Below, piece by piece: positions 1 to 64,000 of a stretch of 64,000 nucleotides of DNA. Positions within the stretch are counted from its first letter, which is position 1. Each line of letters begins with the position of its first letter. A model generated the notes under the pieces. That model was not told the origin of the DNA, searched no databases, and saw only the letters and a program-made list of their open reading frames with translations. Made by a program: the position numbers and the translations under genes. Source of the stretch: a virus; the IMG/VR virus record IMGVR_UViG_3300020045_004509, positions 32,001 to 96,000 of that record. One strand, written 5' to 3'.

Positions 1-36
1 AATGATACTGTACCAGAAGTAGTTAATCATGCTGAA

Positions 37-1424
37 ATGGGAGTTAGTTTTGCTGCTTGGGTAGCCCGTGATCCAACACAAAATATTGATAACAATGATG
101 AATGGAGAACTAACTTATGGTGGGAACGAAACTTTTATCCACACGTAAGCATGATTGCAAATGATTTACATTCTAAAGGATTGATTGATGCTGGGGAATA
201 TGTAATTGATATTGACTGGTAAAAATCTGTGTTATAATAGTGTATCTTAAACTTCAAAGGAAATCATCATGGCAAAAGAAACCAAAACTGAACGAAAAGT
301 TCGGGAAAATTACGAATGCGAAGTTCGCATCAATGATGAGCGCAGGGAGTATCTTCCAAAGTTTATGGCTTTGCTTGAACGCGCAACCAAACTTAATTTT
401 GCAGTTGAAGTAAAAGATGGTAAATTTGTAGTTACTGATCGAGATGACTATTATGATTCTGCCCATTATTTGACCGCTGACTATTCTGAAGAAAGTCAAA
501 ATAAATTAGATAATCTTGCATACTACGTTGATGATAAACAAAAGAAGCAGGATGAAGAAAATCGAAAATTTCAATTAAAACAAAATGCACTGAATAAATT
601 GTCAAAAGAAGAACGAGAACTGCTTGGTCTTGTATAAATCTGTGGTATAATTACTTATCTTAAACAACAAAGGAATCCAAAATGAAAACTGAATATTTTT
701 CTGCTGACAAAGCACGTCAAGTAACAAAAGATGCTCAGTCTATTCTGAGTAAAGTGATCGATCCTCAAACTTTATCAATTCTTGATCAAATCACCAAAGC
801 AGCAGAATCCGGCAAATCTCAAATTGAAGGCTCATCATATATTTCTGGGATTGTCAAGACACAACTTGACCTTCTTGGATATGAAGTGAAAATCGTATAT
901 GATCAACGAGATGGTAACTATTATACAATTTCTTGGTAAAGTATGCGATACCTATCATTTGAAGATACTTTGAAAATGTTTCCAACCCCGCCGGGTTCAA
1001 AAATGAACGATAAAGATTTAGAAATCAAGAAACTTCAGGAAGAACTTGATGTTCAAACAAAAGCTGTTAATTTCTGGATGACAGAAGCAATTAGACTACA
1101 GAAAGAGTCGATAAAATGTAGTTTATCATGGGGTGGGTTTATTCTTGAAGGTGACGAAAAATCTATAGCAGAAGCTAGTAGAATGCTGCATGAATCTAAT
1201 TCGGTTCCTGAATTGAAACAACGTATTAAAGAACTATCAAAATGAAAATCACATATCAAACTTCTGCTGTATTAGACCGTGAACAAATGTTTCTGGTATT
1301 CAAAGAATTTATCGAAAAGAAAACGGGAAAGCGTCTTGCCAACATTGGTTATGAAGATACTGATGATGGTATGACTTGTCAGTTAAATTTCTGTTATGAA
1401 ACAGAGGAATTGCCCCATGATTGA
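37..1424 (+). CDS. Cluster of small early hypothetical proteins (37-222 partial, 269-637, 682-939, 943-1245, 1242-1424)
   Basis: Tightly packed ORFs with AAGGA SD sites behind TGnTATAAT promoters; no recognisable motifs. Confidence 0.7.
229..262 (+). promoter_or_regulatory. Early promoter/RBS cassette (extended -10 TGTTATAAT, leader, AAAGGAA); first of about 20 copies
   Basis: GTGTTATAATAGTGTATCTTAAACTTCAAAGGAA; related -10 boxes at 643, 2055, 2352, 8905, 9183, 12739, 13877 (+) and 30661, 38867, 40752, 42842, 45015, 45671, 47622, 48120, 49121, 49561, 54557, 57962, 59891, 63506 (-). Confidence 0.8.
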
Positions 1425-1878
1425 CTTATTTGATGATCCAACTGCTTGTCGTATGCAAGCTCCAATCTTAGGTTTCTTCAATGAATACCGTTTCTTATCA
1501 AATTTTCATCTGTGTCCATGTGAATTCAATAATATTATCTTTCCTTCTTCTGAACATGTTTATATGTATCAGAAGTCGTTTGATCCTGAATACCGAACAG
1601 AAATCATCTTTGCTCCAACTCCAAAAGATGCAAGAAATATTGGACAAACAGCTATTCTAAGACGCGATTGGAATACTTATCGCAAAACTGCCATGCTGAA
1701 TGCATTACGTTCAAAATTTGCAAATGAACCAGAACTTTCTATGTTATTAGCAACATCTGATGCATATCTTGAAGAAACCAATACTTGGGGTGATATATTT
1801 TGGGGGATTTGTCAAGGAAAAGGGGAGAACAATTTGGGTAAACTTTTGATGAAGATTCGGGATAGTCATCATGAATGA
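1417..1878 (+). CDS. NADAR/YbiA-family N-glycosidase
   Basis: FLSNF, SSEHVYMYQK, LRSKF, EETNTWGDIFWG, GENNLGKLLMKIR motifs; start placed at ATG 1417 after AGAGGA. Confidence 0.88.
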   Translation: MIDLFDDPTACRMQAPILGFFNEYRFLSNFHLCPCEFNNIIFPSSEHVYMYQKSFDPEYRTEIIFAPTPKDARNIGQTAILRRDWNTYRKTAMLNALRSKFANEPELSMLLATSDAYLEETNTWGDIFWGICQGKGENNLGKLLMKIRDSHHE

Positions 1879-3784
1879 AATCGTATATTGTTCAGATTGT
1901 AAATTCTGTAAGAAAGACAAACTTGGGATCAGTTTTTGTCATCATCCGAAATCTAAAATGATTAATTTTATTGATGAACATGCAACTAAAACATGTGAAA
2001 CAGTAAGAAGTAAAGATTTTTATTGCGGATTGTTCAAGAAAAAGTTCTGGTTAGTGTTATAATTACTTATCTTAAACAAAGGAACTTCATATGCATATTC
2101 TAATCAATTATTGCGGAACTAATAGTCTTACTGGCGCGGTGTCTTTCCAGATTTACAATGTTGGTATAGTGCCTGATAAAATTGTTTTTGATATCGATGT
2201 AGTGATGGTTGCAACTGATGTGAATAAAGAATTGGAAAAAGCTAACAAGGTATTTTCATCACGAAACATCAGCATGTCAATTGGACATGTCGAAAAAGAT
2301 TTGTATAAAGAAGAGCTTATTAGCAATCATAGCGCGCAGTGTTATTCTTGATGTTATAATTACTTATCTTAAACTTCAAAGGAACTAACATGTGTACAGT
2401 TGGGCAACTTATCGTAAAACTTCAGCAACTTCCTCAAGATGCAATCGTTGAAGTTCTTGAAGAATATACTGGATTATACTATACAAGTACAGAATTCAAA
2501 CCTATTGATCTTGAATATGGAATTTCTGTTTTGGATTATACTGATGACGATTCCATAAATTTTCATGGTAAAATCTTTGTTCACTTGGAAGCATGAATAT
2601 GATTGACTATAAAAATCCATTCTTTACTCCAGAAGAAAATCTTGAAATGGCAGTCGGAGAAATTAAATTCAAAGACTTAGTAATAACAAATCTTCGGAAT
2701 CAGATCAAACAACTTAGGTCTATCGTTGATCCAAGTTTGACTGATGAAGAAGTTCATCAAATTCAACAGAAGTATCAAAAATGACCAAAGCAATCGCAAC
2801 CAAACGCGCTAAAATTAAAGCGAAGATTCAAGTATTGAACGATGATCTTCGCAAACTTCAATCTGAATGTCTTCATGAAAATGCTACCCATGTTCACAAA
2901 GGTTCTACTGGAAACTATGATCCATCATGTGATTCATATTGGGTTGAACATGGATGTCCTGATTGTGACAAATTTTGGACAACCGAAAAATAAACTTAAA
3001 GGAAACTAAATGAACTTTCTCGCTCTTCTTACCCTTATTTTTATCACTCTGAAACTAATGGGCTTCATTGCTTGGTCATGGTTCTGGGTACTGTCTCCTT
3101 TGATTCCAGCATTCATTCTGATCGTCATGGGATTTTCATATATCATTGCCCTGATTTCTAGTAGTTTTGCTGATTTCTTTAAAGGTCGGAAATGAAGACT
3201 ATTGCACAACTTGCTGAAGAAGCTGGTTTCATGCAAACTTGGTTTTCTGAATCTGGTGATAATATGGAAAATGAAATCCGAAAGTTTGCTAAATTGCTTA
3301 TTGAAGAATTAGCCAACAGGGTGCAACATGCTATTGATATTACTGGAATGGCAAGTGATGAGTATGAATATGGTTGGGATGATGGTATGCGAGTTGCTAT
3401 CAACACAATTCAAAGGAGTTTATAATGCATGAAGCTGGAAAAGGTGATGCTCCACGTCATGGGGCAGACATGGTTGCATATTCAAATAACTATGATGCAA
3501 TCTTTAGGAAACCAACTATTACCCATGTTGCAATTAAGACTGATGATAAGATTTGGTCTTTACCAAAACCAAATCGGCATCATAATGTTCTTCGGATGAT
3601 CAATAATCTGTTTGTTGACCGAAATTATGAAACTGAAGTTCAAGGGTTTCTTGATTCAAATGGTAGGTTTTTGAATCGTAAAGATGCATTTATCTTGGCT
3701 GAATCTAATGGGCAATTAGATCGAAGCAATCATGGGGATAATTGCTATAATGGAAATGAATTATTTTCGGAGGATTTGTGGTAG
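1871..3784 (+). CDS. Run of small early hypothetical proteins (1871-2062, 2091-2351, 2390-2596, 2593-2784, 2781-2993, 3010-3195 membrane protein, 3192-3425, 3425-3784)
   Basis: Overlapping stop/start junctions and SD sites; 3425-3784 ends in the common phage motif QGFLDSNGRFLNRKDAF...LFSEDLW. Confidence 0.7.
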
Positions 3785-3814
3785 AAGCTAATAGAAAAGT
3801 TGATTGCATTGATG

Positions 3815-5872
3815 TTACACAACTGTTATTTTAACAAACGCAGTCCAAGCCGACCCATTCCAATACCGTTCCCATATTTGATTAGTTTGTACTGGTCTAT
3901 ACAATTGATATGCTTGACTATCACCAGATACTGCCCTATATGTCGTAAATTTGCCTGCGATACCTCCTGGAAAAGACGCAGCATCAGCACCACCAATTTG
4001 AAAGTGGGTTTCTACTCCTGATGCAAAGTTGGACAATGGATACGAAAAACTTGCTGCTGGAGCATAATAAATTACACTTGATGGTATTGGATACCAATCA
4101 AACGGAGCGGTTCCGTTAAGATTGATATATTCAGAAACTGCGTTATATGGTGAGTTGTAGGATTTAAATCTAAATCCTACCTTCCAATTTCCAGTTGTTG
4201 GAATTGACCCAAAATCTCTTGTTGGTGTAGTTTGTTGAACCCATTTACTACCATCATATAAACAAACACCACAATTATAATCAGTCATTAATGCCCCAGT
4301 AGATGGAGTGCTAATATCTGATAATCCACACACAATAACTGAAGAAAACGGAACAAGTATGCCTCCAGCTACGGTAACATTAGCTTTTGTTACGCCAGTT
4401 GTTTCCCTTCCTATATTCCAATTTGATCCATACAGATTAACAGTACCAGTACCCGATCCCCCAGATTGTTCTCGTATAACAATTGTCTTTAGTGTAGAAG
4501 TAGGAAACAAGGTAGAGTAATTAGACGCATTATTAATTGTCAATTCTCGAATTCCATCATTTTTAACTTTTACCAACGTATGGGCTACATCACTTGTTCT
4601 TTTATCAACAATAGTAATACTATTGATTTTTAAAGTGTTTATTGTAGATTTACTAACAACAATAGACGCACTATTAGCTCCAACATAGGTATCATCATAC
4701 TCAACATATCCATTAGACAAATTAAGATTATCAACATTCACATTATAAATATAAACTGGGGTTCTATTACCACCCCCAACAGTTCTCATCGCCTTACCCC
4801 CAAAATTTGATACGTTTATACAACCCGCAATTCCTGTTGTGAGAGGGTCATATGATCCAACTTGAATAATAGCTTCAGCAAAATCGCCATATACACCATC
4901 AATGTTTATCTTGTCAGCTTTATATCCTGATAATGTATAAACCACAGCACCCCGCCACGTATTTTGCCCATCTTTTGTTTGACCTCTAATATTTTTTATA
5001 GACACGTTTTCGATATTTTGGGCAACTGTGCCAACTCCGGCCCATTCTACACCACACAATAAAGCAACCATATCATCGTTAGTGTACCCACTGATGTTTT
5101 CAATAAGTCCATTGCTAGATGATCCTGTTACTCCATCTCGACGTTTACCGCCTGTAGGCGTAATTGCATCAATTGTCTGGTCAAATTTAATATCATGGAA
5201 GTGAAAATTATTACAATTCCAGTGATTTATACCATGGCCTCGCACTGTCTTAATTGTGAGATTACCAACTTCCATTCCATTTACATTCACTAAATAGAAT
5301 GCCTTACTTATATCAAATGCGGCACCATCAGCTACTTGATCTCCTTGATTCACATCGTTTCCGTTAACAATACCACCAATCCATTTGATATTAGTCAATC
5401 CTGTTGTCACTGTACGAATCATGAAGCATCTAGCCATATCTTTCAAATAGATTTCTGCATTATCATCACATAAAACAGTTAACCCAGAAGTCAAATATAT
5501 AGGAAAACCAATAGTATATCTGGCAGGGCCAACAAGACGAATAGTTTTATTACCAGAAGAAAAAGCTGTATTCAGTACAGAAGATAAATCTTGGGTAGTA
5601 GATAGACTTTTTGCTGCAGTAATTTGACCAGATGTCATATAATTAAATATACTATCGTATTCATCTAATTTATCTTGCACATCAGTAGCAACAGCCCCAA
5701 CCCCTCCATGCATATACCCCACCATTCCAGCCCCAGAACTACTACCTAATTCTGAAGCTCCAATCAAATTAGTTGTATTTGCAGGAAGGGTTAAAGTAAC
5801 ATCAGAAGCAGTATTAGTTGCTGCAAGGGCTACTGAACCACCAAGGGGTGTTTTTAGTTTTAGTTTAGACAT
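3815..5872 (-). CDS. Tailspike/tail fibre with beta-helix (pectate lyase-like) domain and C-terminal knob
   Basis: N-terminal anchor SSSGAGMVGY..GGVGAVATDVQDKL, beta-helix-like repeats (DGV...NDDMVAL), C-terminal AYQLY...IWERYWNGSAWTAF. Confidence 0.75.
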   Translation of the reverse strand: MSKLKLKTPLGGSVALAATNTASDVTLTLPANTTNLIGASELGSSSGAGMVGYMHGGVGAVATDVQDKLDEYDSIFNYMTSGQITAAKSLSTTQDLSSVLNTAFSSGNKTIRLVGPARYTIGFPIYLTSGLTVLCDDNAEIYLKDMARCFMIRTVTTGLTNIKWIGGIVNGNDVNQGDQVADGAAFDISKAFYLVNVNGMEVGNLTIKTVRGHGINHWNCNNFHFHDIKFDQTIDAITPTGGKRRDGVTGSSSNGLIENISGYTNDDMVALLCGVEWAGVGTVAQNIENVSIKNIRGQTKDGQNTWRGAVVYTLSGYKADKINIDGVYGDFAEAIIQVGSYDPLTTGIAGCINVSNFGGKAMRTVGGGNRTPVYIYNVNVDNLNLSNGYVEYDDTYVGANSASIVVSKSTINTLKINSITIVDKRTSDVAHTLVKVKNDGIRELTINNASNYSTLFPTSTLKTIVIREQSGGSGTGTVNLYGSNWNIGRETTGVTKANVTVAGGILVPFSSVIVCGLSDISTPSTGALMTDYNCGVCLYDGSKWVQQTTPTRDFGSIPTTGNWKVGFRFKSYNSPYNAVSEYINLNGTAPFDWYPIPSSVIYYAPAASFSYPLSNFASGVETHFQIGGADAASFPGGIAGKFTTYRAVSGDSQAYQLYRPVQTNQIWERYWNGSAWTAFVKITVV

Positions 5873-5891
5873 AAGATTATATTTTATTTGA

Positions 5892-8360
5892 TTACAAGTT
5901 ACCTTCTGATACCCAGTCAGTATTTAAAACATTTCCTGATCCAGTAGTAATTCGTACCCATGATTTAGGTTGTCCTACCGCTGGAGCGGAATTGAATACT
6001 CGATCACCTATGACCCATGTGCCTGTAGTTGGAATGCTTGCCTTGGAAATATCACCATTTTCATTGATCGTTGTTGCACCTTTCCACGTTTGGTTAGCCC
6101 CAGAAACAATTGTGTTACCTATAGGTGTACCAAAATAGGTGCTTGAAGCATCGTTTGGCTTTACCCCACAAATGTTCCCAAACTGCTTGACTTTATTTCC
6201 TGTGCCGTTTGCGTTAATTGATATCGCTGGATTTGATCCAGATGTAAATATGTTGTTAGCTACAAGCATTGGCGTGCTTGCAGCCCAACCACCAGAGCCA
6301 GTACGATTCAAAACCTGCAAACTATCGGTTGTATTCTCTGTGAATTTTGAGCGTATAAAAGTTAAGTCTGTAGTTGCTTCATTCAGATAAATCGTACCTA
6401 CTTTATTCTGCGTGACTAATAAGTCTGTGAACGTACATGATGTAGCACTACTACCAAGAATCAAATCACTACCATTTAGGTAATTACCTTTAATATCAGT
6501 TTGGGTAAATGTGCCCCTACCAATGTTCATCCCCCGAGTGCTACTTGTATAAGTGATATTCCCATTAAGTTTTAGGTTATTGAATGTTGCATTGAGGATT
6601 TGAAATGCATACCCAGATGCAGCTGAGTGTGATGTTAAATCAAGTGTATTATCTGATATATCTACATTAGCATAATTTGCAGATGTGGTTACACTCATAA
6701 GCACAGCATCTGTAGTAGTTGCAGATACTGAAGTAAATTTATTACGTTTAACTGAGATATTAGAAATAGTGTTTGCACTTGACGCAATACTAAAACTAAA
6801 TAATCCATTCGCATTTAAGACGATGTTATCTGAAACGTTCATTTTTTCAACACTTACACCTGTTCCCGATACTACAGTCAATACATCTTGATTATAAGTA
6901 GTGTTTCCAGAAATATCCATATTTGAAATGATAGTATCAGCAAGTCCAAAGTTAACGACTCGCCCTGTATAAATAGTGTTGTCTTTGATGGTTACATCTG
7001 AAAAAGATGCAATACCACTCGTACTATAGTTACCAACAATACAAGATGACGCACCAAATTGATACACCTTATTTCCAATAAATTTCAAATAAGCAAATGG
7101 AAGCTCTTGTCCAGTCACTATAGTGTTTGCTGCTCCAGCTTGTACAATTAAGTTGTTCTTGATAAGCGCCGCACCATTTCTTATACCAAAAGCATTGGCA
7201 TAGCATGTGATACTGTTTGTTTCAATGATAATGCTACCACTTACATTTGAGTGGGCATCCACAGAACTTGAATACTGATGTGTAACATGATTCGCGTAAT
7301 CTTCAACAATTGAATTTCCCCTAACAATAGGGTTTGTGATGACAAACTCACGTTTGGGGGCAGTAATAGCATGTTTACAGCGAGTGATGATGTTATTTTC
7401 TACGACACAATCGTTTGCTCCTATAGCCACACCATACCCAATTCGAGATGGAGACCCAGGAAGGATGTACTGTGTATTTAAGAAATAGTCAATATTGTTT
7501 GACCGAACATACGCACCAGTACCTTGAACGGAAAACGCTATGTGAGCATACTGGTTTCCTTTAGCAGAACATTTTTCAATAACAGTATTTATCCCCGTTA
7601 CACGTAAACCTTCAGTATACTCAACAAGTGTTGATGGAGCTAGGCTTAAATCAAAATTCACCCCAGTAACCGTAGCCCCTTCTGGTACACGATAAACCTC
7701 AATTGATGTGATGCTAAAAGAGCCATAAAAAGCACTTGAAATATATGCCACATCAGCAGTAATTTCAACTACCTTAGCCCACATACCATGATAATAGTCT
7801 GATGAACCATTTTCAACCCGAACATCGGTGCTCAACATGCATATCAAATCACCAGCTACCAAAGTCACACCAGAAGGAATTGTGAATTTGTTTGAGCTTG
7901 TTACTGCGCTAGCTGGAGTAAATGCCGAAAATGTAGCGTATAAGTCACCCAACGAAAGACCAAACCCATAAGTAGATAATGCAGCCTGTGTGAATTTAAC
8001 CGTTGACCCATGACCGTCAAGCTTTCCTATATTTCCTAAAGACACTTTGGTATTCAGTAAATATGTTTTGTTTGGCTCAAGGTGCAAAGTTCCTCCAAAT
8101 GGAACTGCTGCTTTTGCTAACAAAAATGCAGGGGAATCGTTGGTGATTCCATCACCAACCGCTCCAAATTGTTTTACATTTACTTCTAAAGTATTTCCAC
8201 CTGCATTATAGAACCGACCGATCTCAGTCTGTGTACCCCCAGTAGTTCCTTTCACAAAAACAATATCTCCAGTAACTGGATCATTCTTTAGAACAATGTT
8301 CTTTGACGCAGTAAGTTGATCACCAAGTTGTATCTGTCCATCAGTATCTTTGATTGCCAT
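5892..8360 (-). CDS. Tailspike/depolymerase, parallel beta-helix
   Basis: VNVKQFGAVGDGITNDSPAF pectate-lyase-3 start, many N/I-rich beta-helix repeats, C-terminal PTTGTWVIGDRVFN motif. Confidence 0.8.
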   Translation of the reverse strand: MAIKDTDGQIQLGDQLTASKNIVLKNDPVTGDIVFVKGTTGGTQTEIGRFYNAGGNTLEVNVKQFGAVGDGITNDSPAFLLAKAAVPFGGTLHLEPNKTYLLNTKVSLGNIGKLDGHGSTVKFTQAALSTYGFGLSLGDLYATFSAFTPASAVTSSNKFTIPSGVTLVAGDLICMLSTDVRVENGSSDYYHGMWAKVVEITADVAYISSAFYGSFSITSIEVYRVPEGATVTGVNFDLSLAPSTLVEYTEGLRVTGINTVIEKCSAKGNQYAHIAFSVQGTGAYVRSNNIDYFLNTQYILPGSPSRIGYGVAIGANDCVVENNIITRCKHAITAPKREFVITNPIVRGNSIVEDYANHVTHQYSSSVDAHSNVSGSIIIETNSITCYANAFGIRNGAALIKNNLIVQAGAANTIVTGQELPFAYLKFIGNKVYQFGASSCIVGNYSTSGIASFSDVTIKDNTIYTGRVVNFGLADTIISNMDISGNTTYNQDVLTVVSGTGVSVEKMNVSDNIVLNANGLFSFSIASSANTISNISVKRNKFTSVSATTTDAVLMSVTTSANYANVDISDNTLDLTSHSAASGYAFQILNATFNNLKLNGNITYTSSTRGMNIGRGTFTQTDIKGNYLNGSDLILGSSATSCTFTDLLVTQNKVGTIYLNEATTDLTFIRSKFTENTTDSLQVLNRTGSGGWAASTPMLVANNIFTSGSNPAISINANGTGNKVKQFGNICGVKPNDASSTYFGTPIGNTIVSGANQTWKGATTINENGDISKASIPTTGTWVIGDRVFNSAPAVGQPKSWVRITTGSGNVLNTDWVSEGNL

Positions 8361-8379
8361 AAATTATCCTTTATTATAT

Positions 8380-8817
8380 TTAACTGATGATCCAAGTGCT
8401 TCCAGAACTAACCGTTATTTCTACCCCATCTGCAATAGTAATCGGCCCCGCTGAAATCATGTTATACCCTGCTGGAACCACATGATTTTCATCAATCACA
8501 ATCTTATTAGCAAATCCAATTGGACTAATATTTGGATCAACAAAATCAACAACGGGCATTGCATCTGTTATAATTACTTCTACTTTGTAATTAAGGGGAA
8601 TCAATTGAACAAATGTAATCAATGAACCAGCAACAGAATATTCATCCTTGTTCTGATAAACACCTTGAATGTACACATCAACATAAGTCTTTGATAGAGG
8701 TGTTTTGATTAGACCATAAGAATATTCTGTTCCAGAAGCAATGAACTGCTGAACAGTTACACCCTTGGCATTAGGGTTAAGATTTAGTCCTGAGACTGGT
8801 TTACCGATGTATGACAT
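8380..8817 (-). CDS. Virion structural/tail fibre adaptor protein
   Basis: MSYIGKP start, VYIQGVYQ..EYSV motif, C-terminal MISAGPITIADGVEITVSSGSTWII; late TTAAATA promoter near 8841. Confidence 0.6.
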   Translation of the reverse strand: MSYIGKPVSGLNLNPNAKGVTVQQFIASGTEYSYGLIKTPLSKTYVDVYIQGVYQNKDEYSVAGSLITFVQLIPLNYKVEVIITDAMPVVDFVDPNISPIGFANKIVIDENHVVPAGYNMISAGPITIADGVEITVSSGSTWIIS

Positions 8818-9225
8818 AGTTTAAAATTGGTTAATTATCTTATTTAACGATCCTGAAATTTTTACGCTCATCTTGAAATTCCTTGTTCTATCGTTTATTT
8901 AGTGTGTTATAATTATTTAATACAAGGAAATATCATGAACGACAAAGATGACTCCATTCTTGCTCCATTTGGGCGAATGTTTGATGAACCCCATGGGAAA
9001 TATGTTATGATGGTTATTGTAATTTTGTTTGTAACCCTTCAATTTTTAGGAGATTAAAATGCATCCATTTTTGTTCAAATTCATTAACATGCCAGTTCAA
9101 GCAGTCCCAATCACAATTCCATTGTCTAACTGGTTGATTCCTGCTAACGATGAAAAAATGTTTATACCTCAGAAGAAATAAGTGTTATAATTACTTATCT
9201 TAACAAGTCATATAAAGGAACCAAA

Positions 9226-10189
9226 ATGAAAAACTTTAAATTAGATGATCGGGTTGAATTTCACTCAACTACTTCCATTGACCTTGACGGAAAACAAGGA
9301 ACTATTCTTGGTTTCTATGCTGATCATACAACAAACAAATTTTGGATTGTTCTTCTTGACAACCCTTTACCAGATTGGAGAGCAATTGTTATGACTGATT
9401 CATGTTTGAAGAAAGTTGAATAATGAAACATCTTTTAAACAAAGGAACCAAAAATGAAACTTACCAAACAAGAATTTGAATCAATGATGGTCGAATTCAT
9501 TGATGAACAAAATAGCAATGATTCAGAAGAATACTATGGTTCTGATAGGTCAGCTGCGAGAATTGTTATAGAAAGAATGATTAACTATTTCTACGAAGAA
9601 GAAATTGCCAAGGAAGCCCGATACAAACAATATCTTGAACTCAAGAAAGAATTCGAATGAAAAATCTGTATTATCTGATCATCAATGTCAAAGAAGTGAT
9701 CAAGAAAACTGAAACTACCCCAGAAATTATCCGGTATGTTGACAAGAAGTTTGGTATAATTGGAACTTCTCATGATCATGCAACAGAACTTGGCTCCAAA
9801 CTTGGAACATTTGTTTCTATTAGTCAAGAATTTTACCCTCTTTCAAAGGATTGGCAGTGAAAATCGTATCGGAATCAAAAATTCGTCAACTTGCAGTCAA
9901 ACAAGTTAATCTACCATCAGTGTATGTATCTAATGGGCTTACAATGGAGCCAGAAGATGATGCAATCTGGGAACATATTTTAACAAAAGTTGAAGAACTT
10001 ATTGGAACTAAGTCTAATGAATACTTTGAATGTGCTCATGCATTGGTAGATTCAGGTTTGTTCTTCTTTGAAACCATGTTCCAAGCCCGACAATTTTATA
10101 AAATCTTTAATGATGTTCCTGTTTATTCATCGGGTTGTTATGCAGAACTGAACGACGAAAATGGAAATTGTCTGGATGAAAATACATGA
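9226..10189 (+). CDS. Small early hypothetical proteins (9226-9423, 9454-9660, 9657-9860, 9851-10189)
   Basis: Coupled ORFs with SD sites behind the promoter at 9183. Confidence 0.65.
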
Positions 10190-10698
10190 AACCCAAAGAA
10201 CAAAATTTTATGATGGAAGTCGCTAAACTTGCTGCTTCCCAATCAAAAGGTATCCGTCTAAAAGTCGGAGGTGTTGTATGTTCAGCATCTGGAGATATCA
10301 TTGCAACAGCTTATAACGGAATGATTCGTGATGCATTTGATGATTCTCTTGAAGAAAAATTCTTTCCATTTGATGATGCCCGAAATGGATTAGTAGTCAA
10401 TGATCAAATTTATCCATACTTTGATAAACTCATTGGGAAACCATATCGGTTGGTTACTAAACTTGATGTTGTACATTGTGAACAGAATCTAATTGCTCAT
10501 GCAGCCCGAAGGGGTATTTCTGTTAATCAAGGATCAGTTTTCCTAACCCATTCCCCATGTATTCACTGTACGTCAATGCTCATTCAATCTGGAATTTCTG
10601 ATGTTTATTTTTTGGAAAAATATCGAACATTTGATGAAGTTGTGTTAAAATACTCTTCATACATTAATATTAACCAATGGAACGATAATGAACACTGA
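10186..10698 (+). CDS. cd: dCMP deaminase
   Basis: KVGGVV, YNG, HCEQN and SPCIHC zinc motifs. Confidence 0.85.
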   Translation: MKPKEQNFMMEVAKLAASQSKGIRLKVGGVVCSASGDIIATAYNGMIRDAFDDSLEEKFFPFDDARNGLVVNDQIYPYFDKLIGKPYRLVTKLDVVHCEQNLIAHAARRGISVNQGSVFLTHSPCIHCTSMLIQSGISDVYFLEKYRTFDEVVLKYSSYININQWNDNEH

Positions 10699-12209
10699 AA
10701 CATACTGTAAAGACTTATTCAAAAATCTTGGAAACGGGGAATTTTTAACGTCATTATCAGATGATGAATTTCAATTATGGTATGATGAATTTGTTGATTC
10801 ATATTTTGAAATGAACTTGAATCATCCTGATCTAGTAGCAGTTCGCAATGAAATTTGGAAAGAAAGTATGAAATTATTCCCGATCATTGAACAACGATTG
10901 GATAAAATTTGTCAAGATCGGATTGCTCAACTAGAATCTGATAGTTTGAATATTGAAGTTGATGGGATCAAATATAGGGCGATTGCAAACTGTGATGTTC
11001 TTTGGTTAGGATGGGAGTGTGATCCTACTGCTTGGGTTGTTGAAAAGGATGGAATTAACCAACTTGTTTCTACTGATCATGGAACCCATCATTTTTACCC
11101 AAAAGAATTCCTTGAAGATCGAATTGCCCACTATAAACAAGTTATAATTGAATCAGAAAAACTTCTTGCTCTATTGGACTAAAGTATGCTTTATGATCTT
11201 AAACTAAATTTCAGAGTACAATATACAAACTCAGATGATTCTGGTTGGGTTGAGATTGACCATGATTTCGATTCTATTGAATATGCAAAGACTGAAATCA
11301 AGAATCTTCGATTGACCAACTATGAAAATATTGTAGTTGATTACAGGATTGTCTTGGTTCAAGAACTTACAACTGTTGTTTATGAGGAAAACTAATGGTA
11401 TCTCTGATCGTTGGAATCTTTATTGGTGTATGTATCGGGATCATTGGTACATCAATCGTTCTTCATAAAACTGGAATTTGTAGATGGTAATGCTTATAAC
11501 AAAAGATGGTCTGGTAGATAATGAGGTATTGATTCATTCTGAACGACCACATTTCAAATTCAGGACTATTTCTGATACTGAAAAGGCCGAATTCAAAGCC
11601 CGTTGGTTTTGGGGGGATGAAGATTGGATTCGGACGAAGAAGGAACTTGATTCTTGTATGTCATTCAGAAAGTCTATCAAAGGTAAACCAACTGATGAAC
11701 AGATGATTGATATCGAAATTAACAAAGAAATGATTGACTTTTGGAAAAGTCGTTGTTTCATCTACTAAGGCTGCTATGGTAACATGGTATAATGATCAAT
11801 CAGCTAAAATTGCGTTTGATAGTTTGAAGAATAGCATTCAACCATTAGTAAATGAAAACTTTCCCGATCATGATCTAAGTCATGTTGGATTCAATCGAAG
11901 CTTTGATACAGATGAAATCATAATCAAACTTCACATCAAACCGAAACTAAATATAAATTACGAAAATAATTTAAGGAACTTATTAAAATGAAAATGCGCG
12001 AAACAAATTCCGGCAAACTAAAACTTACCATGTCCAAAGATGAATCAGAAGTTATCTTTGGGATTATGAACCATGTTCGACTTGGTTCTGGTCAAAATAC
12101 AGATGTAGTTTTGGAACTGCTTAATTTGCTCCAAAACTATCTTCCAGAACCAGATATTGATATTACTTGTGATTTTATCAAAGGGGAAGGTTGGACTATC
12201 AATGTGTAA
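10688..12209 (+). CDS. Small hypothetical proteins (10688-11182, 11186-11395, 11484-11768, 11734-11991, 11988-12209)
   Basis: Contiguous same-strand ORFs. Confidence 0.6.
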
Positions 12210-12738
12210 ATTTCATGATTATTCTCTAATTCGAATGTTTCAGAAAGATGCAAGTCAAATCATTGATCATATCAAAGTTCTTCCAAAGAATGATCAATAT
12301 CTACGGTTTGGGTATTCTATCAAAGAAGAACAGATTGAATTCTATGTAGACAATAGCTTAGAAGATACAGTTCTTCAGAAAAATTTCTGGTGGGGTATCT
12401 ATGATGAAGAAAAACTTGTTGCTACTATTCATGTCGCTATTTCTGATGATGTTGCTGAATTTGCATTTACTACTGATGTAAATTATCGGGGTCAGAAACT
12501 TGGTCAGCTTTTGTTTGCGCGTGGTTTCCAATGTGTATGTGAGCGACAAATCACTAGGATATACATGGCATGTCTCTCAGAAAATATTGCAATCCGTAAA
12601 ATCGCATCAAAGTTTGGACTTTCTGTTATGACATACGGCCCAGATGCAGAAGCAAGTGTAACTATTCAATATCCAGTTCCTTTGTCTAGACTAAATGAAG
12701 TAAAAATGTGCATTATCGATAAGTCCATTGGTAAATGA
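12202..12738 (+). CDS. GNAT-family acetyltransferase
   Basis: YLRFG, AEFAF, YRGQKLGQLL acetyl-CoA loop, ENIAIRKIA; start moved to ATG 12202. Confidence 0.8.
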   Translation: MCKFHDYSLIRMFQKDASQIIDHIKVLPKNDQYLRFGYSIKEEQIEFYVDNSLEDTVLQKNFWWGIYDEEKLVATIHVAISDDVAEFAFTTDVNYRGQKLGQLLFARGFQCVCERQITRIYMACLSENIAIRKIASKFGLSVMTYGPDAEASVTIQYPVPLSRLNEVKMCIIDKSIGK

Positions 12739-12771
12739 TGGTATAATTAACCATTCAATCAAAGGAACAAG

Positions 12772-13774
12772 ATGACATATTCTGAACTTGCAAAATCATT
12801 CAAGAACAAATTTTCCGAATATGGAATTGTGGAATGTAATGCAGCAATCAAAGACATTGACGAAACGTTGAAGATCAACGCATACAAGGATATGTCTGAC
12901 CCTTATATCATAAAATTGTTCTGTGAACGGGATGCAGCATTGGATCGAAAGATGGTATTACAAAAACACTACCACAAGGCATCCAGAACGCACCACAATC
13001 GCTCCCAGTCAATCTAAATAAAGATTTGATGCCAGCATAGCCTGACGCATTTAAAACGATTTAAACTCATTTAAAGACCCATGAAACCAATTTTAATGAT
13101 CGATGGTTATCGACTAAATCTTACTTGTCATGCTTGTCCCGAACAGTATGATGTACTTGACCCTAATGATACTACAGTAGCTTATATGCGGTTACGTCAT
13201 GGTAAGTTTACGGTAGAATGTCCAGATGTTGGGGGAACATTAGTCTATTCTGCTTCCCCAAAAGGTGATGGTTTATTCTATGATGATGAACGAATTCATT
13301 TTCTTCGGCATGGTATGGAAAAAGTAACTGAATGGATTGCAAATGAACAATTTAAGGATGTAAAAGATGAGTATGAAATTTAAATCTATCATTGCGACTT
13401 CATTGATTGCATTTTCATGTTCTTCTTTTGCTGAAGAATATATTTTTGTATCAGAAGCAGAAGATGGAACCAAACTTATTCTTGATGCTGAATCAGTCAT
13501 TGTCAAGAAGAATGATGCAGATAAGGTTACATATGTTGCCGGAATGTTTCTTTATCCTCTTCCAAAAGTTGAAACTGTTCCATTTGTAATTACTGTTCCT
13601 GTAAAGGATTGTGATAAAGGTATTGGGGCATTGTACCATCTGGAAAAGTCCGAAAAGACATGGAAACTTATTGAAAAGCAGAATTGGTCAGCAAAAGGAA
13701 CCACTATGTATGACCACGCGGCGATTGTTCTATGTGCAATTCGTCAAGAAAAGATCAAGGGAATTTCAATCTAA
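12772..13774 (+). CDS. Hypothetical proteins (12772-13017, 13081-13383, 13367-13774 with signal peptide)
   Basis: 13081-13383 has CHACPEQYD...YMRLRHG; 13367-13774 has a Sec-like signal peptide ending SFA-E. Confidence 0.65.
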
Positions 13775-13778
13775 GAAA

Positions 13779-13871
13779 ATCGTCTTAGTTCAATGGTAGA
13801 ACCCTCCAATATAGAAGAAAAAGGCGTCCCTTCTCGGAGAAAATAAAAGTTCGATTCTTTTAGACGACCCA
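13779..13871 (+). ncRNA. tRNA-like RNA with expanded anticodon arm
   Basis: Acceptor TCGTCT/AGACGA then CCCA, D arm GTTC-AATGGTA-GAAC, T arm AAAAG-TTCGATT-CTTTT; stem CTCC/GGAG encloses 28 nt instead of about 7-9. Confidence 0.7.
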
Positions 13872-13911
13872 AATTGTGATATAATTCTTTCATTAACAAA
13901 CAAGGACTCAA

Positions 13912-14445
13912 ATGAAAAAAACATTCAACAACATCGAATACGAAACCGTTTCTGACCCAGATACAGAATATGGGTGCTCAAAATGTGAATTTCGGTATCG
14001 TGCTGATAGCTGCAATAAAATTAATCAAGGAGATGATAATTGTAATATATTCAAATTCTATTGGAAAAAGATTGTAGAACCAAAGATCATTAAGATTTCA
14101 TCTGGAACGTATCGTACAGTCGATACCGGGTGCTGTTCAAACTGTGCATTCCATAATATAGAGTGTTCAGAAATCAATAATGCTCATCATTGCTCAGAAA
14201 ATGATTGTTCTTTTGAAAAGATTGAAGAAGATACTTCTGAAGTAAAATATTGGGCTGATGGTTCAAATTACTATCAAGGAATCGTTCGGGATATCGGTAA
14301 ACTGTTTGGTATTGATGCCTATACATCAGATGATGGTTCCATCCAAGATACTGTTTTGGCAGCAAAAGTTTATGAATTGGTCACTGGATTGGTTCATGAA
14401 AATGCAAAATTGAAGTCAAAAGTTGCATCCCTTGAACTTGAATAA
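13912..14445 (+). CDS. Cys-rich early protein (paralogous modules in 45252-45641 and 60121-60681)
   Basis: CxxC(x)F repeats; shares PKIIKI.SGT...C..C...EIN..H.C.EN.C.F.KIEE with 60121-60681. Confidence 0.7.
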   Translation: MKKTFNNIEYETVSDPDTEYGCSKCEFRYRADSCNKINQGDDNCNIFKFYWKKIVEPKIIKISSGTYRTVDTGCCSNCAFHNIECSEINNAHHCSENDCSFEKIEEDTSEVKYWADGSNYYQGIVRDIGKLFGIDAYTSDDGSIQDTVLAAKVYELVTGLVHENAKLKSKVASLELE

Positions 14446-15311
14446 TGCCTAAGCAAAAAATCAAGAATAAAGACATTCTGGATAAGTTTTACACAAATCC
14501 AGAAGTTGCAAAAGACTGCATCTTTATTCTGAAGAATATTCTATCCAATAAGAAAATAGAATTCATTGAGCCATCTGCTGGTTCAGGTTCATTTTCTAAA
14601 GGGATACCTTGTCGATCATTTGATATACTTCCTGAAGATTCTTCAATAGAAAAATTGGATTTTCTTCAGGATTATATTCATATGACTTCTGATGTGGTTA
14701 TCTTTGGGAATCCCCCATTTGGCAATGCAAATAGTCTATCTAAGGCGTTCATTGAACGGTCAATGAAGTATTCTCAGGTAAAAGTGATTGCATTCATTCT
14801 TCCTAAAGCATTCAATAAACTATCCATGCAGAAAGTCTTTTCTGAACGATGGATTCTTGTTTCTTCAACCGATTTACCCGATGATTCATTTCTTCTAAAT
14901 GGGAATCCCTATCATGTTCCATGTGTGTTTCAAGTTTGGGTAAGACTACATTATTTGAATCTTCCTAATCTTCGGGAAGTATCGTTTGGCAATAAATGTT
15001 CTGATTTTGAATTTTGTTCAAGAAAAGATGCGTCTTTCTTCTTGTTTGGGGCATCCCCATCTAATATCATTGATGTAGATCAAGTTCAAGAAAACAATCG
15101 AGGATATTTTGTTCGATCTTTTATAGACAAAGACGTTCTTTGTGATAGAATACGATCAGTGGATTGGAAAGCAAATGCCTCAAGTTCAGTTTCGGGGGGT
15201 GTTGCTTGGTTCACTAAAGATGAAATCATTAAACATTATCTAAGGAAATATAATGACCCAAAGCGCAAACAATCTGTCCCGTACTCTGTTCAAACAATTC
15301 TTGAGTGCTAA
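14445..15311 (+). CDS. Amino (N6-adenine-type) DNA methyltransferase
   Basis: DKFYT, IEPSAGSGSF (motif I), GNPPFG (motif IV), AFILP. Confidence 0.8.
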   Translation: MPKQKIKNKDILDKFYTNPEVAKDCIFILKNILSNKKIEFIEPSAGSGSFSKGIPCRSFDILPEDSSIEKLDFLQDYIHMTSDVVIFGNPPFGNANSLSKAFIERSMKYSQVKVIAFILPKAFNKLSMQKVFSERWILVSSTDLPDDSFLLNGNPYHVPCVFQVWVRLHYLNLPNLREVSFGNKCSDFEFCSRKDASFFLFGASPSNIIDVDQVQENNRGYFVRSFIDKDVLCDRIRSVDWKANASSSVSGGVAWFTKDEIIKHYLRKYNDPKRKQSVPYSVQTILEC

Positions 15312-15594
15312 TCCTGATGCAGTTCGGGTTGATTCCCGGAATGTATTTGATGTTGATAATAAACGATATGCATTTTCTTTGACCAGTTCAGACAAGATTA
15401 TTGCCCGTCAGTTTTACCAAGATTGCGATGCTGTTGTTTGTCTGAACAACATTACAAAATTGATGCATGTTGCAGAAAAGATCAATCTAGTTATTGATTC
15501 TGCCCCTAATCGGATTACAACTAAGGGCATCAAAGCATATTCTGCAAAATCCGAAATCACTTTCCCTTCGACAACTTTGTTTAATACTCTTTAA
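15253..15594 (+). CDS. Hypothetical protein
   Basis: ORF with AAGGA SD, overlaps the 3' end of the methyltransferase. Confidence 0.55.
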   Translation: MTQSANNLSRTLFKQFLSANPDAVRVDSRNVFDVDNKRYAFSLTSSDKIIARQFYQDCDAVVCLNNITKLMHVAEKINLVIDSAPNRITTKGIKAYSAKSEITFPSTTLFNTL

Positions 15595-16750
15595 GGGTCA
15601 TTGTTCCATAAATGGATTGATTGGTTGTAGTTGGCATGTATGCGAGAATGTATTCATCTGATACATTAGCAACAGACATACCAATATACGATAAGTATGA
15701 ATCATTCAGGCCAAATCCAGCCCCAACAATACCCGATGGAATAGAATGGATAACACGACCTGTTCCAGCAGTAATTGTAGTTCCAGCAGTCGGAACCCCG
15801 AATAATAGTTTAGAATTTGCTGTATATGTTAGAGGGGTTGAAACAGTTGGATTCAAGATTAACATCAAAATACCAGCATCAGATGCAGAAGTATTTGATG
15901 ATCCAATCGAAGTAATTGCAACACATACATCCCTTAGCGTAGCAGATTTCTTAACCCCAAGAACTGGGTATATAGTTCCAATTGCATTAGTAGCAACTGC
16001 AATCAAACTAACATTAGACAAAGAAAATCCAGATTCCATCGATGATCCTTCGGTTGCTGCTTGAGAACAGATTGCTCTCATTGTTCCAACCCCAGTAGTT
16101 GACCGGATTTCATACCGAATATTATGATTTGGGGTAGCCATCATCACATCAGTTGCATTTGATGCATGAGAATAAGTATGGGCTAAAACAAATCCCGAAG
16201 CAGTCTTAACGAACATTCTAAGAACTGCCCCTCCAAGCCAAAGAAAATCGAATAGAACAACAGTAAAGTTATTCCAATTATAGGTACTCAATTTTGAATA
16301 ACCATCCCACGAAGTAATAGGAAGATCAAGAACTGACACTCCAGAATTTTGAATCTTCAGACGAATAGTCGTTCCATCATTTTCAACCCAAAATCCATCA
16401 TTTACAGAATTATATGGAGCAGTTGCAGCCCCATTAAAATATCCAGCCCGTTTTACGACATTAGCCTGAGTACCAAAGGTATCAAAAGTCATTTCAATCA
16501 ATTGAGATTTACCAGAAAAATATGGAATCGTTCGAGTATTTTGACGAATGACATACTGACCAGCAGTTACAGACATAGTAGATTTATTTGTCAGAAAAGT
16601 ATTGGTTCCAGTCCCAACCGTTTCAAACACAAGAGGATTATCAACATTCAGAATTTTACCATCAAATAATGTGGTCATGTTTGAAATTCTTGCCCGACCA
16701 CCAGCATCACGGGTGACTTCAAGATTTGGGGTGTTTGGGGTGTAACTCAT
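15581..16750 (-). CDS. Virion structural protein (tail/baseplate associated)
   Basis: DAGGRARIS..TLFD start, YFSGKSQ and DFLWLGG motifs typical of phage virion proteins; in late cluster. Confidence 0.6.
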   Translation of the reverse strand: MSYTPNTPNLEVTRDAGGRARISNMTTLFDGKILNVDNPLVFETVGTGTNTFLTNKSTMSVTAGQYVIRQNTRTIPYFSGKSQLIEMTFDTFGTQANVVKRAGYFNGAATAPYNSVNDGFWVENDGTTIRLKIQNSGVSVLDLPITSWDGYSKLSTYNWNNFTVVLFDFLWLGGAVLRMFVKTASGFVLAHTYSHASNATDVMMATPNHNIRYEIRSTTGVGTMRAICSQAATEGSSMESGFSLSNVSLIAVATNAIGTIYPVLGVKKSATLRDVCVAITSIGSSNTSASDAGILMLILNPTVSTPLTYTANSKLLFGVPTAGTTITAGTGRVIHSIPSGIVGAGFGLNDSYLSYIGMSVANVSDEYILAYMPTTTNQSIYGTMTLKEY

Positions 16751-16759
16751 TTTGTTTCC

Positions 16760-17839
16760 TTAAAGAATATCGTAACCAGTACCATTAGACTGATATGTTA
16801 ATGTTTCATATTGTAAAGTTAGATCAGTAGTCAAAGAACCATCAATCAACTGGGATGAAGTCGTGTTCACAATAACTTTAAATTGAGTTGAATCAACTTT
16901 TTTAACGATGAATATTTTTCCAGTATTTGTTGTTGCAGATGGTAAAGTAATAGTGATTTCAGAAGTTCCATTAACCCGAATGGTATAATCACTATTTGTT
17001 ACAGTATAGTTTGCGGTCTTGGTTACAGTTGGAAGAACAGATGCCTTTACGCCGATTTGGGTATTCTTCCAGACATTAGCAGCAGTATCCCAAGTCAGAA
17101 CATCATTATTAACTAAATTTGAAACGAGAACATCATGTAGTTCATCTAATTCATATCCATTTTCAACATCAACAAATATTGATCCTAATGTGACATGGGA
17201 ACGAATACACCAACCAACATGTACTGCATGAAGCGGGGAAATAGGTTTTACTGATGTCAATCCCCCAAGAACAGTTGCTGATAAGTATAAAGAATCGCCT
17301 TCAAGAAAAGCAGATGTATTAACATCCCGAACCAACCCAGAAACAGTCGCAAACCCTTCTGTATTATGAGGAACATCTTCTGTAATGATAGCAAAAGTAT
17401 TTCTTGATGCTGATTCTGTATTTGCTTGGGCTAAAGCAACTGTTAATCGTTGACCTTGAGAACCAGATAATCGTACTACTTGAGGGGATGTAAATGTCAC
17501 CCCAGTATTATTTGTGATTCTGATTAGTTGTTCTTGGCCGATCTGAAGGGTTACGTTTCCCCCTTTCATCCCAAGATTCAAAGTGCCATCAGTATTATTC
17601 CATGTCATCCTACCAGCAAGATTAGGAAATGCAGTAGTTGTATCAAAGTCAATATAATCTAATGAAGTCAATGATGAAATACCAGCCCCACCATCACTTG
17701 GAATAGGCCCAATCGGATATTCTCCCCCATCATCCCCGCGTCCATACATAACACCATCAGATTTCATATAAACCGATACTGATCCGATAGCTGGGGCAGT
17801 TGGGGCTACATTTAGTTTGTCAAATACAAGTTGGGACAT
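16760..17839 (-). CDS. Tail fibre-related structural protein
   Basis: TLQIGQE, ELDELHDV.....NNDVLTWD....WKN and TKTANYT...ITLPSA...IDG motifs. Confidence 0.65.
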   Translation of the reverse strand: MSQLVFDKLNVAPTAPAIGSVSVYMKSDGVMYGRGDDGGEYPIGPIPSDGGAGISSLTSLDYIDFDTTTAFPNLAGRMTWNNTDGTLNLGMKGGNVTLQIGQEQLIRITNNTGVTFTSPQVVRLSGSQGQRLTVALAQANTESASRNTFAIITEDVPHNTEGFATVSGLVRDVNTSAFLEGDSLYLSATVLGGLTSVKPISPLHAVHVGWCIRSHVTLGSIFVDVENGYELDELHDVLVSNLVNNDVLTWDTAANVWKNTQIGVKASVLPTVTKTANYTVTNSDYTIRVNGTSEITITLPSATTNTGKIFIVKKVDSTQFKVIVNTTSSQLIDGSLTTDLTLQYETLTYQSNGTGYDIL

Positions 17840-17840
17840 A

Positions 17841-18473
17841 TTAGGTAATCTTTACGTTTCCGTGAATAATTAGAGGGGCTTTTAGTTTCAAATAACTAAT
17901 AACAGAATATGAAGTATCAATAGGAATAATAGTTTCTTTTGAAATCACATTATGAGTTACTGATAACATCGATGCTTGATCAGTAAAATTAAATTTATTT
18001 AGAGTAGAATCCCATACCATTACATCATCATTATTGGGGACTTGATTTACGACATCATCAAGTTTCAGAAGTCTTACTTCGCCCCCTCCAGAATGTTGAG
18101 ACCCCACAAACTTTTTCAGAAAAGCAAATTCATCCTGAAGTTTCTTGAACATCAACATCATATTCTTTTCAGAATCGGATACAAAAGGAACAATGGGGGG
18201 AACTATCTTTTTGACTAATGGTTCGGGAGGAAAGGATTCTACAATAGGAACCGGAATAACTTCTTTGGGGATTTCTTGAATGACTTCAATTGCTTTAGTC
18301 TTTTCTTTTGAAATTAAACTAAACAATTCTGAAAGTAGGGGAACAACTTCAGTTTCTTTTCGACGATCTTCTTCATCTTGCCTTTCTTTAGCAAGTCTAA
18401 GTTTTTCGGCCTTAGCTTCTTTTAGAAGAAGGGCGAATTCAGAAAGTTGATTGAAAGGTTCATTTGGTTCCAT
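17841..18473 (-). CDS. Virion-associated protein
   Basis: SGGGEVRLLKLDDV motif common in T4-like virion proteins. Confidence 0.55.
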   Translation of the reverse strand: MEPNEPFNQLSEFALLLKEAKAEKLRLAKERQDEEDRRKETEVVPLLSELFSLISKEKTKAIEVIQEIPKEVIPVPIVESFPPEPLVKKIVPPIVPFVSDSEKNMMLMFKKLQDEFAFLKKFVGSQHSGGGEVRLLKLDDVVNQVPNNDDVMVWDSTLNKFNFTDQASMLSVTHNVISKETIIPIDTSYSVISYLKLKAPLIIHGNVKIT

Positions 18474-18476
18474 TCT

Positions 18477-18716
18477 CTATTTAGCTAATACCAACAAGCA
18501 TGGAAATGCTCCAAGAATCGTAAATAATGCGTCCATTAAATCTGGGGTATGTTCTTCTTGATTTATGGTATCATATAGTTCTTTAGCAAAAGCAACTACA
18601 ATAACAGAAACGAATGCTGATACCATTGAACTATTCAAAAGAAATACTAAGGTGAAGATAATATTACCATAAATGAAATGGTTTGCTTTATCTTGATCAA
18701 GGATTGGAAGTTTCAT
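18477..18716 (-). CDS. Small membrane protein (VanZ-like)
   Basis: DKANHF...KELYD...D..DALFT pattern with hydrophobic helices. Confidence 0.55.
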   Translation of the reverse strand: MKLPILDQDKANHFIYGNIIFTLVFLLNSSMVSAFVSVIVVAFAKELYDTINQEEHTPDLMDALFTILGAFPCLLVLAK

Positions 18717-19129
18717 ATCAGTTTATTTTTGAGAAGTTGTTTATATAATGCGCCGGGATTTAGATTATTCTGACCCAAAGTAAAGATACCTAAAATTTCA
18801 GAACAGAACCAGATATGATAATCGATATTAAAGTTGATTCTAAAAATTGAACATATTCCCCCAAAGACATCATATTTTGATCCTGAATTTTGTTCAAACC
18901 AGTTTCTTAGGCTTTCTTCAGAAATATCTATTTTCAGATCAAATACATCCCAATGACCAGATTTAAGATCGATTTTCTTTAAGCGAACCCCATTATCCCG
19001 TTTTGATGATGAACCACAAATTCCATCAGAAAATACAAATTCAACATGGGAATATTTGGAAAAACTACACAGTCCAATAATCATATCCAGCAAATTTCCT
19101 TCTATAGCTTTATAGAATGCGATTTGCAT
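18713..19129 (-). CDS. Permuted papain-like (NlpC/P60-type) peptidase
   Basis: YSHVEF, GSKYD, WFCSE. Confidence 0.7.
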   Translation of the reverse strand: MQIAFYKAIEGNLLDMIIGLCSFSKYSHVEFVFSDGICGSSSKRDNGVRLKKIDLKSGHWDVFDLKIDISEESLRNWFEQNSGSKYDVFGGICSIFRINFNIDYHIWFCSEILGIFTLGQNNLNPGALYKQLLKNKLI

Positions 19130-19135
19130 GATTGG

Positions 19136-19306
19136 TTAACCGAATACTAAAGAATATACAATTGCATTTAGTTTTGCTAACTGAACATCATCATCAAGAC
19201 TTTTAAAGTTGGCGTCAACTTCAACATTAGTTAAAGGTTCGCCCTTAGCAGTAGTTTCAGTTGGTACTGTTGGGGTAGTTGTGTTTCTATATGTTAATTC
19301 TGCCAT
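19136..19306 (-). CDS. 56-aa tail fibre anchor-like protein (not in ORF track)
   Basis: Hand translation MAELTYRNTTTPTVPTETTAKGEPLTNVEVDANFKSLDDDVQLAKLNAIVYSLVFG; KGxPLTxxExDxNF motif. Confidence 0.65.
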   Translation of the reverse strand: MAELTYRNTTTPTVPTETTAKGEPLTNVEVDANFKSLDDDVQLAKLNAIVYSLVFG

Positions 19307-19307
19307 T

Positions 19308-19748
19308 TTAGTTCACCACGATAGTCCAAGTAATAATTAGAGTATCAGCAATACCTTTATTGATTGGGGCAAAGGTAGTTCGACAAAGCATATCCCCAGC
19401 AGTTGCATCATTAAACATACCAGCTTCAGTAATCGATCCTGTCCCAATAGTAGGAAAGAATGTTGCAACATAAGTAATAACATTTGCTGCTAATAGGGCA
19501 GAATCAAATGATGTCCTTGCTAATTCAGTTTGCAAAGTAGTATTAGCAAGTAGTTGAAATGTTGTTCCTGAACCAATTGCCATATGGGAAAGAACGGGTT
19601 TAGCAGTTCCAACCATTCTTGATGTGATGTAATTCTTGCCAGAAGTCACTACAAGATTTTTTAAGTCATATCGTTTGATTAGAACTTTATTTTCATCCAA
19701 GTGATCAATAGTAAGATTTCCGGTTACGTTGATATTTTCGTTTAGCAT
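19308..19748 (-). CDS. Virion structural protein (tail fibre base-like)
   Basis: KNLVVTSGK, MAIGSG, ITEAGMFN, MLCRTTF..INK...DTL.ITW. Confidence 0.7.
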   Translation of the reverse strand: MLNENINVTGNLTIDHLDENKVLIKRYDLKNLVVTSGKNYITSRMVGTAKPVLSHMAIGSGTTFQLLANTTLQTELARTSFDSALLAANVITYVATFFPTIGTGSITEAGMFNDATAGDMLCRTTFAPINKGIADTLIITWTIVVN

Positions 19749-19841
19749 AATTTGAATCCTTTTGGGTATTTAGGGAGGAAATTAATCTAATTAGAATTAA
19801 TTATGCAATTAAATCAGAAGTAGCAGACCTCATACTTACTG

Positions 19842-22001
19842 TTAGATAAGTGTACCAGAAGCCACCTCAACCCATGATGCCCCGGTATAAGCAAACTCTC
19901 TCCACTGCCCAATAGCAATAGTGACTGAGGAGAATGTCACTGTAAAAGCCCCTGTAGCGGTAGATTTCCTAGCTACCCGTACTACATCATTTTTAAAAGG
20001 CAGCGCATCGGCGGTTACTGTCCTGTTGGTAGTGATAGCAACGTCATAAACAACATTGGTGCGCCTTGCTTGCAAAATAGTAATACTTGCATTTCCAGCT
20101 ACAGTAGTAACCGACTGCCTCGGGCGTATTGCACACGGCGCGAATTTTGGCATATAGCAGTTAGCACCAAAACCAGCAACAAAAGAAAAGCTAGTGTTGG
20201 ATACACCAGTATTTGTAATTTTTATACGGCAATACTTTTTGCCTGTGGCAGTAACAGGTGCAGGTATAAACAAATCAGTGCGAAATTTCACAGAATCAAT
20301 TGCCCCGTTATACATAGTTCGTTCTGTTGTCGTCTTTGTCGAATCGATTACTGTCATAGTTACATTAACATCTGACATTGATCCTCCATACTGATCCAAA
20401 CGCCGCATATATAGTCCTTGCGGGATTGATGTGTTTTCCCAAAACTCAATGTCTTTTTGTAGATACCCACTTGGGGCAAGATTTACCCGCAGCCCTGCAC
20501 CACTGTCTTGTGCAAGATTTGTCGATATGCTTACTACTCCGGATTGCAGCCAACCATCACCAGTCTCTTCACCCCAGCCATCTACAAGCACATTTTCAAA
20601 GCTACCCCACTCACGGTAGTTAACAGTGACATTTTTAACACTCAGCCTAGTCTCGCTATCACCTGCACTATGATTTATAAAGCTGATCCCTGAGGAGTAA
20701 GAGCCAGTAATGTCTTTATGGTCAGCATTTACTATCGAAATAGTATTAGGATAAATGTTGCTTGTTGAACATTGCAAGACAGTCGTTACCTTGTTGGTAT
20801 CGGTAACGTAAGTAACTACTTTACCAAAGGTTTTTACATTGGTAAGATTTACGTTATAAAGCTGCGCAGTGGCTCCGAAGCGCACAAGCGCTGGCGTCTG
20901 AGTGCTTTCAACACCTCCGATAATTGGCTTGTAGACCAAAGGTGTTACCCAGATGTTAGACCCAGACACAGCAAAAGGTTTCGCTACGCCCTCAAGCAAA
21001 AGCATGGTGTGGCAAACATCAACCCCAATGTTGTTCATTGATAACGAAGCACTTGACCGCCCAATGTCAGCAAATGTTCTGCAACCAAATACAAACACGT
21101 CAGATAAATCTGCACCATCATTGTTACTAAATCTGAAAACATCAAAGTTTTTTACAAGTTTTGTTGCAAAGTTTTGGAAACTCACAACAATATTGTGCAG
21201 AGAATTAGGGTTTAACAAAATGTCAGAAAACCGGATGATGTCAGTTGATTTAGCGACATCAAACGCAATACCAGTAGCACAGCCGCGAATGCCCCGAATC
21301 GTCAACTTTTCCATATTCTGTGACGAATCTGCGTAAAAAATAGTAGTTCCACCAAGATAAAGAATATTAGATAACTTTGGTGCGTTGTAAGTACCGATCC
21401 CAACAAAGGTCGGAGGAAACACCACAAGTGGTGACAACTTATCTGGTTGCCCAAGGTCTTCTACAATGTTGTAGTTTTGCGTTGGATAATACACACCAAA
21501 ATTTGTAGCTTCCGAATTTTGGTTAAGGATAATTTGAGCATTTGGGCCACAAATAAGCCAACTTCCATAAGCAGTAATCACTGTACCAGATGCACTCTTT
21601 TTAGGGGAGTCAACAGGAAGTGTGTCAAACCCTCTGAGGGCTTTTCCAGCAGGAACAGTAATCGTGCCGTTTATATAAACTGGTCCCGACCATGAAACTA
21701 CCTTTGACGTAACAAAAAGCGCATTTATTGCAGCAGTAGAATCAGTTACCCCATCCCAGTAACTTGGGGTTACTTGATGTAAAACACTTTGTAGATTCGT
21801 TGCAACAGCCCCCACCCCAGCAGGCATATATCCAACCAGCGATGCACCAGAACTTGTCCCAAAATCTTCCTTAAACTCATTCTTCAATTCTGCCACAGTA
21901 ACATCTTTTGCTACCCCAGAATCATTCAAGAAAATCTGTTCAGTTCCAGTTAATGTTGCTGCTGTCTTATTTGGTAAATTTGCTAAATCTATAATAGCCA
22001 T
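19842..22001 (-). CDS. Tailspike/receptor-binding protein
   Basis: SGASLVGYMPAGVGAVATNLQ anchor, DGVTDSTAAIN beta-helix start; CTAAATA at 22026-22032. Confidence 0.75.
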   Translation of the reverse strand: MAIIDLANLPNKTAATLTGTEQIFLNDSGVAKDVTVAELKNEFKEDFGTSSGASLVGYMPAGVGAVATNLQSVLHQVTPSYWDGVTDSTAAINALFVTSKVVSWSGPVYINGTITVPAGKALRGFDTLPVDSPKKSASGTVITAYGSWLICGPNAQIILNQNSEATNFGVYYPTQNYNIVEDLGQPDKLSPLVVFPPTFVGIGTYNAPKLSNILYLGGTTIFYADSSQNMEKLTIRGIRGCATGIAFDVAKSTDIIRFSDILLNPNSLHNIVVSFQNFATKLVKNFDVFRFSNNDGADLSDVFVFGCRTFADIGRSSASLSMNNIGVDVCHTMLLLEGVAKPFAVSGSNIWVTPLVYKPIIGGVESTQTPALVRFGATAQLYNVNLTNVKTFGKVVTYVTDTNKVTTVLQCSTSNIYPNTISIVNADHKDITGSYSSGISFINHSAGDSETRLSVKNVTVNYREWGSFENVLVDGWGEETGDGWLQSGVVSISTNLAQDSGAGLRVNLAPSGYLQKDIEFWENTSIPQGLYMRRLDQYGGSMSDVNVTMTVIDSTKTTTERTMYNGAIDSVKFRTDLFIPAPVTATGKKYCRIKITNTGVSNTSFSFVAGFGANCYMPKFAPCAIRPRQSVTTVAGNASITILQARRTNVVYDVAITTNRTVTADALPFKNDVVRVARKSTATGAFTVTFSSVTIAIGQWREFAYTGASWVEVASGTLI

Positions 22002-22028
22002 TTTAAAATTCCTTATTTATTCTTCTAT

Positions 22029-23159
22029 TTAGGCTCTAAACCATGTACTAATACCAACATTATTTGTATAATATACCCACGAAACAGAAGTTCCCCCATC
22101 TAATGAAGTAATAGCCCCTGAAATATTAGTCGATGGGGTTTGTAATGTGATAGAAGTAATATCATTAAATGTCGTTATTGTAAACTTTCTACCAACTTGA
22201 TTAGCAGTATTACCATACAAATCTGGAAATTTAATTGTTAATGCAGCAGTAACTGATGATGAATCAATAATCAAAACTTCAGTATTAAATGCTGATGTTA
22301 TCAAGGAAGCAGATACTGGGTTTGGTACATATTGCACTTTACTTAATGTTCCCCCTGTTGGCTCAACACTTCCTGGAAAATGTATATTACCTTCATTACT
22401 GATTTCCATTCTTAATTCACCATCAGAACCAGATGGCATAGAATTCCAATTTGTCCAAGCTGAGGTATCCCGAATCTGGAATTCCCCAGTGTATGCAGTT
22501 CGAACTGAATATGATCTATTGGTTGCAGTATTACTTGATTCTAAAATTAGGGCAGATTCTCTTCCTGCACTTGATGCAACCCTAAGTGTTCCCCCTGCAG
22601 CCCCAGCAACCCCAATTACATCCCCTTGATAGAAGAATAAATTTGGCCCCCATGCCCAATCTGGGGCAGTATTTGTTGCAGAAGGGGGTGCCCAATCAAT
22701 ACCCCAGAAATTCATTCCTGATGCTCCTTCAGCAACGTCAAATCGCATAGCAACACATGAACTTGCAGTTGTTCCCGCAACATCTCTTGCTCCTGATGCT
22801 GGGGGATACACAGAATATGGATTCAAGGGGGTGTTATATGTGATTCCCCATCCCCATTCAGCAGCATTATGATATTGTCGCCATTTACCAAACTTAGCTT
22901 CCCCTCCAGAATATGTAGAAGATTCTTTGAATGGTTTTGATAAATCTGGTACATCAATCAAAGGGGTATTGAATACTACCCCTGATTTAATCGCTGAATT
23001 TGTTACTTCAATTGTATTGAATTCCGCTTTGATGTTTGCCTTCAATTCGGTCAACGTAACATCTTTAGCTATACCAGAATCATTCATTATAATCTGTTCT
23101 GTTCCAATTAAGGTTCCTGATGTTTTATTTGGTAAACTAGCAAAATCTATATCAGCCAT
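22029..23159 (-). CDS. Tail fibre protein
   Basis: First ~40 aa near-identical to 19842-22001; in baseplate/fibre operon. Confidence 0.65.
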   Translation of the reverse strand: MADIDFASLPNKTSGTLIGTEQIIMNDSGIAKDVTLTELKANIKAEFNTIEVTNSAIKSGVVFNTPLIDVPDLSKPFKESSTYSGGEAKFGKWRQYHNAAEWGWGITYNTPLNPYSVYPPASGARDVAGTTASSCVAMRFDVAEGASGMNFWGIDWAPPSATNTAPDWAWGPNLFFYQGDVIGVAGAAGGTLRVASSAGRESALILESSNTATNRSYSVRTAYTGEFQIRDTSAWTNWNSMPSGSDGELRMEISNEGNIHFPGSVEPTGGTLSKVQYVPNPVSASLITSAFNTEVLIIDSSSVTAALTIKFPDLYGNTANQVGRKFTITTFNDITSITLQTPSTNISGAITSLDGGTSVSWVYYTNNVGISTWFRA

Positions 23160-23169
23160 AAAATCTTTC

Positions 23170-24717
23170 TTATATTATTGGTACAACTACTGTATCAGAA
23201 CCAAACACTAAACTATCCCCATTCATTGTTGGGGTTCCATCAGCAACATGCATTTCATCAATAATTCCAGGATCAAACGCATAATCTTCAGCAAAATACG
23301 CATCTGTTAATTGAGCAATATTCTGAACAATATTTCCATCAAACACTACAGAATCATTTCCAAATCCAACATCAAATTCAAATGTCTGTTTATATGGGGT
23401 TACATACAGATTATTTTGATTCAGAACAGATTGAAGATTCTTATCAATTGTCTTACCAATAGAATCTGTTACTACAATAGAATCAAATAGATTCACGTTA
23501 ATAGTATTACATGTATGGATCAGTTCAATTTCATTATTGATGTCAATTACTGCAATCTTATCAAGGAATGAAAAATATTTCACCCCCGCAGGATGAACGA
23601 TCTTATGAACATTCTGATAATCTGCAACTTGATTTTGGGTATGGATTACATATGAAAATAACTGATAATATAATCCGTCATGAAGTCTAATATTAGGGGA
23701 TGAAATGGTTCCCTTATCAGAAATCAATTTACCAAACGTTTTAGAAATCAGGGAAGTATCAAGTTTTATAATAGTTTGAGAATCAAACCACTGTTCAGGG
23801 GAATTTGCATCAGCTTCCCCTGAAAATGGGGAAATAGCAAATGTGTTATTTGAATCATATATCGCATTATTTCCTAAAAATATCACATTATTATTTCCAA
23901 AGGTAATATTAAAAGGAAGGGATTGATTATTTGTCGTGAACCCATAGTCAATGATATTAACTTTTTCTAATGTACCTTGATCCCCAACCCTTGCAACTTG
24001 ACAAATAGTCTTTTTTTGGTTTGTGTCAATAGTAAAACATTGTCCAACTTGCCAATACTTTCCCCCATCTATAACAGAAATAGAAGATGGAAATGTTGAA
24101 AACAATGGCCCAAAGAAATCAAGATGATCGTCAGTATATACTTTTACTAATTGATTTTGTGTTACTGAAAGATCAATATATGATGTAAAGAAGATTCTGT
24201 TTAGGGTAAGATTCTTTTCAACTTTGTTTATTTTGAATTTACGGGGGGAACCATCAAATTGAATGTAGTTTGATGAATCTAAAATGACTCCATCTTGTAC
24301 TTGAACAGTGACAATCGTATCCTGAACCCATCGACCATCAGATGCCTTTAGAATGTTTTCCTTGGGATGTTCAATTGATATTTCTTCTCCATAGACAATT
24401 CTAAAAAGAAGTTTTATGGAGTTTTCTGAACCTTTGGATTTGTATAGATCATAGACATGCTTTGCGACTAATCTACGATCAACAGCAATATTCTTTGGAA
24501 TACCCTTTAGTTCTTCAAAGAATGATTCAATAAAATCTAAAGCTGAACTATCTGAATCGGCAAAAGCTAAAACATCTTGAATGCATTTCTGAATCGCGGT
24601 TTCTTCTTGGAACTCATAGTAGTAATCTAAGAACGAAATAAATAGAGGATTATTATCTCTAATATGACGGGGAATCTGATTTCTAACAAGATGCTTGGCA
24701 GTAAATCCAGTATTCAT
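23170..24717 (-). CDS. Baseplate wedge protein (gp7-like)
   Basis: QIPRHIRD.NPLFISFLDYYYEF, LYKSKGSENSIKLLFRIVYGE, ILKASDGRW, YYQLFSYVI, HPAG. Confidence 0.75.
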   Translation of the reverse strand: MNTGFTAKHLVRNQIPRHIRDNNPLFISFLDYYYEFQEETAIQKCIQDVLAFADSDSSALDFIESFFEELKGIPKNIAVDRRLVAKHVYDLYKSKGSENSIKLLFRIVYGEEISIEHPKENILKASDGRWVQDTIVTVQVQDGVILDSSNYIQFDGSPRKFKINKVEKNLTLNRIFFTSYIDLSVTQNQLVKVYTDDHLDFFGPLFSTFPSSISVIDGGKYWQVGQCFTIDTNQKKTICQVARVGDQGTLEKVNIIDYGFTTNNQSLPFNITFGNNNVIFLGNNAIYDSNNTFAISPFSGEADANSPEQWFDSQTIIKLDTSLISKTFGKLISDKGTISSPNIRLHDGLYYQLFSYVIHTQNQVADYQNVHKIVHPAGVKYFSFLDKIAVIDINNEIELIHTCNTINVNLFDSIVVTDSIGKTIDKNLQSVLNQNNLYVTPYKQTFEFDVGFGNDSVVFDGNIVQNIAQLTDAYFAEDYAFDPGIIDEMHVADGTPTMNGDSLVFGSDTVVVPII

Positions 24718-24753
24718 TATTGCGGTTTCTTCTTGAAATTCATAATAGTAATC
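24718..24753 (-). repeat. 36-nt synonymous-variant copy of 24592-24627; predicted TnpB guide
   Basis: GATTACTATTATGAATTTCAAGAAGAAACCGCAATA vs gene GATTACTACTATGAGTTCCAAGAAGAAACCGCGATT; 31/36 identical, all differences at third codon positions. Confidence 0.85.
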
Positions 24754-25987
24754 ATGTTGTTTTATCAGGATTAATAAAACTAACTAAACATTTCAACGAA
24801 TCTACCTTTGGTGTTTCCAGAAAAGGATTTAATAACTCTCGATGTTTGTAATCGGATAATTCTTCCGATGAAAATCCATAAAGATCATCTAGACCTTTAT
24901 ATAGTATATTTATAGCAGCATTTAGGTCACGATCATGAACAGTATTACATTCAGGACAAATCCATTCCCGTACCGATAGATTCATAGAATCCATCTTGTT
25001 ACCACAACAAGAACAAGTCTTTGAAGATGGAAAGAATCTATCAATTTGATGAAATGTCTTTCCATACCAATTAGACTTGTATGAAATCATTTTTGTTAAT
25101 GTTGACCAAGCAGCATCATGAATAGATTTAGATAGTTTCCTATTCTTAATCATTCCAGCTACATTTAAATCTTCCATCACAATAGTATCATAATTATTCA
25201 CTAGCCAAGAACTTAAATTGTGATATACAAAATTTCTCTGGTTAGAAACTTTCTGATACAGTCTAGCAACTTTAAGTTTCATCTGCTTGTATCTGGAACT
25301 ACCTTTAACTTTTCTACTAAATGCGCGTTGCGCTTTCTTTAGCTTCGCTTGGGTTTTGCGAAACCATCTAGGATTACTTATTTTCATACCACTTGACATG
25401 ATACAAAGGTCTTTTAATCCTAAATCAATACCGATTGAACGACCAGTATTTTGTTTCAATTCTATAGGTTCTTCAACAAGAATTGAAACAAAATATTGAT
25501 TGGATTTATTTTTGGAAACTGTAACAGACTTAGGTTTACCTTGAAATCCACGATTTACTACCATCTTCATAGAAGTCATTTTTGGAAGTTTGATTCTTCC
25601 TGAATCTAAATCAATACTATCATGGTATCTACCCATAGACGCAAATGGTATTCTAAATGAATCATTAGAAACACCTTTCTTTTTGAACGATGGTCTTCCG
25701 AGTTTTATTTTACGCTTCTTGGAAAAATATTGGGTCTTGAAATCTATCCAATCGCGGGTCTTCTGTTGTAGTGCATATGATATAGCATCATGCATCCATT
25801 CATGCCCCACCATATCTTTGATGATCTTTTCATCTTGGGGAATACACGGTCCTTTGTCGTAGTTATTAAAACTAGCAACAAATTGATTCCATAGAAAACG
25901 TACTGCTCCAAAATTTCTATCAAGAAAGTTAGCTTGATCCTTAGTAGGATAGATTCTATATTTGAATGCCTTTAGAACTGTTTTCAT
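24752..25987 (-). CDS. tnpB: RNA-guided endonuclease TnpB (IS200/IS605 family), no transposase adjacent
   Basis: KAFKYRIYPT HTH, RuvC-I GIDLG, RuvC-II VMEDL, Zn finger CSCCG...CPECN, RuvC-III DRDLNAAINI; all three acidic catalytic residues present. Confidence 0.93.
   Translation of the reverse strand: MKTVLKAFKYRIYPTKDQANFLDRNFGAVRFLWNQFVASFNNYDKGPCIPQDEKIIKDMVGHEWMHDAISYALQQKTRDWIDFKTQYFSKKRKIKLGRPSFKKKGVSNDSFRIPFASMGRYHDSIDLDSGRIKLPKMTSMKMVVNRGFQGKPKSVTVSKNKSNQYFVSILVEEPIELKQNTGRSIGIDLGLKDLCIMSSGMKISNPRWFRKTQAKLKKAQRAFSRKVKGSSRYKQMKLKVARLYQKVSNQRNFVYHNLSSWLVNNYDTIVMEDLNVAGMIKNRKLSKSIHDAAWSTLTKMISYKSNWYGKTFHQIDRFFPSSKTCSCCGNKMDSMNLSVREWICPECNTVHDRDLNAAINILYKGLDDLYGFSSEELSDYKHRELLNPFLETPKVDSLKCLVSFINPDKTT
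24754..24880 (-). ncRNA. Putative omega/reRNA scaffold overlapping the tnpB 3' end
   Basis: Hairpins ATCGGA/TCCGAT, AAACAT/ATGTTT, CCTTT/AAAGG and terminal GTT-A-GTTTTATTA-ATCC-TGATAAAAC-AAC just before the guide; boundaries approximate. Confidence 0.55.
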
Positions 25988-25989
25988 TT

Positions 25990-27759
25990 TTATGATTGAT
26001 TAACTTGTATATTTAGATCAGAAGTTTCAGAAACCAAAATATTATTCTTGGATGGAACAATGATCTTACTATCGGGGGTTACTGTAATCTTCAACACAGT
26101 ATCATCAGATGACAAAATATTATCAGTAATTGTAATAATACCAGCATTGTAATCAATCGTCCCAATATTTTCTTTTACGTTTAATCTTGTATTATTGACT
26201 ATCTGATATGCATAGATACTACCAGATGAATCTGTTAGATACACATCAATATCAGGGAAATCAGTCAGCTTAAACTTATTAGATACCACATTAGAAGTTT
26301 TAGAATTGGATGGTACTAATGAAGTATTAAAGTCAAATACATATTGATTTGATACCCCAAAGATAAAATCAATTTCTTTTCTTAGATAAAACTTTGTATC
26401 ATTAGCCAAGAATGATTGGTCAATATTATCAATGAACCCAATCAACTTTGAATATTCAAAAGTAGAATTGAATCTATTCAAAGTAGATGTAGTATATGCC
26501 ACAATATTACTTTGTACCTTAGTTGTTACATCTGATGCACTCATTACGGTTCTATCAGCATCATATTTAACTTTGGTATCAATGATCAGATACATATATT
26601 CAGGATCAAGAAACTCATGGGATAATGCCAGAACAGATTTCTTTTTCAGAACAGAATCAATTGTGTTCTTTTGTTCAGTCGATAATGTTTCAGTAGTTCC
26701 TGCTAATTTTACCGAAATGAATACCTTTCCATAGATTGGATTTGCTAAAGTTTCCCCCCCAAATACAGCAATAGTATCTAAAGGATAGATAGCAGAAATG
26801 ATAGATTCATAATCCTTTTCTGTGACAGCCCGATCTTGCGTCAGAACTTTTGCTTGGGCGTTCAACCGAATCGAATCATTGGATTCAGAAACCATTCCTC
26901 CAAATGCTTCTTGAATAAGGGTAGTTGTTACATTAGAATAACCATTTACTGAGTCTGCAAACGTAAATGATTTAGTTCCATTAGCCAAATCCCCATTAGT
27001 TACTACATAATCAAGAATAACAATATTACCATTAGTCAATTCTGTTCCAATGATACCATCCCCAAAATATACTTCATAGTTCAGGGTTTCGTTGATCTTA
27101 ACAAAATATGCATTGGTTGTTGAAGTAACATCGGTGATAGATTCATATCGTTTGAATTCAGTTACTGTTGTGGTTGTACCTGATTCTTGAACAGATACCT
27201 TCAACAATGAAATATCAACATACTTAGATGGAATAACAAAACGTTGAGGGGTTGATGTTTCCACAACATATCTAAAAGTTGTATTAGTTCCTTCATAGAT
27301 ACTGATCGATGGAAAGATGTATCTTCCCCCGCTTGGAAAAATTGTAATCGCTTCCCTATTGATGAATGTTGTTATATCGTTTGTTGCTAATGTTGCATTG
27401 AATCTTGCATTCTTTCCTAATGTCAGAAAATCAGGAAGAGGGGTTGTTGGAAAGACTTCCAATGATACCTTTGCTTGAGGGGCAACATAAGATTTTGGGG
27501 TATATCCAAGACGTTTTGCAATTAAGGATAAAGATTCTTTCTTGACAGCAGTATCCAAGAACATTTCTTGAACTAACATATTACCAATGACTGCATTGTA
27601 ATGGGTGTTGTATGCAAGAAGATCAATTAGAACAGATAGTCCAGAACCTTCAAAGTTGTAATCGGTGAATTCAGGTTTAGATGAAAGAAAGGTCTTTAGA
27701 TTGGCTTTGATGGTGTCAAAATCAAGCTCAGTGACCCGAATATTAGATGGGATGCTCAA
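25990..27759 (-). CDS. 6: Baseplate wedge subunit gp6
   Basis: ELDFDTIKANLK.FL...EFTDYNFEGSGLSVLIDLLAYNTHY, QDRAVT..DY, YGKVFIS. Confidence 0.93.
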   Translation of the reverse strand: MSIPSNIRVTELDFDTIKANLKTFLSSKPEFTDYNFEGSGLSVLIDLLAYNTHYNAVIGNMLVQEMFLDTAVKKESLSLIAKRLGYTPKSYVAPQAKVSLEVFPTTPLPDFLTLGKNARFNATLATNDITTFINREAITIFPSGGRYIFPSISIYEGTNTTFRYVVETSTPQRFVIPSKYVDISLLKVSVQESGTTTTVTEFKRYESITDVTSTTNAYFVKINETLNYEVYFGDGIIGTELTNGNIVILDYVVTNGDLANGTKSFTFADSVNGYSNVTTTLIQEAFGGMVSESNDSIRLNAQAKVLTQDRAVTEKDYESIISAIYPLDTIAVFGGETLANPIYGKVFISVKLAGTTETLSTEQKNTIDSVLKKKSVLALSHEFLDPEYMYLIIDTKVKYDADRTVMSASDVTTKVQSNIVAYTTSTLNRFNSTFEYSKLIGFIDNIDQSFLANDTKFYLRKEIDFIFGVSNQYVFDFNTSLVPSNSKTSNVVSNKFKLTDFPDIDVYLTDSSGSIYAYQIVNNTRLNVKENIGTIDYNAGIITITDNILSSDDTVLKITVTPDSKIIVPSKNNILVSETSDLNIQVNQS

Positions 27760-28163
27760 AGTGTTCTCTCCAAGAAAAACGTCGTCTTGATCGTTTCAAG
27801 GGTTCCAACAATCCTAAAAACTAACAAGACAGAAATAGCAGAATTATCTTCATCAGGACTTACTTCAACCAAAAGAACTTCTACCCTTGGTTCAAAGTTG
27901 TTGATACAATATACAATAGTACGTTGAAGAATATCTGCAATAGTTGGGGTTAATGGTTCAAATAGTAAATCATACACTTGGGAACTAAGTTCTGGATGAA
28001 ATGGTCTTTCATACATTCCAGTCATAACTAAGTTCTTGATAGACGCTATAATAGCATTCACATTTGTTTTCTTCAGAATATCATCAGAAACTGGATGTTT
28101 ACCCATTGATAAATCTAAATCAATGAATCTATTATTGGTTGTCTTGATGATTACAGAAGACAT
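27756..28163 (-). CDS. 25: Baseplate wedge subunit gp25
   Basis: DLDLS..KHPVS.DI, AI..SIKNLV.T..YERPFHPE, NFEPRV, FLERTL. Confidence 0.9.
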   Translation of the reverse strand: MSSVIIKTTNNRFIDLDLSMGKHPVSDDILKKTNVNAIIASIKNLVMTGMYERPFHPELSSQVYDLLFEPLTPTIADILQRTIVYCINNFEPRVEVLLVEVSPDEDNSAISVLLVFRIVGTLETIKTTFFLERTL

Positions 28164-28164
28164 C

Positions 28165-28599
28165 TTATCGCTCAATCATCTTATCAAAACCCAAATCACC
28201 ATCTTCATATTCATTACCGTTATCAGTTTGTTTACGTTTGATCCTTGGGGTAGATGCATCAATACCAGCGGATACATTAGCTGGGGCTTCCCCTTCTTCA
28301 GAAATGATTCTAATAGCATGTTCAATCAGACATTCTTCTTCAGGAAGTAAAAGTTTATTTTCGATAATCAATGCTACCACATCATCAAACTTAGATACAA
28401 TGTGTTCCAATCTAGCATCTAACACTTCATCATTATGTCGGGAATTCAGAAGCAACAACATAGCAGATAACTTAACAGCATAATCTACCCCATCATCCTT
28501 TTCAAGAATGTTAGATAGTTTGTCGGATACCAATTTCTGATCATCTGATTTAGGATCAAAAAATGACTGAATAAATTCGGTTGCTTGGTTCTTGTTCAT
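28165..28599 (-). CDS. Conserved T4-like hypothetical late protein
   Basis: EEGEAPANVSAG motif; start likely MNKNQ. Confidence 0.55.
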   Translation of the reverse strand: MNKNQATEFIQSFFDPKSDDQKLVSDKLSNILEKDDGVDYAVKLSAMLLLLNSRHNDEVLDARLEHIVSKFDDVVALIIENKLLLPEEECLIEHAIRIISEEGEAPANVSAGIDASTPRIKRKQTDNGNEYEDGDLGFDKMIER

Positions 28600-28600
28600 G

Positions 28601-28957
28601 TTAGATTTTCTGTAAATTCTCAATTGTTACTATATTTAATGTAACACAAAGTTGATCAACATTATGATTCGTCATCCCAAGAACCATAATCATTGGTATC
28701 AAATGTTCTAAAACATCAGGTTCATCTATCTTATACAATAACATATCTGTTCCAAATGCCCCAAAGCAGTTATAGAAAATAACAAGATGATTCATTATTC
28801 TTCTTAGATTCAATCCATCAATATTATATCTACGGATAGCCTTTTTGATATACATTGGACTTGCTATATCCCGATTGAACTCTTCAATAGTCAAACAAGA
28901 TGAATTGGTATATGCATTCATTGCTTTTTGTAGATATTCAGCTTCGGATTTGATCAT
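28601..28957 (-). CDS. Conserved T4-like hypothetical protein
   Basis: AMNAY.N..C...EEF..D...YIKK..RRY.....RRIMNHLVIFYNCFG pattern. Confidence 0.7.
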   Translation of the reverse strand: MIKSEAEYLQKAMNAYTNSSCLTIEEFNRDIASPMYIKKAIRRYNIDGLNLRRIMNHLVIFYNCFGAFGTDMLLYKIDEPDVLEHLIPMIMVLGMTNHNVDQLCVTLNIVTIENLQKI

Positions 28958-29003
28958 GGTAAATAGTAAAGTATTTCAATTTATTATTTAAAGGAACTTT
29001 ATC

Positions 29004-29444
29004 ATGGATGATCTGAATCTTGATCTATCAAGCATTATCAATAGTAGAACTTCATGGGCTATTAACAAACTCATTGCAACCAAATCATCTATTCAACCAT
29101 TCTTTTCATTGGATTCATTCTTTTCTTCTTTGTCTGATGAAGATATTGAATTCCTAACAAAAGAAACAGCAAACACTAACATGGAAGATCATGCTGCATC
29201 AGAACTATTTTTGATGAGTCTTCTTTTAGCCAAAGCAGAAGGACTTGCTACCCCTAATGATGATATTCTTGTTCAAAGATTTGAATCATTGGTGCTTTTG
29301 ATTTCATTGGAATCAATGTACCGAAAAGGGTTTGTTGATTTGGTTCGGGCGAATATGTCATTGGGGGAAGATGCTGCCCAATTGATGTTAGCAAAGACTA
29401 CTGATAAGGGTCTTGCATTTTTTGAACAAGCATTGGGAGAATAA
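29004..29444 (+). CDS. Hypothetical protein
   Basis: ORF with AAGGA SD. Confidence 0.65.
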   Translation: MDDLNLDLSSIINSRTSWAINKLIATKSSIQPFFSLDSFFSSLSDEDIEFLTKETANTNMEDHAASELFLMSLLLAKAEGLATPNDDILVQRFESLVLLISLESMYRKGFVDLVRANMSLGEDAAQLMLAKTTDKGLAFFEQALGE

Positions 29445-29446
29445 TC

Positions 29447-29914
29447 ATGGTTGATCAAACTAACCGCAAATGTATCACATTCTATGAACTTCTGAAAATC
29501 GCTTCCGAAAAAGAAGACAAAGTTTCTTGGTTCAAGGAAAATATGAAATATGATCCAAGAATTTTTACTGTTCTTGGTTATGCCCTGAATCCAAATTTCA
29601 AGATGCCATTACCAGACGGAATGCCCCCATATATTCCATCCAATCATGTTCTTGGGGTATCCCCATTAGAAATTCTTACTACCCATAATAAGATGTATAT
29701 TATGTACAATCGGGAAACAAAACGACATCAGAAAGAGTCAATTTATGTTCAGTGGCTTGAAGATATGGCCCCTGAAGAGGCTGAACTGATGATTAGAATC
29801 AAAGATCAGACCCTGCCAGAAGCATTTGATGGTAAGATCACTATCAATGACTATCTTCAGATTATGGGTTGGTCTAAAGAAGTCTACCAAACCCTAATTT
29901 CTAAGAGGAGTTGA
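29447..29914 (+). CDS. Conserved T4-like hypothetical protein
   Basis: LPDGMPPY.P...KESIYVQWLE...PEEAELMIRIKD. Confidence 0.7.
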   Translation: MVDQTNRKCITFYELLKIASEKEDKVSWFKENMKYDPRIFTVLGYALNPNFKMPLPDGMPPYIPSNHVLGVSPLEILTTHNKMYIMYNRETKRHQKESIYVQWLEDMAPEEAELMIRIKDQTLPEAFDGKITINDYLQIMGWSKEVYQTLISKRS

Positions 29915-30182
29915 TAGAAAGAACTTCTTCGAGTTGTTTTGCAATACTATCGTCTTTGGTGATGATTGTATAATCCCCAATCTTCTTAGCAAGATCATCA
30001 ACAAGGGATTTCAAGCAACTATTTTGCATCAGAAAAGTTTCGTCATGATAAGCCATGTAAGACGTGTCATGAAATTCAAGAACCACTTCAAATGGTTCTT
30101 TTTCTTCGACTACTTTGATTTCTTGAGGGGTCAGAAACCAACCAAGAAACATTCCAGCAAGAAAAATTAAAATATATTCCAT
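29901..30182 (-). CDS. Small membrane-anchored protein
   Basis: N-terminal hydrophobic helix. Confidence 0.6.
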   Translation of the reverse strand: MEYILIFLAGMFLGWFLTPQEIKVVEEKEPFEVVLEFHDTSYMAYHDETFLMQNSCLKSLVDDLAKKIGDYTIITKDDSIAKQLEEVLSINSS

Positions 30183-30631
30183 TATTGTCCTAAAAGTTGA
30201 AGAAGGGATTCGCGGGAAATTGGCTTACTGTAATACTTATACCAAGTAGGTTTCATATCAAATTTTTCGATGATACGCTGAACAATGATTGATTTAGCAT
30301 CAGAATCCATTTCCCAATTTTGATGAAATACTTTGGGGAATTCTGAAACATCAAATGTACGGTTTGGGTCAAGTTTGTAACCCCGAATTGTCAGTTCTTC
30401 AATTAGCCTTTGGTATCGATCTTGAAGAAAGGTCAGTTTGTTGTAGTGAAATTTTACATGCCCAAAATTCAAACAAAACTTAGATGGAATCAACTTAATG
30501 ACATTCTGAATCGGTTTTGCATCAAGACTTCGGCGTAAAGCAGCATAGACCATTGGCAGTTCCCGATATTCGCTCATCAGATGGGAATCCAGAAGAACTT
30601 TAGGGGGAAGATTTGCATTGATTCTTGTCAT
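30182..30631 (-). CDS. denV: Pyrimidine dimer DNA glycosylase/endonuclease V
   Basis: MTRIN...L.DSHLMSEYRELP, GHVKFHYNKL.FL..RY, KPTWYKYY. Confidence 0.92.
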   Translation of the reverse strand: MTRINANLPPKVLLDSHLMSEYRELPMVYAALRRSLDAKPIQNVIKLIPSKFCLNFGHVKFHYNKLTFLQDRYQRLIEELTIRGYKLDPNRTFDVSEFPKVFHQNWEMDSDAKSIIVQRIIEKFDMKPTWYKYYSKPISRESLLQLLGQ

Positions 30632-30668
30632 TTTGTTCCTTTGAAGTTTAAGATGACAAGATTATACA

Positions 30669-31436
30669 TCAATTTCCAGTATAGTTCCCAATCGGTCTTG
30701 GAACATCAAAAAATTCTTCTGTTGTTGTATAGTTGAACGGAACCCCAACCGCGCTTACATCAACTTCTCTTCCTATTTCCCCATACATTGGATCAATCTT
30801 AGTCTTAACTTTCGTAATAACATTGGTATCTTTATCGATCCATCCAAGATATTCAGTCTTAGCAGTAAAGACCAAAGTAGATACGATTTCCCTTCTGGTT
30901 TCCATTAGACCATCAGAAGAATCATTCAGATTGATGCCAGTCATAGTAATCGGAATATCTTGTTCAATACTAAGTTCGGGAATAGCATTGATTGTGATGT
31001 TATATTGAGGGGTAAAGTAAGGAATAATCTGTTCAATAATCTGAAACATATCATCTTGAGTCTTTGTCATGATAGATACTTCAAACGTAATCAGGTATGG
31101 AACCGGAACATATGCAGAAAGAACATTACCGCTTGTATCAGGAAGACAAGCCCGATATTGAGTAAATTTATTCAATTGTCTACTTGGATCATAATTCATC
31201 CCAACAATTTCAAATCCAATTCTGGGTAAAGTAATCAGAACCCGCTCATCAATCTTTGCTTCTTCTTTCAACCGAAGATACCACTTTTCCCGATTACCAT
31301 ATGACAAAGGAACATCAATGATTTGTTCAACAACATTCAGATTATTGTATCGGGAAATCTTGATGTCCGAAAAGATTTTTCCAAATGATACAATGACCTT
31401 TTTGGTAATTGCGTGATAGTAATCGTGAGAAAGCAT
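30669..31436 (-). CDS. 15: Tail completion/sheath stabiliser gp15
   Basis: FG.IFSDI.ISR, VPLSYG.REKW, LPRIGFEI.GMNYD..RQLN, PVPY, QIIEQIIPYFTP. Confidence 0.9.
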   Translation of the reverse strand: MLSHDYYHAITKKVIVSFGKIFSDIKISRYNNLNVVEQIIDVPLSYGNREKWYLRLKEEAKIDERVLITLPRIGFEIVGMNYDPSRQLNKFTQYRACLPDTSGNVLSAYVPVPYLITFEVSIMTKTQDDMFQIIEQIIPYFTPQYNITINAIPELSIEQDIPITMTGINLNDSSDGLMETRREIVSTLVFTAKTEYLGWIDKDTNVITKVKTKIDPMYGEIGREVDVSAVGVPFNYTTTEEFFDVPRPIGNYTGN

Positions 31437-31462
31437 AATAGATGAAGATAGTTATCTATTAT

Positions 31463-31750
31463 TTAGTTTGTGATAGTATCTTCAGAACCAGTAATAATAG
31501 TTGCATCATAGACATCTGACCGAACTTTATCCCCAAGTCTTGCAACCCCTTTTCCATTACAATTTGTATCAGGGGAACAAGTAATAATAGTTGCTGTATG
31601 ACCACAAGCAGCCTTTACCATATCCCCAAGTCTTGCAACCCCTTTTCCATTACAGAATACATCAGGGGATGCAGAAATGATTGTTCCTTTTTGTTTACCA
31701 TGAACTTTACAAACCCCCATTGTCAAATCCCCAAGTCTTGCGGTATTCAT
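31463..31750 (-). CDS. PAAR spike-tip protein (gp5.4-like)
   Basis: Three ARLGD repeats with Cys/His metal ligands. Confidence 0.9.
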   Translation of the reverse strand: MNTARLGDLTMGVCKVHGKQKGTIISASPDVFCNGKGVARLGDMVKAACGHTATIITCSPDTNCNGKGVARLGDKVRSDVYDATIITGSEDTITN

Positions 31751-32499
31751 CAGGCGTATGCTTTCAATTGAGCAAGACTTGATTCAACATCAGATGCAGC
31801 AGAAGCAACTGAATTCATTGCTGTAGTCACGGTTCCGGTCAAGGAAGAAACTGTTGATGTCAAGGCAGTTTTTACTTGCCCCATTGCATTTTCTGCCAAT
31901 TCCGTTACATCCCCCTTTACCCCAGCCGAAACAGAATCAACAAAAGAAGAAGTTCCTGATGGTAATTTAGATGCCATAGATTTCACTGACGAACATTTTG
32001 TCGCCCCAAATTTCTTAATTCCTGATACCATACCATCCATAACAGATGCAATACTATTTTTGATTGAATCTACAGATGCTTGAATATTAGTCTTGATAGA
32101 ATCCAATCCAGAAGTAAATTTGTTGATCAGGTCAATAATCTTTGTTTTCGCTGAACCAAAAAGAAGATTTACTTTTGCTAAGATAGAATCGATAAAAGAT
32201 GAAACCTTTGCCACTTGTCCTTTAACAGATGCAATGACCAATGATGCCTTTTCTGTGACTGAGGTTACTGCACTCTGAATAGTGGATGTTAAAGATTTCA
32301 CATTAGAAGAAAATTCTGGGGATGCATCTTTCACCAATGACCCAATAGTTCCAAATAGATTACAGTTGTCAATTGAAGTTGTCATGACATCATCCACCAT
32401 AGTTTCCATTGATGTCAGACTATCGGCAGCATCAACCTTGATTTGTTGCATAGCTGCGGTTAGGGTTGCTTTGTCCATCGAATCGTTTAAAAGGGCCAT
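31750..32499 (-). CDS. Ser/Ala-rich helical late protein
   Basis: Coupled to the PAAR gene; TTAAATA late promoter at 32543-32549. Confidence 0.6.
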   Translation of the reverse strand: MALLNDSMDKATLTAAMQQIKVDAADSLTSMETMVDDVMTTSIDNCNLFGTIGSLVKDASPEFSSNVKSLTSTIQSAVTSVTEKASLVIASVKGQVAKVSSFIDSILAKVNLLFGSAKTKIIDLINKFTSGLDSIKTNIQASVDSIKNSIASVMDGMVSGIKKFGATKCSSVKSMASKLPSGTSSFVDSVSAGVKGDVTELAENAMGQVKTALTSTVSSLTGTVTTAMNSVASAASDVESSLAQLKAYA

Positions 32500-32516
32500 A
32501 GGGGTCTTTAGTTGGT

Positions 32517-33893
32517 TTATAGGGGCTTGGTATAGGTTAGTCTATTTAAACGCAACCAAGACGATTCTGATGCTGTTTGGGGGGCATTTAAAGATGGTTG
32601 AAATAGATTCTTAAAGATTGCTTCTAAAACATTAACCACAATTGAATTTCCACATTGCATAGCAATAGCTTGATCAGTTATATTAGATGGACATTTCTTT
32701 AGATTAGCATAATCTTCAATTGTAAACCCCATAAGCTTTAATCGTTCAATTGGGGTCAACATACGAATCCGATATTGATCAGTAAAAATTCTCGGAAGAT
32801 CATACTTACCTGACATCAAAGTTGGGGCTGGTCTTGCTTCAACATCCAACCTTTGCATTGTCTTATAGACAGAATAACCTTCAAGGGTAATTGGATTTGA
32901 TACTAAAACTTTTGGTCGTTCTTTAGAATCCCCAGCAGTAAGAGTAACTAAAAATCCAGATTCTGGACACACAACATTATCTTGTTTATAGATAGTTGCC
33001 CCAAGGATAAATTTATCTTCAACTAACCCTTTCTGAATGCCCCCATCAGAAATCTTATCAGACAATTCTTTCGGAAGAAATTTCATCAATCTATCCATAT
33101 AGTATTTTTCATCCACAATCGGATCAAGAACATCTTTCAGAGTCTTGGATGTACGTTTACCCCTTGGGAAAGCAAATGTGCTAAATGAAATATTCTTATC
33201 ATGGGTATTATCATTCAGAATAGATACAGCGAATACCCTTTGACGAATCTGTGGTATTCCAAAATCAGTTGCAATCAAAGTATCATACTTGGTTTCATAC
33301 CCCAATGTTTCCAAAAAGTTAATCCAGATATTGAAATGGGCCAAATGTTTAGATTGAAGTAGGGCCGCTACATTTTCCATCAGAAGATATGAAGGAAGCC
33401 GATTTTCTTCTTTCAATTCAAGAAGAATCCGTTCAATTTCCCAAAGTAATGATGATGAAGTTTTTGTTCCCTTAGCTAGTCCTTTTTGTTGACCAGCAAT
33501 AGAAATTGCCTGACACGGAAATGAATATGTCAGAAGATCAATATTCGGAAGATTCTTTCCTTGAATTTCTAAAATCGATCCAAAATTATTTGATACCAAA
33601 TGGCATTTGTATAGTTCCCGAAGTTTCACTGGATTCAATTTTGATAGATTCTCATATGGATGTTTACCATCAGAAGAAAATGTAAACTTAGATAGTTCTT
33701 CTAAAATAGTCTTATCATCAGGAATAACCATCTGTTGAATCAGATCAAGATGATGAATATACCCATACGAAATAATAGAATCAATATTCCATTCAGAAAT
33801 GGCAACTACTTCATGATTGACCCCAATATTTTTCAGGGCTTTTGTTTGGGCACCAATACCAGCAAATGTTTCAAATACTTTCAATGTTTTCAT
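32517..33893 (-). CDS. C5-cytosine DNA methyltransferase
   Basis: FAGIGA (I), YSFPCQ (IV), MENV (VI), QIRQRVF (VIII), RMLTPIERLKLMGF (IX), GNSIVV (X). Confidence 0.93.
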   Translation of the reverse strand: MKTLKVFETFAGIGAQTKALKNIGVNHEVVAISEWNIDSIISYGYIHHLDLIQQMVIPDDKTILEELSKFTFSSDGKHPYENLSKLNPVKLRELYKCHLVSNNFGSILEIQGKNLPNIDLLTYSFPCQAISIAGQQKGLAKGTKTSSSLLWEIERILLELKEENRLPSYLLMENVAALLQSKHLAHFNIWINFLETLGYETKYDTLIATDFGIPQIRQRVFAVSILNDNTHDKNISFSTFAFPRGKRTSKTLKDVLDPIVDEKYYMDRLMKFLPKELSDKISDGGIQKGLVEDKFILGATIYKQDNVVCPESGFLVTLTAGDSKERPKVLVSNPITLEGYSVYKTMQRLDVEARPAPTLMSGKYDLPRIFTDQYRIRMLTPIERLKLMGFTIEDYANLKKCPSNITDQAIAMQCGNSIVVNVLEAIFKNLFQPSLNAPQTASESSWLRLNRLTYTKPL

Positions 33894-35212
33894 TTCAGGG
33901 TAGCCAGAGCTTTTTCAAAGTTTTGTTTAGGGGTAGTCAGATTCAGATCAACTAACTTGACAGTGTTTTCGTTAATCAAAGAATCTAACTTAGAAATTTC
34001 ATCGATAGTGCATTCATATAAAGGAATCCGAATGAATGTCTTACCATGATCCAATCCAGTCACATGTTCAAAAACAAAATCCAACAGATCACATTTGGTC
34101 ATCTTCTTGAAGTTGAATGTTTCCTTGATAACTTCAGAAATAAATTTCTTCTTGTCAATCAGATATTGTAGTTCGGTTTCAATCTTTTTAACGTCATAGT
34201 TGATCTTATCTTGAAATTTAGTCAATCGGTAATCACAGAAATAAGCAATTAGTTCTGCAACAGATTTGAAGATTTTCAGTTTACCATCAATACCTAATGT
34301 AGTCAAGTTTTCTGTATGAAATTTCTGAAGTTTGAAATACTTGATTGGGTCTTTATCAATAGATTCTTTTTGCGCGCCAGTGGTTTTGATTGAGAATGAG
34401 AACCCCTGATCTGAACAAGAGTCTTCGTAGTCCTTAATCAAATCCTTATCAACCATTGTGTTCAAAGCAGTGATATACGATTCCCTTGAATACCCAACAG
34501 GTAGTTCAGAAATCTTATATGTGTACTTTCCAACGTATTCAACTATACCTAATGTTGACCATGAAGTTTCAGATTCCTTTTGGATAATACCATTGAAATG
34601 AGGAAATGTTGGGGGAATGGGTTCATTTGCATCTAAAAACTTCTTGGGATTCTTTAGATAGTCTTTTGTTGCTTTGGTAATGTCTTTGATTGAGTGGGGC
34701 AAAATATTGCAAGCAAAACCTACCGCTAGGCCAGATACACCATTGCAAATTACCCATGGAATAATAGGAAGATAATGAATCGGCTCGGGTGATTCTTCAT
34801 CATTAGATGATTGGGTGACTTCATTATCAATGAAAATCTTTTTGAATTCCGGGGATAATGAACAGAAAATATAACGGGCTGCTGCACTTTCTGGAATCAA
34901 TCTTGACCCAAAATTTCCATATCCCTCAAAGACAGGGCAATTATTATTCCAATCTGCGGTTAATGTAACAATAGCCCCTTCAGCAGATGCCTCCCCATGA
35001 TGAAATCCGTACTTAGCAATGCTTGCAGCCAATTCTGCACATTTTACCCGTTTTGTTGGATACTCTGTCAACATAGAATAAACCAATTTCCTAGCAGAAT
35101 TTTTCAGTCCATCAATTGCAGACGGAATCGCTCGATTCTGAAGAACATACATTGAGTAATCCAGTAGATCAGTGTCAACGATTTCGGTAATAGTTTTATT
35201 AGTAATTTTCAT
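33890..35212 (-). CDS. 52: DNA topoisomerase II subunit gp52 (GyrA/ParC-like)
   Basis: RAIPSAIDGLK, HHGEASA, GNFGSR, AAARY catalytic Tyr; start overlaps the gene 60 stop. Confidence 0.95.
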   Translation of the reverse strand: MKITNKTITEIVDTDLLDYSMYVLQNRAIPSAIDGLKNSARKLVYSMLTEYPTKRVKCAELAASIAKYGFHHGEASAEGAIVTLTADWNNNCPVFEGYGNFGSRLIPESAAARYIFCSLSPEFKKIFIDNEVTQSSNDEESPEPIHYLPIIPWVICNGVSGLAVGFACNILPHSIKDITKATKDYLKNPKKFLDANEPIPPTFPHFNGIIQKESETSWSTLGIVEYVGKYTYKISELPVGYSRESYITALNTMVDKDLIKDYEDSCSDQGFSFSIKTTGAQKESIDKDPIKYFKLQKFHTENLTTLGIDGKLKIFKSVAELIAYFCDYRLTKFQDKINYDVKKIETELQYLIDKKKFISEVIKETFNFKKMTKCDLLDFVFEHVTGLDHGKTFIRIPLYECTIDEISKLDSLINENTVKLVDLNLTTPKQNFEKALATLK

Positions 35213-35735
35213 TTCAACATCCATTCTTTACGGGCTTGGGCATTATCACCAAAAAACATTTTTAAGTGATCCAAGTCTTGTTTGTTCGCAGACACTTCAA
35301 TCAGATTAGAATTCACTAAACATTCCTTATATACTTCCTTTGGCATGGAACCAAGACCTTTGAAGAATTGTACATCATAACCCTTTGAATTGAACTTATC
35401 AAATTCTTCTTTTGTATAAAAAGTTTTGATGTCTTTACCCTTTTTGCAGTAGTAAAGGGGGGCAAGACAGCGATACACCCGTTTTTCTTCAAATAGCTCA
35501 GGCCAATTTGATAGAAGATTCAATAACAACCCGAAAATATGTGACCCAATATCTCTTTTGATGTGTATTTTATAGGTAGCCGAAGCTACCCATCTTTATC
35601 TAAATCGGTAAATGCAATAATTTTACCATAGTTAATAGTAGATGTTCTTGCCGTTTTTTTGATTACGTTTTGATTTGCAAAATATGCATCCATGTTAGAT
35701 TTGGTTGGTTGAATTTTCTTTATTTCTGGCTTCAT
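35209..35735 (-). CDS. 60: Topoisomerase II small subunit gp60, interrupted by a 44-nt coding gap (join 35735-35589 and 35544-35209; 160 aa)
   Basis: Upstream 49 codons end INYGKIIAFTDLDKDG-TAG; downstream frame resumes SHIFGLLLNLLSNWPELF...KGLGS...RKEWM; joining restores the TOPRIM DxDxDGSHI motif. Confidence 0.9.
35545..35593 (-). other. Programmed translational bypass signal
   Basis: Take-off GGG 35591-35589, TAG, hairpin ATGGGTAGC-TTCG-GCTACCTAT, mini-SD GAG 5 nt before landing GGG 35547-35545. Confidence 0.85.
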
Positions 35736-36981
35736 ATATTCTCTCTAAACAGATTGTTAATTTTTCTTCGGTAGACTGATAATCCCAAATTTCAAATAGA
35801 TTATACCCTCGTTCTATAGCAAAATTATTTTTAAGGCGATCTTTCTGTTCTTTTTGCTCTGCTGTAGTGGTTGGGTGAAATGGCATTCTCCAAGTTTCAT
35901 ATTTTTCATCAGACAATCGATCTTTTCTTGGATGCCATAAAGCACCATTGTATTCAATGATAATATTTAATGGTAAAAGACAAAAATCATATAGTTCACC
36001 ATTAAGAACCGTTTCATCCATTAAACAAAATTCTTTAGACCCATTAACCCCAAACATCATATCACTACGCAGATACCCAAGTCGCCTAAGTTTCCTATAC
36101 AATTTAATGAAAAACTTATTTGCTTCTCTTGATGAAGTACCAAAATATTCTGTTGACGACATCAATCGACGCTTATATATCAATTCGCCTTCAACTGCCC
36201 CATATTTTTCAATCAACCCATCTAAAGAACTAGAGTATACCGAACGGGCAATATTTTCATTATATCTTCTGGTTCCTTCTTCCACCCCATATTTATTAAA
36301 CCAATAATCAAGTTTTGATGGATTTTCAAACATTGATTCTGGATGGGTATCTTTGAATTCTTTACACCAAAAATTTCTTGAATTTACGATAGCCTGCGAT
36401 TCTTCTTCAGTATGTCCTTTACCAACCCAATACAATTTTGAAAATGGATTATTTGAAATATCGTCAAACCAACCATTTGCCCGTTGAGTAGCCTTTCCTT
36501 TCGTGCCTTTGTTTGACAAATATTCTTGCACCAATGCTTCATCATTAAACAGTTTAAATAATTCTGCCTTTGACATAGAATTTATACCACGCTTGGCTAA
36601 TACACCACAATGTTTAGTGTTTGGGTCATTGAATGCTGAATTGAATGCTTTTTGTCCTTTATTAGTAAGTTTTAGTTTTGCGTCATCTACACTTAGGCCA
36701 GCACATGTAGTTAAAAACTCTAATGATACAGGATTCAATGTTCTGCATTTACATCCAGTAGTACCACAAAAATACGGTGAATTTTTATAATCCAAGTATG
36801 ATATACCATCGACAACAACCACTAATTTTACCTTAGAATAATTATCGGAAAAATAACATTTATTTCCTTTGAACATATGTTCATATGAACCATATTTTCC
36901 TCTTGTATATTTTCCTATTATAATTTTTAATGTTTGTTCGGATTTCCCATCAAATACTTGACTATCAAATATTGTTTTCAT
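35695..36981 (-). CDS. Free-standing homing endonuclease, Vsr/DUF559-like PD-(D/E)XK fold
   Basis: KYGxEEG repeats, then YDF.....IIIEYNGALWH...KDRLK...A.ERGYNLFEIW; lies between genes 39 and 60; CTAAATA at 37008-37014. Confidence 0.75.
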   Translation of the reverse strand: MKTIFDSQVFDGKSEQTLKIIIGKYTRGKYGSYEHMFKGNKCYFSDNYSKVKLVVVVDGISYLDYKNSPYFCGTTGCKCRTLNPVSLEFLTTCAGLSVDDAKLKLTNKGQKAFNSAFNDPNTKHCGVLAKRGINSMSKAELFKLFNDEALVQEYLSNKGTKGKATQRANGWFDDISNNPFSKLYWVGKGHTEEESQAIVNSRNFWCKEFKDTHPESMFENPSKLDYWFNKYGVEEGTRRYNENIARSVYSSSLDGLIEKYGAVEGELIYKRRLMSSTEYFGTSSREANKFFIKLYRKLRRLGYLRSDMMFGVNGSKEFCLMDETVLNGELYDFCLLPLNIIIEYNGALWHPRKDRLSDEKYETWRMPFHPTTTAEQKEQKDRLKNNFAIERGYNLFEIWDYQSTEEKLTICLERIYEARNKENSTNQI

Positions 36982-37010
36982 TATATTCCTTGGTTGTCGT
37001 AATGGATTAT

Positions 37011-38591
37011 TTAGGGTCGCTTTATACCATCAACATCAACATCAGATAACAAAGTTTTTACCAACATTTCTTTACCTTTATGTATGATAATATCATCAAT
37101 TCCTACGATATAAGCGATGCCATCAAGGACAATTTCAAATAATGATTCAACGATAACTGCTGGTTTACCAAATTCTAATCCAAGAATAGAAGTAAGTTCA
37201 GCAATTTCTTTGTTCTTCATGATATCAATTGGTTTCATCCCATCAATATTCATCACCTTGCCCTTCAAAGGGTAGGCTGCATCAGTTTTTGGATTCCGAA
37301 CTGCGATATGTGGCCCTAATGCTGATAATCCTTCTACAATAAAAATTCTACGTTTTTCTGGATCACTATCAGTGGCAGCTATGTGATTAACAATCCGTAC
37401 CTTAGCAACTGCTTTCTGCTTCTTAGCAAGTAATGCTGCTTCTTCCCTTTCCTTCTTATAAAGAATAGCTGAAATAATCGGATCAATGATTTCGGGTGTA
37501 TTCAGAATTTGCTTTGAAATTTTATCAAAGTCAATATCTTTCAAGTGGGCAGAAACTTCTGCTACTGTGTTTGTTATCCTCATTTTGGTTTGAGAGTCGA
37601 AGCGACAGTTAACGACCCCCCGAAGAATAGAAACAAACGTCAAGTGTTGTTTGATATTGTTCGGAAGAACATCAATCTTATGTTTTTTCTTAATATATTC
37701 CCGAAGATTAGCAATGACTTGATCCATGACAAACGATACATGGGAACCGCCATCTTTAATCCAAAGACCATTCACGTATGAATGTAAGCGAAATTCTTCA
37801 TCCTTTCCAGATGGCCCGAAAATCAATACATTTTTTTCATCTTGTCCAATAACAAATGGTGAACAATACTTTGCTGCGTAATCTTTGATAGATTTGATTT
37901 TGATTTTTTCATCGTTGAACGAAAATGTAATATCTGGATAACAAACTGCAAGATTTTCTAATCTATCCCGAATGAAGTCAATGTGATCTTTGGAAATTGT
38001 GTTAATACCAAACGATTGAATATCAGGAACAAAACTAACACGGGTAAAATGTTTCGTTGAAGGATTCGTTTCTACAGATTTTATCTTAGCAGATTTTCCA
38101 ACAGTAAGTTTCAAGTATGTTTTTCCATCAGACGTTTCCCCAATGAATTCAGATGAAAACACTAAGGTAGCGAAACTTCCAACACCATTCGCCCCAATTG
38201 TTTCCCTATCATCAGAAAAGTTTGACCCTGATCTGGCTTGCGTCCAAGCAATAACTGGTTGGTATGTTTTACCGTGTAGAATAACAGGGATGCCTCGCCC
38301 ATTGTCTTCAATGATAACACGCCAAAAATCACCAGAACATATATCACTTTCCTTCTTAATAGACACACTAATCTTATTAGCAAACTTAAATTGTGTTCGG
38401 ATAGCCTCATCAATTGAGTTATCGCAGATTTCTGAAATAATTTTCAGAAGGCCGGGAATAACATTCAGGGTACTTTGTGTCCCAAAAAACATACCAGAAA
38501 CAGGCTCAACTGATGTTGCTCCTATATACATAGCAGGACGTTTTTTCAAATGTTGAGCATCAGTTAATACTTCAAAATTATCGGTTGCCAT
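37011..38591 (-). CDS. 39: DNA topoisomerase II ATPase subunit gp39
   Basis: RPAMYIG, EICDNSIDE, DNGRGIP, GSNF, GANGVGS, FDSQTK, VEGLSA, PLKGK; ends in a T4 gp39-like extension after LGLEFG. Confidence 0.95.
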   Translation of the reverse strand: MATDNFEVLTDAQHLKKRPAMYIGATSVEPVSGMFFGTQSTLNVIPGLLKIISEICDNSIDEAIRTQFKFANKISVSIKKESDICSGDFWRVIIEDNGRGIPVILHGKTYQPVIAWTQARSGSNFSDDRETIGANGVGSFATLVFSSEFIGETSDGKTYLKLTVGKSAKIKSVETNPSTKHFTRVSFVPDIQSFGINTISKDHIDFIRDRLENLAVCYPDITFSFNDEKIKIKSIKDYAAKYCSPFVIGQDEKNVLIFGPSGKDEEFRLHSYVNGLWIKDGGSHVSFVMDQVIANLREYIKKKHKIDVLPNNIKQHLTFVSILRGVVNCRFDSQTKMRITNTVAEVSAHLKDIDFDKISKQILNTPEIIDPIISAILYKKEREEAALLAKKQKAVAKVRIVNHIAATDSDPEKRRIFIVEGLSALGPHIAVRNPKTDAAYPLKGKVMNIDGMKPIDIMKNKEIAELTSILGLEFGKPAVIVESLFEIVLDGIAYIVGIDDIIIHKGKEMLVKTLLSDVDVDGIKRP

Positions 38592-38604
38592 ATTTTCTTT
38601 CTTA

Positions 38605-38841
38605 TTATAGTTCGTACAAATATTCTTTAGCCTTCTTAACCAACAATTTAGATGGTTTCCCCTGTTTCATTCGTGCATCATAGTATTTGCGCCATTCAGA
38701 TTTTCGATAATCCATGTCGGTACTAATATATACGTTGTTTATTTCGCAATCATATGTAGCAAGGGTAGAAATGTCTTTTGCCCATTCAATGTAGTCAGGG
38801 TTGAATGCAGGAGGGGGATTTTCATGCCAATAGGTAAACAT
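38605..38841 (-). CDS. Small early hypothetical protein
   Basis: Promoter cassette at 38867-38875 and AAAGGAA SD. Confidence 0.65.
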   Translation of the reverse strand: MFTYWHENPPPAFNPDYIEWAKDISTLATYDCEINNVYISTDMDYRKSEWRKYYDARMKQGKPSKLLVKKAKEYLYEL

Positions 38842-38876
38842 TTTGTTCCTTTGTTTTCAAAACTGAATTATACCAT

Positions 38877-38903
38877 AAAAGAAAACCAGCAATTCGCTGG
38901 TTT
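38877..38903 (-). terminator. Intrinsic terminator
   Basis: AAACCAGC-GAATT-GCTGGTTT followed by TCTTTT on the - strand. Confidence 0.7.
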
Positions 38904-39073
38904 AGATTTGCTTTGAAGTCATTATCTTCTTCAGCCAAAGCATGGCATTCCAGTTTACGCTGGTTCGGTGAACAGGGGCTAGTCTGGATTAAGCCTTAGA
39001 GTGCTCATTTATTTAGGAATTTCCTAAATGTAATTTGGCGAATCTTGTCTGACACAGTAAGATTCAAGTTACA

Positions 39074-39155
39074 GTAAATATATGTAGTCAGATAAGAAGT
39101 TCCAAGTTCTTATCAACACAGTACGGATACCTGTGCTGTCCTACTTTATATTTAC
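39074..39155 (+). promoter_or_regulatory. Structured leader with late TAAATA box upstream of endonuclease gene (copy 1)
   Basis: GTAAATATA/TATATTTAC closing stem, GATAAGAA/TTCTTATC, AACACAGTACGG-ATAC-CTGTGCTGTCC. Confidence 0.7.
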
Positions 39156-39168
39156 CGGAGACAATTCA

Positions 39169-39969
39169 ATGTCATATAAAAGATACACCGTATCATGCCT
39201 ACTTTGCAAATCAGAAGTTTCTACTGGCAGTTTACATAAGCATTACAACTCAAAACAATGTCAATCTGGTGGTAAAGCTGTATTTGTTAAATCGGATGAA
39301 TATGAATCCAGAAAAAGCAGATCACATTGCATATTTTGTAATAAAGAATGTAAAACATTTCATTCATTAACAGCACATGAAATTTCATGTAGAGATAACC
39401 CAAACAAAAAAATATCAATTACTGAAAATAAACGGAACACTGGTGGAAACGCATGGAATAAAGGTCTAACAAAAGAAACCGATTGTCGTGTTGCTGCTAA
39501 TGGTAAAACGTTATCGGAAAACATTGCTTCCGGGAAAACAGTAATGCCACCACCAAGTAAAAAATCTAAAGAGGGGTTACAAAGATTGAGGGAATGTGCC
39601 ATCAGTAGAGGGTTAGGTGGGGTCAGACAGTCACGAAAAATTGAGTACAATGGTGTCAAATTAGGGTCATCATATGAAGTTACTTTAGCTATATCTCTTG
39701 ATAAAAATAATATTATATGGGAAATACCTAAACGTATAAAATATACTGATAATTTAGGCAAAGAACGTACATACACCGCAGATTTCTATTTACCTAAATA
39801 TGATATTTACTTAGACCCAAAGAATGATTTTTTAATTAATAATATAAATCCAAAATTAGGATTTAAAGATATCGATAAAATAAAATGGGTTCAACAACAA
39901 AATGATGTACAGGTACACATTCTAAATAAAACTCAGCTTTCATGGGAATATATAGCTACATTATTATAG
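39169..39969 (+). CDS. Putative homing endonuclease (Zn fingers plus PD-(D/E)XK)
   Basis: CLLC..H, CIFC...H...C, AWNKGLTKETD.RV, SSYE, YTADFYLPKYDIYLDPK; GGAG SD before ATG 39169. Confidence 0.75.
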   Translation: MSYKRYTVSCLLCKSEVSTGSLHKHYNSKQCQSGGKAVFVKSDEYESRKSRSHCIFCNKECKTFHSLTAHEISCRDNPNKKISITENKRNTGGNAWNKGLTKETDCRVAANGKTLSENIASGKTVMPPPSKKSKEGLQRLRECAISRGLGGVRQSRKIEYNGVKLGSSYEVTLAISLDKNNIIWEIPKRIKYTDNLGKERTYTADFYLPKYDIYLDPKNDFLINNINPKLGFKDIDKIKWVQQQNDVQVHILNKTQLSWEYIATLL

Positions 39970-40001
39970 TTGATATCCCAATAATCGAAATCGGCTAATT
40001 T

Positions 40002-40079
40002 TGGCTCCGGTAGTTGAAATCGAATCAACTTAAACAGTGAGTAACAGTCACGCCCTTGTCCATACTTGGGTTTACCGGA
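40002..40079 (-). tRNA. tRNA-Asn(GTT)
   Basis: TCCGGTA/TACCGGA acceptor with GCCA end, GTGA-CTGTTAC-TCAC anticodon arm, GTTGA-TTCGATT-TCAAC T arm. Confidence 0.88.
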
Positions 40080-40090
40080 TTATATTCTAT

Positions 40091-40519
40091 TTAGATGCCA
40101 ACTTCTTCAATGATTTGGGCAACTGCTTGTTTCAATACATCGGAAATTGCAGAATGTTTAAAATCAAACATCGTGAATGCTGCCAAAGTGCTATCGGAAA
40201 GTTGATCCATACCATCAAGATTCAGGGCAACATATTCAACAGTAAGAGCCCCTGTTCGGGTCAGCATATTACCATAAGCATAGCTACCGCAAGCATCCAT
40301 TTCATCAATAATGGTCGTTTCCATCCACGTAAGATTTTTCAAAAGATTATCTTTGGAAATTTCCCGACCAATTTGTTTGTTGTAAGCATCCCCTTTGCGT
40401 TTTAGGGAATACCCAAACAATACATAATCTTCAGTTCGGAAGTAAGCAATTGTTACCCCCCGTTCATTGGTATCAAAATTTACGTGAACGTAACGGATTT
40501 GGTTTAGTTGTTGTGCCAT
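40091..40519 (-). CDS. Hypothetical protein
   Basis: Likely start MAQQL after AAAGGA; GVTIAY...DAYNKQIGR motif. Confidence 0.65.
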   Translation of the reverse strand: MAQQLNQIRYVHVNFDTNERGVTIAYFRTEDYVLFGYSLKRKGDAYNKQIGREISKDNLLKNLTWMETTIIDEMDACGSYAYGNMLTRTGALTVEYVALNLDGMDQLSDSTLAAFTMFDFKHSAISDVLKQAVAQIIEEVGI

Positions 40520-40769
40520 GATAAAATTTCCTTTAAGCAAAAAATGTTGAATACGAGGTTGCCTTTTTTGGGGGCAGTTTCTTGATTGAGTTGACCGGGT
40601 GCAGAAGCCATTTTGTTCCAAGTTTTTCCTTGGCTTCTTTCAATTTTTCTTCATTGCGTTCCTGCAATGTTTTCAAACTTGGGGTAACAATGAGTTGCAT
40701 AGATTTCCTTTGATAAAGACAGAACAATTTCTGTCTTGTTTTTGTGAACGAATTATAACCTAATTTTTC

Positions 40770-42812
40770 TTAGATTTCCTTATCAACCAAATTAAATTGA
40801 CAAGTAATTGGTTTGCTCAACCCAACATCAATATCAACAGAATTGTTTTCCATTGTGATACCTGTTGGGAATTTCTTACCCAAAATCACCCCGAACTTAG
40901 TCATTGTGATTTCCCGGCTCAATGCCTTGATGTTATCCTTGACTGCTTTCAGTTTCAGGTCATCAGGAAGGGTAATATTATTCAGGTCATTCAAAGCGTT
41001 TGAAACAACCTGTTGTGAAACAGTCAAAGACTTCTTAGCAGCAATGTTCTTTTCGACATCTTCAATCTTAGGAATAGACGAAAATCCTGACATTTTCACT
41101 TCAAAAACTTTTGCCATATAAGGATCAACAGATTCAGATTTTTCTGTCTTAGGACTAAATCCCCCCTCAGTCACCCCATATTGCTTCAGAAACAGAGCCC
41201 CATCAAGACCATACAAAGAAGCAAACTTTTCTGATACTTCTGGTTTATCCAGTTTGCTATTCAGAAATTTTTGTTTTGCTTTCAAAGAATACAATTTGAA
41301 GCATTTAGTTCCAAGTTCAACAGCAGAACCAACTTCAACCATAGACCGATTGATGATTGGCATCTTAGTAGTATCAATCACAAATGTCTTACCAACTTTG
41401 AATGGTTCATCAATAACCCCATTTTGTTTCAGAAGATCATAACTTGCTTTGCTAAGGATGACTGGAATTTTTTTCAAATTCACTATTCCATCCCGAACAA
41501 TGGTGTAGTTACGCCAGATGAATGAATCAATCACATCAGAAAAACCATGTTCGTTTTCTGGCAAACTAACTGTACCTTTGCGTTTGACCAAGATAGAAAT
41601 ATTTGGACGATCTTCATCAAATTTCAAAGCTGAAATAGCCCCTTTGATTTCTTTAGTTGCATCAGTAAATTTTGGGACAAATCCGTTTGCATCAGGAACT
41701 GTTGAACGGGAATCACCAATAGCAGAATATACAAAATCTGGATGAGAAATATCCAAATAGTTACCTTCTTCATCAGCCAAATCCATCAACATAGTCAGAA
41801 CATTGTATGCATTTGCATCGGGAATCAAATTTGTGTTCCTTGGTTCAGAAAATAGTTTTTGTTTACCAGAACCAAGTTCAGTTGACAATTCAACCAAACG
41901 GGCATAGTCTTGTTTAGAAAAAGCATTTTCAACTTTCTTGTACAAAGATACATCCCCCAATGAACCAGCAAGGGTCAATGCAAGGTCACCAGAGCCGCGT
42001 TGAATCAACGCAGCCACCATATAGGGGGTAACAGACAGATCATCGATTTGAATCGATTCTGGGACTTCCTGATAGCCTTCAAACAGACTATATGATGATG
42101 TATTTGCAGGAAGCGTAACTGTACCTACTGCATCTGGTTTAGCAACAACAAAACCATCAGGAAGATTACCAACAACAAATTCAACCTTGATATTTTTGAT
42201 CTTGATCTTTTTACCAGATGACATAGTATTCATAGTCTTGTTCAGAACTTCAGTATATGAATTGAAGTCTTCAGCAAGAACAACAGAACCGCCCGCTGCT
42301 TCAGCCATTTGTTGAAGCATTTTACTATCAGCATAATGGGAATATTCAACAAATGTTGCAGATGCAACTAAGTCAGACAAAGATTCACAGACTTTCAGAA
42401 TATCTTTAGTTGGAGTCCCATCGTTGTTTTGACCATCTGAAAAGAAATTCATTGCAATTGGCATTGGATATGCTTTAGCCAAACGAATAACTTCTTCCAA
42501 TGGTTGTTTGAATGCAGTCATAGATACTGGTTTTACGAATCGATCAATTGTGGAATTAACATTGGAAAGATCAGTCAGGGAAGAAATTTTGACTGCTTCA
42601 AACAAAGTACCAAATTGATTTTTAGAAGAAAACCAGATGATTGAAAGAACATCATCTGGTTGAACCAAAGTTGGGATTTTATTCTTTAAATGTGTACGAA
42701 GTTTTGGTAGATCATTAGACATTGATCCCGAGCAATCAATCACAATTACGCGATGGGTTGATTCTGCTACGGTTGGTTGATCATTCTGAATTTTGACAGT
42801 TGTAAGTTTCAT
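40770..42812 (-). CDS. von Willebrand factor A (vWA) domain protein
   Basis: MIDAS motif DCSGSM, T in SMTAF, FFSDG. Confidence 0.85.
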   Translation of the reverse strand: MKLTTVKIQNDQPTVAESTHRVIVIDCSGSMSNDLPKLRTHLKNKIPTLVQPDDVLSIIWFSSKNQFGTLFEAVKISSLTDLSNVNSTIDRFVKPVSMTAFKQPLEEVIRLAKAYPMPIAMNFFSDGQNNDGTPTKDILKVCESLSDLVASATFVEYSHYADSKMLQQMAEAAGGSVVLAEDFNSYTEVLNKTMNTMSSGKKIKIKNIKVEFVVGNLPDGFVVAKPDAVGTVTLPANTSSYSLFEGYQEVPESIQIDDLSVTPYMVAALIQRGSGDLALTLAGSLGDVSLYKKVENAFSKQDYARLVELSTELGSGKQKLFSEPRNTNLIPDANAYNVLTMLMDLADEEGNYLDISHPDFVYSAIGDSRSTVPDANGFVPKFTDATKEIKGAISALKFDEDRPNISILVKRKGTVSLPENEHGFSDVIDSFIWRNYTIVRDGIVNLKKIPVILSKASYDLLKQNGVIDEPFKVGKTFVIDTTKMPIINRSMVEVGSAVELGTKCFKLYSLKAKQKFLNSKLDKPEVSEKFASLYGLDGALFLKQYGVTEGGFSPKTEKSESVDPYMAKVFEVKMSGFSSIPKIEDVEKNIAAKKSLTVSQQVVSNALNDLNNITLPDDLKLKAVKDNIKALSREITMTKFGVILGKKFPTGITMENNSVDIDVGLSKPITCQFNLVDKEI

Positions 42813-42855
42813 TTAGGGTTCCTTGTTTGTTAAGAACCCAAATTATATCACAACT

Positions 42856-44673
42856 TTATCTTCCCAACAACTTATCTCGTTCTTTTTCTTTTTGAATTCC
42901 AGATTTACCTTTTTTCATGATGTCTTTATGATCAACCCCAATCACAGATGCAATCCGTTCCCTTGTACTTGGCATCATTCTATGAAAAGAAACTGCTAAG
43001 TTATCTTCATATGTTCCATTGTCCATCCAAGCCCGTTTATTCAATTGGTGAGCCCAATGATCAACAATTGCTGACATTCCCGGAACTGCTTCCCTTTCAT
43101 GTCTTACTGTTGAATCATACAAGTTACCTTTCTTACGATTCAACCCATAAGTCGAATGGTATGCCATTTGATATGATTCAGGATTTAGGGTTCCTTGTTC
43201 AGAATGGGCTTTGATAATAGATTCAAATGGATATCTTCCCAATTTATGATCAGAATGAATCTTTACCCCAGAATATGAATCTCTGATATACATCCCATTT
43301 GTTTTTAGTTTAGCTAAAGACATATATTGATCCATCGTCTTTGCTTCAGGAAGATTACGGGAAATTTTACCAAGAAAATCTGTTCTGAATTGATTCGAGA
43401 AAACATTTCTTCCAATAGCAACTTCTGATAAACGTCTAACATGATCTGGCCTATCTAAATTGAATTGGCTTGCTGCATGTTCAACTAACGCTTGATAATG
43501 GGGATTATTCATTGACATCTGTAACTTTGTTGTTGCATCAATACCTCTATCAGCAAGGGTAAGGGATTCAGTAATTTTATCAAAGTCCCCAGTCTTATTA
43601 GCTTCTCGAATTCCTTTCAGATGGTTTGCTGCATCCCGTAATGTTTTTGATTTATACTTATGATCAGGATTGACTAACCCAATAACCTTTGCTTTTTTAT
43701 GTTCATCCTTATCAGTTGCAACAGCTTTCCATGCAAGATCAAGATGTTCCCCCGTTGGATTTTCTGGAAACTGATAATCTTGTCCATTGTCAGAATATAC
43801 CCCATCGACCTTCTTGTATACATCATGTTTCTTAGTAAACATTTTTGATACTAATTCATTCGATTTTGGAAGAAACCAATCTGGTACGGTTCCATATACT
43901 CTGTTTTCGGGAAACAAGGTTTCATGTCCTGTACCTAACCCTTTATGCATTTTATATGATGTTCTACCAATCACATCATTTTCAACCGATCCCCCTCTTG
44001 GCACCAAATATACATGATGAGTATGCTGGCTAATTTCTTCTGGCATACATTTTGCTGCTGGGCCTTTTCCTTGAAACTTATCCCTTGAATCTTTTGTCCG
44101 AACATTTGCACATGAAATATAACCTTGCCCAGTTGATCCAGCCAAAACATCTTCAGGATGACCAGTAAGAATAAAATCGAATGCTTTTGTCTTAGCTCCA
44201 ATGCGGAATGGATCATTATCATAAGCTTTCTTTAGATCAGGTTCTTTGTGCTTTTCTAAGATACCCCCAATTTTATGTTCAACAATCTTTTCCTGAAGAC
44301 CATGGACAGGATGATTAACTTGGATTGAAGACTTAGTAATACCAGCTTTATAATCTTCAGGGGTTGACGAATATCCTTTACCTTTTAGAAAAGACATTAC
44401 CCCAAAATGAGGTTCTTTAGCAGATTCAACCATATCAATTGGAACACGATGAGTCCATTGTTTAGTATCAGGATGATTCTTGAATGCATCTTCGGCAACT
44501 GGATGTTGTTTTAGAAATGCTTGACGATAGTATGAATGACCTGAACCCATCATTCTTCTTGCCATGTCTTTTTCGGTTTGATTCAATTCTTCATCTAACT
44601 GAATGACTTCTTCTTGAATTGGTTCTTGTTTGATACCAATTGACAGATATGCTTTTGTGATTGAATCGACCAT
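42856..44673 (-). CDS. Large late protein, probable internal head protein (paralogue 1)
   Basis: CTAAATA 44699-44705; acidic N-terminal leader ending QLDEE; shares DY..G...VNHP..G.QEKIV..IG..L...NDP.R...SC domain with 49574-51805. Confidence 0.6.
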   Translation of the reverse strand: MVDSITKAYLSIGIKQEPIQEEVIQLDEELNQTEKDMARRMMGSGHSYYRQAFLKQHPVAEDAFKNHPDTKQWTHRVPIDMVESAKEPHFGVMSFLKGKGYSSTPEDYKAGITKSSIQVNHPVHGLQEKIVEHKIGGILEKHKEPDLKKAYDNDPFRIGAKTKAFDFILTGHPEDVLAGSTGQGYISCANVRTKDSRDKFQGKGPAAKCMPEEISQHTHHVYLVPRGGSVENDVIGRTSYKMHKGLGTGHETLFPENRVYGTVPDWFLPKSNELVSKMFTKKHDVYKKVDGVYSDNGQDYQFPENPTGEHLDLAWKAVATDKDEHKKAKVIGLVNPDHKYKSKTLRDAANHLKGIREANKTGDFDKITESLTLADRGIDATTKLQMSMNNPHYQALVEHAASQFNLDRPDHVRRLSEVAIGRNVFSNQFRTDFLGKISRNLPEAKTMDQYMSLAKLKTNGMYIRDSYSGVKIHSDHKLGRYPFESIIKAHSEQGTLNPESYQMAYHSTYGLNRKKGNLYDSTVRHEREAVPGMSAIVDHWAHQLNKRAWMDNGTYEDNLAVSFHRMMPSTRERIASVIGVDHKDIMKKGKSGIQKEKERDKLLGR

Positions 44674-44697
44674 GAATGTTTCCTGATTGTTATTGTT

Positions 44698-45009
44698 CTA
44701 TTTAGTAAAGAAAACATTCTTGATTCCAGATGCTTCAATAGCAGATTGGCATATTAGACATGGTTTAGCCAATAAAGGAAGTCCTTTTTCAGAATATCTA
44801 TAAACTGATATCGAATGGGCTTTTGAGAGGTCTTTACATTTGATGATTGCATCAACTTCAGCGTGAATGAATTCTTTATGGAACAACCCAACCTTTTCTG
44901 CATGAAGTTTCTGAAGAGGGTGGGATTTTCGGTAGCTATTCTTCCCAATAGAAAGAACATAGCCCCGTTTGTCCCGAATAATAGCAGTAATGGTTTGTTT
45001 CTTAGTCAT
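44698..45009 (-). CDS. Small zinc-dependent cytidine deaminase-like protein
   Basis: IHAEVDAI and AKPCLIC motifs. Confidence 0.8.
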   Translation of the reverse strand: MTKKQTITAIIRDKRGYVLSIGKNSYRKSHPLQKLHAEKVGLFHKEFIHAEVDAIIKCKDLSKAHSISVYRYSEKGLPLLAKPCLICQSAIEASGIKNVFFTK

Positions 45010-45251
45010 TCCATATTATATCAGTCTTTTCCTGTCATTTCCCTGTAGAGAAAGATTGCATAGATGATGGCAATAACCAAAACAATTTTGTCAAGAATGT
45101 CCATATTACAAAAATTTAATAATTAGATGCTCAACAACGAGATAGTATGACCAAAATGGAAAGAAACAAAATAAAGTTGACCAGAATCCTTTGGCAAGGA
45201 CAAATCCCGCTATCCAAGAAATGAATAAAATTAAAGAAACGATAGAGTTCA

Positions 45252-45641
45252 TTAACAATACCTATTTTCAAATTTTTCTTTAAGACGTAGATAGGTAAGA
45301 TATTCAGGATCAGAAGTTCGTTTTAATTCTTCAGAAACTTCATCAACAAGTTGGACAAACATTGTCGAACCAACCCCTTCCTGCACACCAAATGCAGCTA
45401 ATACTTCCCGAACAGTATACTTTGGCTCATCAGTTTCTGTAACCATATGTTCGTATTTCTCAAAAATAATATCATTATTATCAGATTGTGCTGTGCAAGA
45501 ATGCCACGTAGATGTATCACAGGTTCGTGTCTGATTAATATAAAATGCACACGAAGTACACATACCCCACGATGGGTTCCTTACTGCTTTCACATTAATA
45601 TCATTGATTGCGTATACTTTACCAATTTCAAAAAAATTCAT
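45252..45641 (-). CDS. Cys-rich early protein (paralogue family)
   Basis: FEIGKVY.IN start, KYTVREVL.AF, SDPEYLTYLRLKEKFE shared with 60121-60681. Confidence 0.7.
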   Translation of the reverse strand: MNFFEIGKVYAINDINVKAVRNPSWGMCTSCAFYINQTRTCDTSTWHSCTAQSDNNDIIFEKYEHMVTETDEPKYTVREVLAAFGVQEGVGSTMFVQLVDEVSEELKRTSDPEYLTYLRLKEKFENRYC

Positions 45642-45681
45642 GGGGTTTCCTTTGTTGTTTAAGATAAGTAATTATAACACA

Positions 45682-45902
45682 AAAATAACTGAATATCAGA
45701 TTCTCCTTGATGCATTTCATGACATTTCAAATGATTTTGCCGATAATCACCAATGTCCGTGATTTAATCTTCCCATTGAATCAAAATAAAATAATGATCA
45801 GTTACCAAATTTGATCCCAAAACAGAGGGCTGCTGTTAATACATCTAAACAAAACCATTTGAAATATATTGCTATATGACTAAAATAACTGAATATCAGA
45901 TT
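45682..45902. repeat. 21-bp direct repeat AAAATAACTGAATATCAGATT at 45682-45702 and 45882-45902
   Basis: Exact match 200 nt apart; corresponds to the 3' end of the tRNA-like RNA. Confidence 0.85.
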
Positions 45903-45960
45903 TGAACTGATGTTTCCCTGCACAAGACGGCTCAGGTTCCTACCACTAGAAGAATTCAGT
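45887..45960 (-). ncRNA. tRNA-like RNA (tRNA-Asp-like) with 12-nt anticodon loop and no CCA
   Basis: ACTGAAT/ATTCAGT acceptor, TTCT-AGTGGT-AGGA D arm, CCTG-AGCCGTCTTGTG-CAGG, ATCAG-TTCAAAT-CTGAT. Confidence 0.7.
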
Positions 45961-46866
45961 TACCATATTTTAGCACACTCACTATAACATTGACCAAAAG
46001 CAGTGCGAAATGGTTGCTGATCTAATATGCTAAAATATAGTAGCTATTTGTCCATGCCTTCCGATTAGCAAAACGGAATACTTTCAAGACTGGCAGAGGT
46101 ACTTTCTTTCAATTGGCAAGCGACATTTCCATTTGACTAATTATAAATTGTAATTATTTAGATTGCATTTTTCTGAATCCGTATCGCTAGGTATGCGAAA
46201 TACTTTACGCTCATATGATAATATATTTTCAATATCATCCATTACTTCAGGGGACATACCACCAACCCATGTATTACATGTTGATTGGAATGTGTAGCCT
46301 AGTTTGATTTCTTTACCATTTGCCAACGGAAGTGTTAAAATTTTAATGTTGTTCATAATATATTTCCTTTATTAAAATTTATTATTTGTCTTTTTTCACA
46401 ATGTCATATTCATCTTTTGGAACAATATAGTAACCATCAATAGTTACTGTTACCACATCATCAATTGAACTTACTAAAGCAGGCAATCCAGCTTGACGAT
46501 CTTTTTCTGACATAATAACATCACAATTTTTCACATACGATTCATTCATTTTAATTTCCTTGATATATTTGATAACAATAAACCCATCATCATTTCCAGC
46601 CAGAGGTTCAAATAGTGTTAACTAAACAAAACCTAACTCTGGATTTAAAAGAACTTTACAGGCTAATATTTTACACTTGACTGTATGAATTCTAATACCT
46701 AAACTCTGATTTTTAATCGTATGATATTTGACCGTTAAAGGTAAATACGCTTTCGCGTTATCGGTTTGATTATACATCCAAGTATGGTGGGAAACATTTC
46801 AGTTCTCGTTTCCCAAAGAACAGTAATTTCTATTTGATCAGAAATGGAATGGGTATTCTTTACATG

Positions 46867-46940
46867 TCAGTACGGTGGGCCTCGAACCCACATATTCTTG
46901 TTTCCAAAACAAGTCGCCGTCCCCTTGGCACCACATACTG
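46867..46940 (-). tRNA. tRNA-Pro(TGG), CCA not encoded
   Basis: CAGTATG/CGTACTG acceptor, CTTGT-TTTGGAA-ACAAG, GTGGG-TTCGAGG-CCCAC. Confidence 0.85.
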
Positions 46941-46950
46941 TATTTTTTAT

Positions 46951-47592
46951 TTAATCAGCAATTTCAATCATTGTCTTTGCATTACTTTCCGACAATAACA
47001 AATCAACTTCACTTGACAAAACAGAAATTTCTTCTGTAAGTTTAGCAATTCTACTTTCAATCTTTGCTGGATCAAGCAAGGCAGCTTCTTTTTGTTCCTT
47101 TTGAGGGGTAGCAACATTCTTGAATGTATCCCCATCAATTTTAGCCTTATCAGCCCCATAGATTGAAGTCAGCAATGTATCAATAGTGTTATCCACAACT
47201 TGATTCAGGTTTTTGACTTCTGTATTTTCCCGTTGCAATTGTACCCGAAGATACTGAAGATACTGTTCTTTGAATGCAACAGTGGACTTCAATTCAATAA
47301 TTTCAGCAACAGTCATAGTCTGACCCATGATTGACACAAATGTATTTGCGTTTGATAGAACAATCGCAGACTTGATCTTCTGACGCTTGGCAATAAGACC
47401 ATCAACAGTATCGAAACTGGATTGAATCTTGGCAGTCATTTGTTCAACCGAATCATTGGAACCACCAACCTTTTTGTATTGGTTCTTACCGATTGTTCGG
47501 GATACATACTTACCCGAAGCAATTGCGGTATTGATTTGATCATTGGTACGCTTCAATGTAACCAATGCCCTTGAAATACTAATTTGACTCAT
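46951..47592 (-). CDS. Coiled-coil protein, DIP1984-like family
   Basis: ISRALVTLK...IKSAIVLSNA.T.V.I.G.TMTVAE.I..K...LLDP...VDLLLSESNA.T.I pattern. Confidence 0.6.
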   Translation of the reverse strand: MSQISISRALVTLKRTNDQINTAIASGKYVSRTIGKNQYKKVGGSNDSVEQMTAKIQSSFDTVDGLIAKRQKIKSAIVLSNANTFVSIMGQTMTVAEIIELKSTVAFKEQYLQYLRVQLQRENTEVKNLNQVVDNTIDTLLTSIYGADKAKIDGDTFKNVATPQKEQKEAALLDPAKIESRIAKLTEEISVLSSEVDLLLSESNAKTMIEIAD

Positions 47593-47634
47593 TTTAAATT
47601 TCCTTTTGTTTAAGTTGGTTAATTATAACACACT

Positions 47635-48097
47635 TTATTGACTGTTACCAGATTTCAGTAAAAATAATTTACCTTCGTTTCCACATTCAATACAAGAACG
47701 CATATCATCACAAGTTGCGAATGATCGGTAGCCCCGCACTGGTTCAATTTCATCTTCTGCTTCAGGATGACAACAGATATCAGAAAATCTCGATTCACTT
47801 TGACGATAGAATTCACAGTCTTTACATAATTTCATTTTATATTCCTTTTGTTTAATCAACGCGAATAGTCGATCCTTTGAACCAACCAGCACAGACTACT
47901 CCAGTTACTTGTTGACCATTTGCACCTTTGGCTTCAAATCCAGTATGGAACGCATCTTTTTCGTCACAACCAAAAAATGCATAACCAGTTGTAACAATAT
48001 TGGTATAACCTGATGCTGCTAATGCTGATCGGGCAGCATCAGGTTTAGAACAAGCTGACAGAAGAATGATTGAAGCAATAATAAAAAGTTTTTTCAT
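47635..48097 (-). CDS. Small Cys-rich protein (47635-47835) and lipoprotein (47852-48097)
   Basis: CKDC motif; lipobox LSAC and GYAFFGCD. Confidence 0.65.
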
Positions 48098-48120
48098 TTT
48101 AGATTCCTTTAGATGATGAA

Positions 48121-49089
48121 TTATACCCTACTTTTGAACACTTCCATGATATTTTTAGAAATGATTTCATCTTTCGTGTTTGCTATCATTTCGGATGAAA
48201 ATCTTGGATCATTTTTAAGAGCTTGAATGAACAATCCAAGTTCTTTATCCTGAAGTCCGGTAAGTTCTTTGACTATGTTTCCATTGAACTTTACTGCATT
48301 TGAATCAATCATCAACTTCTTTTTCCACAATGCATCATACTTTTCTTTGGCATCAGGAAACGCATCAAAAATCAAATCAAGATATATAGTTTTATCTTTT
48401 ACGCGGGGAAACCATTCCTTTTTTGGTAATGTTGAACAAAGGTGAAGAAATTGATGATATGAAGGACGTTTTCTGTCCCTCACCCGCGAAATTGTATTGT
48501 TATTTTCCAACAAGAATACTTCTGGATTGAAATATTTTGATGCAACAATATTATCAAATACATCTTGAAATTCCGTTGCTGTACTTGGTAATGGTTTGAT
48601 ATCAAGAAAATCTTCTGCTTTCCTTGGATCAAGTGTCAACAGAACATCTCCTACTTTATGAGAATCGGATAGTCGTACTGGTAGCCATAGTCCATCATGC
48701 CCAAATTTTAACCCTAACATATGAGCGATTTTCCCAACAAAATTACAACGGTCACTAGAACCTAGGTAATTTCTATGAAAGTCATATTCCTTTTCATTTG
48801 AAACTATCAGATCAATTTGAAGTTCTTCATATAACAATGACCATGTATTTCCATTGTGATTAACATAATCTGTTCTGAACCAATCTTTAAGTCTATCTAC
48901 TGACAATGGGGATGCTGGAATACAGATCACATCCATATCCCCAAAAGTTTCTTTCGATTTAAGATAAGGACAAACTTCAAATTTATCAAACAACGCAGCA
49001 AAAATACCATCAGAAAGATGATCTTCTATTGCGATATATTCATCCCTATTATATCGTCTATTCATTCCCGGAAAAACATTACCACCAAT
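48121..49089 (-). CDS. Pol-beta-family nucleotidyltransferase, probable AUU start
   Basis: KETFGDMDV and QIDLI catalytic motifs; in-frame ATT GGT GGT AAT GTT TTT 7 nt after GAGGA. Confidence 0.7.
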   Translation of the reverse strand: MGGNVFPGMNRRYNRDEYIAIEDHLSDGIFAALFDKFEVCPYLKSKETFGDMDVICIPASPLSVDRLKDWFRTDYVNHNGNTWSLLYEELQIDLIVSNEKEYDFHRNYLGSSDRCNFVGKIAHMLGLKFGHDGLWLPVRLSDSHKVGDVLLTLDPRKAEDFLDIKPLPSTATEFQDVFDNIVASKYFNPEVFLLENNNTISRVRDRKRPSYHQFLHLCSTLPKKEWFPRVKDKTIYLDLIFDAFPDAKEKYDALWKKKLMIDSNAVKFNGNIVKELTGLQDKELGLFIQALKNDPRFSSEMIANTKDEIISKNIMEVFKSRV

Positions 49090-49121
49090 TTTGGGTTCCT
49101 CAACTTTCTTTAGTTGATAGA

Positions 49122-49529
49122 TTATACCAGAACAATGCGATTGATGTCAACGGTTGTTGTTGAATAATCATCAAATCTTACCGTTGCTAACGTAACCCGT
49201 GTATCATAAGGACTTTTCTTGATTTCAAAGACTTTACCTTGTTTTTCTTTGAACTTTTTGGAATTAGAAATTTTGCATTTCTTACCAATACGAATGATGG
49301 TAAGTCCCCGTTTTGCGGATTGTTCATCTAACCAAGCATGATACATATCCATGACTTCTTTAGACGCATTCACGGGATGATGATAGTAACCGCCCCCGAA
49401 TCGGGTTGACCCGATCATGATTTCTTCAAATTGGTTCGTTCCTTCGATTTGGAAAACCGCGAAAAAATCTGAGTCATCGTACCCATTCATTTCGCGGTTG
49501 GAAACGCAGATTCTGGATTGGTTTGTCAT
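49122..49529 (-). CDS. Hypothetical early protein
   Basis: REMNGYDDSDFFA motif; promoter at 49561. Confidence 0.7.
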   Translation of the reverse strand: MTNQSRICVSNREMNGYDDSDFFAVFQIEGTNQFEEIMIGSTRFGGGYYHHPVNASKEVMDMYHAWLDEQSAKRGLTIIRIGKKCKISNSKKFKEKQGKVFEIKKSPYDTRVTLATVRFDDYSTTTVDINRIVLV

Positions 49530-49573
49530 GATTACTTCCTTTGTTGATTTGGAAGTCTGAATTATATCACAGT

Positions 49574-51805
49574 TTACCAGTTGTCATCCCCAAATTCATC
49601 ATGTTCATCAGTTCTTTGTTTTGCATCAGAAATCCGTTCATGAACTTCCTTAACATAATCATTGAAGTGTTCTGTATCATCATATCGGGAAGAATTATTT
49701 TCTGTCTTGTAATTTTCTAATACATCAAGATTCCCAAGATGTTTTTCGGCAACTTCCATTTGGGGATAATTGCGAATAAGTTCATTCCTATGAGTCGATC
49801 CATCTGTTGCATGTTTATCAAGATGATTGTCAATATTTGACACATAACTTTCAATTCTACCATGCAACGCATCTTGAAGATTTCCTTTTTCTTCATCTTC
49901 GTCTGGATCATACAAATCATCTGGATGTTTAGCTTTTTGGGCATCAATATGATCAGTAATCTTTTGGTCAGCATCTTCAACCAATTTTTGATGGGCTTTC
50001 AGATGATCATTGGATGACTTTGCATCTTCAAAGTAAAACTGCTTTCCTGTCTTTGCTAATTCATCATGATCAGATGATGTCATTACTGACGAAATAGCTT
50101 CTGGAATCTTGTTTACTTTATCAAATATAGCATTAGCCCGAATCGGAAATGTTTTTTCGTTCACAAATCGATTCTTCAGTTTTACTTTAGTATCTGTTGA
50201 AATATTTGGATTTTCTGCTAAGTCTACCCCATGATTATGGGAATTAGCAAACTGCGACAAATCATCAAATGATGCAAATTTAGAATTGCGCATTAATTGA
50301 TGGGTATTGCTAAATTTATAGGAATTACTTAAATTATTTACAAATGCATCATGATGTTCTTGGGTAAAGTTTTCGTTCTTAGGAAGAATATTAACCAAAT
50401 CAGAATTTCGCATATTGGTAGTCAACTTATCCAAATTTTCCTTGGAAAAATATCCAGCATGTTCCCTAACGGGATATGCAGACCCTGACATATTGTTGAC
50501 ATAGTTATCAACAACCTTATCATAATGTTTTGGCTTCAACAAAGATCGACGAACATGAATATAATCATCTGGATTTACTTGATCAACCAAAGACTCATGA
50601 AGTTTTGAGTTCATTAGCATTCTTCTTGGGATGCCTTGATTCGATGCAGCAAATGAATTAATGGCATTCGTCGAAAATTTATCCCCATGAAGCATTGCTA
50701 AAGTTCTAACCGCCGCTTTATTTTCATCAGTAATATTATGCCCATCGATCAGTTTATGAAGGGCTGCTACATGTTGAACACTAAGATTACCAACTTGGGC
50801 CATATTGGAAACAAATGTTGGTTTATCTAAAGAATACTGCTTACCATGTAGTATTGCATGATCAATAATTGGTTTATCTAATCCAGTTCCAGTTTTATCA
50901 ACTAATGGTTTATTTCTATTGATTTTATCTTCTACTTGGTCTTTAGACATAGCAGAATATGTTGACCCCATTGTATCATTGTAGATTTTAGAATTCAAAT
51001 GATATGTTGTTCCATCCTTTGCAGGAAAACTATTTGTTAAGAATGTATTGAATACATGGGGGAAAGCGGAGGAACTTGACCCCCATACTTTATCTTCGGC
51101 CCGAACAATCGTATCCGATTCATGATCATCTGGTTCTTCATGCATTGGTTTAGCGGAAATTCGGGCAAGTGGTTTATCAGGTTCTCCCCACTTCATTGCC
51201 CCTTCATCGTCATGATGCACTTCGAAAGCAACAACTGAACCATTTTCAGAATCATCCCTAAGATATCTTCTATGAATTCCACTTTCAAGATTCATGCATG
51301 ATTGGGTTTCCCATGAACAACCCGGAGAAGTTGATGATGCAATTGCGACTGGACTATGGGCAATAAGGGCATATGTTTGCTTTCCTGATAAAGCTTTTGT
51401 TGATGCCCTTGCTGGATCATTGATGAATGTTTTCTTGATGTCATCAGATGCATTCGTTTCATCTAAAACTTTACCAATAGATTTCGAAACAATCTTTTCT
51501 TGGGGGCCATTTTGAGGATGATTAACAATCACTTTCTTTTGGGCGATTCCTTTTTGATAATCAGACACATCCCAATCATGTTTTGTTAGATGTTCAGCAA
51601 CGTCTGAATCCATATCGCCATGACCTTGTTTTGGAATTGGAATAACAGTAAATCCTTTAGCACCGAATGCATGACTGAACTTATCATGGGTTTCTTGGGA
51701 AAGATTAGCATGATGATCCCAATTTTCAGGAATGTGTCTAAGATGATCAGGAATGATTGTTTCTGAAATAGTTTGTTTTAGGCGAAATTCTTTAAAAGTA
51801 AGCAT
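49574..51805 (-). CDS. Large late protein, probable internal head protein (paralogue 2)
   Basis: MLTFKEF...ISE leader resembling T4 capsid-targeting sequences; shared SCM-containing domain. Confidence 0.65.
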   Translation of the reverse strand: MLTFKEFRLKQTISETIIPDHLRHIPENWDHHANLSQETHDKFSHAFGAKGFTVIPIPKQGHGDMDSDVAEHLTKHDWDVSDYQKGIAQKKVIVNHPQNGPQEKIVSKSIGKVLDETNASDDIKKTFINDPARASTKALSGKQTYALIAHSPVAIASSTSPGCSWETQSCMNLESGIHRRYLRDDSENGSVVAFEVHHDDEGAMKWGEPDKPLARISAKPMHEEPDDHESDTIVRAEDKVWGSSSSAFPHVFNTFLTNSFPAKDGTTYHLNSKIYNDTMGSTYSAMSKDQVEDKINRNKPLVDKTGTGLDKPIIDHAILHGKQYSLDKPTFVSNMAQVGNLSVQHVAALHKLIDGHNITDENKAAVRTLAMLHGDKFSTNAINSFAASNQGIPRRMLMNSKLHESLVDQVNPDDYIHVRRSLLKPKHYDKVVDNYVNNMSGSAYPVREHAGYFSKENLDKLTTNMRNSDLVNILPKNENFTQEHHDAFVNNLSNSYKFSNTHQLMRNSKFASFDDLSQFANSHNHGVDLAENPNISTDTKVKLKNRFVNEKTFPIRANAIFDKVNKIPEAISSVMTSSDHDELAKTGKQFYFEDAKSSNDHLKAHQKLVEDADQKITDHIDAQKAKHPDDLYDPDEDEEKGNLQDALHGRIESYVSNIDNHLDKHATDGSTHRNELIRNYPQMEVAEKHLGNLDVLENYKTENNSSRYDDTEHFNDYVKEVHERISDAKQRTDEHDEFGDDNW

Positions 51806-51813
51806 GGAGTTCC

Positions 51814-54219
51814 TTAACCGTTATAATGAGACAATGTGCGTTTGCGAAAGATTGCATTCGATGAAATCTTGGAATTTGGGTGTTTAACAAATGAATCTAA
51901 CAAATCTTCATTCTTTGTTGCAGATGCAACCGAAGCAAGCATATCGGGGGTTCCCCTTTGCAACATTTCAGTTTCTAAATTTGGAATACCAGAATGTCTT
52001 GAATATGCTGCCCCCAATTTATCATCAGGAACCAAGTGAAGTAGATGGGGGGATTTTTCTGCAACATAAGAAATTACCCTTGAATGGAGTATGCCGCTAT
52101 CATTGGTAATATTGATTAGTTTCTTTCCAATTTCATGATCCTTATATTTAGATGCAATGAAGTCCATTGTGTCATCATGCCCTCTTAGATCAATCATTCC
52201 TGTTGATGGATTCTTTTCGTTTAGTTCTTTTGCCTGAAGAATAGATGCTAAATGGGTATCGTCAGAATTTGGATTATGGATAATATTATGAATGATTTCG
52301 TGAGAATAGTTACCAACCAGTTTTCTTACCCCCGGAATGTTCGTCGCTCCTGCCCCCCATGTATTCAAAACCTGATGTAGTTGTTCAGGGGAAGAATTTA
52401 CATTTTTAGAGACACCTTTTGATACAATTGGGGAATCGAATGTTGAATCTAATAATGGTTGAATCTGTTCAGGGGTCTTTGCGTACTGTGCAATTTGGGA
52501 TTTGAAATGGGAAGACTTCATAGGATTGTTATCATCTTTGATGGCAACCTTTCGGAAAATTTCATCCCTTGTATAATCAGACATATTGGGGTTCTTCATT
52601 GCTGCAACAACCCCATGGGAATATTTTAATTCAAATGCTTTACTGACCAAATGATGTATCACATCAGGATCAGGATGATGTTCTAACGCAAATGTGTCTT
52701 GACTTTGATCTTTCCAATATTCGTCATGTTTAGAATCAAAATTTCGAATTTTTGTTGGGCCTTCTTGATATGCGTCATGGTGAAGGGTGTATTCAGCGTC
52801 AGTTGCTGGATAATTTTCTTCACAATGTTTCTGAAGTGTTTCAGTAAAACCAGCCCATTCATTACCATAAATTTGTCCTGTTGGTCTAATGATAGGTTTA
52901 CCCCCTTCATTAGAATAGAACACATTCAATGTCTGTCTTGCAATTTTGTTGTAATGTTCATGAATTTTGTCGGGGTCATTTGTCAGAAATGCGACATGTG
53001 CGCCTGATGCAACAATATGAGGAACCTTTTCTGCTTGGGCTCCCCGTTTTTGATCATTTATTGATTTATTACCTTGTCTATCAGTATATCGGGCAGGCCC
53101 ACCTAATGTTAAGCATGAATCAGAATTTTCATGGGTAGATAATCCAGCAACAACATGGGGATTTCGGGAAATTACAATCTTTGCGCGTTTACTTTCCCCA
53201 TCATCTTTCTGATAAATGCCTTGTCTTGCTGGATCAGTTTCGAATAATGTTTTTACATTAGTAGATGCTTTTGTTAACTCAAGAATCTTACCAATTTTGA
53301 TTTTTCTATTCGGGGTTGATTCATGAGCAGCCAAACCATCAGAATAATTTCCAGCAATATTATAGCCATGAGTATTAAGATGATGAACAACTTCTGAATT
53401 AGGTTTAGCGTTCTTTGGTCGTTCAAGATCGATTACGATGGTATCATTAGGCATCTTATCCTTAGAAACCCGTTCAGCAGCAGTTAGCCCCCCATATTTG
53501 GTTGAATTTGATGCTTTAGTTGCCATTGCTTTGTGAGCAGGGTCTTGAATCGCTTCAATAAGATTATCGGATTTTTTGGAATATCCTGAACCAATTGCAG
53601 ATTTGATTTGGTTAGGATGAAACACATTTGCAATAATATGATCATCGTATTTTACAATCACCCCATCATGACCAGTGATTTTTGTAAAATTTTCTAAAAA
53701 TTCTTTATGATTATCCCCATAGAAATCTCTATGAATTGTTCCCATTGCCTGAAATTTGGAACGATCTTTATATGCATCAACCGCCTGATTCAATACTTTA
53801 TGATATCCCTCATAAGATACATCCCCAAAATTTTCCAAGGATTCTTTATGATTTGGAGCAGACGTAATCAGTTTTTGAATATGAAGTCTTGATAATGGTT
53901 TCTCATCTTCATTATAGATGATGGGCTTTTCCATTCTAATGTGAACAGGAATTACATTCGATGAGTTTCCCCCATATGCATAACTTGATGCTATTTCTGG
54001 TTTATTGCTAAAATAGAACCCAGCCCCATATGAATCAGCCCCTTTACCAACAAACGCATGATCAAACTTTTCTATATCAGAACTAGTACCATGATAAAAC
54101 GTATGGGGAATACCGTTTGTATGAAGAACAGATTTACCAAACCAAGACTTAAAATCATCTTGTTTTGATTCTGGGATACTGATTACATGTCGAATGGCTT
54201 CGTATAAAGATTGTTTCAT
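51814..54219 (-). CDS. ADP-ribosyltransferase-like domain fused to the paralogous SC domain; probable internal head protein
   Basis: FKSWFGKS, YHGT, GAGFYFS...ASSYA, GHDGVIV, VFHPNQIKS (ART of polyvalent proteins); CTAAATA 54247-54253. Confidence 0.75.
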   Translation of the reverse strand: MKQSLYEAIRHVISIPESKQDDFKSWFGKSVLHTNGIPHTFYHGTSSDIEKFDHAFVGKGADSYGAGFYFSNKPEIASSYAYGGNSSNVIPVHIRMEKPIIYNEDEKPLSRLHIQKLITSAPNHKESLENFGDVSYEGYHKVLNQAVDAYKDRSKFQAMGTIHRDFYGDNHKEFLENFTKITGHDGVIVKYDDHIIANVFHPNQIKSAIGSGYSKKSDNLIEAIQDPAHKAMATKASNSTKYGGLTAAERVSKDKMPNDTIVIDLERPKNAKPNSEVVHHLNTHGYNIAGNYSDGLAAHESTPNRKIKIGKILELTKASTNVKTLFETDPARQGIYQKDDGESKRAKIVISRNPHVVAGLSTHENSDSCLTLGGPARYTDRQGNKSINDQKRGAQAEKVPHIVASGAHVAFLTNDPDKIHEHYNKIARQTLNVFYSNEGGKPIIRPTGQIYGNEWAGFTETLQKHCEENYPATDAEYTLHHDAYQEGPTKIRNFDSKHDEYWKDQSQDTFALEHHPDPDVIHHLVSKAFELKYSHGVVAAMKNPNMSDYTRDEIFRKVAIKDDNNPMKSSHFKSQIAQYAKTPEQIQPLLDSTFDSPIVSKGVSKNVNSSPEQLHQVLNTWGAGATNIPGVRKLVGNYSHEIIHNIIHNPNSDDTHLASILQAKELNEKNPSTGMIDLRGHDDTMDFIASKYKDHEIGKKLINITNDSGILHSRVISYVAEKSPHLLHLVPDDKLGAAYSRHSGIPNLETEMLQRGTPDMLASVASATKNEDLLDSFVKHPNSKISSNAIFRKRTLSHYNG

Positions 54220-54260
54220 GAAGATAATTTAGAATTAGTTATCCTCTATTTAGAAAGATT

Positions 54261-54530
54261 TCAATTTCGTGCTTTGGCTAACTTATCAATCGTGTCAGAA
54301 ATTTGATCTTGCAAATCTGCTTCAAGTTCATCGAATAGATATTGAACAGTGTCGCCATTTTCATTGACCCCTTCAATAAGATTGAATTCAGTGTCAACAT
54401 CGAACCAACCATTGCAATCTTGATCAGAATCAATGCAATCAGGATTTGGTTCTTGACAGTCAACAACAATAGTCGCATCAACGTAAAATTCGGAACCGGA
54501 TTTGTCAGTAATAAAGAAATTAATGTTCAT
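54261..54530 (-). CDS. Acidic hypothetical protein
   Basis: Very D/E-rich 89 aa; early promoter at 54557. Confidence 0.6.
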   Translation of the reverse strand: MNINFFITDKSGSEFYVDATIVVDCQEPNPDCIDSDQDCNGWFDVDTEFNLIEGVNENGDTVQYLFDELEADLQDQISDTIDKLAKARN

Positions 54531-54557
54531 TTTTAAGCCTTTGTTTAAGATGATGAA

Positions 54558-55433
54558 TTATAACCCACTTCGTTCGCGTTTCTTTCTTGCATCAGTATAT
54601 TGTTTGGCTAAATTGCTACTGTATCCATAATCCAACATAACAAGATGTCGTTTACCAGATACTGGATGGGTATATACCCCACAATTACGTTTTGCAAAAT
54701 CGCAGGGATGTAATCCTGAATCGTGCATGAAATTTATTGCATCAGATACCCATGGATGTTTACTAACCTTATCCATGCGTTCATCAGTCGAACCATTATA
54801 TGGTTGTCCCATTGAATAAGAATGTTCCCGATTCAGGGTATGAAAAATATCATCAAATGTAATCCCATGGGGAAAATCAGGGGTTCTTGTTAGTTGAATC
54901 ATATCCCCCTTACCGATTGGGGCAGCTTTCCCCATTTCGATGTGATGTCCTTCTGGATGAGAACTAAAAACAGGGGGAATGATACCCCCCGATTGGGAAT
55001 CGTTAGTTTTGAAAGTTCCATCATCTTTCTTAGCAAGAACCGAATAATTATTTGTTAGATGGGGGTCAGCTTCTAATTGATTCTGTTGAATCCCAAACAT
55101 AGTATTCTTGTGATGATGATCAAGGATGCCTTTAAACGCGATTTTAACAGCCGTTTGGGAAGTTGTGGGGTTACCATCAACCACTACTTGTTTTGCTTCC
55201 TTGGGGAAGAATACAGCCCTGCTTGACCCCATTTTAGGGGTACTATTTTCTAATCCGGTATCAACCCCTGCTGAAGCAAGTTCCCTAACCTTTTTTGATA
55301 CAACATCAAGTTTATTTTCTTGTTGAATTGAATCAGAATCAAGAATATTTTGAATTTCTGGATGTAATTCTTCAACCAAAAGTTGCTTGGTTGAATACAT
55401 TTGGGAATAGGCTTCAGTAATGGTGTTTTGCAT
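54558..55433 (-). CDS. Protein kinase-like late protein
   Basis: GSSRAVF loop, VKIA, QNQLE, HPCDFAKRNCG catalytic loop, LDYG; CTAAATA 55450-55456; leader ITEAY...LLVEE. Confidence 0.7.
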   Translation of the reverse strand: MQNTITEAYSQMYSTKQLLVEELHPEIQNILDSDSIQQENKLDVVSKKVRELASAGVDTGLENSTPKMGSSRAVFFPKEAKQVVVDGNPTTSQTAVKIAFKGILDHHHKNTMFGIQQNQLEADPHLTNNYSVLAKKDDGTFKTNDSQSGGIIPPVFSSHPEGHHIEMGKAAPIGKGDMIQLTRTPDFPHGITFDDIFHTLNREHSYSMGQPYNGSTDERMDKVSKHPWVSDAINFMHDSGLHPCDFAKRNCGVYTHPVSGKRHLVMLDYGYSSNLAKQYTDARKKRERSGL

Positions 55434-55452
55434 AGATTTTCCTTTAGAATAT

Positions 55453-55656
55453 TTAGCATTCCACTTTATCTAAAGGAAATACATACCCACAATGTTCGCA
55501 AGTAACTTCAAGCCCTTCTAATATATCCCATTGATTGGTGAAAATACAATGTGCTATGTGATCTTCGGGGTTATGAAATGTATCATACAAATCATTATCT
55601 TCATTACACTTTGGACATTCAATATCCAATGACCATGAAAGGGTTGCTACATTCAC
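55453..55656 (-). CDS. Small zinc-ribbon protein
   Basis: CPKC...CEHC; likely GTG start overlapping the Rnl2 stop. Confidence 0.55.
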   Translation of the reverse strand: MNVATLSWSLDIECPKCNEDNDLYDTFHNPEDHIAHCIFTNQWDILEGLEVTCEHCGYVFPLDKVEC

Positions 55657-56684
55657 AACTGTTCCATCCAGAATTGACGCGCAACAGATGCAATTTTTGA
55701 AGAAACATCTTTTGTACAAAGACCAGATTGAACCATCATATTAGATTCTTCTTTTATTGCATCACCAACAATAAATTTGATAAATTCGCCAGTATTCTTT
55801 GATTCAATTTCCAATCCTCGCTGTTTCAGAACATCAATCCCTTGTTCCAGACGATTCTTAGTACAAACAGCATCAACAAATTCTTGAACTGAATTCATCT
55901 TTTCTTCATCAACAGGAACCAATGTTTTTACTTTGGAAACGGAATGTTTCGCGCCTTTTGACTTATACATCAACCCATCAATATTGATTTCTGGAACATC
56001 ACAAGAAACTGCCTTAAAAACGATTCCCTCCCCGATTAGTTCTTTATCAAAATCTTTTCCAAGAATTGTTCGGGCAACTGGACAATCCCGTTCAACTTCA
56101 TTGGTCAAGTCAATCAGGATATTCTGAACAGATTCAGGATTAGAAAATGGAATAGAAACAAAGAATGTTGGAAATTCATAAACATGACGAATTTCGTTTG
56201 TGGTGAATCCAGCCATAACATCAATGATTTGTTCAGTAGTAAACCATTTCTGACTTTCGGCATCTTCGGAAATACGAATAGCAAACACATTGAACATCTT
56301 AGGAAGATAGTTTAATCCAACCCCCTTCTGGATATTTGAACCCATCCATTCACCGTATACCTGAATACTACCAATAGCATCTGGATATTTTTTAGCGATA
56401 GAATCAAACAAAGCGTTAAAGTGTTCCTTGTTACGCTCTCCAAAAGCACAGAACCCAGCATTGTCTGATAGAAGATCAAGAATTCGTTCACGGGATTGGA
56501 AATAGATGTCATCGTTTGACCCATTCATGGGTCTAACAGTTGCCCCATTGCTGCCATGACACTTGATCCCGCCTTGAAACAAAATAGTAGGTAAAGCAAC
56601 TTGATGATACTTTGCATTGTCCCGAACTTGTCGAACAACATCTTTGAATTGACCAATAGAAGGGAAGGCAATGTGTTTTTTCAT
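55653..56684 (-). CDS. RNA ligase 2 (Rnl2 family)
   Basis: KCHGSN motif I, QSR, VYGEW, GEGIV, KSKG. Confidence 0.8.
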   Translation of the reverse strand: MKKHIAFPSIGQFKDVVRQVRDNAKYHQVALPTILFQGGIKCHGSNGATVRPMNGSNDDIYFQSRERILDLLSDNAGFCAFGERNKEHFNALFDSIAKKYPDAIGSIQVYGEWMGSNIQKGVGLNYLPKMFNVFAIRISEDAESQKWFTTEQIIDVMAGFTTNEIRHVYEFPTFFVSIPFSNPESVQNILIDLTNEVERDCPVARTILGKDFDKELIGEGIVFKAVSCDVPEINIDGLMYKSKGAKHSVSKVKTLVPVDEEKMNSVQEFVDAVCTKNRLEQGIDVLKQRGLEIESKNTGEFIKFIVGDAIKEESNMMVQSGLCTKDVSSKIASVARQFWMEQL

Positions 56685-56690
56685 AATATT

Positions 56691-57347
56691 TTAACAGTCT
56701 AAAGAAGGGGTGATAAATTTTTCAATACGTTCACCTGAATTATACATGACTTTATCGGCTTTTGGATATGGTTCAACAGAATATTTCAACTTAGAAAGCA
56801 TTTCTTTCTTTTGATACTTATTACCATTCAGATAGAAGTACCGATGTTTCTGTTGGGGTTTGATCATTTCTATCCCATTTTCCCTTGCCCATTTAACAGG
56901 ACTTGATACTCCCTTATCCCGCAAGGTCATTTGGTGCGTGCGTACCCCATCAACAACATATGTCTTATCATGGGACACGGTTGCCCCCGTATATAACCAA
57001 TTTGTTGCTTGATATACAATGCCAACATGACCCATTTCAGTATCAGCATATGAAACTACAGCAGAAGGACTTTCAAGCATCTTCAAAGAATTCGCTATCA
57101 AAAACGAAGCAGCATTCTTTTGTTCAGTCTGAATCACCAATCTTGATAGTTCAAACATTCGGAATTTTCTATCTTCAAATGCATAAGATTGAATAGCGGG
57201 GGAAGGTTGACCATATACAACAATCCCTTCAATCTTAGAATCAATAACTAAAGCAAACCCATTCCAAAATATAGATGGTCTATGGGAATAATGTTTCTTA
57301 GTTACGAACTCATCACAGATTGATTTTTCAATTGGGATAACTTTCAT
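56691..57347 (-). CDS. Mom-like DNA adenine modification enzyme (GNAT fold)
   Basis: HYS, VVYGQP, ELSRL, NAASFLIA.SLK, VVSYAD...GHVGIVYQATNWLYTG, KHRY. Confidence 0.8.
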   Translation of the reverse strand: MKVIPIEKSICDEFVTKKHYSHRPSIFWNGFALVIDSKIEGIVVYGQPSPAIQSYAFEDRKFRMFELSRLVIQTEQKNAASFLIANSLKMLESPSAVVSYADTEMGHVGIVYQATNWLYTGATVSHDKTYVVDGVRTHQMTLRDKGVSSPVKWARENGIEMIKPQQKHRYFYLNGNKYQKKEMLSKLKYSVEPYPKADKVMYNSGERIEKFITPSLDC

Positions 57348-58438
57348 TTACTAATGATAGTAAAAAATTCTGGAAACGTCAAACCTGAAACGTCATATTT
57401 TGTTTCTTTATCCGTCCAGAATTCCCTTGGTTCTTGCCCAAAGTCGGTTTCCCACATCCACCACTCAACCCATTCAAATGTATCCTTCCCTAAGATATTT
57501 TCAACAAGTTTTGTGTACGAATCTTGAATTGGGGTTGCTAATCCAAAAATCATTGATTCGGAACACAAAGAACGGAATGCATCACTGATATGTTGTTCTT
57601 TTTCTTGCTGAACAAACATAGCGGTTACAAAGGCATGGGCGATGTCAAGGTTAGTCATTTTTTGGAAGGGTAATAGTGTTCAGAAACAATTGAGATAACA
57701 TCAGAAAGGAACATATCAGCCATCAAACCAGAAAATGCAAATGCATAGTTCGACTTAGAAAGATTGATACCTTCAGCAAGCAATTTCTTAGCTTCAACCA
57801 AAGCTTCAGGACGAAGAACATACACACAAGCAGGGCAGTTATATTCATGTTTTGCATCAATGAACTGCTTTGCCAATTTTGCGGATATGTCCCGGCGAAT
57901 CTTAGCTTTGTTTACTTTCTTTGTTGTCATGATAAAGTTCCTTTGAAGTTTGGATAGATGTATTATACATCAAAATCAACCATAAAGGATATGTTGCAAG
58001 ACAAATTCTGAAACTTTTTCAGGAGCAGTTTCAATAAGTTTTTCGGGAACTTGAAAGTTCATAGATGCATTTGGCGATTTCCACCAAGCATCTACCATGT
58101 TTTGACTACCCAAAAGGGATAGCAAAACTTCATTCAGTTTTTGACGGTTCATTTGGGGTTTCATTGGATTCTTCCTTTGTTTCAATAGGTTGTTGGACCA
58201 GAACATTACCTTCTGATACATCATAGATAGCATCTGAAGTAGGTTGCATCTTAGGATGTTCAATGTATTCATCAAGAACAAATAATTGCTTTGCATGATT
58301 GATCGGAAGTCCATTTTGGGTACAAATCTGTTGGGCCGCTAAACGATTCTTAGTGATATTTGCAATATTACCAGATTTATCGATGATTGCGTAGAATGAA
58401 GTTGGTTGATAAAGCATGTTATTTATTTTTAGTTCCAA
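57344..58438 (-). CDS. Small hypothetical proteins (57344-57658, 57655-57930, 57976 onward, 58130 onward)
   Basis: Coupled ORFs; exact starts uncertain. Confidence 0.55.
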
Positions 58439-58583
58439 CTTGGAAAGAGAGCCACATTAGTTCAGTAATCCTATCGAAGTAAACATATACTTTATTGTTT
58501 GATAGGAATTTGTGAATGTTTATGTTATTACTTAAGCAGAAGGATTCGAAATTTTTACGTTCTGGATTCATGAATAGCGAATG

Positions 58584-59741
58584 TTAGTCTTTTAAAAATA
58601 ACCGAAGTTTAGAATTGATGTCCATTTCTTCAAACACATGCTTCGGTTCTTGTTTCAATTTCCTTGCAGTAAAGATGATGCCATAACCCGGAAACTGTTT
58701 CAGGGACATAGCAAATTCTTTCTGAGATTCAATATGGCGCAATTCATTGTACTTAGCAACCATGTTATGAACAAAATCTTCCACTTCAGTTTGAACAGTT
58801 TGAACAAGTTCTTTAAACTCAGAAAAATATACCAAAAATTCATCGGCATCCCCTGAAAGAACAAGTTTCAATAGATTCTTTCTGCTTGGTACTGGATCAT
58901 TACCCCGAATAGAATGTGCTATCAAATATGTAGCTGATTTGATCTTCATCCGTTTACCAGAAGTTGGATCAAACACGACAAACCCTTCCTGAAGATCAGT
59001 TAGTTCATTTGCATCTTTAATCAGTTGATCGAATGTTTCTTTGATTGGAAATGTTTGAACAGGAATCACATTGAATCCATAATCAACCAACAAACCAGTT
59101 TCTTCTTGAATATCCAAACCAAAATCATGTTTAGATGTAACCGCAAGCAGAACAAGACAAGCTGTATCGTATCGAGTGACTATTTTGTTAAACGGTGATA
59201 TGTACTCCGCTACCAAAGTAAATACTTTGAACCCATGCCACACTTCGTTAGCATAAGTATTCATCTTGTTCTGAAAGTCTTCTTCAGACGAACAACCAAA
59301 TGCTTCACGAATATGATCCCGAAAAGTCCCCCCCATTTGATGTGGTCCTTCTGCTTTAGCCATACCCCGCGTAGAAATTTCCCAACGATTCGTATGAGGG
59401 TTATGGTATAACCCTACTAAACTTCCATCATACTTCATCATCACAACAGAATCTTTCAGAGAAAAATCTGCATAATATTCAGGAACTTCCCCACAATTAA
59501 AAAATCTCAAAAACTTCTTTGACAACAGATTAAATTTATCCAAGGTAAGAATCAAAGAACGGGATTCAATCACCATTGGATGACTTTTTGGGGAATCAAT
59601 CATGGAATAGTCAAACAAGACCATGTTATCTTCTGGATACACTTTCGAAGTGATACCAAGATCAAGTTCAAGTTTTGCAAGAATTTCTTCCGTAGAAATC
59701 CCTTTTGCTTGTTCTTCTTTAAGATATTTAATAATTTGCAT
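58584..59741 (-). CDS. rnlA: RNA ligase 1 (T4 RnlA-like)
   Basis: ESRSLIL, RFFNCGE, KYDGSL motif I, EYISPFNKIV, EGFVV, KIKSATY. Confidence 0.88.
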   Translation of the reverse strand: MQIIKYLKEEQAKGISTEEILAKLELDLGITSKVYPEDNMVLFDYSMIDSPKSHPMVIESRSLILTLDKFNLLSKKFLRFFNCGEVPEYYADFSLKDSVVMMKYDGSLVGLYHNPHTNRWEISTRGMAKAEGPHQMGGTFRDHIREAFGCSSEEDFQNKMNTYANEVWHGFKVFTLVAEYISPFNKIVTRYDTACLVLLAVTSKHDFGLDIQEETGLLVDYGFNVIPVQTFPIKETFDQLIKDANELTDLQEGFVVFDPTSGKRMKIKSATYLIAHSIRGNDPVPSRKNLLKLVLSGDADEFLVYFSEFKELVQTVQTEVEDFVHNMVAKYNELRHIESQKEFAMSLKQFPGYGIIFTARKLKQEPKHVFEEMDINSKLRLFLKD

Positions 59742-59896
59742 AGTTATTTCCAAACAGCGTTGATGAAAAGGACAATCACGGTAACAAGAACAATGTCAGC
59801 CGTAATAGTCAAAGCTGCCAAGTGGGGATTAGATTTGATTCGGTTGATGATGACGTTCATTTTATATTTCCTTTGAGATTTGGTGAATGAATTATA

Positions 59897-60124
59897 TCAG
59901 ATTTTTGGACACCAATCTGGTGTTTCTGATTCTTTTCTTTTGTTATATGGACGACATGAAATAGTTACACATTTGAATTCTTGAGCATCAGAATAATATT
60001 TGGGAAAGTTATCTGGCGTCTGGGTCATTAATGTACAAATAACGGCAACATCATCCGAACAAAAACTATCATATGGATCAGGATCAGCAATTACTTTATG
60101 AGATGGGCAATCAAGACAATTCAT
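59897..60124 (-). CDS. Small Cys-rich protein
   Basis: CLDCP...TPDWCP. Confidence 0.6.
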   Translation of the reverse strand: MNCLDCPSHKVIADPDPYDSFCSDDVAVICTLMTQTPDNFPKYYSDAQEFKCVTISCRPYNKRKESETPDWCPKI

Positions 60125-60681
60125 TTTGTACTTTCAAATTTTTCTTTGAGGCGAAGATATTCAATATAATCAGGATCAGATTCCAACTTCAGCTTTTTGG
60201 AAACCTTTTCAATTAAGATATCAAAATCATCATTATCCCAAAACATACCTTCATCAAATGCAGTCAAAACTTCTCGAACAGTGTATTTTAGTTCTTCTGT
60301 TTTTGGAATCATTAGTGTTTCTTCTTCTTCAATCTTTTTAAACATACAATTGTTCTCTTCGCAATCATGGACACGATTGATTTCATCACAAGTACCAGTA
60401 GCATTCCAATTACAAGCACAAAAAGCGCATGAAACGTCATCAAATACTTCTTGGAATGTTCCAGAATCAATTTTGATAATCTTAGGGATTTTGGGTTCGG
60501 TTTTAAACATCATATTATGATTGCGAATGCATTGTTCCTGAACATCATCTACACAGCTACGGTTCAAAGTTTTATCATCAAACAAAGAACAACCATCACA
60601 CCCCCCATGTTCTTTTGCAGGAACACATTTCATTGATTCGCCGTTGATTGTATACAGATTACCAATTTCAAATTTTTCCAT
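60121..60681 (-). CDS. Cys-rich early protein (paralogue family)
   Basis: Start MEKFEIG after AAAGGA; contains modules of both 13912-14445 and 45252-45641. Confidence 0.7.
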   Translation of the reverse strand: MEKFEIGNLYTINGESMKCVPAKEHGGCDGCSLFDDKTLNRSCVDDVQEQCIRNHNMMFKTEPKIPKIIKIDSGTFQEVFDDVSCAFCACNWNATGTCDEINRVHDCEENNCMFKKIEEEETLMIPKTEELKYTVREVLTAFDEGMFWDNDDFDILIEKVSKKLKLESDPDYIEYLRLKEKFESTK

Positions 60682-61005
60682 GATATTTCCTTTGAAGTTA
60701 AGAATTGGTCGGGCTTTATTACTGTATTCTAGGTTCAACCAAATGATCCTGAGTCAAGCAACCTTTATTTCTCGCTTCGTTTTTCCCGATATTTTTCCGA
60801 AAACACGGTAAGGAGCTACCTTACCAACAACTCAATTATACGTCAATATCAACCATCTTTTCAAGGATTTTCAATATTCTTTTCTCAAATCTATTCTGAT
60901 TGATGATTTCTGTTGCTAAATCAATCTTCAAAAACCGAATTTCCTCATGAAGAATTGAAATCTGATCTTCCAAATGGGTAATTCTTGAATGATCTGAGTC
61001 TTCTT

Positions 61006-61596
61006 TCATTTTCCGTTTCCTATATTCTTAATTGATTCTGCTAAGGCATCAGTTTTCTTAGATGAACCAGACGATGATCCATAAAAGTATCCAATGACTT
61101 GTTGGGAAGCTGATGCAACATAACCAATGATAGACCCAATGAATCCTGATACAGCAGCAACAGTTGCAACATCTTTGATTGTAATACCCCCCGATAAAAT
61201 CTGGTAAGCCCCAAACAAAGACATACCCATTGTAACAGCAAACATAGAAAGAATCGCAACCCCTAACCAAAACGTGTTGTTGGTATGATACTTTCTTGCA
61301 TCTTTTGTGTCATCAACATAAGCAAGTTCAGTTGTTTGATTTAGTTTAGCATAATCAAACCCGATTTCAGCCATTTTTTCTTCATGTTCTTTATTGAGTT
61401 TCTGAAGTTCAACAATCTTATCGGGAGTCATTCCCGTTAGGACAGCTTGGGCAACTTCATCTTCTGACCCATCATCTTTTCCAAGAAAGATATTTGATAA
61501 AGACTTAACAGCAATTGCTGACATTGGCCCCCCAATGAGCGAAGCAACTGCGGGAGCCACCGTACCAATAATTTTTTTCCAATCAAAATTACTCAT
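61006..61596 (-). CDS. Holin-like membrane protein
   Basis: VAPAVASLIGGP, D..DAR, two TM helices, GYFYGSSSGS; adjacent to the endolysin. Confidence 0.7.
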   Translation of the reverse strand: MSNFDWKKIIGTVAPAVASLIGGPMSAIAVKSLSNIFLGKDDGSEDEVAQAVLTGMTPDKIVELQKLNKEHEEKMAEIGFDYAKLNQTTELAYVDDTKDARKYHTNNTFWLGVAILSMFAVTMGMSLFGAYQILSGGITIKDVATVAAVSGFIGSIIGYVASASQQVIGYFYGSSSGSSKKTDALAESIKNIGNGK

Positions 61597-61597
61597 A

Positions 61598-62140
61598 TTA
61601 TTCTACCCTATTCAAAACCCAGCCGTACAAAAAATTTTCTTGGGTTTCTTTACCCTCGCAAATTTCTACATAACGAACTGCTTGGAAAGCGTTAAGAAGT
61701 CTAAGGAGAACTTTTACCCCATCAGTTCCCCGTTTATCAATATAGATTTTCAAGGATGATAGGGTCATGTTTCCAATAGACCCATCAACAGTCATGTTTG
61801 GAAATAATTTAGCTTCTTGGTTAAGAACATTCAATGCCCGTTGAAGAAACTTTGACCCGGTTGCTACACCCATGTTCACGCCCGTATCAAAAAGTTCCCC
61901 AGCGATTTCAGGGCTAATATCAAATACTTTATCAAACTTTGGTTGAACCCAATACCGTTGACGGTAAATTTCTTTTGCAGTTCCTTTTGGTAAGTCTTTC
62001 ATATCCCCGGTATACCCAAAAGAACGGGCGACAAATTCAGTGATACCCCAATTGGTTGCGCCTCCTGAATCTTTTGGATCATTTGAATATGATCCTTCTT
62101 TCCCAATTAAAACATCTAATTCAGTTTCTAAATTTTTCAT
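61598..62140 (-). CDS. Endolysin, glycoside hydrolase family 108 with PG-binding domain
   Basis: EGSYSNDPKDSGGATNWGIT, LFDTGVNMG, LQRALN, VDGSIG, FLYGWVLNRV; CTAAATA 62167-62173. Confidence 0.9.
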   Translation of the reverse strand: MKNLETELDVLIGKEGSYSNDPKDSGGATNWGITEFVARSFGYTGDMKDLPKGTAKEIYRQRYWVQPKFDKVFDISPEIAGELFDTGVNMGVATGSKFLQRALNVLNQEAKLFPNMTVDGSIGNMTLSSLKIYIDKRGTDGVKVLLRLLNAFQAVRYVEICEGKETQENFLYGWVLNRVE

Positions 62141-62182
62141 AGTTTCCTAAAATAATCATGATTGACTATTTAGGAAAACAGA

Positions 62183-63481
62183 TTACATAAGTTCAGCTAA
62201 GGAATTCGCAACTGATTTATCATGCCTACGTTGTACATAGACAGGTAAAAAGAGAGAATGGGTAGTTTTGGATTTTGATGTGATCAATTCATTAAACGAC
62301 ACTTCAATAATAGAATTCGTATATGGAATACTTGGATCACGATCAGAATCTTTCAAACCAGTTCCAACATTCACATGAAGTAATCCATCAGAAGTTTCAC
62401 AGATCAAAGAACCAATCATACCAGAATACTTACCAGTACCTTCTTCGATACCAACACAAAGGAGATCGGCAGTATCTGAATTTTTGACCTTAACGTAGTT
62501 CTTACTACGCTTATCTTCAAAGACGGAATTCATGACTTTGATGATTATTCCCTCTTCTTTTTGAAGACGCATTTCAGCATAGTATTCCATACATTCTGCT
62601 AATGTCTTAACATTCTTATAATCGACTACAGAAACTTTGTTATCCCATTTCGTTGAAATTTCATTCAAAGTTTCTTGGCGAATGTTATAAGGAACAGTAC
62701 CCTTTCCCGCAAGGTATTCATGGATAGGAACAATATCCCAAATCACCAAACCAAGTGTTTTAGATTCTGCTTCTGATAACGTTCCCCTCACACACTTAGT
62801 ATATCGACCATTACTTACAGTTCGTGATTCAAATTTACCATCATTTTTGATAGCAAGCAATTCTCCATCAAATACTGAATTAACATGCCTAGTAAAGTAT
62901 TTGTCAAAACAATGATACAGATTCAAAGGCGAACCATTGCGGGAACGATAACTAACAATGCCTACATCGTCAACTTCTACAATTACTCGGCCCCCATCCA
63001 TTTTCTTATTGGCAGAAAATCCAACATTGTTTTCAAATTGTTGAAGATACTTTTCTGCTTTAGAATCAAATTTCGAGCACAAAAGAACTGAGAAATCAGG
63101 TACTAAATTCTTCCATACCTTAGACGCAATTGTATCAGATGCCCCACAACGCAGATCGTGAAGCATAATCCTACGAAGAATTTCTTGATCTTCTGGATGA
63201 AGTGTACTCATGATACCAACAACAAGATTCCTTGCCCTATCCCCAGTTATTTCCCGATTGATTAGTTTATCAATAGATTCAAATACATATTCATTCAACC
63301 CACTATCAGCAAATGAATCATATGAATCTTCAGGCTTAATCCAAAAATTTATTCTCGGATTGTATGCGTAATAAAACACTTTCTTCAGAAGTTCATTGTC
63401 TTTGTTTCGTTCAAGAATCGCTTGCTTTTCCTTAGTAGAAGAAGTAGAGGCGATTGATTCGATTATTTCATAGATGGTCAT
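62183..63481 (-). CDS. 30: ATP-dependent DNA ligase (gp30)
   Basis: KMDGGR, FDGEL, WD, EEGIIIK, KRSKNYVKVK, SLFLP. Confidence 0.93.
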   Translation of the reverse strand: MTIYEIIESIASTSSTKEKQAILERNKDNELLKKVFYYAYNPRINFWIKPEDSYDSFADSGLNEYVFESIDKLINREITGDRARNLVVGIMSTLHPEDQEILRRIMLHDLRCGASDTIASKVWKNLVPDFSVLLCSKFDSKAEKYLQQFENNVGFSANKKMDGGRVIVEVDDVGIVSYRSRNGSPLNLYHCFDKYFTRHVNSVFDGELLAIKNDGKFESRTVSNGRYTKCVRGTLSEAESKTLGLVIWDIVPIHEYLAGKGTVPYNIRQETLNEISTKWDNKVSVVDYKNVKTLAECMEYYAEMRLQKEEGIIIKVMNSVFEDKRSKNYVKVKNSDTADLLCVGIEEGTGKYSGMIGSLICETSDGLLHVNVGTGLKDSDRDPSIPYTNSIIEVSFNELITSKSKTTHSLFLPVYVQRRHDKSVANSLAELM

Positions 63482-63583
63482 TTTGGTTCCTTTGAAGTTT
63501 GGTTGATTATATCAGAAAATGCAATGTGCTATTTGCTATTTGTACGCCAGATTGTAACACAAAATTCACAAGAATGAAGTTTG

Positions 63584-63662
63584 GTTAAATAGATGGTTAG
63601 GTAAAGATTGCTGTCCTTACCAACACAGTAACGGAGAACCGTGCTGTCCCAAACTATTTAAC
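63584..63662 (+). promoter_or_regulatory. Structured leader with late TAAATA box upstream of HNH endonuclease gene (copy 2)
   Basis: GTTAAATAG/CTATTTAAC closing stem, GGTAAAGA/TCCTTACC, AACACAGTAACGG-AGAA-CCGTGCTGTCC. Confidence 0.7.
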
Positions 63663-63673
63663 GCGAGAACCTC

Positions 63674-64000
63674 ATGATTCAACATCCAAACATTATACAA
63701 AATAAATATTATAGATTATATCTAAGAATAATAGAATCAAATATTATTAATGAATCTGAATATAATGAAAATCACCATATTCTACCAAGAAGTTTAGGTG
63801 GAACTGATATAAAATCTAATTTAGTTAGATTGTCATCAAGAAGACATTTTCTATTACATTATCTATTGACTAAATTTACTATCAATCAGGCATTGTATAG
63901 CTGTAGAAAAGCATTTAATATGATGAAGGCTGGTAGGAATTATCAATATAGATACTTTAACTCAAGATTATATGAATCAAATAGAAAACATATGAGTGAA
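63674..64000 (+). CDS. HNH homing endonuclease (MobE-like), runs off the window
   Basis: Hand translation: NKYYRLYLRII...ENHHILPRSLGGTDIKSNLVRLSSRRHFLLHYLL. Confidence 0.85.
   Translation, partial: MIQHPNIIQNKYYRLYLRIIESNIINESEYNENHHILPRSLGGTDIKSNLVRLSSRRHFLLHYLLTKFTINQALYSCRKAFNMMKAGRNYQYRYFNSRLYESNRKHMSE

What the first reader, a model, noticed from the sequence alone, without database searches (positions are those of the whole stretch)
24592..25987. Domesticated TnpB as an RNA-guided homing endonuclease: guide matches the neighbouring baseplate gene, which is synonymously recoded
Seen: an intact tnpB starts 2 nt after the gp6 stop, with no tnpA and no room for a separate left end. Right after its terminal hairpin, the 36 nt up to the next ATG (24753-24718) read GAT TAC TAT TAT GAA TTT CAA GAA GAA ACC GCA ATA. 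The downstream gene has GAT TAC TAC TAT GAG TTC CAA GAA GAA ACC GCG ATT at 24627-24592. Both encode DYYYEFQEETAI; all 5 differences are synonymous, 3 fall in the first 18 nt, and the gene carries the C/G-ending codon in 4 of 5 despite the AT-rich genome. Known: TnpB guides come from the sequence just past the right end, and free-standing phage homing endonucleases cut neighbouring conserved genes of competitors while their own allele is immune. Inference: the guide targets the unrecoded allele in co-infecting relatives, driving homing or exclusion. The TAM would be the bases before the target (TTCTTA here), which may also be recoded.
Basis: partly seen in the sequence, partly recalled or inferred. 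Interest (0 to 1): 0.92.

Follow-up and report, generated by a model that had tools for sequence, protein, structure and literature searches.

The report
Phage TnpB aimed at baseplate gene
A T4-like phage carries a transposase-less RNA-guided nuclease gene (TnpB) whose guide spells a conserved stretch of the neighbouring baseplate gene, while the phage's own copy of that stretch is re-spelled; this is the layout expected of a natural "cut the rival allele, spare your own" element, but no cutting has been shown.

Summary
On the minus strand an intact 411-aa tnpB (25987-24752) starts 2 nt after the gp6-like stop. The 36 nt before the wedge-gene ATG (24753-24718) match codons 31-42 of that gene (24627-24592) at 31 of 36 bases. 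All 5 differences are third-position and synonymous.

- The TnpB belongs to a clade seen at 60% identity or more only in viral contigs. Two relatives carry a serine-recombinase tnpA, so it is IS607-type.
- In relatives the right end finishes at stop codon + TTAY. The guide therefore starts 6 nt later than proposed, at 24747.
- The TAM-equivalent of the resident copy is GATTAC, not TTCTTA. One verified empty site and two inferred sites read WATAT.
- The resident gene differs from the guide at positions 3, 9 and 12, uses locally rare codons, and has a unique Glu-to-Asp change that turns a TAM-like hexamer into the element's own non-TAM end.
- The omegaRNA scaffold shows covariation, and the RuvC and zinc-finger residues are intact.

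Against: no susceptible allele or tnpB-less relative was found, none of 9 clade relatives shares the layout, and RNA ends and cleavage are untested.

Earlier scan notes report the same layout in other phages. I found no paper describing it.

The parts
25990..27759 (-). gp6-like baseplate wedge gene (589 aa); left homology arm of the cassette
   Evidence: Pfam Gp6-like_1st and Gp6_C-III are above their cut-offs. The ORF is listed.
26010..26016 (-). CTAAATA, a late-promoter-like motif inside the gp6 3' end, 22 nt upstream of the tnpB ATG
   Evidence: The sequence is. TAAATA lies within 60 nt upstream of ORF starts in 18 of its 58 occurrences (63 ORFs of 100 aa or more in the window). Its function is inferred.
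24752..25987 (-). tnpB, 411 aa, intact; starts 2 nt after the gp6 stop
   Evidence: HTH_OrfB_IS605, OrfB_IS605 and Cas12f1-like_TNB match. It aligns to ISDra2 TnpB chains 8h1j/8bf8 at E about 4e-66, and D188 and E272 align to ISDra2 D191 and E278. D188, E272, D354, C325, C328, C344 and C347 are invariant in 30 clade proteins.
24907..24914 (-). TATAAATA inside tnpB, ending 6 nt before the first omegaRNA helix; possible internal late promoter
   Evidence: It is one of only 3 TATAAATA in the window. It is absent at this place in the 8 aligned relatives. Its function was not tested.
24748..24901 (-). omegaRNA scaffold (7 helices) overlapping the tnpB 3' end and finishing with the conserved right-end terminus, stop codon + TTAC (24751-24748)
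   Evidence: RNAalifold on 9 clade sequences gave 45 pairs, 14 of them with compensatory changes. 96.5% of cells are paired, 0 of 500 shuffles reach the observed values, and slid controls give 1-5 compensatory pairs. The window keeps 44 of 45 pairs. Stop + TTAY is present in all clade loci printed.
24728..24747 (-). predicted 20-nt guide template, TATTATGAATTTCAAGAAGA
   Evidence: This is the first sequence after the conserved right end. Relatives lose all similarity exactly here. The empty site in L260/L261 places the insertion boundary at the equivalent point in the L006 lineage. RNA ends were not measured.
24718..24753 (-). copy 1 of the 36-nt repeat (right-end terminus GATTAC plus 30 nt of wedge-gene-like sequence), in frame with and abutting the wedge ATG
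23170..24717 (-). baseplate wedge gene (515 aa, PF23786); right homology arm. Codons 1-42 act as the resident, re-spelled head
   Evidence: Pfam match. Homologues are 38-49% identical, and Y32, Y33, Y34, E35 and F36 are invariant in 14 sequences.
24592..24627 (-). copy 2 (codons 31-42 of the wedge gene). GATTAC (24627-24622) is the TAM-equivalent, and TACTATGAGTTCCAAGAAGA (24621-24602) is the target-equivalent with mismatches at guide positions 3, 9 and 12
   Evidence: Codon choice lies in the lowest 0.86% of encodings expected from this phage's codon usage. Asp31 is unique: Glu or Gln stands there in 13 of 13 aligned homologues and in 42 of 42 viral loci.

Best explanation
This is an immobilised IS607-type TnpB-omegaRNA cassette. 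It has no transposase and no left end, and it sits between gp6 and the baseplate wedge gene, where it behaves like a free-standing homing endonuclease that recognises its target by RNA.

Proposed mechanism, step by step:
1. Late transcription runs from the gp6 3' end through tnpB and its 3' omegaRNA scaffold into the wedge gene. No terminator is predicted on the way. (Inferred.)
2. TnpB binds the scaffold, whose 3' extension (from 24747) spells codons 32-38 of the wedge gene in this phage's preferred codons. (The guide position is shown by comparison with relatives. The RNA itself was not measured.)
3. In a co-infecting relative whose wedge gene carries that spelling behind a WATAT-type TAM, the complex would cut about 16-22 bp into the target. 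(Inferred.)
4. The break would be repaired from the cassette-bearing genome, with gp6 and the wedge gene as homology arms. That would copy in tnpB, the guide and the re-spelled gene head. If no repair occurred, the rival genome would be destroyed. (Inferred.)
5. The resident gene is immune for two reasons. It has three mismatches in the first 12 guide positions. A Glu-to-Asp change plus a TAC codon also turns the TAM-like hexamer into GATTAC, the same non-TAM that ends the element. (The sequence differences are shown. Their effect is inferred.)

Whether the phage benefits or the cassette is purely selfish cannot be told.
For: Layout:
- tnpB starts 2 nt after the gp6 stop. In relatives the wedge ATG lies 0-2 nt after the upstream stop in six printed loci: L016, L020, L023, L024, L026, L030.
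- No tnpA was found in the 122.7-kb record.
- No terminator-like site lies between tnpB and the wedge start.

The nuclease looks active:
- Three Pfam domains match.
- The RuvC and zinc-finger residues are invariant.
- pN/pS against L006 is 0.29.

The guide RNA machinery is conserved:
- The scaffold has 45 pairs, 14 of them compensatory; 0 of 500 shuffles reach this, and slid controls give 1-5.
- The window keeps 44 of 45 pairs.

Guide boundary:
- Stop + TTAY followed by unrelated sequence is seen in all 10 loci of 61% identity or more and in L107.
- The empty site L260/L261 confirms the boundary in the L006 lineage.

Target choice:
- The copied stretch is the most conserved motif of the protein; YYYEF is invariant in 14 of 14 sequences.

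Self-immunity signals:
- All 5 differences are synonymous, p about 1e-4 if unconstrained.
- The resident encoding lies in the lowest 0.86% of expected encodings, while copy 1 is at the 35th percentile.
- G/C-ending codons rise locally: 6 of 12 in codons 31-42, against 6 of 30 before and 3 of 18 after (read from the codon list).
- Asp31 is unique.

TAM:
- The left flanks read CTATAT (verified empty site), GAATAT and CAATAT (by reading-frame continuity).
- The right ends read [AG]ATTAT.
- 10 of 42 relatives' wedge genes have AATAT and 26 of 42 have AATAC at this place. None has T at -4.
Against: - No susceptible allele and no tnpB-less close relative was found. There was no hit for the wedge protein's own peptide words in viral contigs. 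The best homologues among 5.8 billion proteins are 38-49% identical. The head, residues 1-60, matched only itself. The 20-nt predicted target had 0 hits in viral contigs.
- The 42 distant relatives match the guide at only 16-25 of 36 bases. The guide's slight edge over the resident copy (29 better, 8 equal, 5 worse) is what AT-rich codon use alone would give, and many of those rows are near-duplicates.
- None of the 9 other clade loci has a second near-match to its guide. In them the guide is simply the insertion flank.
- Two of the 5 differences (guide positions 27 and 30) lie beyond a 16-20-nt guide. This fits general divergence between two alleles as well as targeted escape.
- The TAM rests on one verified and two inferred sites, in TnpBs that are 61-73% identical to this one. 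The loop that aligns to ISDra2 T123, which contacts TAM position -4 (PMC11061315 passage), reads FASM here. It reads GQ in L006 and L102 and AASM in L106.
- The GATTAC shared by the right end and the resident gene could come from gene conversion between the repeats.
- Copy 1 also supplies the only purine-rich stretch upstream of the wedge ATG, so it could be kept as a 5' leader.
- RNA ends, cleavage and homing are all untested.
Confidence: 0.5

Rival explanations
1. Rearrangement scar around a decaying solo tnpB. An IS607 element once landed in or next to a wedge gene. Recombination, possibly between two diverged co-infecting phages, then produced a viable genome that kept tnpB, its right end and 30 nt of the old flank. 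The 'guide' is only whatever lay beside the right end. It has no living target, and TnpB has no present role.
For: - Solo tnpB genes without tnpA are common in this clade (L006, L100, L101, L104 and L105). In the 9 relatives tested the guide is merely the insertion flank.
- The differences are spread evenly over the repeat, 3 in the first 20 guide positions and 2 in the last 10, as expected for two diverged alleles.
- No target was found anywhere.
- A 5-nt ATGAA microhomology is shared by the tnpB start and the wedge start (read), which suits illegitimate recombination.
Against: - tnpB is full length with every catalytic and zinc residue. The scaffold keeps 44 of 45 pairs.
- A neutral non-coding copy 1 should have gathered changes at codon positions 1 and 2, and it has none.
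- The rare-codon burst is local to codons 31-42.
- The one amino-acid peculiarity of the motif, Asp31, falls exactly on the TAM position that separates insertion sites from right ends.
- Even under this reading, the re-spelling implies the complex once cut this sequence.
Confidence: 0.33
2. Regulatory or structural role in cis. Copy 1 is kept as the 5' leader and ribosome-binding region of the wedge gene. Alternatively, TnpB-omegaRNA binds the resident near-match and tunes wedge-gene expression in the manner of TldR repressors.
For: - Copy 1 holds the only purine-rich run (AAGAAGAAA) within 20 nt of the wedge ATG, while other genes here show AAGGA-like motifs.
- tnpB, the scaffold and the wedge gene are probably one transcript.
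Against: - TldRs are nuclease-dead (PMC13565253 passage). This protein keeps D188, E272 and D354.
- Three mismatches in the first 12 guide positions and a non-TAM argue against stable binding to the resident site.
- A leader function does not explain why the leader is an in-frame, synonymous copy of codons 31-42.
Confidence: 0.07
3. An ordinary, still-mobile IS607 copy whose flank happens to resemble the gene.
For: Relatives L102 and L106 are complete tnpA-tnpB elements that interrupt small phage genes.
Against: - There is no tnpA in the window or in the whole 122.7-kb record, which is 70% complete.
- Only 2 nt separate the gp6 stop from the tnpB ATG, so there is no left end.
- A 31-of-36, in-frame, all-synonymous match is not chance.
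Confidence: 0.02

Closest known systems
ISDra2 TnpB with right-end (omega) RNA, IS200/IS605 family (Karvelis 2021, PMC8612924; PDB 8h1j, 8bf8, 8exa)
   Same: - It is the best natural structural relative by sequence, E about 4e-66 over residues 6-366; the top hit overall, 9yyg, is an AI-designed nuclease.
- It has the same domain set and the same RuvC residues (D191 and E278 align to D188 and E272).
- Its guide RNA is likewise made of the gene's 3' end plus about 16 nt of flank (passages).
   Different: - ISDra2 moves with a Y1 TnpA, uses the TAM TTGAT, and its guide matches the empty donor site, so self and target differ by presence of the transposon.
- Here there is no transposase and no left end.
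- The inferred TAM is WATAT-like.
- Self and target would differ by base substitutions in a gene 126 nt away.
IS607-family TnpB with reRNA (ISFba1; Cell Res 2024, PMC11061315)
   Same: - Close relatives of this tnpB sit directly behind a serine-recombinase tnpA.
- The TAM lies next to the left end and the guide next to the right end (passages).
- ISFba1 cuts about 16 nt (non-target strand) and 22 nt (target strand) from the TAM (passage).
   Different: - Published IS607 TnpBs use the G-rich TAMs AGGAG or GAGGG, and the elements end in GG (passages).
- This viral clade ends in TTAY and inserts after WATAT.
- By sequence the protein is nearer ISDra2 than chain 8iaz (E 2.5e-34).
Free-standing phage homing endonucleases (T4 SegF, SegB, Seg/Mob; 'intronless homing', reviewed in PMC13565253)
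   Same: - The nuclease gene is wedged between two conserved genes.
- The target lies in the neighbouring conserved gene.
- The resident allele is spared through sequence substitutions.
- The expected outcome is co-conversion or marker exclusion in mixed infection (passages).
   Different: - Those enzymes recognise DNA by protein (GIY-YIG, HNH and similar families, recalled).
- Here recognition would be by a templated RNA, and the cassette carries its own copy of the target as the guide.
- Table 1 of the review lists substitution-based discrimination only for protein endonucleases.
TnpA-independent spread of IS605 by TnpB in plasmid populations ('non-restorative homing'; bioRxiv 2025, PMC11870625: search listing and abstract only; summarised in PMC13565253)
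   Same: TnpB cuts the homologous molecule that lacks the element, and repair copies the element in without any transposase.
   Different: There the target is the empty insertion site, so the difference is presence or absence of the transposon, and the setting is a plasmid. Here the target is inside an essential phage gene, and a re-spelled resident copy is needed.
TldR, TnpB-like nuclease-dead repressors (bioRxiv 10.1101/2023.11.30.569447: listing and abstract; PMC13565253 passage)
   Same: It is a domesticated, transposase-less TnpB with an adjacent guide that matches a host locus.
   Different: TldRs have lost the RuvC residues and bind promoters. This protein keeps them, and its guide matches a coding motif only imperfectly.

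Membership tests
TnpB (OMEGA RNA-guided nuclease) | HTH_OrfB_IS605, OrfB_IS605 (RuvC) and zinc-ribbon TNB domains | tested here: met
   All three score above the Pfam gathering cut-offs: 52.8, 94.3 and 87.1 bits.
TnpB (OMEGA RNA-guided nuclease) | Intact RuvC triad and CxxC...CxxC zinc finger | tested here: met
   D188 and E272 align to ISDra2 D191 and E278. D354 lies in the HDRD motif; its ISDra2 counterpart D361 is recalled. D188, E272, D354, C325, C328, C344 and C347 are invariant in 30 clade proteins.
TnpB (OMEGA RNA-guided nuclease) | Structured omegaRNA scaffold overlapping the 3' end of the gene | tested here: met
   45 pairs, 14 of them compensatory; 0 of 500 shuffles reach this; slid controls give 1-5. 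The window keeps 44 of 45 pairs. No Rfam family matched.
TnpB (OMEGA RNA-guided nuclease) | Guide read from the DNA just past the right end | tested here: inconclusive
   The right-end boundary is well defined by comparison (stop + TTAY; empty site). The RNA 3' end was not measured, and no sequencing run could be listed.
TnpB (OMEGA RNA-guided nuclease) | TAM- and guide-dependent DNA cleavage | not testable with these tools
   This needs biochemistry or a plasmid interference assay.
IS607-family insertion sequence (mobile element) | Serine-recombinase tnpA next to tnpB | tested here: not met
   There is none in the window ORF list and none in the 122.7-kb record. It is present in relatives L102 and L106 (Resolvase domain).
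IS607-family insertion sequence (mobile element) | Left end upstream of the genes | tested here: not met
   Only 2 nt lie between the gp6 stop and the tnpB ATG.
IS607-family insertion sequence (mobile element) | Conserved right end | tested here: met
   The scaffold and the stop + TTAC terminus align with 8 relatives.
Free-standing homing endonuclease gene (intronless homing) | Nuclease gene inserted between conserved genes that abut in relatives | tested here: met
   gp6 and wedge gene identities are. The upstream stop is followed within 0-2 nt by the wedge ATG in six printed relatives.
Free-standing homing endonuclease gene (intronless homing) | Recognition site in a nearby conserved gene, with the resident allele differing at that site | tested here: met
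   The guide-position sequence matches codons 32-41 at 25 of 30 bases, 126 nt downstream. The mismatches fall at guide positions 3, 9, 12, 27 and 30, and the TAM-equivalent is GATTAC. Recognition itself is inferred.
Free-standing homing endonuclease gene (intronless homing) | Presence/absence polymorphism among relatives with a susceptible allele in those that lack the gene | tested here: inconclusive
   No close relative exists in any collection searched.
Free-standing homing endonuclease gene (intronless homing) | Protein-only target recognition by a classical endonuclease fold | tested here: not met
   The protein is a TnpB. It may therefore work like a homing endonuclease but is not a member of those families.
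TldR (nuclease-dead TnpB repressor) | Loss of RuvC catalytic residues | tested here: not met
   The catalytic residues are retained.
Phage TnpB 'home-and-rescue' cassettes (class proposed in earlier notes of this scan, unpublished) | Transposase-less tnpB at a conserved phage gene, original codons in the guide position, and a re-spelled copy that keeps the gene whole | tested here: met
   The layout is shown. The class itself rests on unchecked AI notes.

The most novel reading that the evidence does not exclude
This is a natural RNA-guided gene drive in a T4-like phage. An IS607-derived TnpB has given up transposition. It spreads, or kills rivals, by cutting the common spelling of an invariant baseplate-wedge motif in co-infecting relatives. 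It carries with it a resistant gene head in which both the seed and the TAM have been edited out, the TAM through a Glu-to-Asp change. Together with the similar layouts noted elsewhere in this scan, it would define a recurrent class of 'home-and-rescue' TnpB cassettes that arose independently in IS605- and IS607-type lineages.
Probability: 0.42. Interest if true: 0.88.

Novelty: new variant of a known kind. Interest (0 to 1): 0.74.

Why it matters
TnpB is known to keep transposons in place by cutting the empty site, and phage homing endonucleases are known to cut a rival's allele of a neighbouring gene. A TnpB that does the second job would join these two fields.

- It would show that an RNA-guided nuclease can live on as a free-standing homing or exclusion element after losing its transposase.
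- It would give a concrete intermediate between selfish transposon nucleases and RNA-guided systems used in conflicts between genomes.
- It would explain why many phages keep solo tnpB genes.

The case makes sharp, cheap predictions: the RNA 3' end, a WATAT-type TAM, and cutting of the copy-1 spelling but not the resident one.

Tried and rejected
Searches for close relatives, none found:
- Megablast of the 4.6-kb locus against phage records gave no match.
- tblastn of the wedge protein and of TnpB against phage records gave nothing above about 46% and 41% local identity.
- The wedge protein's own peptide words gave no hit in viral contigs.
- A protein search of residues 1-60 of the wedge protein returned only the query.
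- The metagenome scan with TnpB returned only the 73% lineage and relatives of about 40% identity or less over most of the protein.

Other searches that led nowhere:
- Public sequencing runs: none was listed.
- Rfam gave only chance-level hits.
- Empty sites for L106 and L102 were sought through their left-flank proteins. Only the element-bearing contigs came back, so those two TAMs stay inferred.
- The predicted target was searched as DNA in viral contigs and gave 0 hits.

Ideas rejected:
- The tnpB N-terminus is not a fusion with the wedge gene's first codons. MKPVLK- and MVPVLK-type starts are normal in the closest TnpBs.
- TATAAATA is not this phage's general late promoter. It occurs only 3 times against 6.6 expected. 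TAAATA/CTAAATA fits better.
The right end runs 6 nt further than that reading assumes.

Not attempted: structure prediction, complex prediction and paper supplements.

Full report
WHAT IS THERE.
The window is bases 32001-96000 of a 122,706-base IMG/VR viral record that is estimated 70% complete. It is AT-rich, with 35.7% G+C and 26% G/C at third codon positions. The genes of interest lie on the minus strand:
- A gp6-like baseplate gene at 27759-25990, matching Pfam Gp6-like_1st and Gp6_C-III.
- tnpB at 25987-24752, 411 aa, matching HTH_OrfB_IS605, OrfB_IS605 and Cas12f1-like_TNB.
- A baseplate wedge gene at 24717-23170, 515 aa, matching PF23786.

The gp6 stop and the tnpB ATG are 2 nt apart. 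In relatives the upstream gene's stop is followed within 0-2 nt by the wedge ATG in six printed loci: L016, L020, L023, L024, L026, L030. tnpB therefore sits exactly where the wedge gene would normally begin.

THE REPEAT.
24753-24718 and 24627-24592 agree at 31 of 36 bases and both read DYYYEFQEETAI.
- The five differences are at repeat positions 9, 15, 18, 33 and 36. All are third codon positions and all are synonymous.
- Only 17 of 108 possible single-base changes in these codons are synonymous, so five unconstrained changes would all be silent with p of about 1e-4.
- The next best match of the 34-mer in the whole window is 22 of 34.
- Copy 1 directly abuts the wedge ATG and is in frame with it. 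No ATG, GTG or TTG lies upstream in that frame, so it is not translated as part of the gene.

WHICH TnpB.
- The protein has thousands of relatives: 3586 with E of 1e-60 or better among 8000 scored candidates, the nearest 76% identical.
- In collections whose DNA I could read, relatives of 60% identity or more occur only in viral contigs, up to 73%.
- The best of 80 kept prokaryotic genome loci is 46% identical, and the best isolated phage is 41%.
- In two relatives, L102 and L106, a 197-198-aa Resolvase-domain ORF lies directly upstream. The clade is therefore IS607-type.
- By sequence, however, it is nearer ISDra2 TnpB (E about 4e-66) than chain 8iaz (E 2.5e-34).
- D188 and E272 align with ISDra2 D191 and E278, whose mutation abolishes activity.
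- These two residues, D354 and four zinc-finger cysteines are invariant in 30 clade proteins.
- pN/pS against the L006 gene is 0.29, with synonymous sites near saturation.
- No tnpA is present in the window or in the whole record, and there is no room for a left end. As a transposon this copy is immobile.

GUIDE RNA AND ITS START.
- The last 150 nt or so of tnpB fold into seven helices that are conserved in nine clade sequences. 45 pairs are predicted, 96.5% of cells are paired, and 14 pairs show compensatory changes. None of 500 shuffles reaches these values, and slid controls give 1-5 compensatory pairs.
- The window keeps 44 of 45 pairs. Its own fold has a modest z-score of -1.78.
- In all ten clade loci of 61% identity or more, and in L107, the stop codon is followed by TTAT (TTAC in L099 and in the window). 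Similarity ends there.
- One true empty site fixes this boundary. L260 and L261 are 96% identical to L006 in the downstream protein but lack tnpB, and they read CTATAT immediately before the sequence that follows TTAT in the L006 lineage.
- The guide template in the window therefore begins at 24747, not at 24753.
- The predicted 20-nt guide is TATTATGAATTTCAAGAAGA. The resident gene reads TACTATGAGTTCCAAGAAGA, with mismatches at guide positions 3, 9 and 12. The other two differences are at positions 27 and 30.

TAM.
- The verified left flank is CTATAT (L006 lineage).
- In L102 and L106 the complete elements interrupt small genes. Reading-frame continuity across the element places the left flanks at GAATAT and CAATAT. 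I could not find empty sites for these two.
- The element's own right ends read [AG]ATTAT. The position that consistently separates insertion sites from right ends is therefore -4, which is A in the sites and T in the ends.
- An earlier scan note on another phage gave the clade's insertion motif as A-A/T-A-T-A-T (e1-5324460). That agrees, but it is not independent proof.
- The resident wedge gene has GATTAC here. That is T at -4, produced by a GAT (Asp) codon, and C at -1.
- Asp at this position is unique. The 13 aligned homologues and all 42 viral loci in which the motif could be located have Glu or Gln (9 of 51 loci were dropped because the motif was not found). 10 of the 42 read AATAT, 26 read AATAC and 6 read AGTAT.
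- Caveat: the protein loop that aligns with ISDra2 T123, which contacts TAM position -4 according to PMC11061315, reads FASM in the window, GQ in L006 and L102, and AASM in L106. TAM identity between these enzymes is assumed, not shown.

IS THE RESIDENT COPY 'RECODED'?
- Codon usage over 38 ORFs (14,520 codons) gives GAG 7% of Glu codons, GCG 9% of Ala, TAC 20% of Tyr and TTC 25% of Phe.
- The resident encoding of the 12 residues lies in the lowest 0.86% of 100,000 encodings drawn from that usage. Copy 1 lies at the 35th percentile.
- G/C-ending codons make up 6 of 12 in codons 31-42, against 6 of 30 before and 3 of 18 after (codon list). Six or more of 12 occurs in 6.7% of all 12-codon windows.
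- Copy 1 therefore looks like the ordinary spelling and the resident copy like the derived one.
- This test was chosen after seeing the data, and two of the five changes lie outside a 16-20-nt guide. A head taken from a diverged allele therefore remains possible.
- Either way, the absence of any change at codon positions 1 and 2 of the non-coding copy 1 argues against neutral drift after an in-place duplication.

EXPRESSION.
- A CTAAATA motif lies 22 nt upstream of the tnpB ATG, at 26016-26010. TAAATA is found within 60 nt upstream of ORF starts in 18 of its 58 occurrences.
- No terminator-like site lies between tnpB and the wedge start.
- A TATAAATA (24914-24907), unique to the window among the nine aligned sequences, ends 6 nt before helix 1.
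- Late co-transcription of tnpB, the scaffold, the guide and the wedge gene is thus likely but inferred.

HOW GENERAL.
- Among the nine other clade loci tested, no guide has a second near-match within the locus. Only the window exceeds its own null.
- A wider scan of 154 loci put the window third, at 27 of 30. Above it came L146, an exact repeat of about 65 nt flanking tnpB that resembles a tRNA 3' end. L148 was second, with a diverged duplicate of about 90 nt of a gene's C-terminal coding region on both sides of a tnpB.
- Earlier notes of this scan describe the same 'guide = displaced original codons, re-spelled copy keeps the gene whole' layout in several other phages with IS605-type TnpBs. 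I did not re-test those.

LITERATURE.
- Full-text searches for TnpB with homing endonuclease and phage, with marker exclusion, and with phage genomes, homing or co-infection found no report of a TnpB that tells self from target by substitutions in a neighbouring phage gene.
- The 2026 review PMC13565253 (passages read) lists substitution-based 'intronless homing' only for protein endonucleases.
- A 2026 cyanophage preprint (10.64898/2026.02.14.705889, passages read) only speculates on roles for a phage tnpB.
- Supplements were not consulted.

VERDICT.
The best reading is a transposase-less IS607-type TnpB cassette that acts, or recently acted, as an RNA-guided free-standing homing or exclusion nuclease against the common spelling of the wedge-gene motif. 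The resident gene would be protected by seed mismatches and loss of the TAM (confidence 0.5). The main rival is a rearrangement scar around a solo tnpB with no living target (0.33). The decisive data are missing: RNA ends, TAM, cleavage, and relatives with and without the cassette.

Noticed in passing
window 24907-24914 (minus strand): A TATAAATA inside tnpB ends 6 nt before the first omegaRNA helix (start 24901). None of the 8 aligned relatives has it. It could be an internal late promoter for the omegaRNA and the wedge gene, or chance in AT-rich coding sequence.
   Followed up: partly
window 26010-26016 (minus strand): A CTAAATA lies in the gp6 3' end, 22 nt upstream of the tnpB ATG. TAAATA-type motifs precede many ORFs in this window, so this is probably the wedge gene's former late promoter, now driving tnpB.
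   Followed up: partly
L148 3724-3845 and 5286-5405: A tnpB (43% identical) is flanked on both sides by diverged copies of about 90 nt of the C-terminal coding region of a minus-strand gene (GCYCLW...TAKRYH). The differences are both synonymous and non-synonymous. The functional gene's stop abuts the tnpB stop. This may be another duplicate-bearing cassette with a different geometry.
   Followed up: partly
L146 about 3925-3990 and 5229-5292: A near-exact direct repeat of about 65 nt, containing a tRNA T-arm-like GGTTCAAATCC-type motif and a downstream promoter-like stretch, flanks a tnpB (40% identical).
   Followed up: no
L006 3894-5248; L260/L261 about 2400-2500: In the 73% lineage tnpB sits between gp25 and a 1105-aa baseplate-module gene. 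It is inserted just after an ATAAATA late-promoter-like motif and 20 nt before the gene's ATG. The tnpB-less relatives differ from the guide at positions 12, 16 and 20.
   Followed up: partly
L102 3335-5237; L106 about 3334-5231: Complete IS607-type elements (serine tnpA + tnpB) interrupt small phage genes. Reading frames continue across the element if it is removed. Their ends are AT-rich (TTAT), not the GG reported for IS607.
   Followed up: partly
(viral versus prokaryote collections): TnpBs 60% or more identical to this one were found only in viral contigs. The best of 80 kept prokaryotic loci is 46% identical. This suggests a lineage that circulates among phages.
   Followed up: partly
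window 25444-25498: A 20-nt, 95% complementary inverted repeat inside tnpB coding sequence (I2) draws chance-level microRNA-family hits in Rfam. Its meaning is unknown.
   Followed up: no

Follow-up and report, generated by a model that had tools for sequence, protein, structure and literature searches.

We describe here, in a 64,000-nucleotide stretch of viral DNA (positions 32,001 to 96,000 of IMG/VR record IMGVR_UViG_3300020045_004509; hereafter the window), a locus that is very probably a homologue of the gene 39/endonuclease/gene 60 mobile cassette of phage T4, with a predicted 44-nt translational bypass. An earlier note on this DNA had proposed a T4 gene 60-type bypass, and our analysis supports that reading: every defining feature that can be seen in the sequence is present and homologous to its T4 counterpart, and from these features we infer the bypass itself. 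Long-range translational bypassing is, to our knowledge, among the rarest decoding events, and over three decades T4 gene 60 was, as far as we know, its sole example in a bacterial virus. In the yeast Magnusiomyces capitatus, mitochondrial "byp" elements were reportedly described by Lang et al. in 2014; they are said to resemble the present case in programmed bypassing, in landing codons that match those at take-off and in an AU-rich 3' portion, but to differ in that their sequences are unrelated, they occur in many genes and they make no use of a Shine-Dalgarno sequence. The earlier picture of T4 as the lone known case is not borne out, since Manning & Atkins (2022; bioRxiv 10.1101/2022.08.31.505936) report dozens of natural homologous cassettes, metagenomic ones included. 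Judged by its sequence, the cassette in the window is an additional member of this already described family.

The split gene, which encodes the topoisomerase II large subunit, appears from its sequence to belong to an uncultured, distant T4-like phage. The record is 122,706 bases long and about 70% complete, and within that fraction of the genome tRNA-Pro is the only tRNA gene. Its gp60 homologue is identical to T4 gp60 at 54/157 positions, the best isolate match of its gp52 homologue reaches 41.7% identity, and the proteins of the cassette region share 34-42% identity with those of T4; a megablast search of 35100-37100 against isolate phages gave zero matches. The note's description of the phage as distant thus holds.

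All features of the locus lie on the minus strand (window coordinates throughout). ORF1 (37011..38591; 526 aa; Pfam HATPase_c and DNA_gyraseB) corresponds to the N-terminal, gp39-like portion of the large subunit. It is followed by a candidate homing endonuclease (35695..36981; 428 aa), by the gene 60 homologue in two coding segments, and by the gp52-like medium subunit (33890..35224; 444 aa; Pfam DNA_topoisoIV, E 5e-78). The nuclease ORF and the start of gene 60 have 41 nt in common, and the first 16 nt of the gp52-like gene overlap the end of gene 60. A promoter and terminator scan gave no signal exceeding shuffles. We reject decoding of TAG as a sense codon: TAG terminates 5 of 78 long ORFs in the record, ORFs of at least 80 aa under code 11 cover 86% of it, and this genome-wide cover gives no hint of reassignment. 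Because the gap is 44 nt, simple read-through of the TAG would stay out of frame and run into a TGA.

Within the gene 60 homologue, the first coding segment (35589..35735) comprises 49 codons from ATG 35735 and ends ...TDLDKDG; the second (35209..35544) comprises 111 codons plus the stop at 35211-35209 and encodes the C-terminal TOPRIM part and tail. The product of the hop would be 49 + 111 = 160 aa, exactly as long as T4 gp60. The take-off point is the Gly of DLDKDG, within the TOPRIM DxDxDG motif, and TINYGKIIAFTDLDKDG from ORF2 joined to SHIFGLLLNLL rebuilds this motif without any indel at the junction. The earlier note had claimed a joined 160-aa product with an intact DxDxDG motif, which the collinearity of the junction with four reference proteins bears out. 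Across its length the joined product is identical at 99/152 positions to an unsplit relative (L010), at 52/154 to the unsplit GAP161 protein, and at 65/159 to the gp60 of Pseudoalteromonas phage XG4, which has 163 aa and no bypass. Against the phrog_7229 profile the N part occupies positions 4-48 and the C part positions 48-162. The second segment has the Pfam domains TOPRIM_C and DNA_gyraseB_C, matches positions 521-637 of phrog_543, and is 38% identical to GAP161 residues 512-622.

The gene is unsplit in all 24 loci found with the C-part query (12 viral, 12 metagenomic), and the closest of them read ...LGLEFGKPA-INLNYGKIAIFTDLDYDG-SHIFGLLLNLF. The 12 loci from the scan of metagenome contigs with a C-part alignment were all unsplit, with no sibling cassette among them. 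Three short protein relatives of 85-108 aa (P0004-P0006) are 63-72% identical; their contigs were not among these loci, and they may come from sibling cassettes or be proteins truncated where a contig ends. Standard ORF calling misses the gene, as the note had said: the record's called protein P0003 is a 104-aa C-terminal fragment only. For annotation, this call, labelled "gyrase B", would form one gene with the 49-aa ORF that was left uncalled.

The signals expected of a bypass cassette are found between the two segments. The take-off codon GGG (Gly49; 35589..35591), equivalent to T4 Gly46, is the last sense codon before an in-frame UAG directly 3' of it (35586..35588), and both lie inside a stem-loop (35572..35593) whose arms, AUGGGUAGC and GCUACCUAU, form nine pairs, one of them G-U, around a UUCG tetraloop. 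Its folding energy is -13.4 kcal/mol, as compared with -14.7 for the T4 hairpin. Counted over both strands, the record has 709 TTCG sites but only two UUCG-loop hairpins with a stem of at least seven pairs, and the gene 60 hairpin is one of them. The overall fold of the 91-nt stretch has z = -1.8 against shuffles. The 44-nt gap (35545..35588) includes the UAG, the hairpin, an AU-rich spacer, a mini-Shine-Dalgarno GAG (35553..35555) 5 nt 5' of the landing codon, and the landing codon GGG itself (35545..35547), 3' of which the frame reads SHIFGLLLNLLSNWPELF... [quoted passage not shown] The 49-codon ORF ending in GGG-UAG within the hairpin and the matching GGG in another frame, preceded by GAG and 5 nt, had both been pointed out before, and we reproduced them, coordinates included, from the sequence.

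The comparison with T4 (record NC_000866; locus L001) brings out what the two loci share. In both phages the split in the large-subunit gene comes directly after ...G(E/K)(K/P)A; the bypass falls at the Gly of DxDxDG, with UAG following the take-off codon; the take-off codon sits in a UUCG hairpin; a GAG mini-SD and an AU-rich spacer precede the landing site; the product has 160 aa; and the ORF1 tail and ORF2 leader are homologous. In a global alignment from GAU through the landing codon, the gap cassette is identical to that of T4 at 45/50 positions, and 0 of 2000 shuffles reached the alignment score. From take-off to landing codon, 41/47 aligned bases are identical, as compared with 79/129 for the leader coding sequence and 91/138 for the first 150 nt past the landing site. 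The gap is therefore better conserved than the coding sequence that flanks it. A blastn search with the 71-nt cassette against isolate phages returned chance matches only (E at least 0.6) and missed T4 itself, because indels interrupt the 11-nt words.

The cassette also differs from that of T4 in several respects. The codon pair is GGA/GGA in T4 and GGG/GGG in the window, and the stem pair at the changed base is compensated, from A(GGA)-U in T4 to G(GGG)-C here, as the earlier note had observed. The gap is 44 rather than 50 nt long, the 6-nt difference also given in that note; the window lacks one loop-adjacent C-G pair and four spacer bases. With the loss of the C-G pair, the GGG triplet that lies within the T4 hairpin is gone. 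The mini-SD stands 6 nt from the landing codon in T4 and 5 nt in the window. Lastly, T4 carries the HNH endonuclease MobA between the gene halves, whereas the window carries the 428-aa protein with a predicted Vsr/I-Bth0305I-like domain.

The material inserted into the gene can be delimited by comparison with unsplit relatives. The homologous part of ORF1 (residues 1-478) ends ...LGLEFGKPA, and ORF1 is 39% identical to the unsplit GAP161 protein. DNA homology to the unsplit L010 locus stops at 37159 and restarts at 35548, by the landing GGG. The insert of ~1.6 kb (about 1610 nt) replaces about 51 nt of the gene, in the same place as in T4. We found no near-identical insert-free "parental" genome, and even the nearest unsplit gene has a protein identity of 75%; the insert boundaries are therefore approximate. 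Residues 479-526 of ORF1 (37157-37014) form a C-terminal extension (CTE) of 48 aa; in the family, the CTE is in frame, about 44 aa long and homologous across clades (Manning & Atkins 2022). The CTE core aligns with the tails of T4 and of three further cassettes (L034, L035, L036; see below), and the match to the T4 tail, taken pairwise only, is weak (E 0.4-0.5). The CTE end carries a DxDxDG-like motif of its own, SDVDVDG. We considered whether this DVDVDG might mark a second, decayed bypass site and rejected the idea, as the DNA 3' of the motif has no remnant of a stop-hairpin.

At the other end of the insert, ORF2 begins with a unique leader (NTE; residues 1-32), followed by the topoisomerase-homologous TINYGKIIAFTDLDKDG. 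The 49-aa ORF matches phrog_19082, the 45-aa gp60 N-peptide family (E 1.6e-5), and is 32.6% identical to the T4 leader over 43 aa; a search of viral contigs with it found no relative. The leader residues conserved in the family are, in T4 numbering, Y16, Q19, V22, R/K24, Y/F33 and T/S40 (Manning & Atkins 2022), and in the alignment they correspond to Y18, Q22, V24, K27, Y36 and T43 of the window. The resemblance of the nascent peptide to that of T4, noticed earlier, is thus confirmed, with every conserved residue matched.

These leader residues bear on the question of whether the two segments are joined at all. The C part might instead be made by internal initiation downstream of the gap, giving a three-piece large subunit in which the 49-aa ORF is a relic or a small subunit. 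Gene callers do place the start of the fragment at TTG codons in frame with it (such as 35529; the called P0003 has 104 aa), the SDVDVDG at the end of the ORF1 tail could in principle replace the motif of the 49-aa ORF, and split topoisomerase subunits do assemble (Manning & Atkins 2022). However, the TTG codons encode the conserved Leu of LLLN(L/F)F, which is found in unsplit genes too, and we saw no convincing Shine-Dalgarno sequence upstream of them. Moreover, lineages that have lost the bypass selectively lose the leader residues (Manning & Atkins 2022), whereas here the bypass-linked residues are kept, and the gap is better conserved than its coding flanks. We consider internal initiation very improbable.

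A joined product made by bypassing remains the preferred reading, and a mechanism can be proposed for it by analogy with T4. By its sequence, the insert equips ORF2 with a start codon, a leader of 32 aa, a copy of the coding sequence lost from the gene, and the 44-nt gap, which would go untranslated. The leader peptide may contact the exit tunnel and slow the ribosome on ORF2, which would then halt with its P site on GGG, held by peptidyl-tRNA-Gly, and its A site on UAG. If the UUCG hairpin folds in the A site, the tRNA could release its codon and the ribosome slide 44 nt across the AU-rich spacer, until pairing of the GAG mini-SD with 16S rRNA places the second GGG in the P site. The same tRNA would re-pair there, and translation would continue with Ser-His-Ile..., yielding the 160-aa protein with its DxDxDG intact. 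Ribosomes that terminate at the UAG would release a 49-aa peptide.

The same stretch could also be read with a -1 (or +2) frameshift at GGG-UAG and no long hop, to give a protein of ~176 aa with 16 extra residues in the DxDxDG region. The 44-nt gap equals a -1 change of frame, and upstream of the landing GGG the C-part frame has 16 open codons before a stop is met, the TAA at 35598-35596. A stop codon in the A site can promote frameshifts. The shift would, however, be confined to GAU-GGG (35594-35589), where there is no X XXY YYZ heptamer, and re-pairing would be from GGG to UGG. It would break up, by 16 unrelated residues, a motif that is invariant and is contiguous in T4 and in the 24 unsplit relatives, and it offers no account of the matched GGG, of the GAG at T4-like spacing or of the 45/50 identity with the T4 gap, which is known to be skipped. 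Frameshifting, too, seems to us very improbable.

The 428-aa ORF sits where T4 has mobA. Pfam gave zero matches to this protein, even at E 10, and a sequence search of the PDB returned nothing useful; among PHROGs it matches homing or "HNH" endonuclease families. Relatives are numerous (1332 at E≤0.001), and DUF559 is present in 3 of 40 of them. The AF2 model (pLDDT 92.7) points to a different fold from that of MobA. Foldseek matches it to Vsr (probability 1.00, TMt 0.54-0.55), and VIA-align gives Z 10.2 with I-Bth0305I (3r3p_A; rmsd 2.6; 95/97 residues aligned) and Z 9.3 and 9.0 with Vsr. On the strength of this model, the nuclease between the gene halves is predicted to be Vsr/I-Bth0305I-like, in a domain of residues about 281-428, and neither MobA nor HNH. 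S284, E317, D332, E343 and H350 are invariant across 40 relatives and presumably form the catalytic motif, in keeping with the conserved acidic and His residues of the PD-(D/E)XK-like domain in Vsr-like/EDxHD (I-Bth0305I-type) homing endonucleases. The similarity between the T4 mobA region and the nuclease is weak and below significance (tblastn; E at least 0.037). MobA proteins are HNH endonucleases of 269-279 aa in elements of about 1.1 kb (1097-1106 nt; Manning & Atkins 2022). With its Vsr-like fold, 428 aa and insert of about 1610 nt, the window element is not a MobA element in the strict sense. A VSR-family endonuclease in place of MobA has been described for "clade 11" of the family (Manning & Atkins 2022), and the "clade 11" and metagenomic cassettes share with the window an uncultured phage, a split Topo2L, a CTE and NTE, and a VSR-type nuclease. 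The T4 gap disrupts the target of MobA (Bonocora et al. 2011, as summarized by Manning & Atkins 2022), and by analogy the gap in the window probably also breaks the target site of its Vsr-type nuclease.

We located seven further cassettes, at the same codon, in public viral contigs. A first pattern scan of viral contigs, in which the full 3' arm was required, had given five matches, none in a topoisomerase gene and all by chance. The codon pairs of the nine cassettes, those of T4 and the window included, are GGG/GGG, GGA/GGA (two), GGG/GGA, GGU/GGC (two), GGU/GGU, GAU/GAU and GAU/GAC, and each pair can be read with a single tRNA. In six natural cassettes (window, T4, L038, L042, L044 and L045), 53 of 54 stem cells are paired, and where the take-off codon's third base pairs, the combination is A-U in two, G-C in two and U-A in two. 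The covariation score of the six was reached in 4 of 500 shuffles; they were chosen by a pattern comprising the loop and part of both arms, which biases toward pairing near the loop. One of them (L042), with the pattern of the Proteus-phage clade, resembles the window in a GGG take-off codon C-paired in the 3' arm, a UAG, a UUCG loop and a GAG mini-SD; it differs in its GGA landing codon, its 51-nt gap, a longer CC-UUCG-GG stem tip, and an ORF1-ORF2 spacing of about 1 kb, compatible with a MobA-sized gene.

Three other IMG/VR contigs (L034, L035 and L036) have the same gene order as the window, namely ORF1 with CTE, Vsr-like nuclease, NTE ORF, C part and gp52. Their nucleases are 44%, 37% and 32% identical to that of the window, respectively, and in each the NTE ORF ends at DxDxD(G), followed by TAG. 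None of the three, however, has the T4-like UUCG cassette. The gap is 15 nt in L034 (GAU/GAU, without a clear hairpin), 5 nt in L035 (GAU/GAC) and 27 nt in L036 (GGU/GGU, with a CCCC-GAAA-GGGG hairpin).

These related cassettes at the same codon on seven other contigs also speak against a reading without functional recoding, in which the gene is decaying into a pseudogene or the 44 nt arose as an error of assembly or sequencing. The record is indeed a single metagenome-derived assembly. Nevertheless, an artefact would not agree with T4 at 45/50 cassette positions and compensate a change in the stem as well, nor would it account for a corresponding CTE, NTE and nuclease ordered as in T4; as for decay, the four surrounding ORFs (ORF1, nuclease, C part and gp52) are all intact, and no second copy of the C part is present in the record. 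We give this explanation as little credence as frameshifting. Least probable of all is excision of the gap from RNA as a mini-intron or by other processing, a generic alternative for interrupted ORFs with nothing specific in its favor, given that group I and II introns are far larger than 44 nt and that an Rfam search of 35300-35900 gave no match at E≤1. The homologous T4 gap is, in literature cited by Manning & Atkins (2022), treated as retained in the mRNA and skipped by the ribosome.

How does the window cassette, read as a bypass cassette, compare with the published family? As reported in the main text of Manning & Atkins (2022), the cassettes insert into the part of Topo2L that encodes the TOPRIM domain, at the DxDxDG codon for Gly46 or Asp45, and the take-off of metagenomic cassettes is mostly at Asp. 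The mini-SD is GAG, GGA, GGG or AGG, 5-7 nt 5' of the landing codon. The sequence is AU-rich and free of premature landing triplets, the codons are matched or wobble-related, a stop follows the take-off codon, and changes in the take-off stem-loop are compensated. The window has all the features named there: codons, stop, compensated stem-loop, mini-SD and absence of premature triplets. The codon pairs given in that main text are GGA/GGA, GGU/GGU, GAC/GAC, GAU/GAU, GGG/GGA, GAU/GAC and GGU/GGC, with GGG take-off and GGA landing in the Proteus-phage clade; GGG/GGG is absent from the main text. The earlier note had presented the changes in codons and stem as natural covariation evidence for the mechanism. 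The covariation is real, but it is not new, because Manning & Atkins (2022) already report covariation of codon and stem, as well as shorter gaps, one of 20 nt. With variants and covariation already on record, the gain is incremental: one more documented member and seven located cassettes.

A broader reading of the Vsr-linked cassettes is tentative and, in our judgment, rather unlikely. The gap, the ORF1 tail and the ORF2 leader might be a conserved mobile core into which nucleases of unrelated folds are swapped, and the 27-, 15- and 5-nt gaps of the Vsr-linked siblings might be the same site worn down, whereas the window would have kept a long-hop gap almost identical to that of T4 beside its Vsr-type nuclease. 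The DxDxDG at the CTE end, which the window and L036 both have, might be a functional second metal-binding copy that relaxes the need for efficient bypass.

The model of the bypass mechanism can be tested most cheaply on natural variants. The window supplies one in which both matched codons are changed from GGA to GGG, the stem is compensated, the within-hairpin GGG is missing, the gap is 6 nt shorter and the nuclease belongs to a different family, and its cassette is a ready construct for reporter assays. If the reading of a shared, worn-down site is true, the family would span, as a natural series, everything between a long hop driven by a hairpin and a bare stop-hop, and it would become possible to ask which signals are needed for each hop distance.

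The topoisomerase cassette lies on the minus strand of the window. The gp39-like protein (ORF1, 526 amino acids; 38591-37011), with GyrB ATPase and transducer domains, is followed by a 428 amino acid ORF (36981-35695), a 49-codon ORF whose last codon, GGG, precedes TAG (35735-35589), a 44-nt gap (35588-35545), a 111-codon frame with TOPRIM_C and GyrB C-terminal matches (35544-35212), and the gp52-like subunit (35224-33890). The break reads GAU-GGG-UAG-C-UUCG-GCUACCUAU-AAAAUACACAUCAAAA-GAG-AUAUU-GGG-UCA-CAU. The coordinates and sequence statements of the earlier note, which proposed a T4 gene 60-type ribosomal bypass here, all proved correct on re-reading of the window. Directly downstream of gp52, also on the minus strand, is a 458 amino acid ORF (32517-33893) that by eye resembles a DNA cytosine-5 methyltransferase (FPCQ and ENV motifs). 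The sequence CTAAATAA at 37006-37016 (minus), which overlaps the stop codon of ORF1 and lies 29 nt ahead of the ATG of the 428 amino acid ORF, resembles the T4 late-promoter box. The source IMG/VR virus record, of which the window spans bases 32001-96000, has 122,706 bases at an estimated completeness of 70%; the only tRNA gene in these 122.7 kb is a tRNA-Pro (anticodon TGG; 46866-46940, minus), and they contain no phage tRNA-Gly to serve a hop.

Comparison with unsplit relatives places the interruption where, by sequence, a hop would be needed. From searches with the C-terminal part we took 24 loci (12 on viral contigs, 12 on metagenome contigs), and the gene is continuous in all of them; the closest (C part 75% identical) read ...LGLEFGKPA-INLNYGKIAIFTDLDYDG-SHIFGLLLNLF. 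ORF1 of the window matches these relatives up to GKPA and then continues as a 48 amino acid tail. ORF2, the gene 60 homologue, runs from a 32 amino acid leader through TINYGKIIAFTDLDKDG to the gap, and the frame entered at the second GGG reads SHIFGLLLNLL. At the DNA level, the window is homologous to the unsplit locus L010 up to 37159 and again from 35548; therefore, about 1610 nt stand in place of about 51 nt. Joined GGG to GGG, the product has 160 amino acids, the length of T4 gp60. At its junction this predicted protein, described in the earlier note, aligns without an indel to L010, GAP161, T4 gp60 and the continuous 163 amino acid gp60 of Pseudoalteromonas phage XG4. The N part aligns to positions 4-48 of the full-length gp60 PHROG profile and the C part, present in a single copy in the record, to positions 48-162. 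Internal initiation at TTG codons could in principle yield the C part; however, the candidate starts are conserved leucine codons with no convincing SD. A -1 shift would also join both frames, but it would be confined to GAU-GGG, where there is no slippery heptamer, and would put 16 extra residues into the invariant motif.

The ORF1 tail has a terminal DxDxDG-like motif of its own, SDVDVDG-IKRP-stop (37044-37014, minus). The ORF1 tail of the sibling locus L036 likewise finishes with IDKDVDG-SESLW-stop (L036:3286-3324), and the motif is absent from T4 and from the siblings L034 and L035. No stop-hairpin remnant was found in the DNA 3' of it. It could be a coincidence, a relic or a second motif that is functional. 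The closest isolate is XG4 (vB_Psh_XG4, PP712099.1, an unannotated record; gp52 41.7% identical). Its gp60 gene (L033:3998-4489) lies approximately 9 kb from gp52 and is free-standing and gapless, and its leader, of the gene 60 type, is 44.9% identical to that of the window. The arrangement resembles one described as "split gene, bypass lost" in the text of a preprint (Manning & Atkins, bioRxiv 10.1101/2022.08.31.505936).

The likeness to T4 goes beyond outline, and the alignments indicate that the two cassettes are homologous. From GAU through the landing codon, 45 of 50 window positions are identical to T4 (a stretch of 56 there), and none of 2000 shuffles reached the cassette alignment score. 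[quoted passage not shown] The gp60 proteins are 34% identical. The noted resemblance of the nascent peptide also holds, with the leaders sharing 32.6% identity across 43 residues. Conserved leader residues named in the preprint text (T4 numbering: Y16, Q19, V22, R/K24, Y/F33, T/S40; Manning & Atkins) are all kept in the window, as Y18, Q22, V24, K27, Y36 and T43. The core of the ORF1 tail is common to the window, T4 and three sibling loci.

The take-off stem has nine pairs (one G-U) and a UUCG loop. Where the T4 take-off codon ends in A, paired with U, that of the window ends in G, paired with C, confirming the compensating change. The window hairpin lacks one C-G pair adjoining the loop in T4, and with it T4's internal GGG triplet, which would presumably be a perfect premature landing site for a GGG take-off codon. 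A pattern scan of viral contigs gave 13 matches, four of them true topoisomerase-gene cassettes on IMG/VR contigs, each with a UUCG hairpin: L038:200-260 (GGU/GGC, gap 49 nt), L042:2828-2893 (GGG/GGA, 51 nt), L044:5174-5236 (GGU/GGC, 48 nt) and L045:59-120 (GGA/GGA, 47 nt). The gp39 homologue of L044 stops approximately 50 nt 5' of the leader ORF, so the two are not separated by a nuclease gene. Across these four, T4 and the window, 53/54 stem cells pair, and the third-codon-base pair is A-U, G-C and U-A twice each. The covariation score was reached by 4/500 shuffles, and slid partners pair at 26-37%; the sample is small and the scan pattern fixed the loop and inner arm bases, so the outer pairs are the informative ones. 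Only two UUCG-loop hairpins with at least seven stem pairs occur in the whole record; the other (eight pairs) is at G000:C1:101267, plus strand, outside the window.

The gap might instead be an intron, yet Rfam finds nothing in the region and we know of no precedent for a 44-nt intron. The compensated, T4-like gap sequence makes an assembly artefact very unlikely. Read-through of the UAG is ruled out, since 44 is not divisible by 3. We saw no sign of TAG as a sense codon: TAG terminates 5/78 long ORFs, and ORFs read with code 11 span 86% of the record. The split point and the T4-homologous gap, leader and tail support the bypass reading, and ribosomes probably hop here.

The 428 amino acid protein has no Pfam match. 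It has 1332 relatives at E ≤ 0.001, and DUF559 is carried by 3 of 40 aligned relatives. In its AF2 model (mean pLDDT 92.7), the C-terminal domain (approximately 281-428) matches the catalytic domain of the homing endonuclease I-Bth0305I (Z 10.2, rmsd 2.6, 95 aligned) and E. coli Vsr (Z 9.3 and 9.0). Foldseek gives Vsr at probability 1.00 and TMt 0.54-0.55, but at E 0.05. Similarity to the T4 mobA region is weak and sub-significant (tblastn, E ≥ 0.037). We therefore assign a Vsr-type nuclease, and the modeled fold indicates that this is what the cassette travels with, not the HNH enzyme MobA.

Three loci with the window's gene order were obtained from an alignment of the window nuclease and its four closest relatives. 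They are interrupted at the window's codon, with far smaller gaps. L034:4751-5248 (nuclease 44% identical) has an in-frame 15-nt gap, GAU-UAG...GAU, with no clear hairpin. In L035:4717-5195 (37%) the gap is 5 nt, GAU-UAG-AC, the landing GAC overlapping the stop. L036:4648-5145 (32%) has GGU-UAG, a landing GGU, a 27-nt gap and a CCCC-GAAA-GGGG hairpin. At the two shortest gaps, those of L034 and L035, ribosomes might hop, read through or shift frame.

Manning & Atkins (bioRxiv 10.1101/2022.08.31.505936) describe 28 genomic cases, which fall into six clades, together with 13 metagenomic ones. The site is the same in every case, with an insert bearing the ORF1 tail, the ORF2 leader and a homologous stretch. 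[quoted passage not shown] An Aeromonas clade has a 20-nt gap. In place of MobA, clades 9 and 10 have GIY-YIG nucleases and clade 11 has VSR nucleases. GGG/GGG is not among the codon pairs named in its Results and Discussion text. Apart from this preprint and mechanistic papers on T4, our search of later literature brought up nothing further. The preprint's text already covers the bypass phenomenon, along with its spread and covariation. A T4-like gap is absent from all three Vsr-linked siblings, so within this small group the window stands out in combining one with a Vsr-type nuclease.
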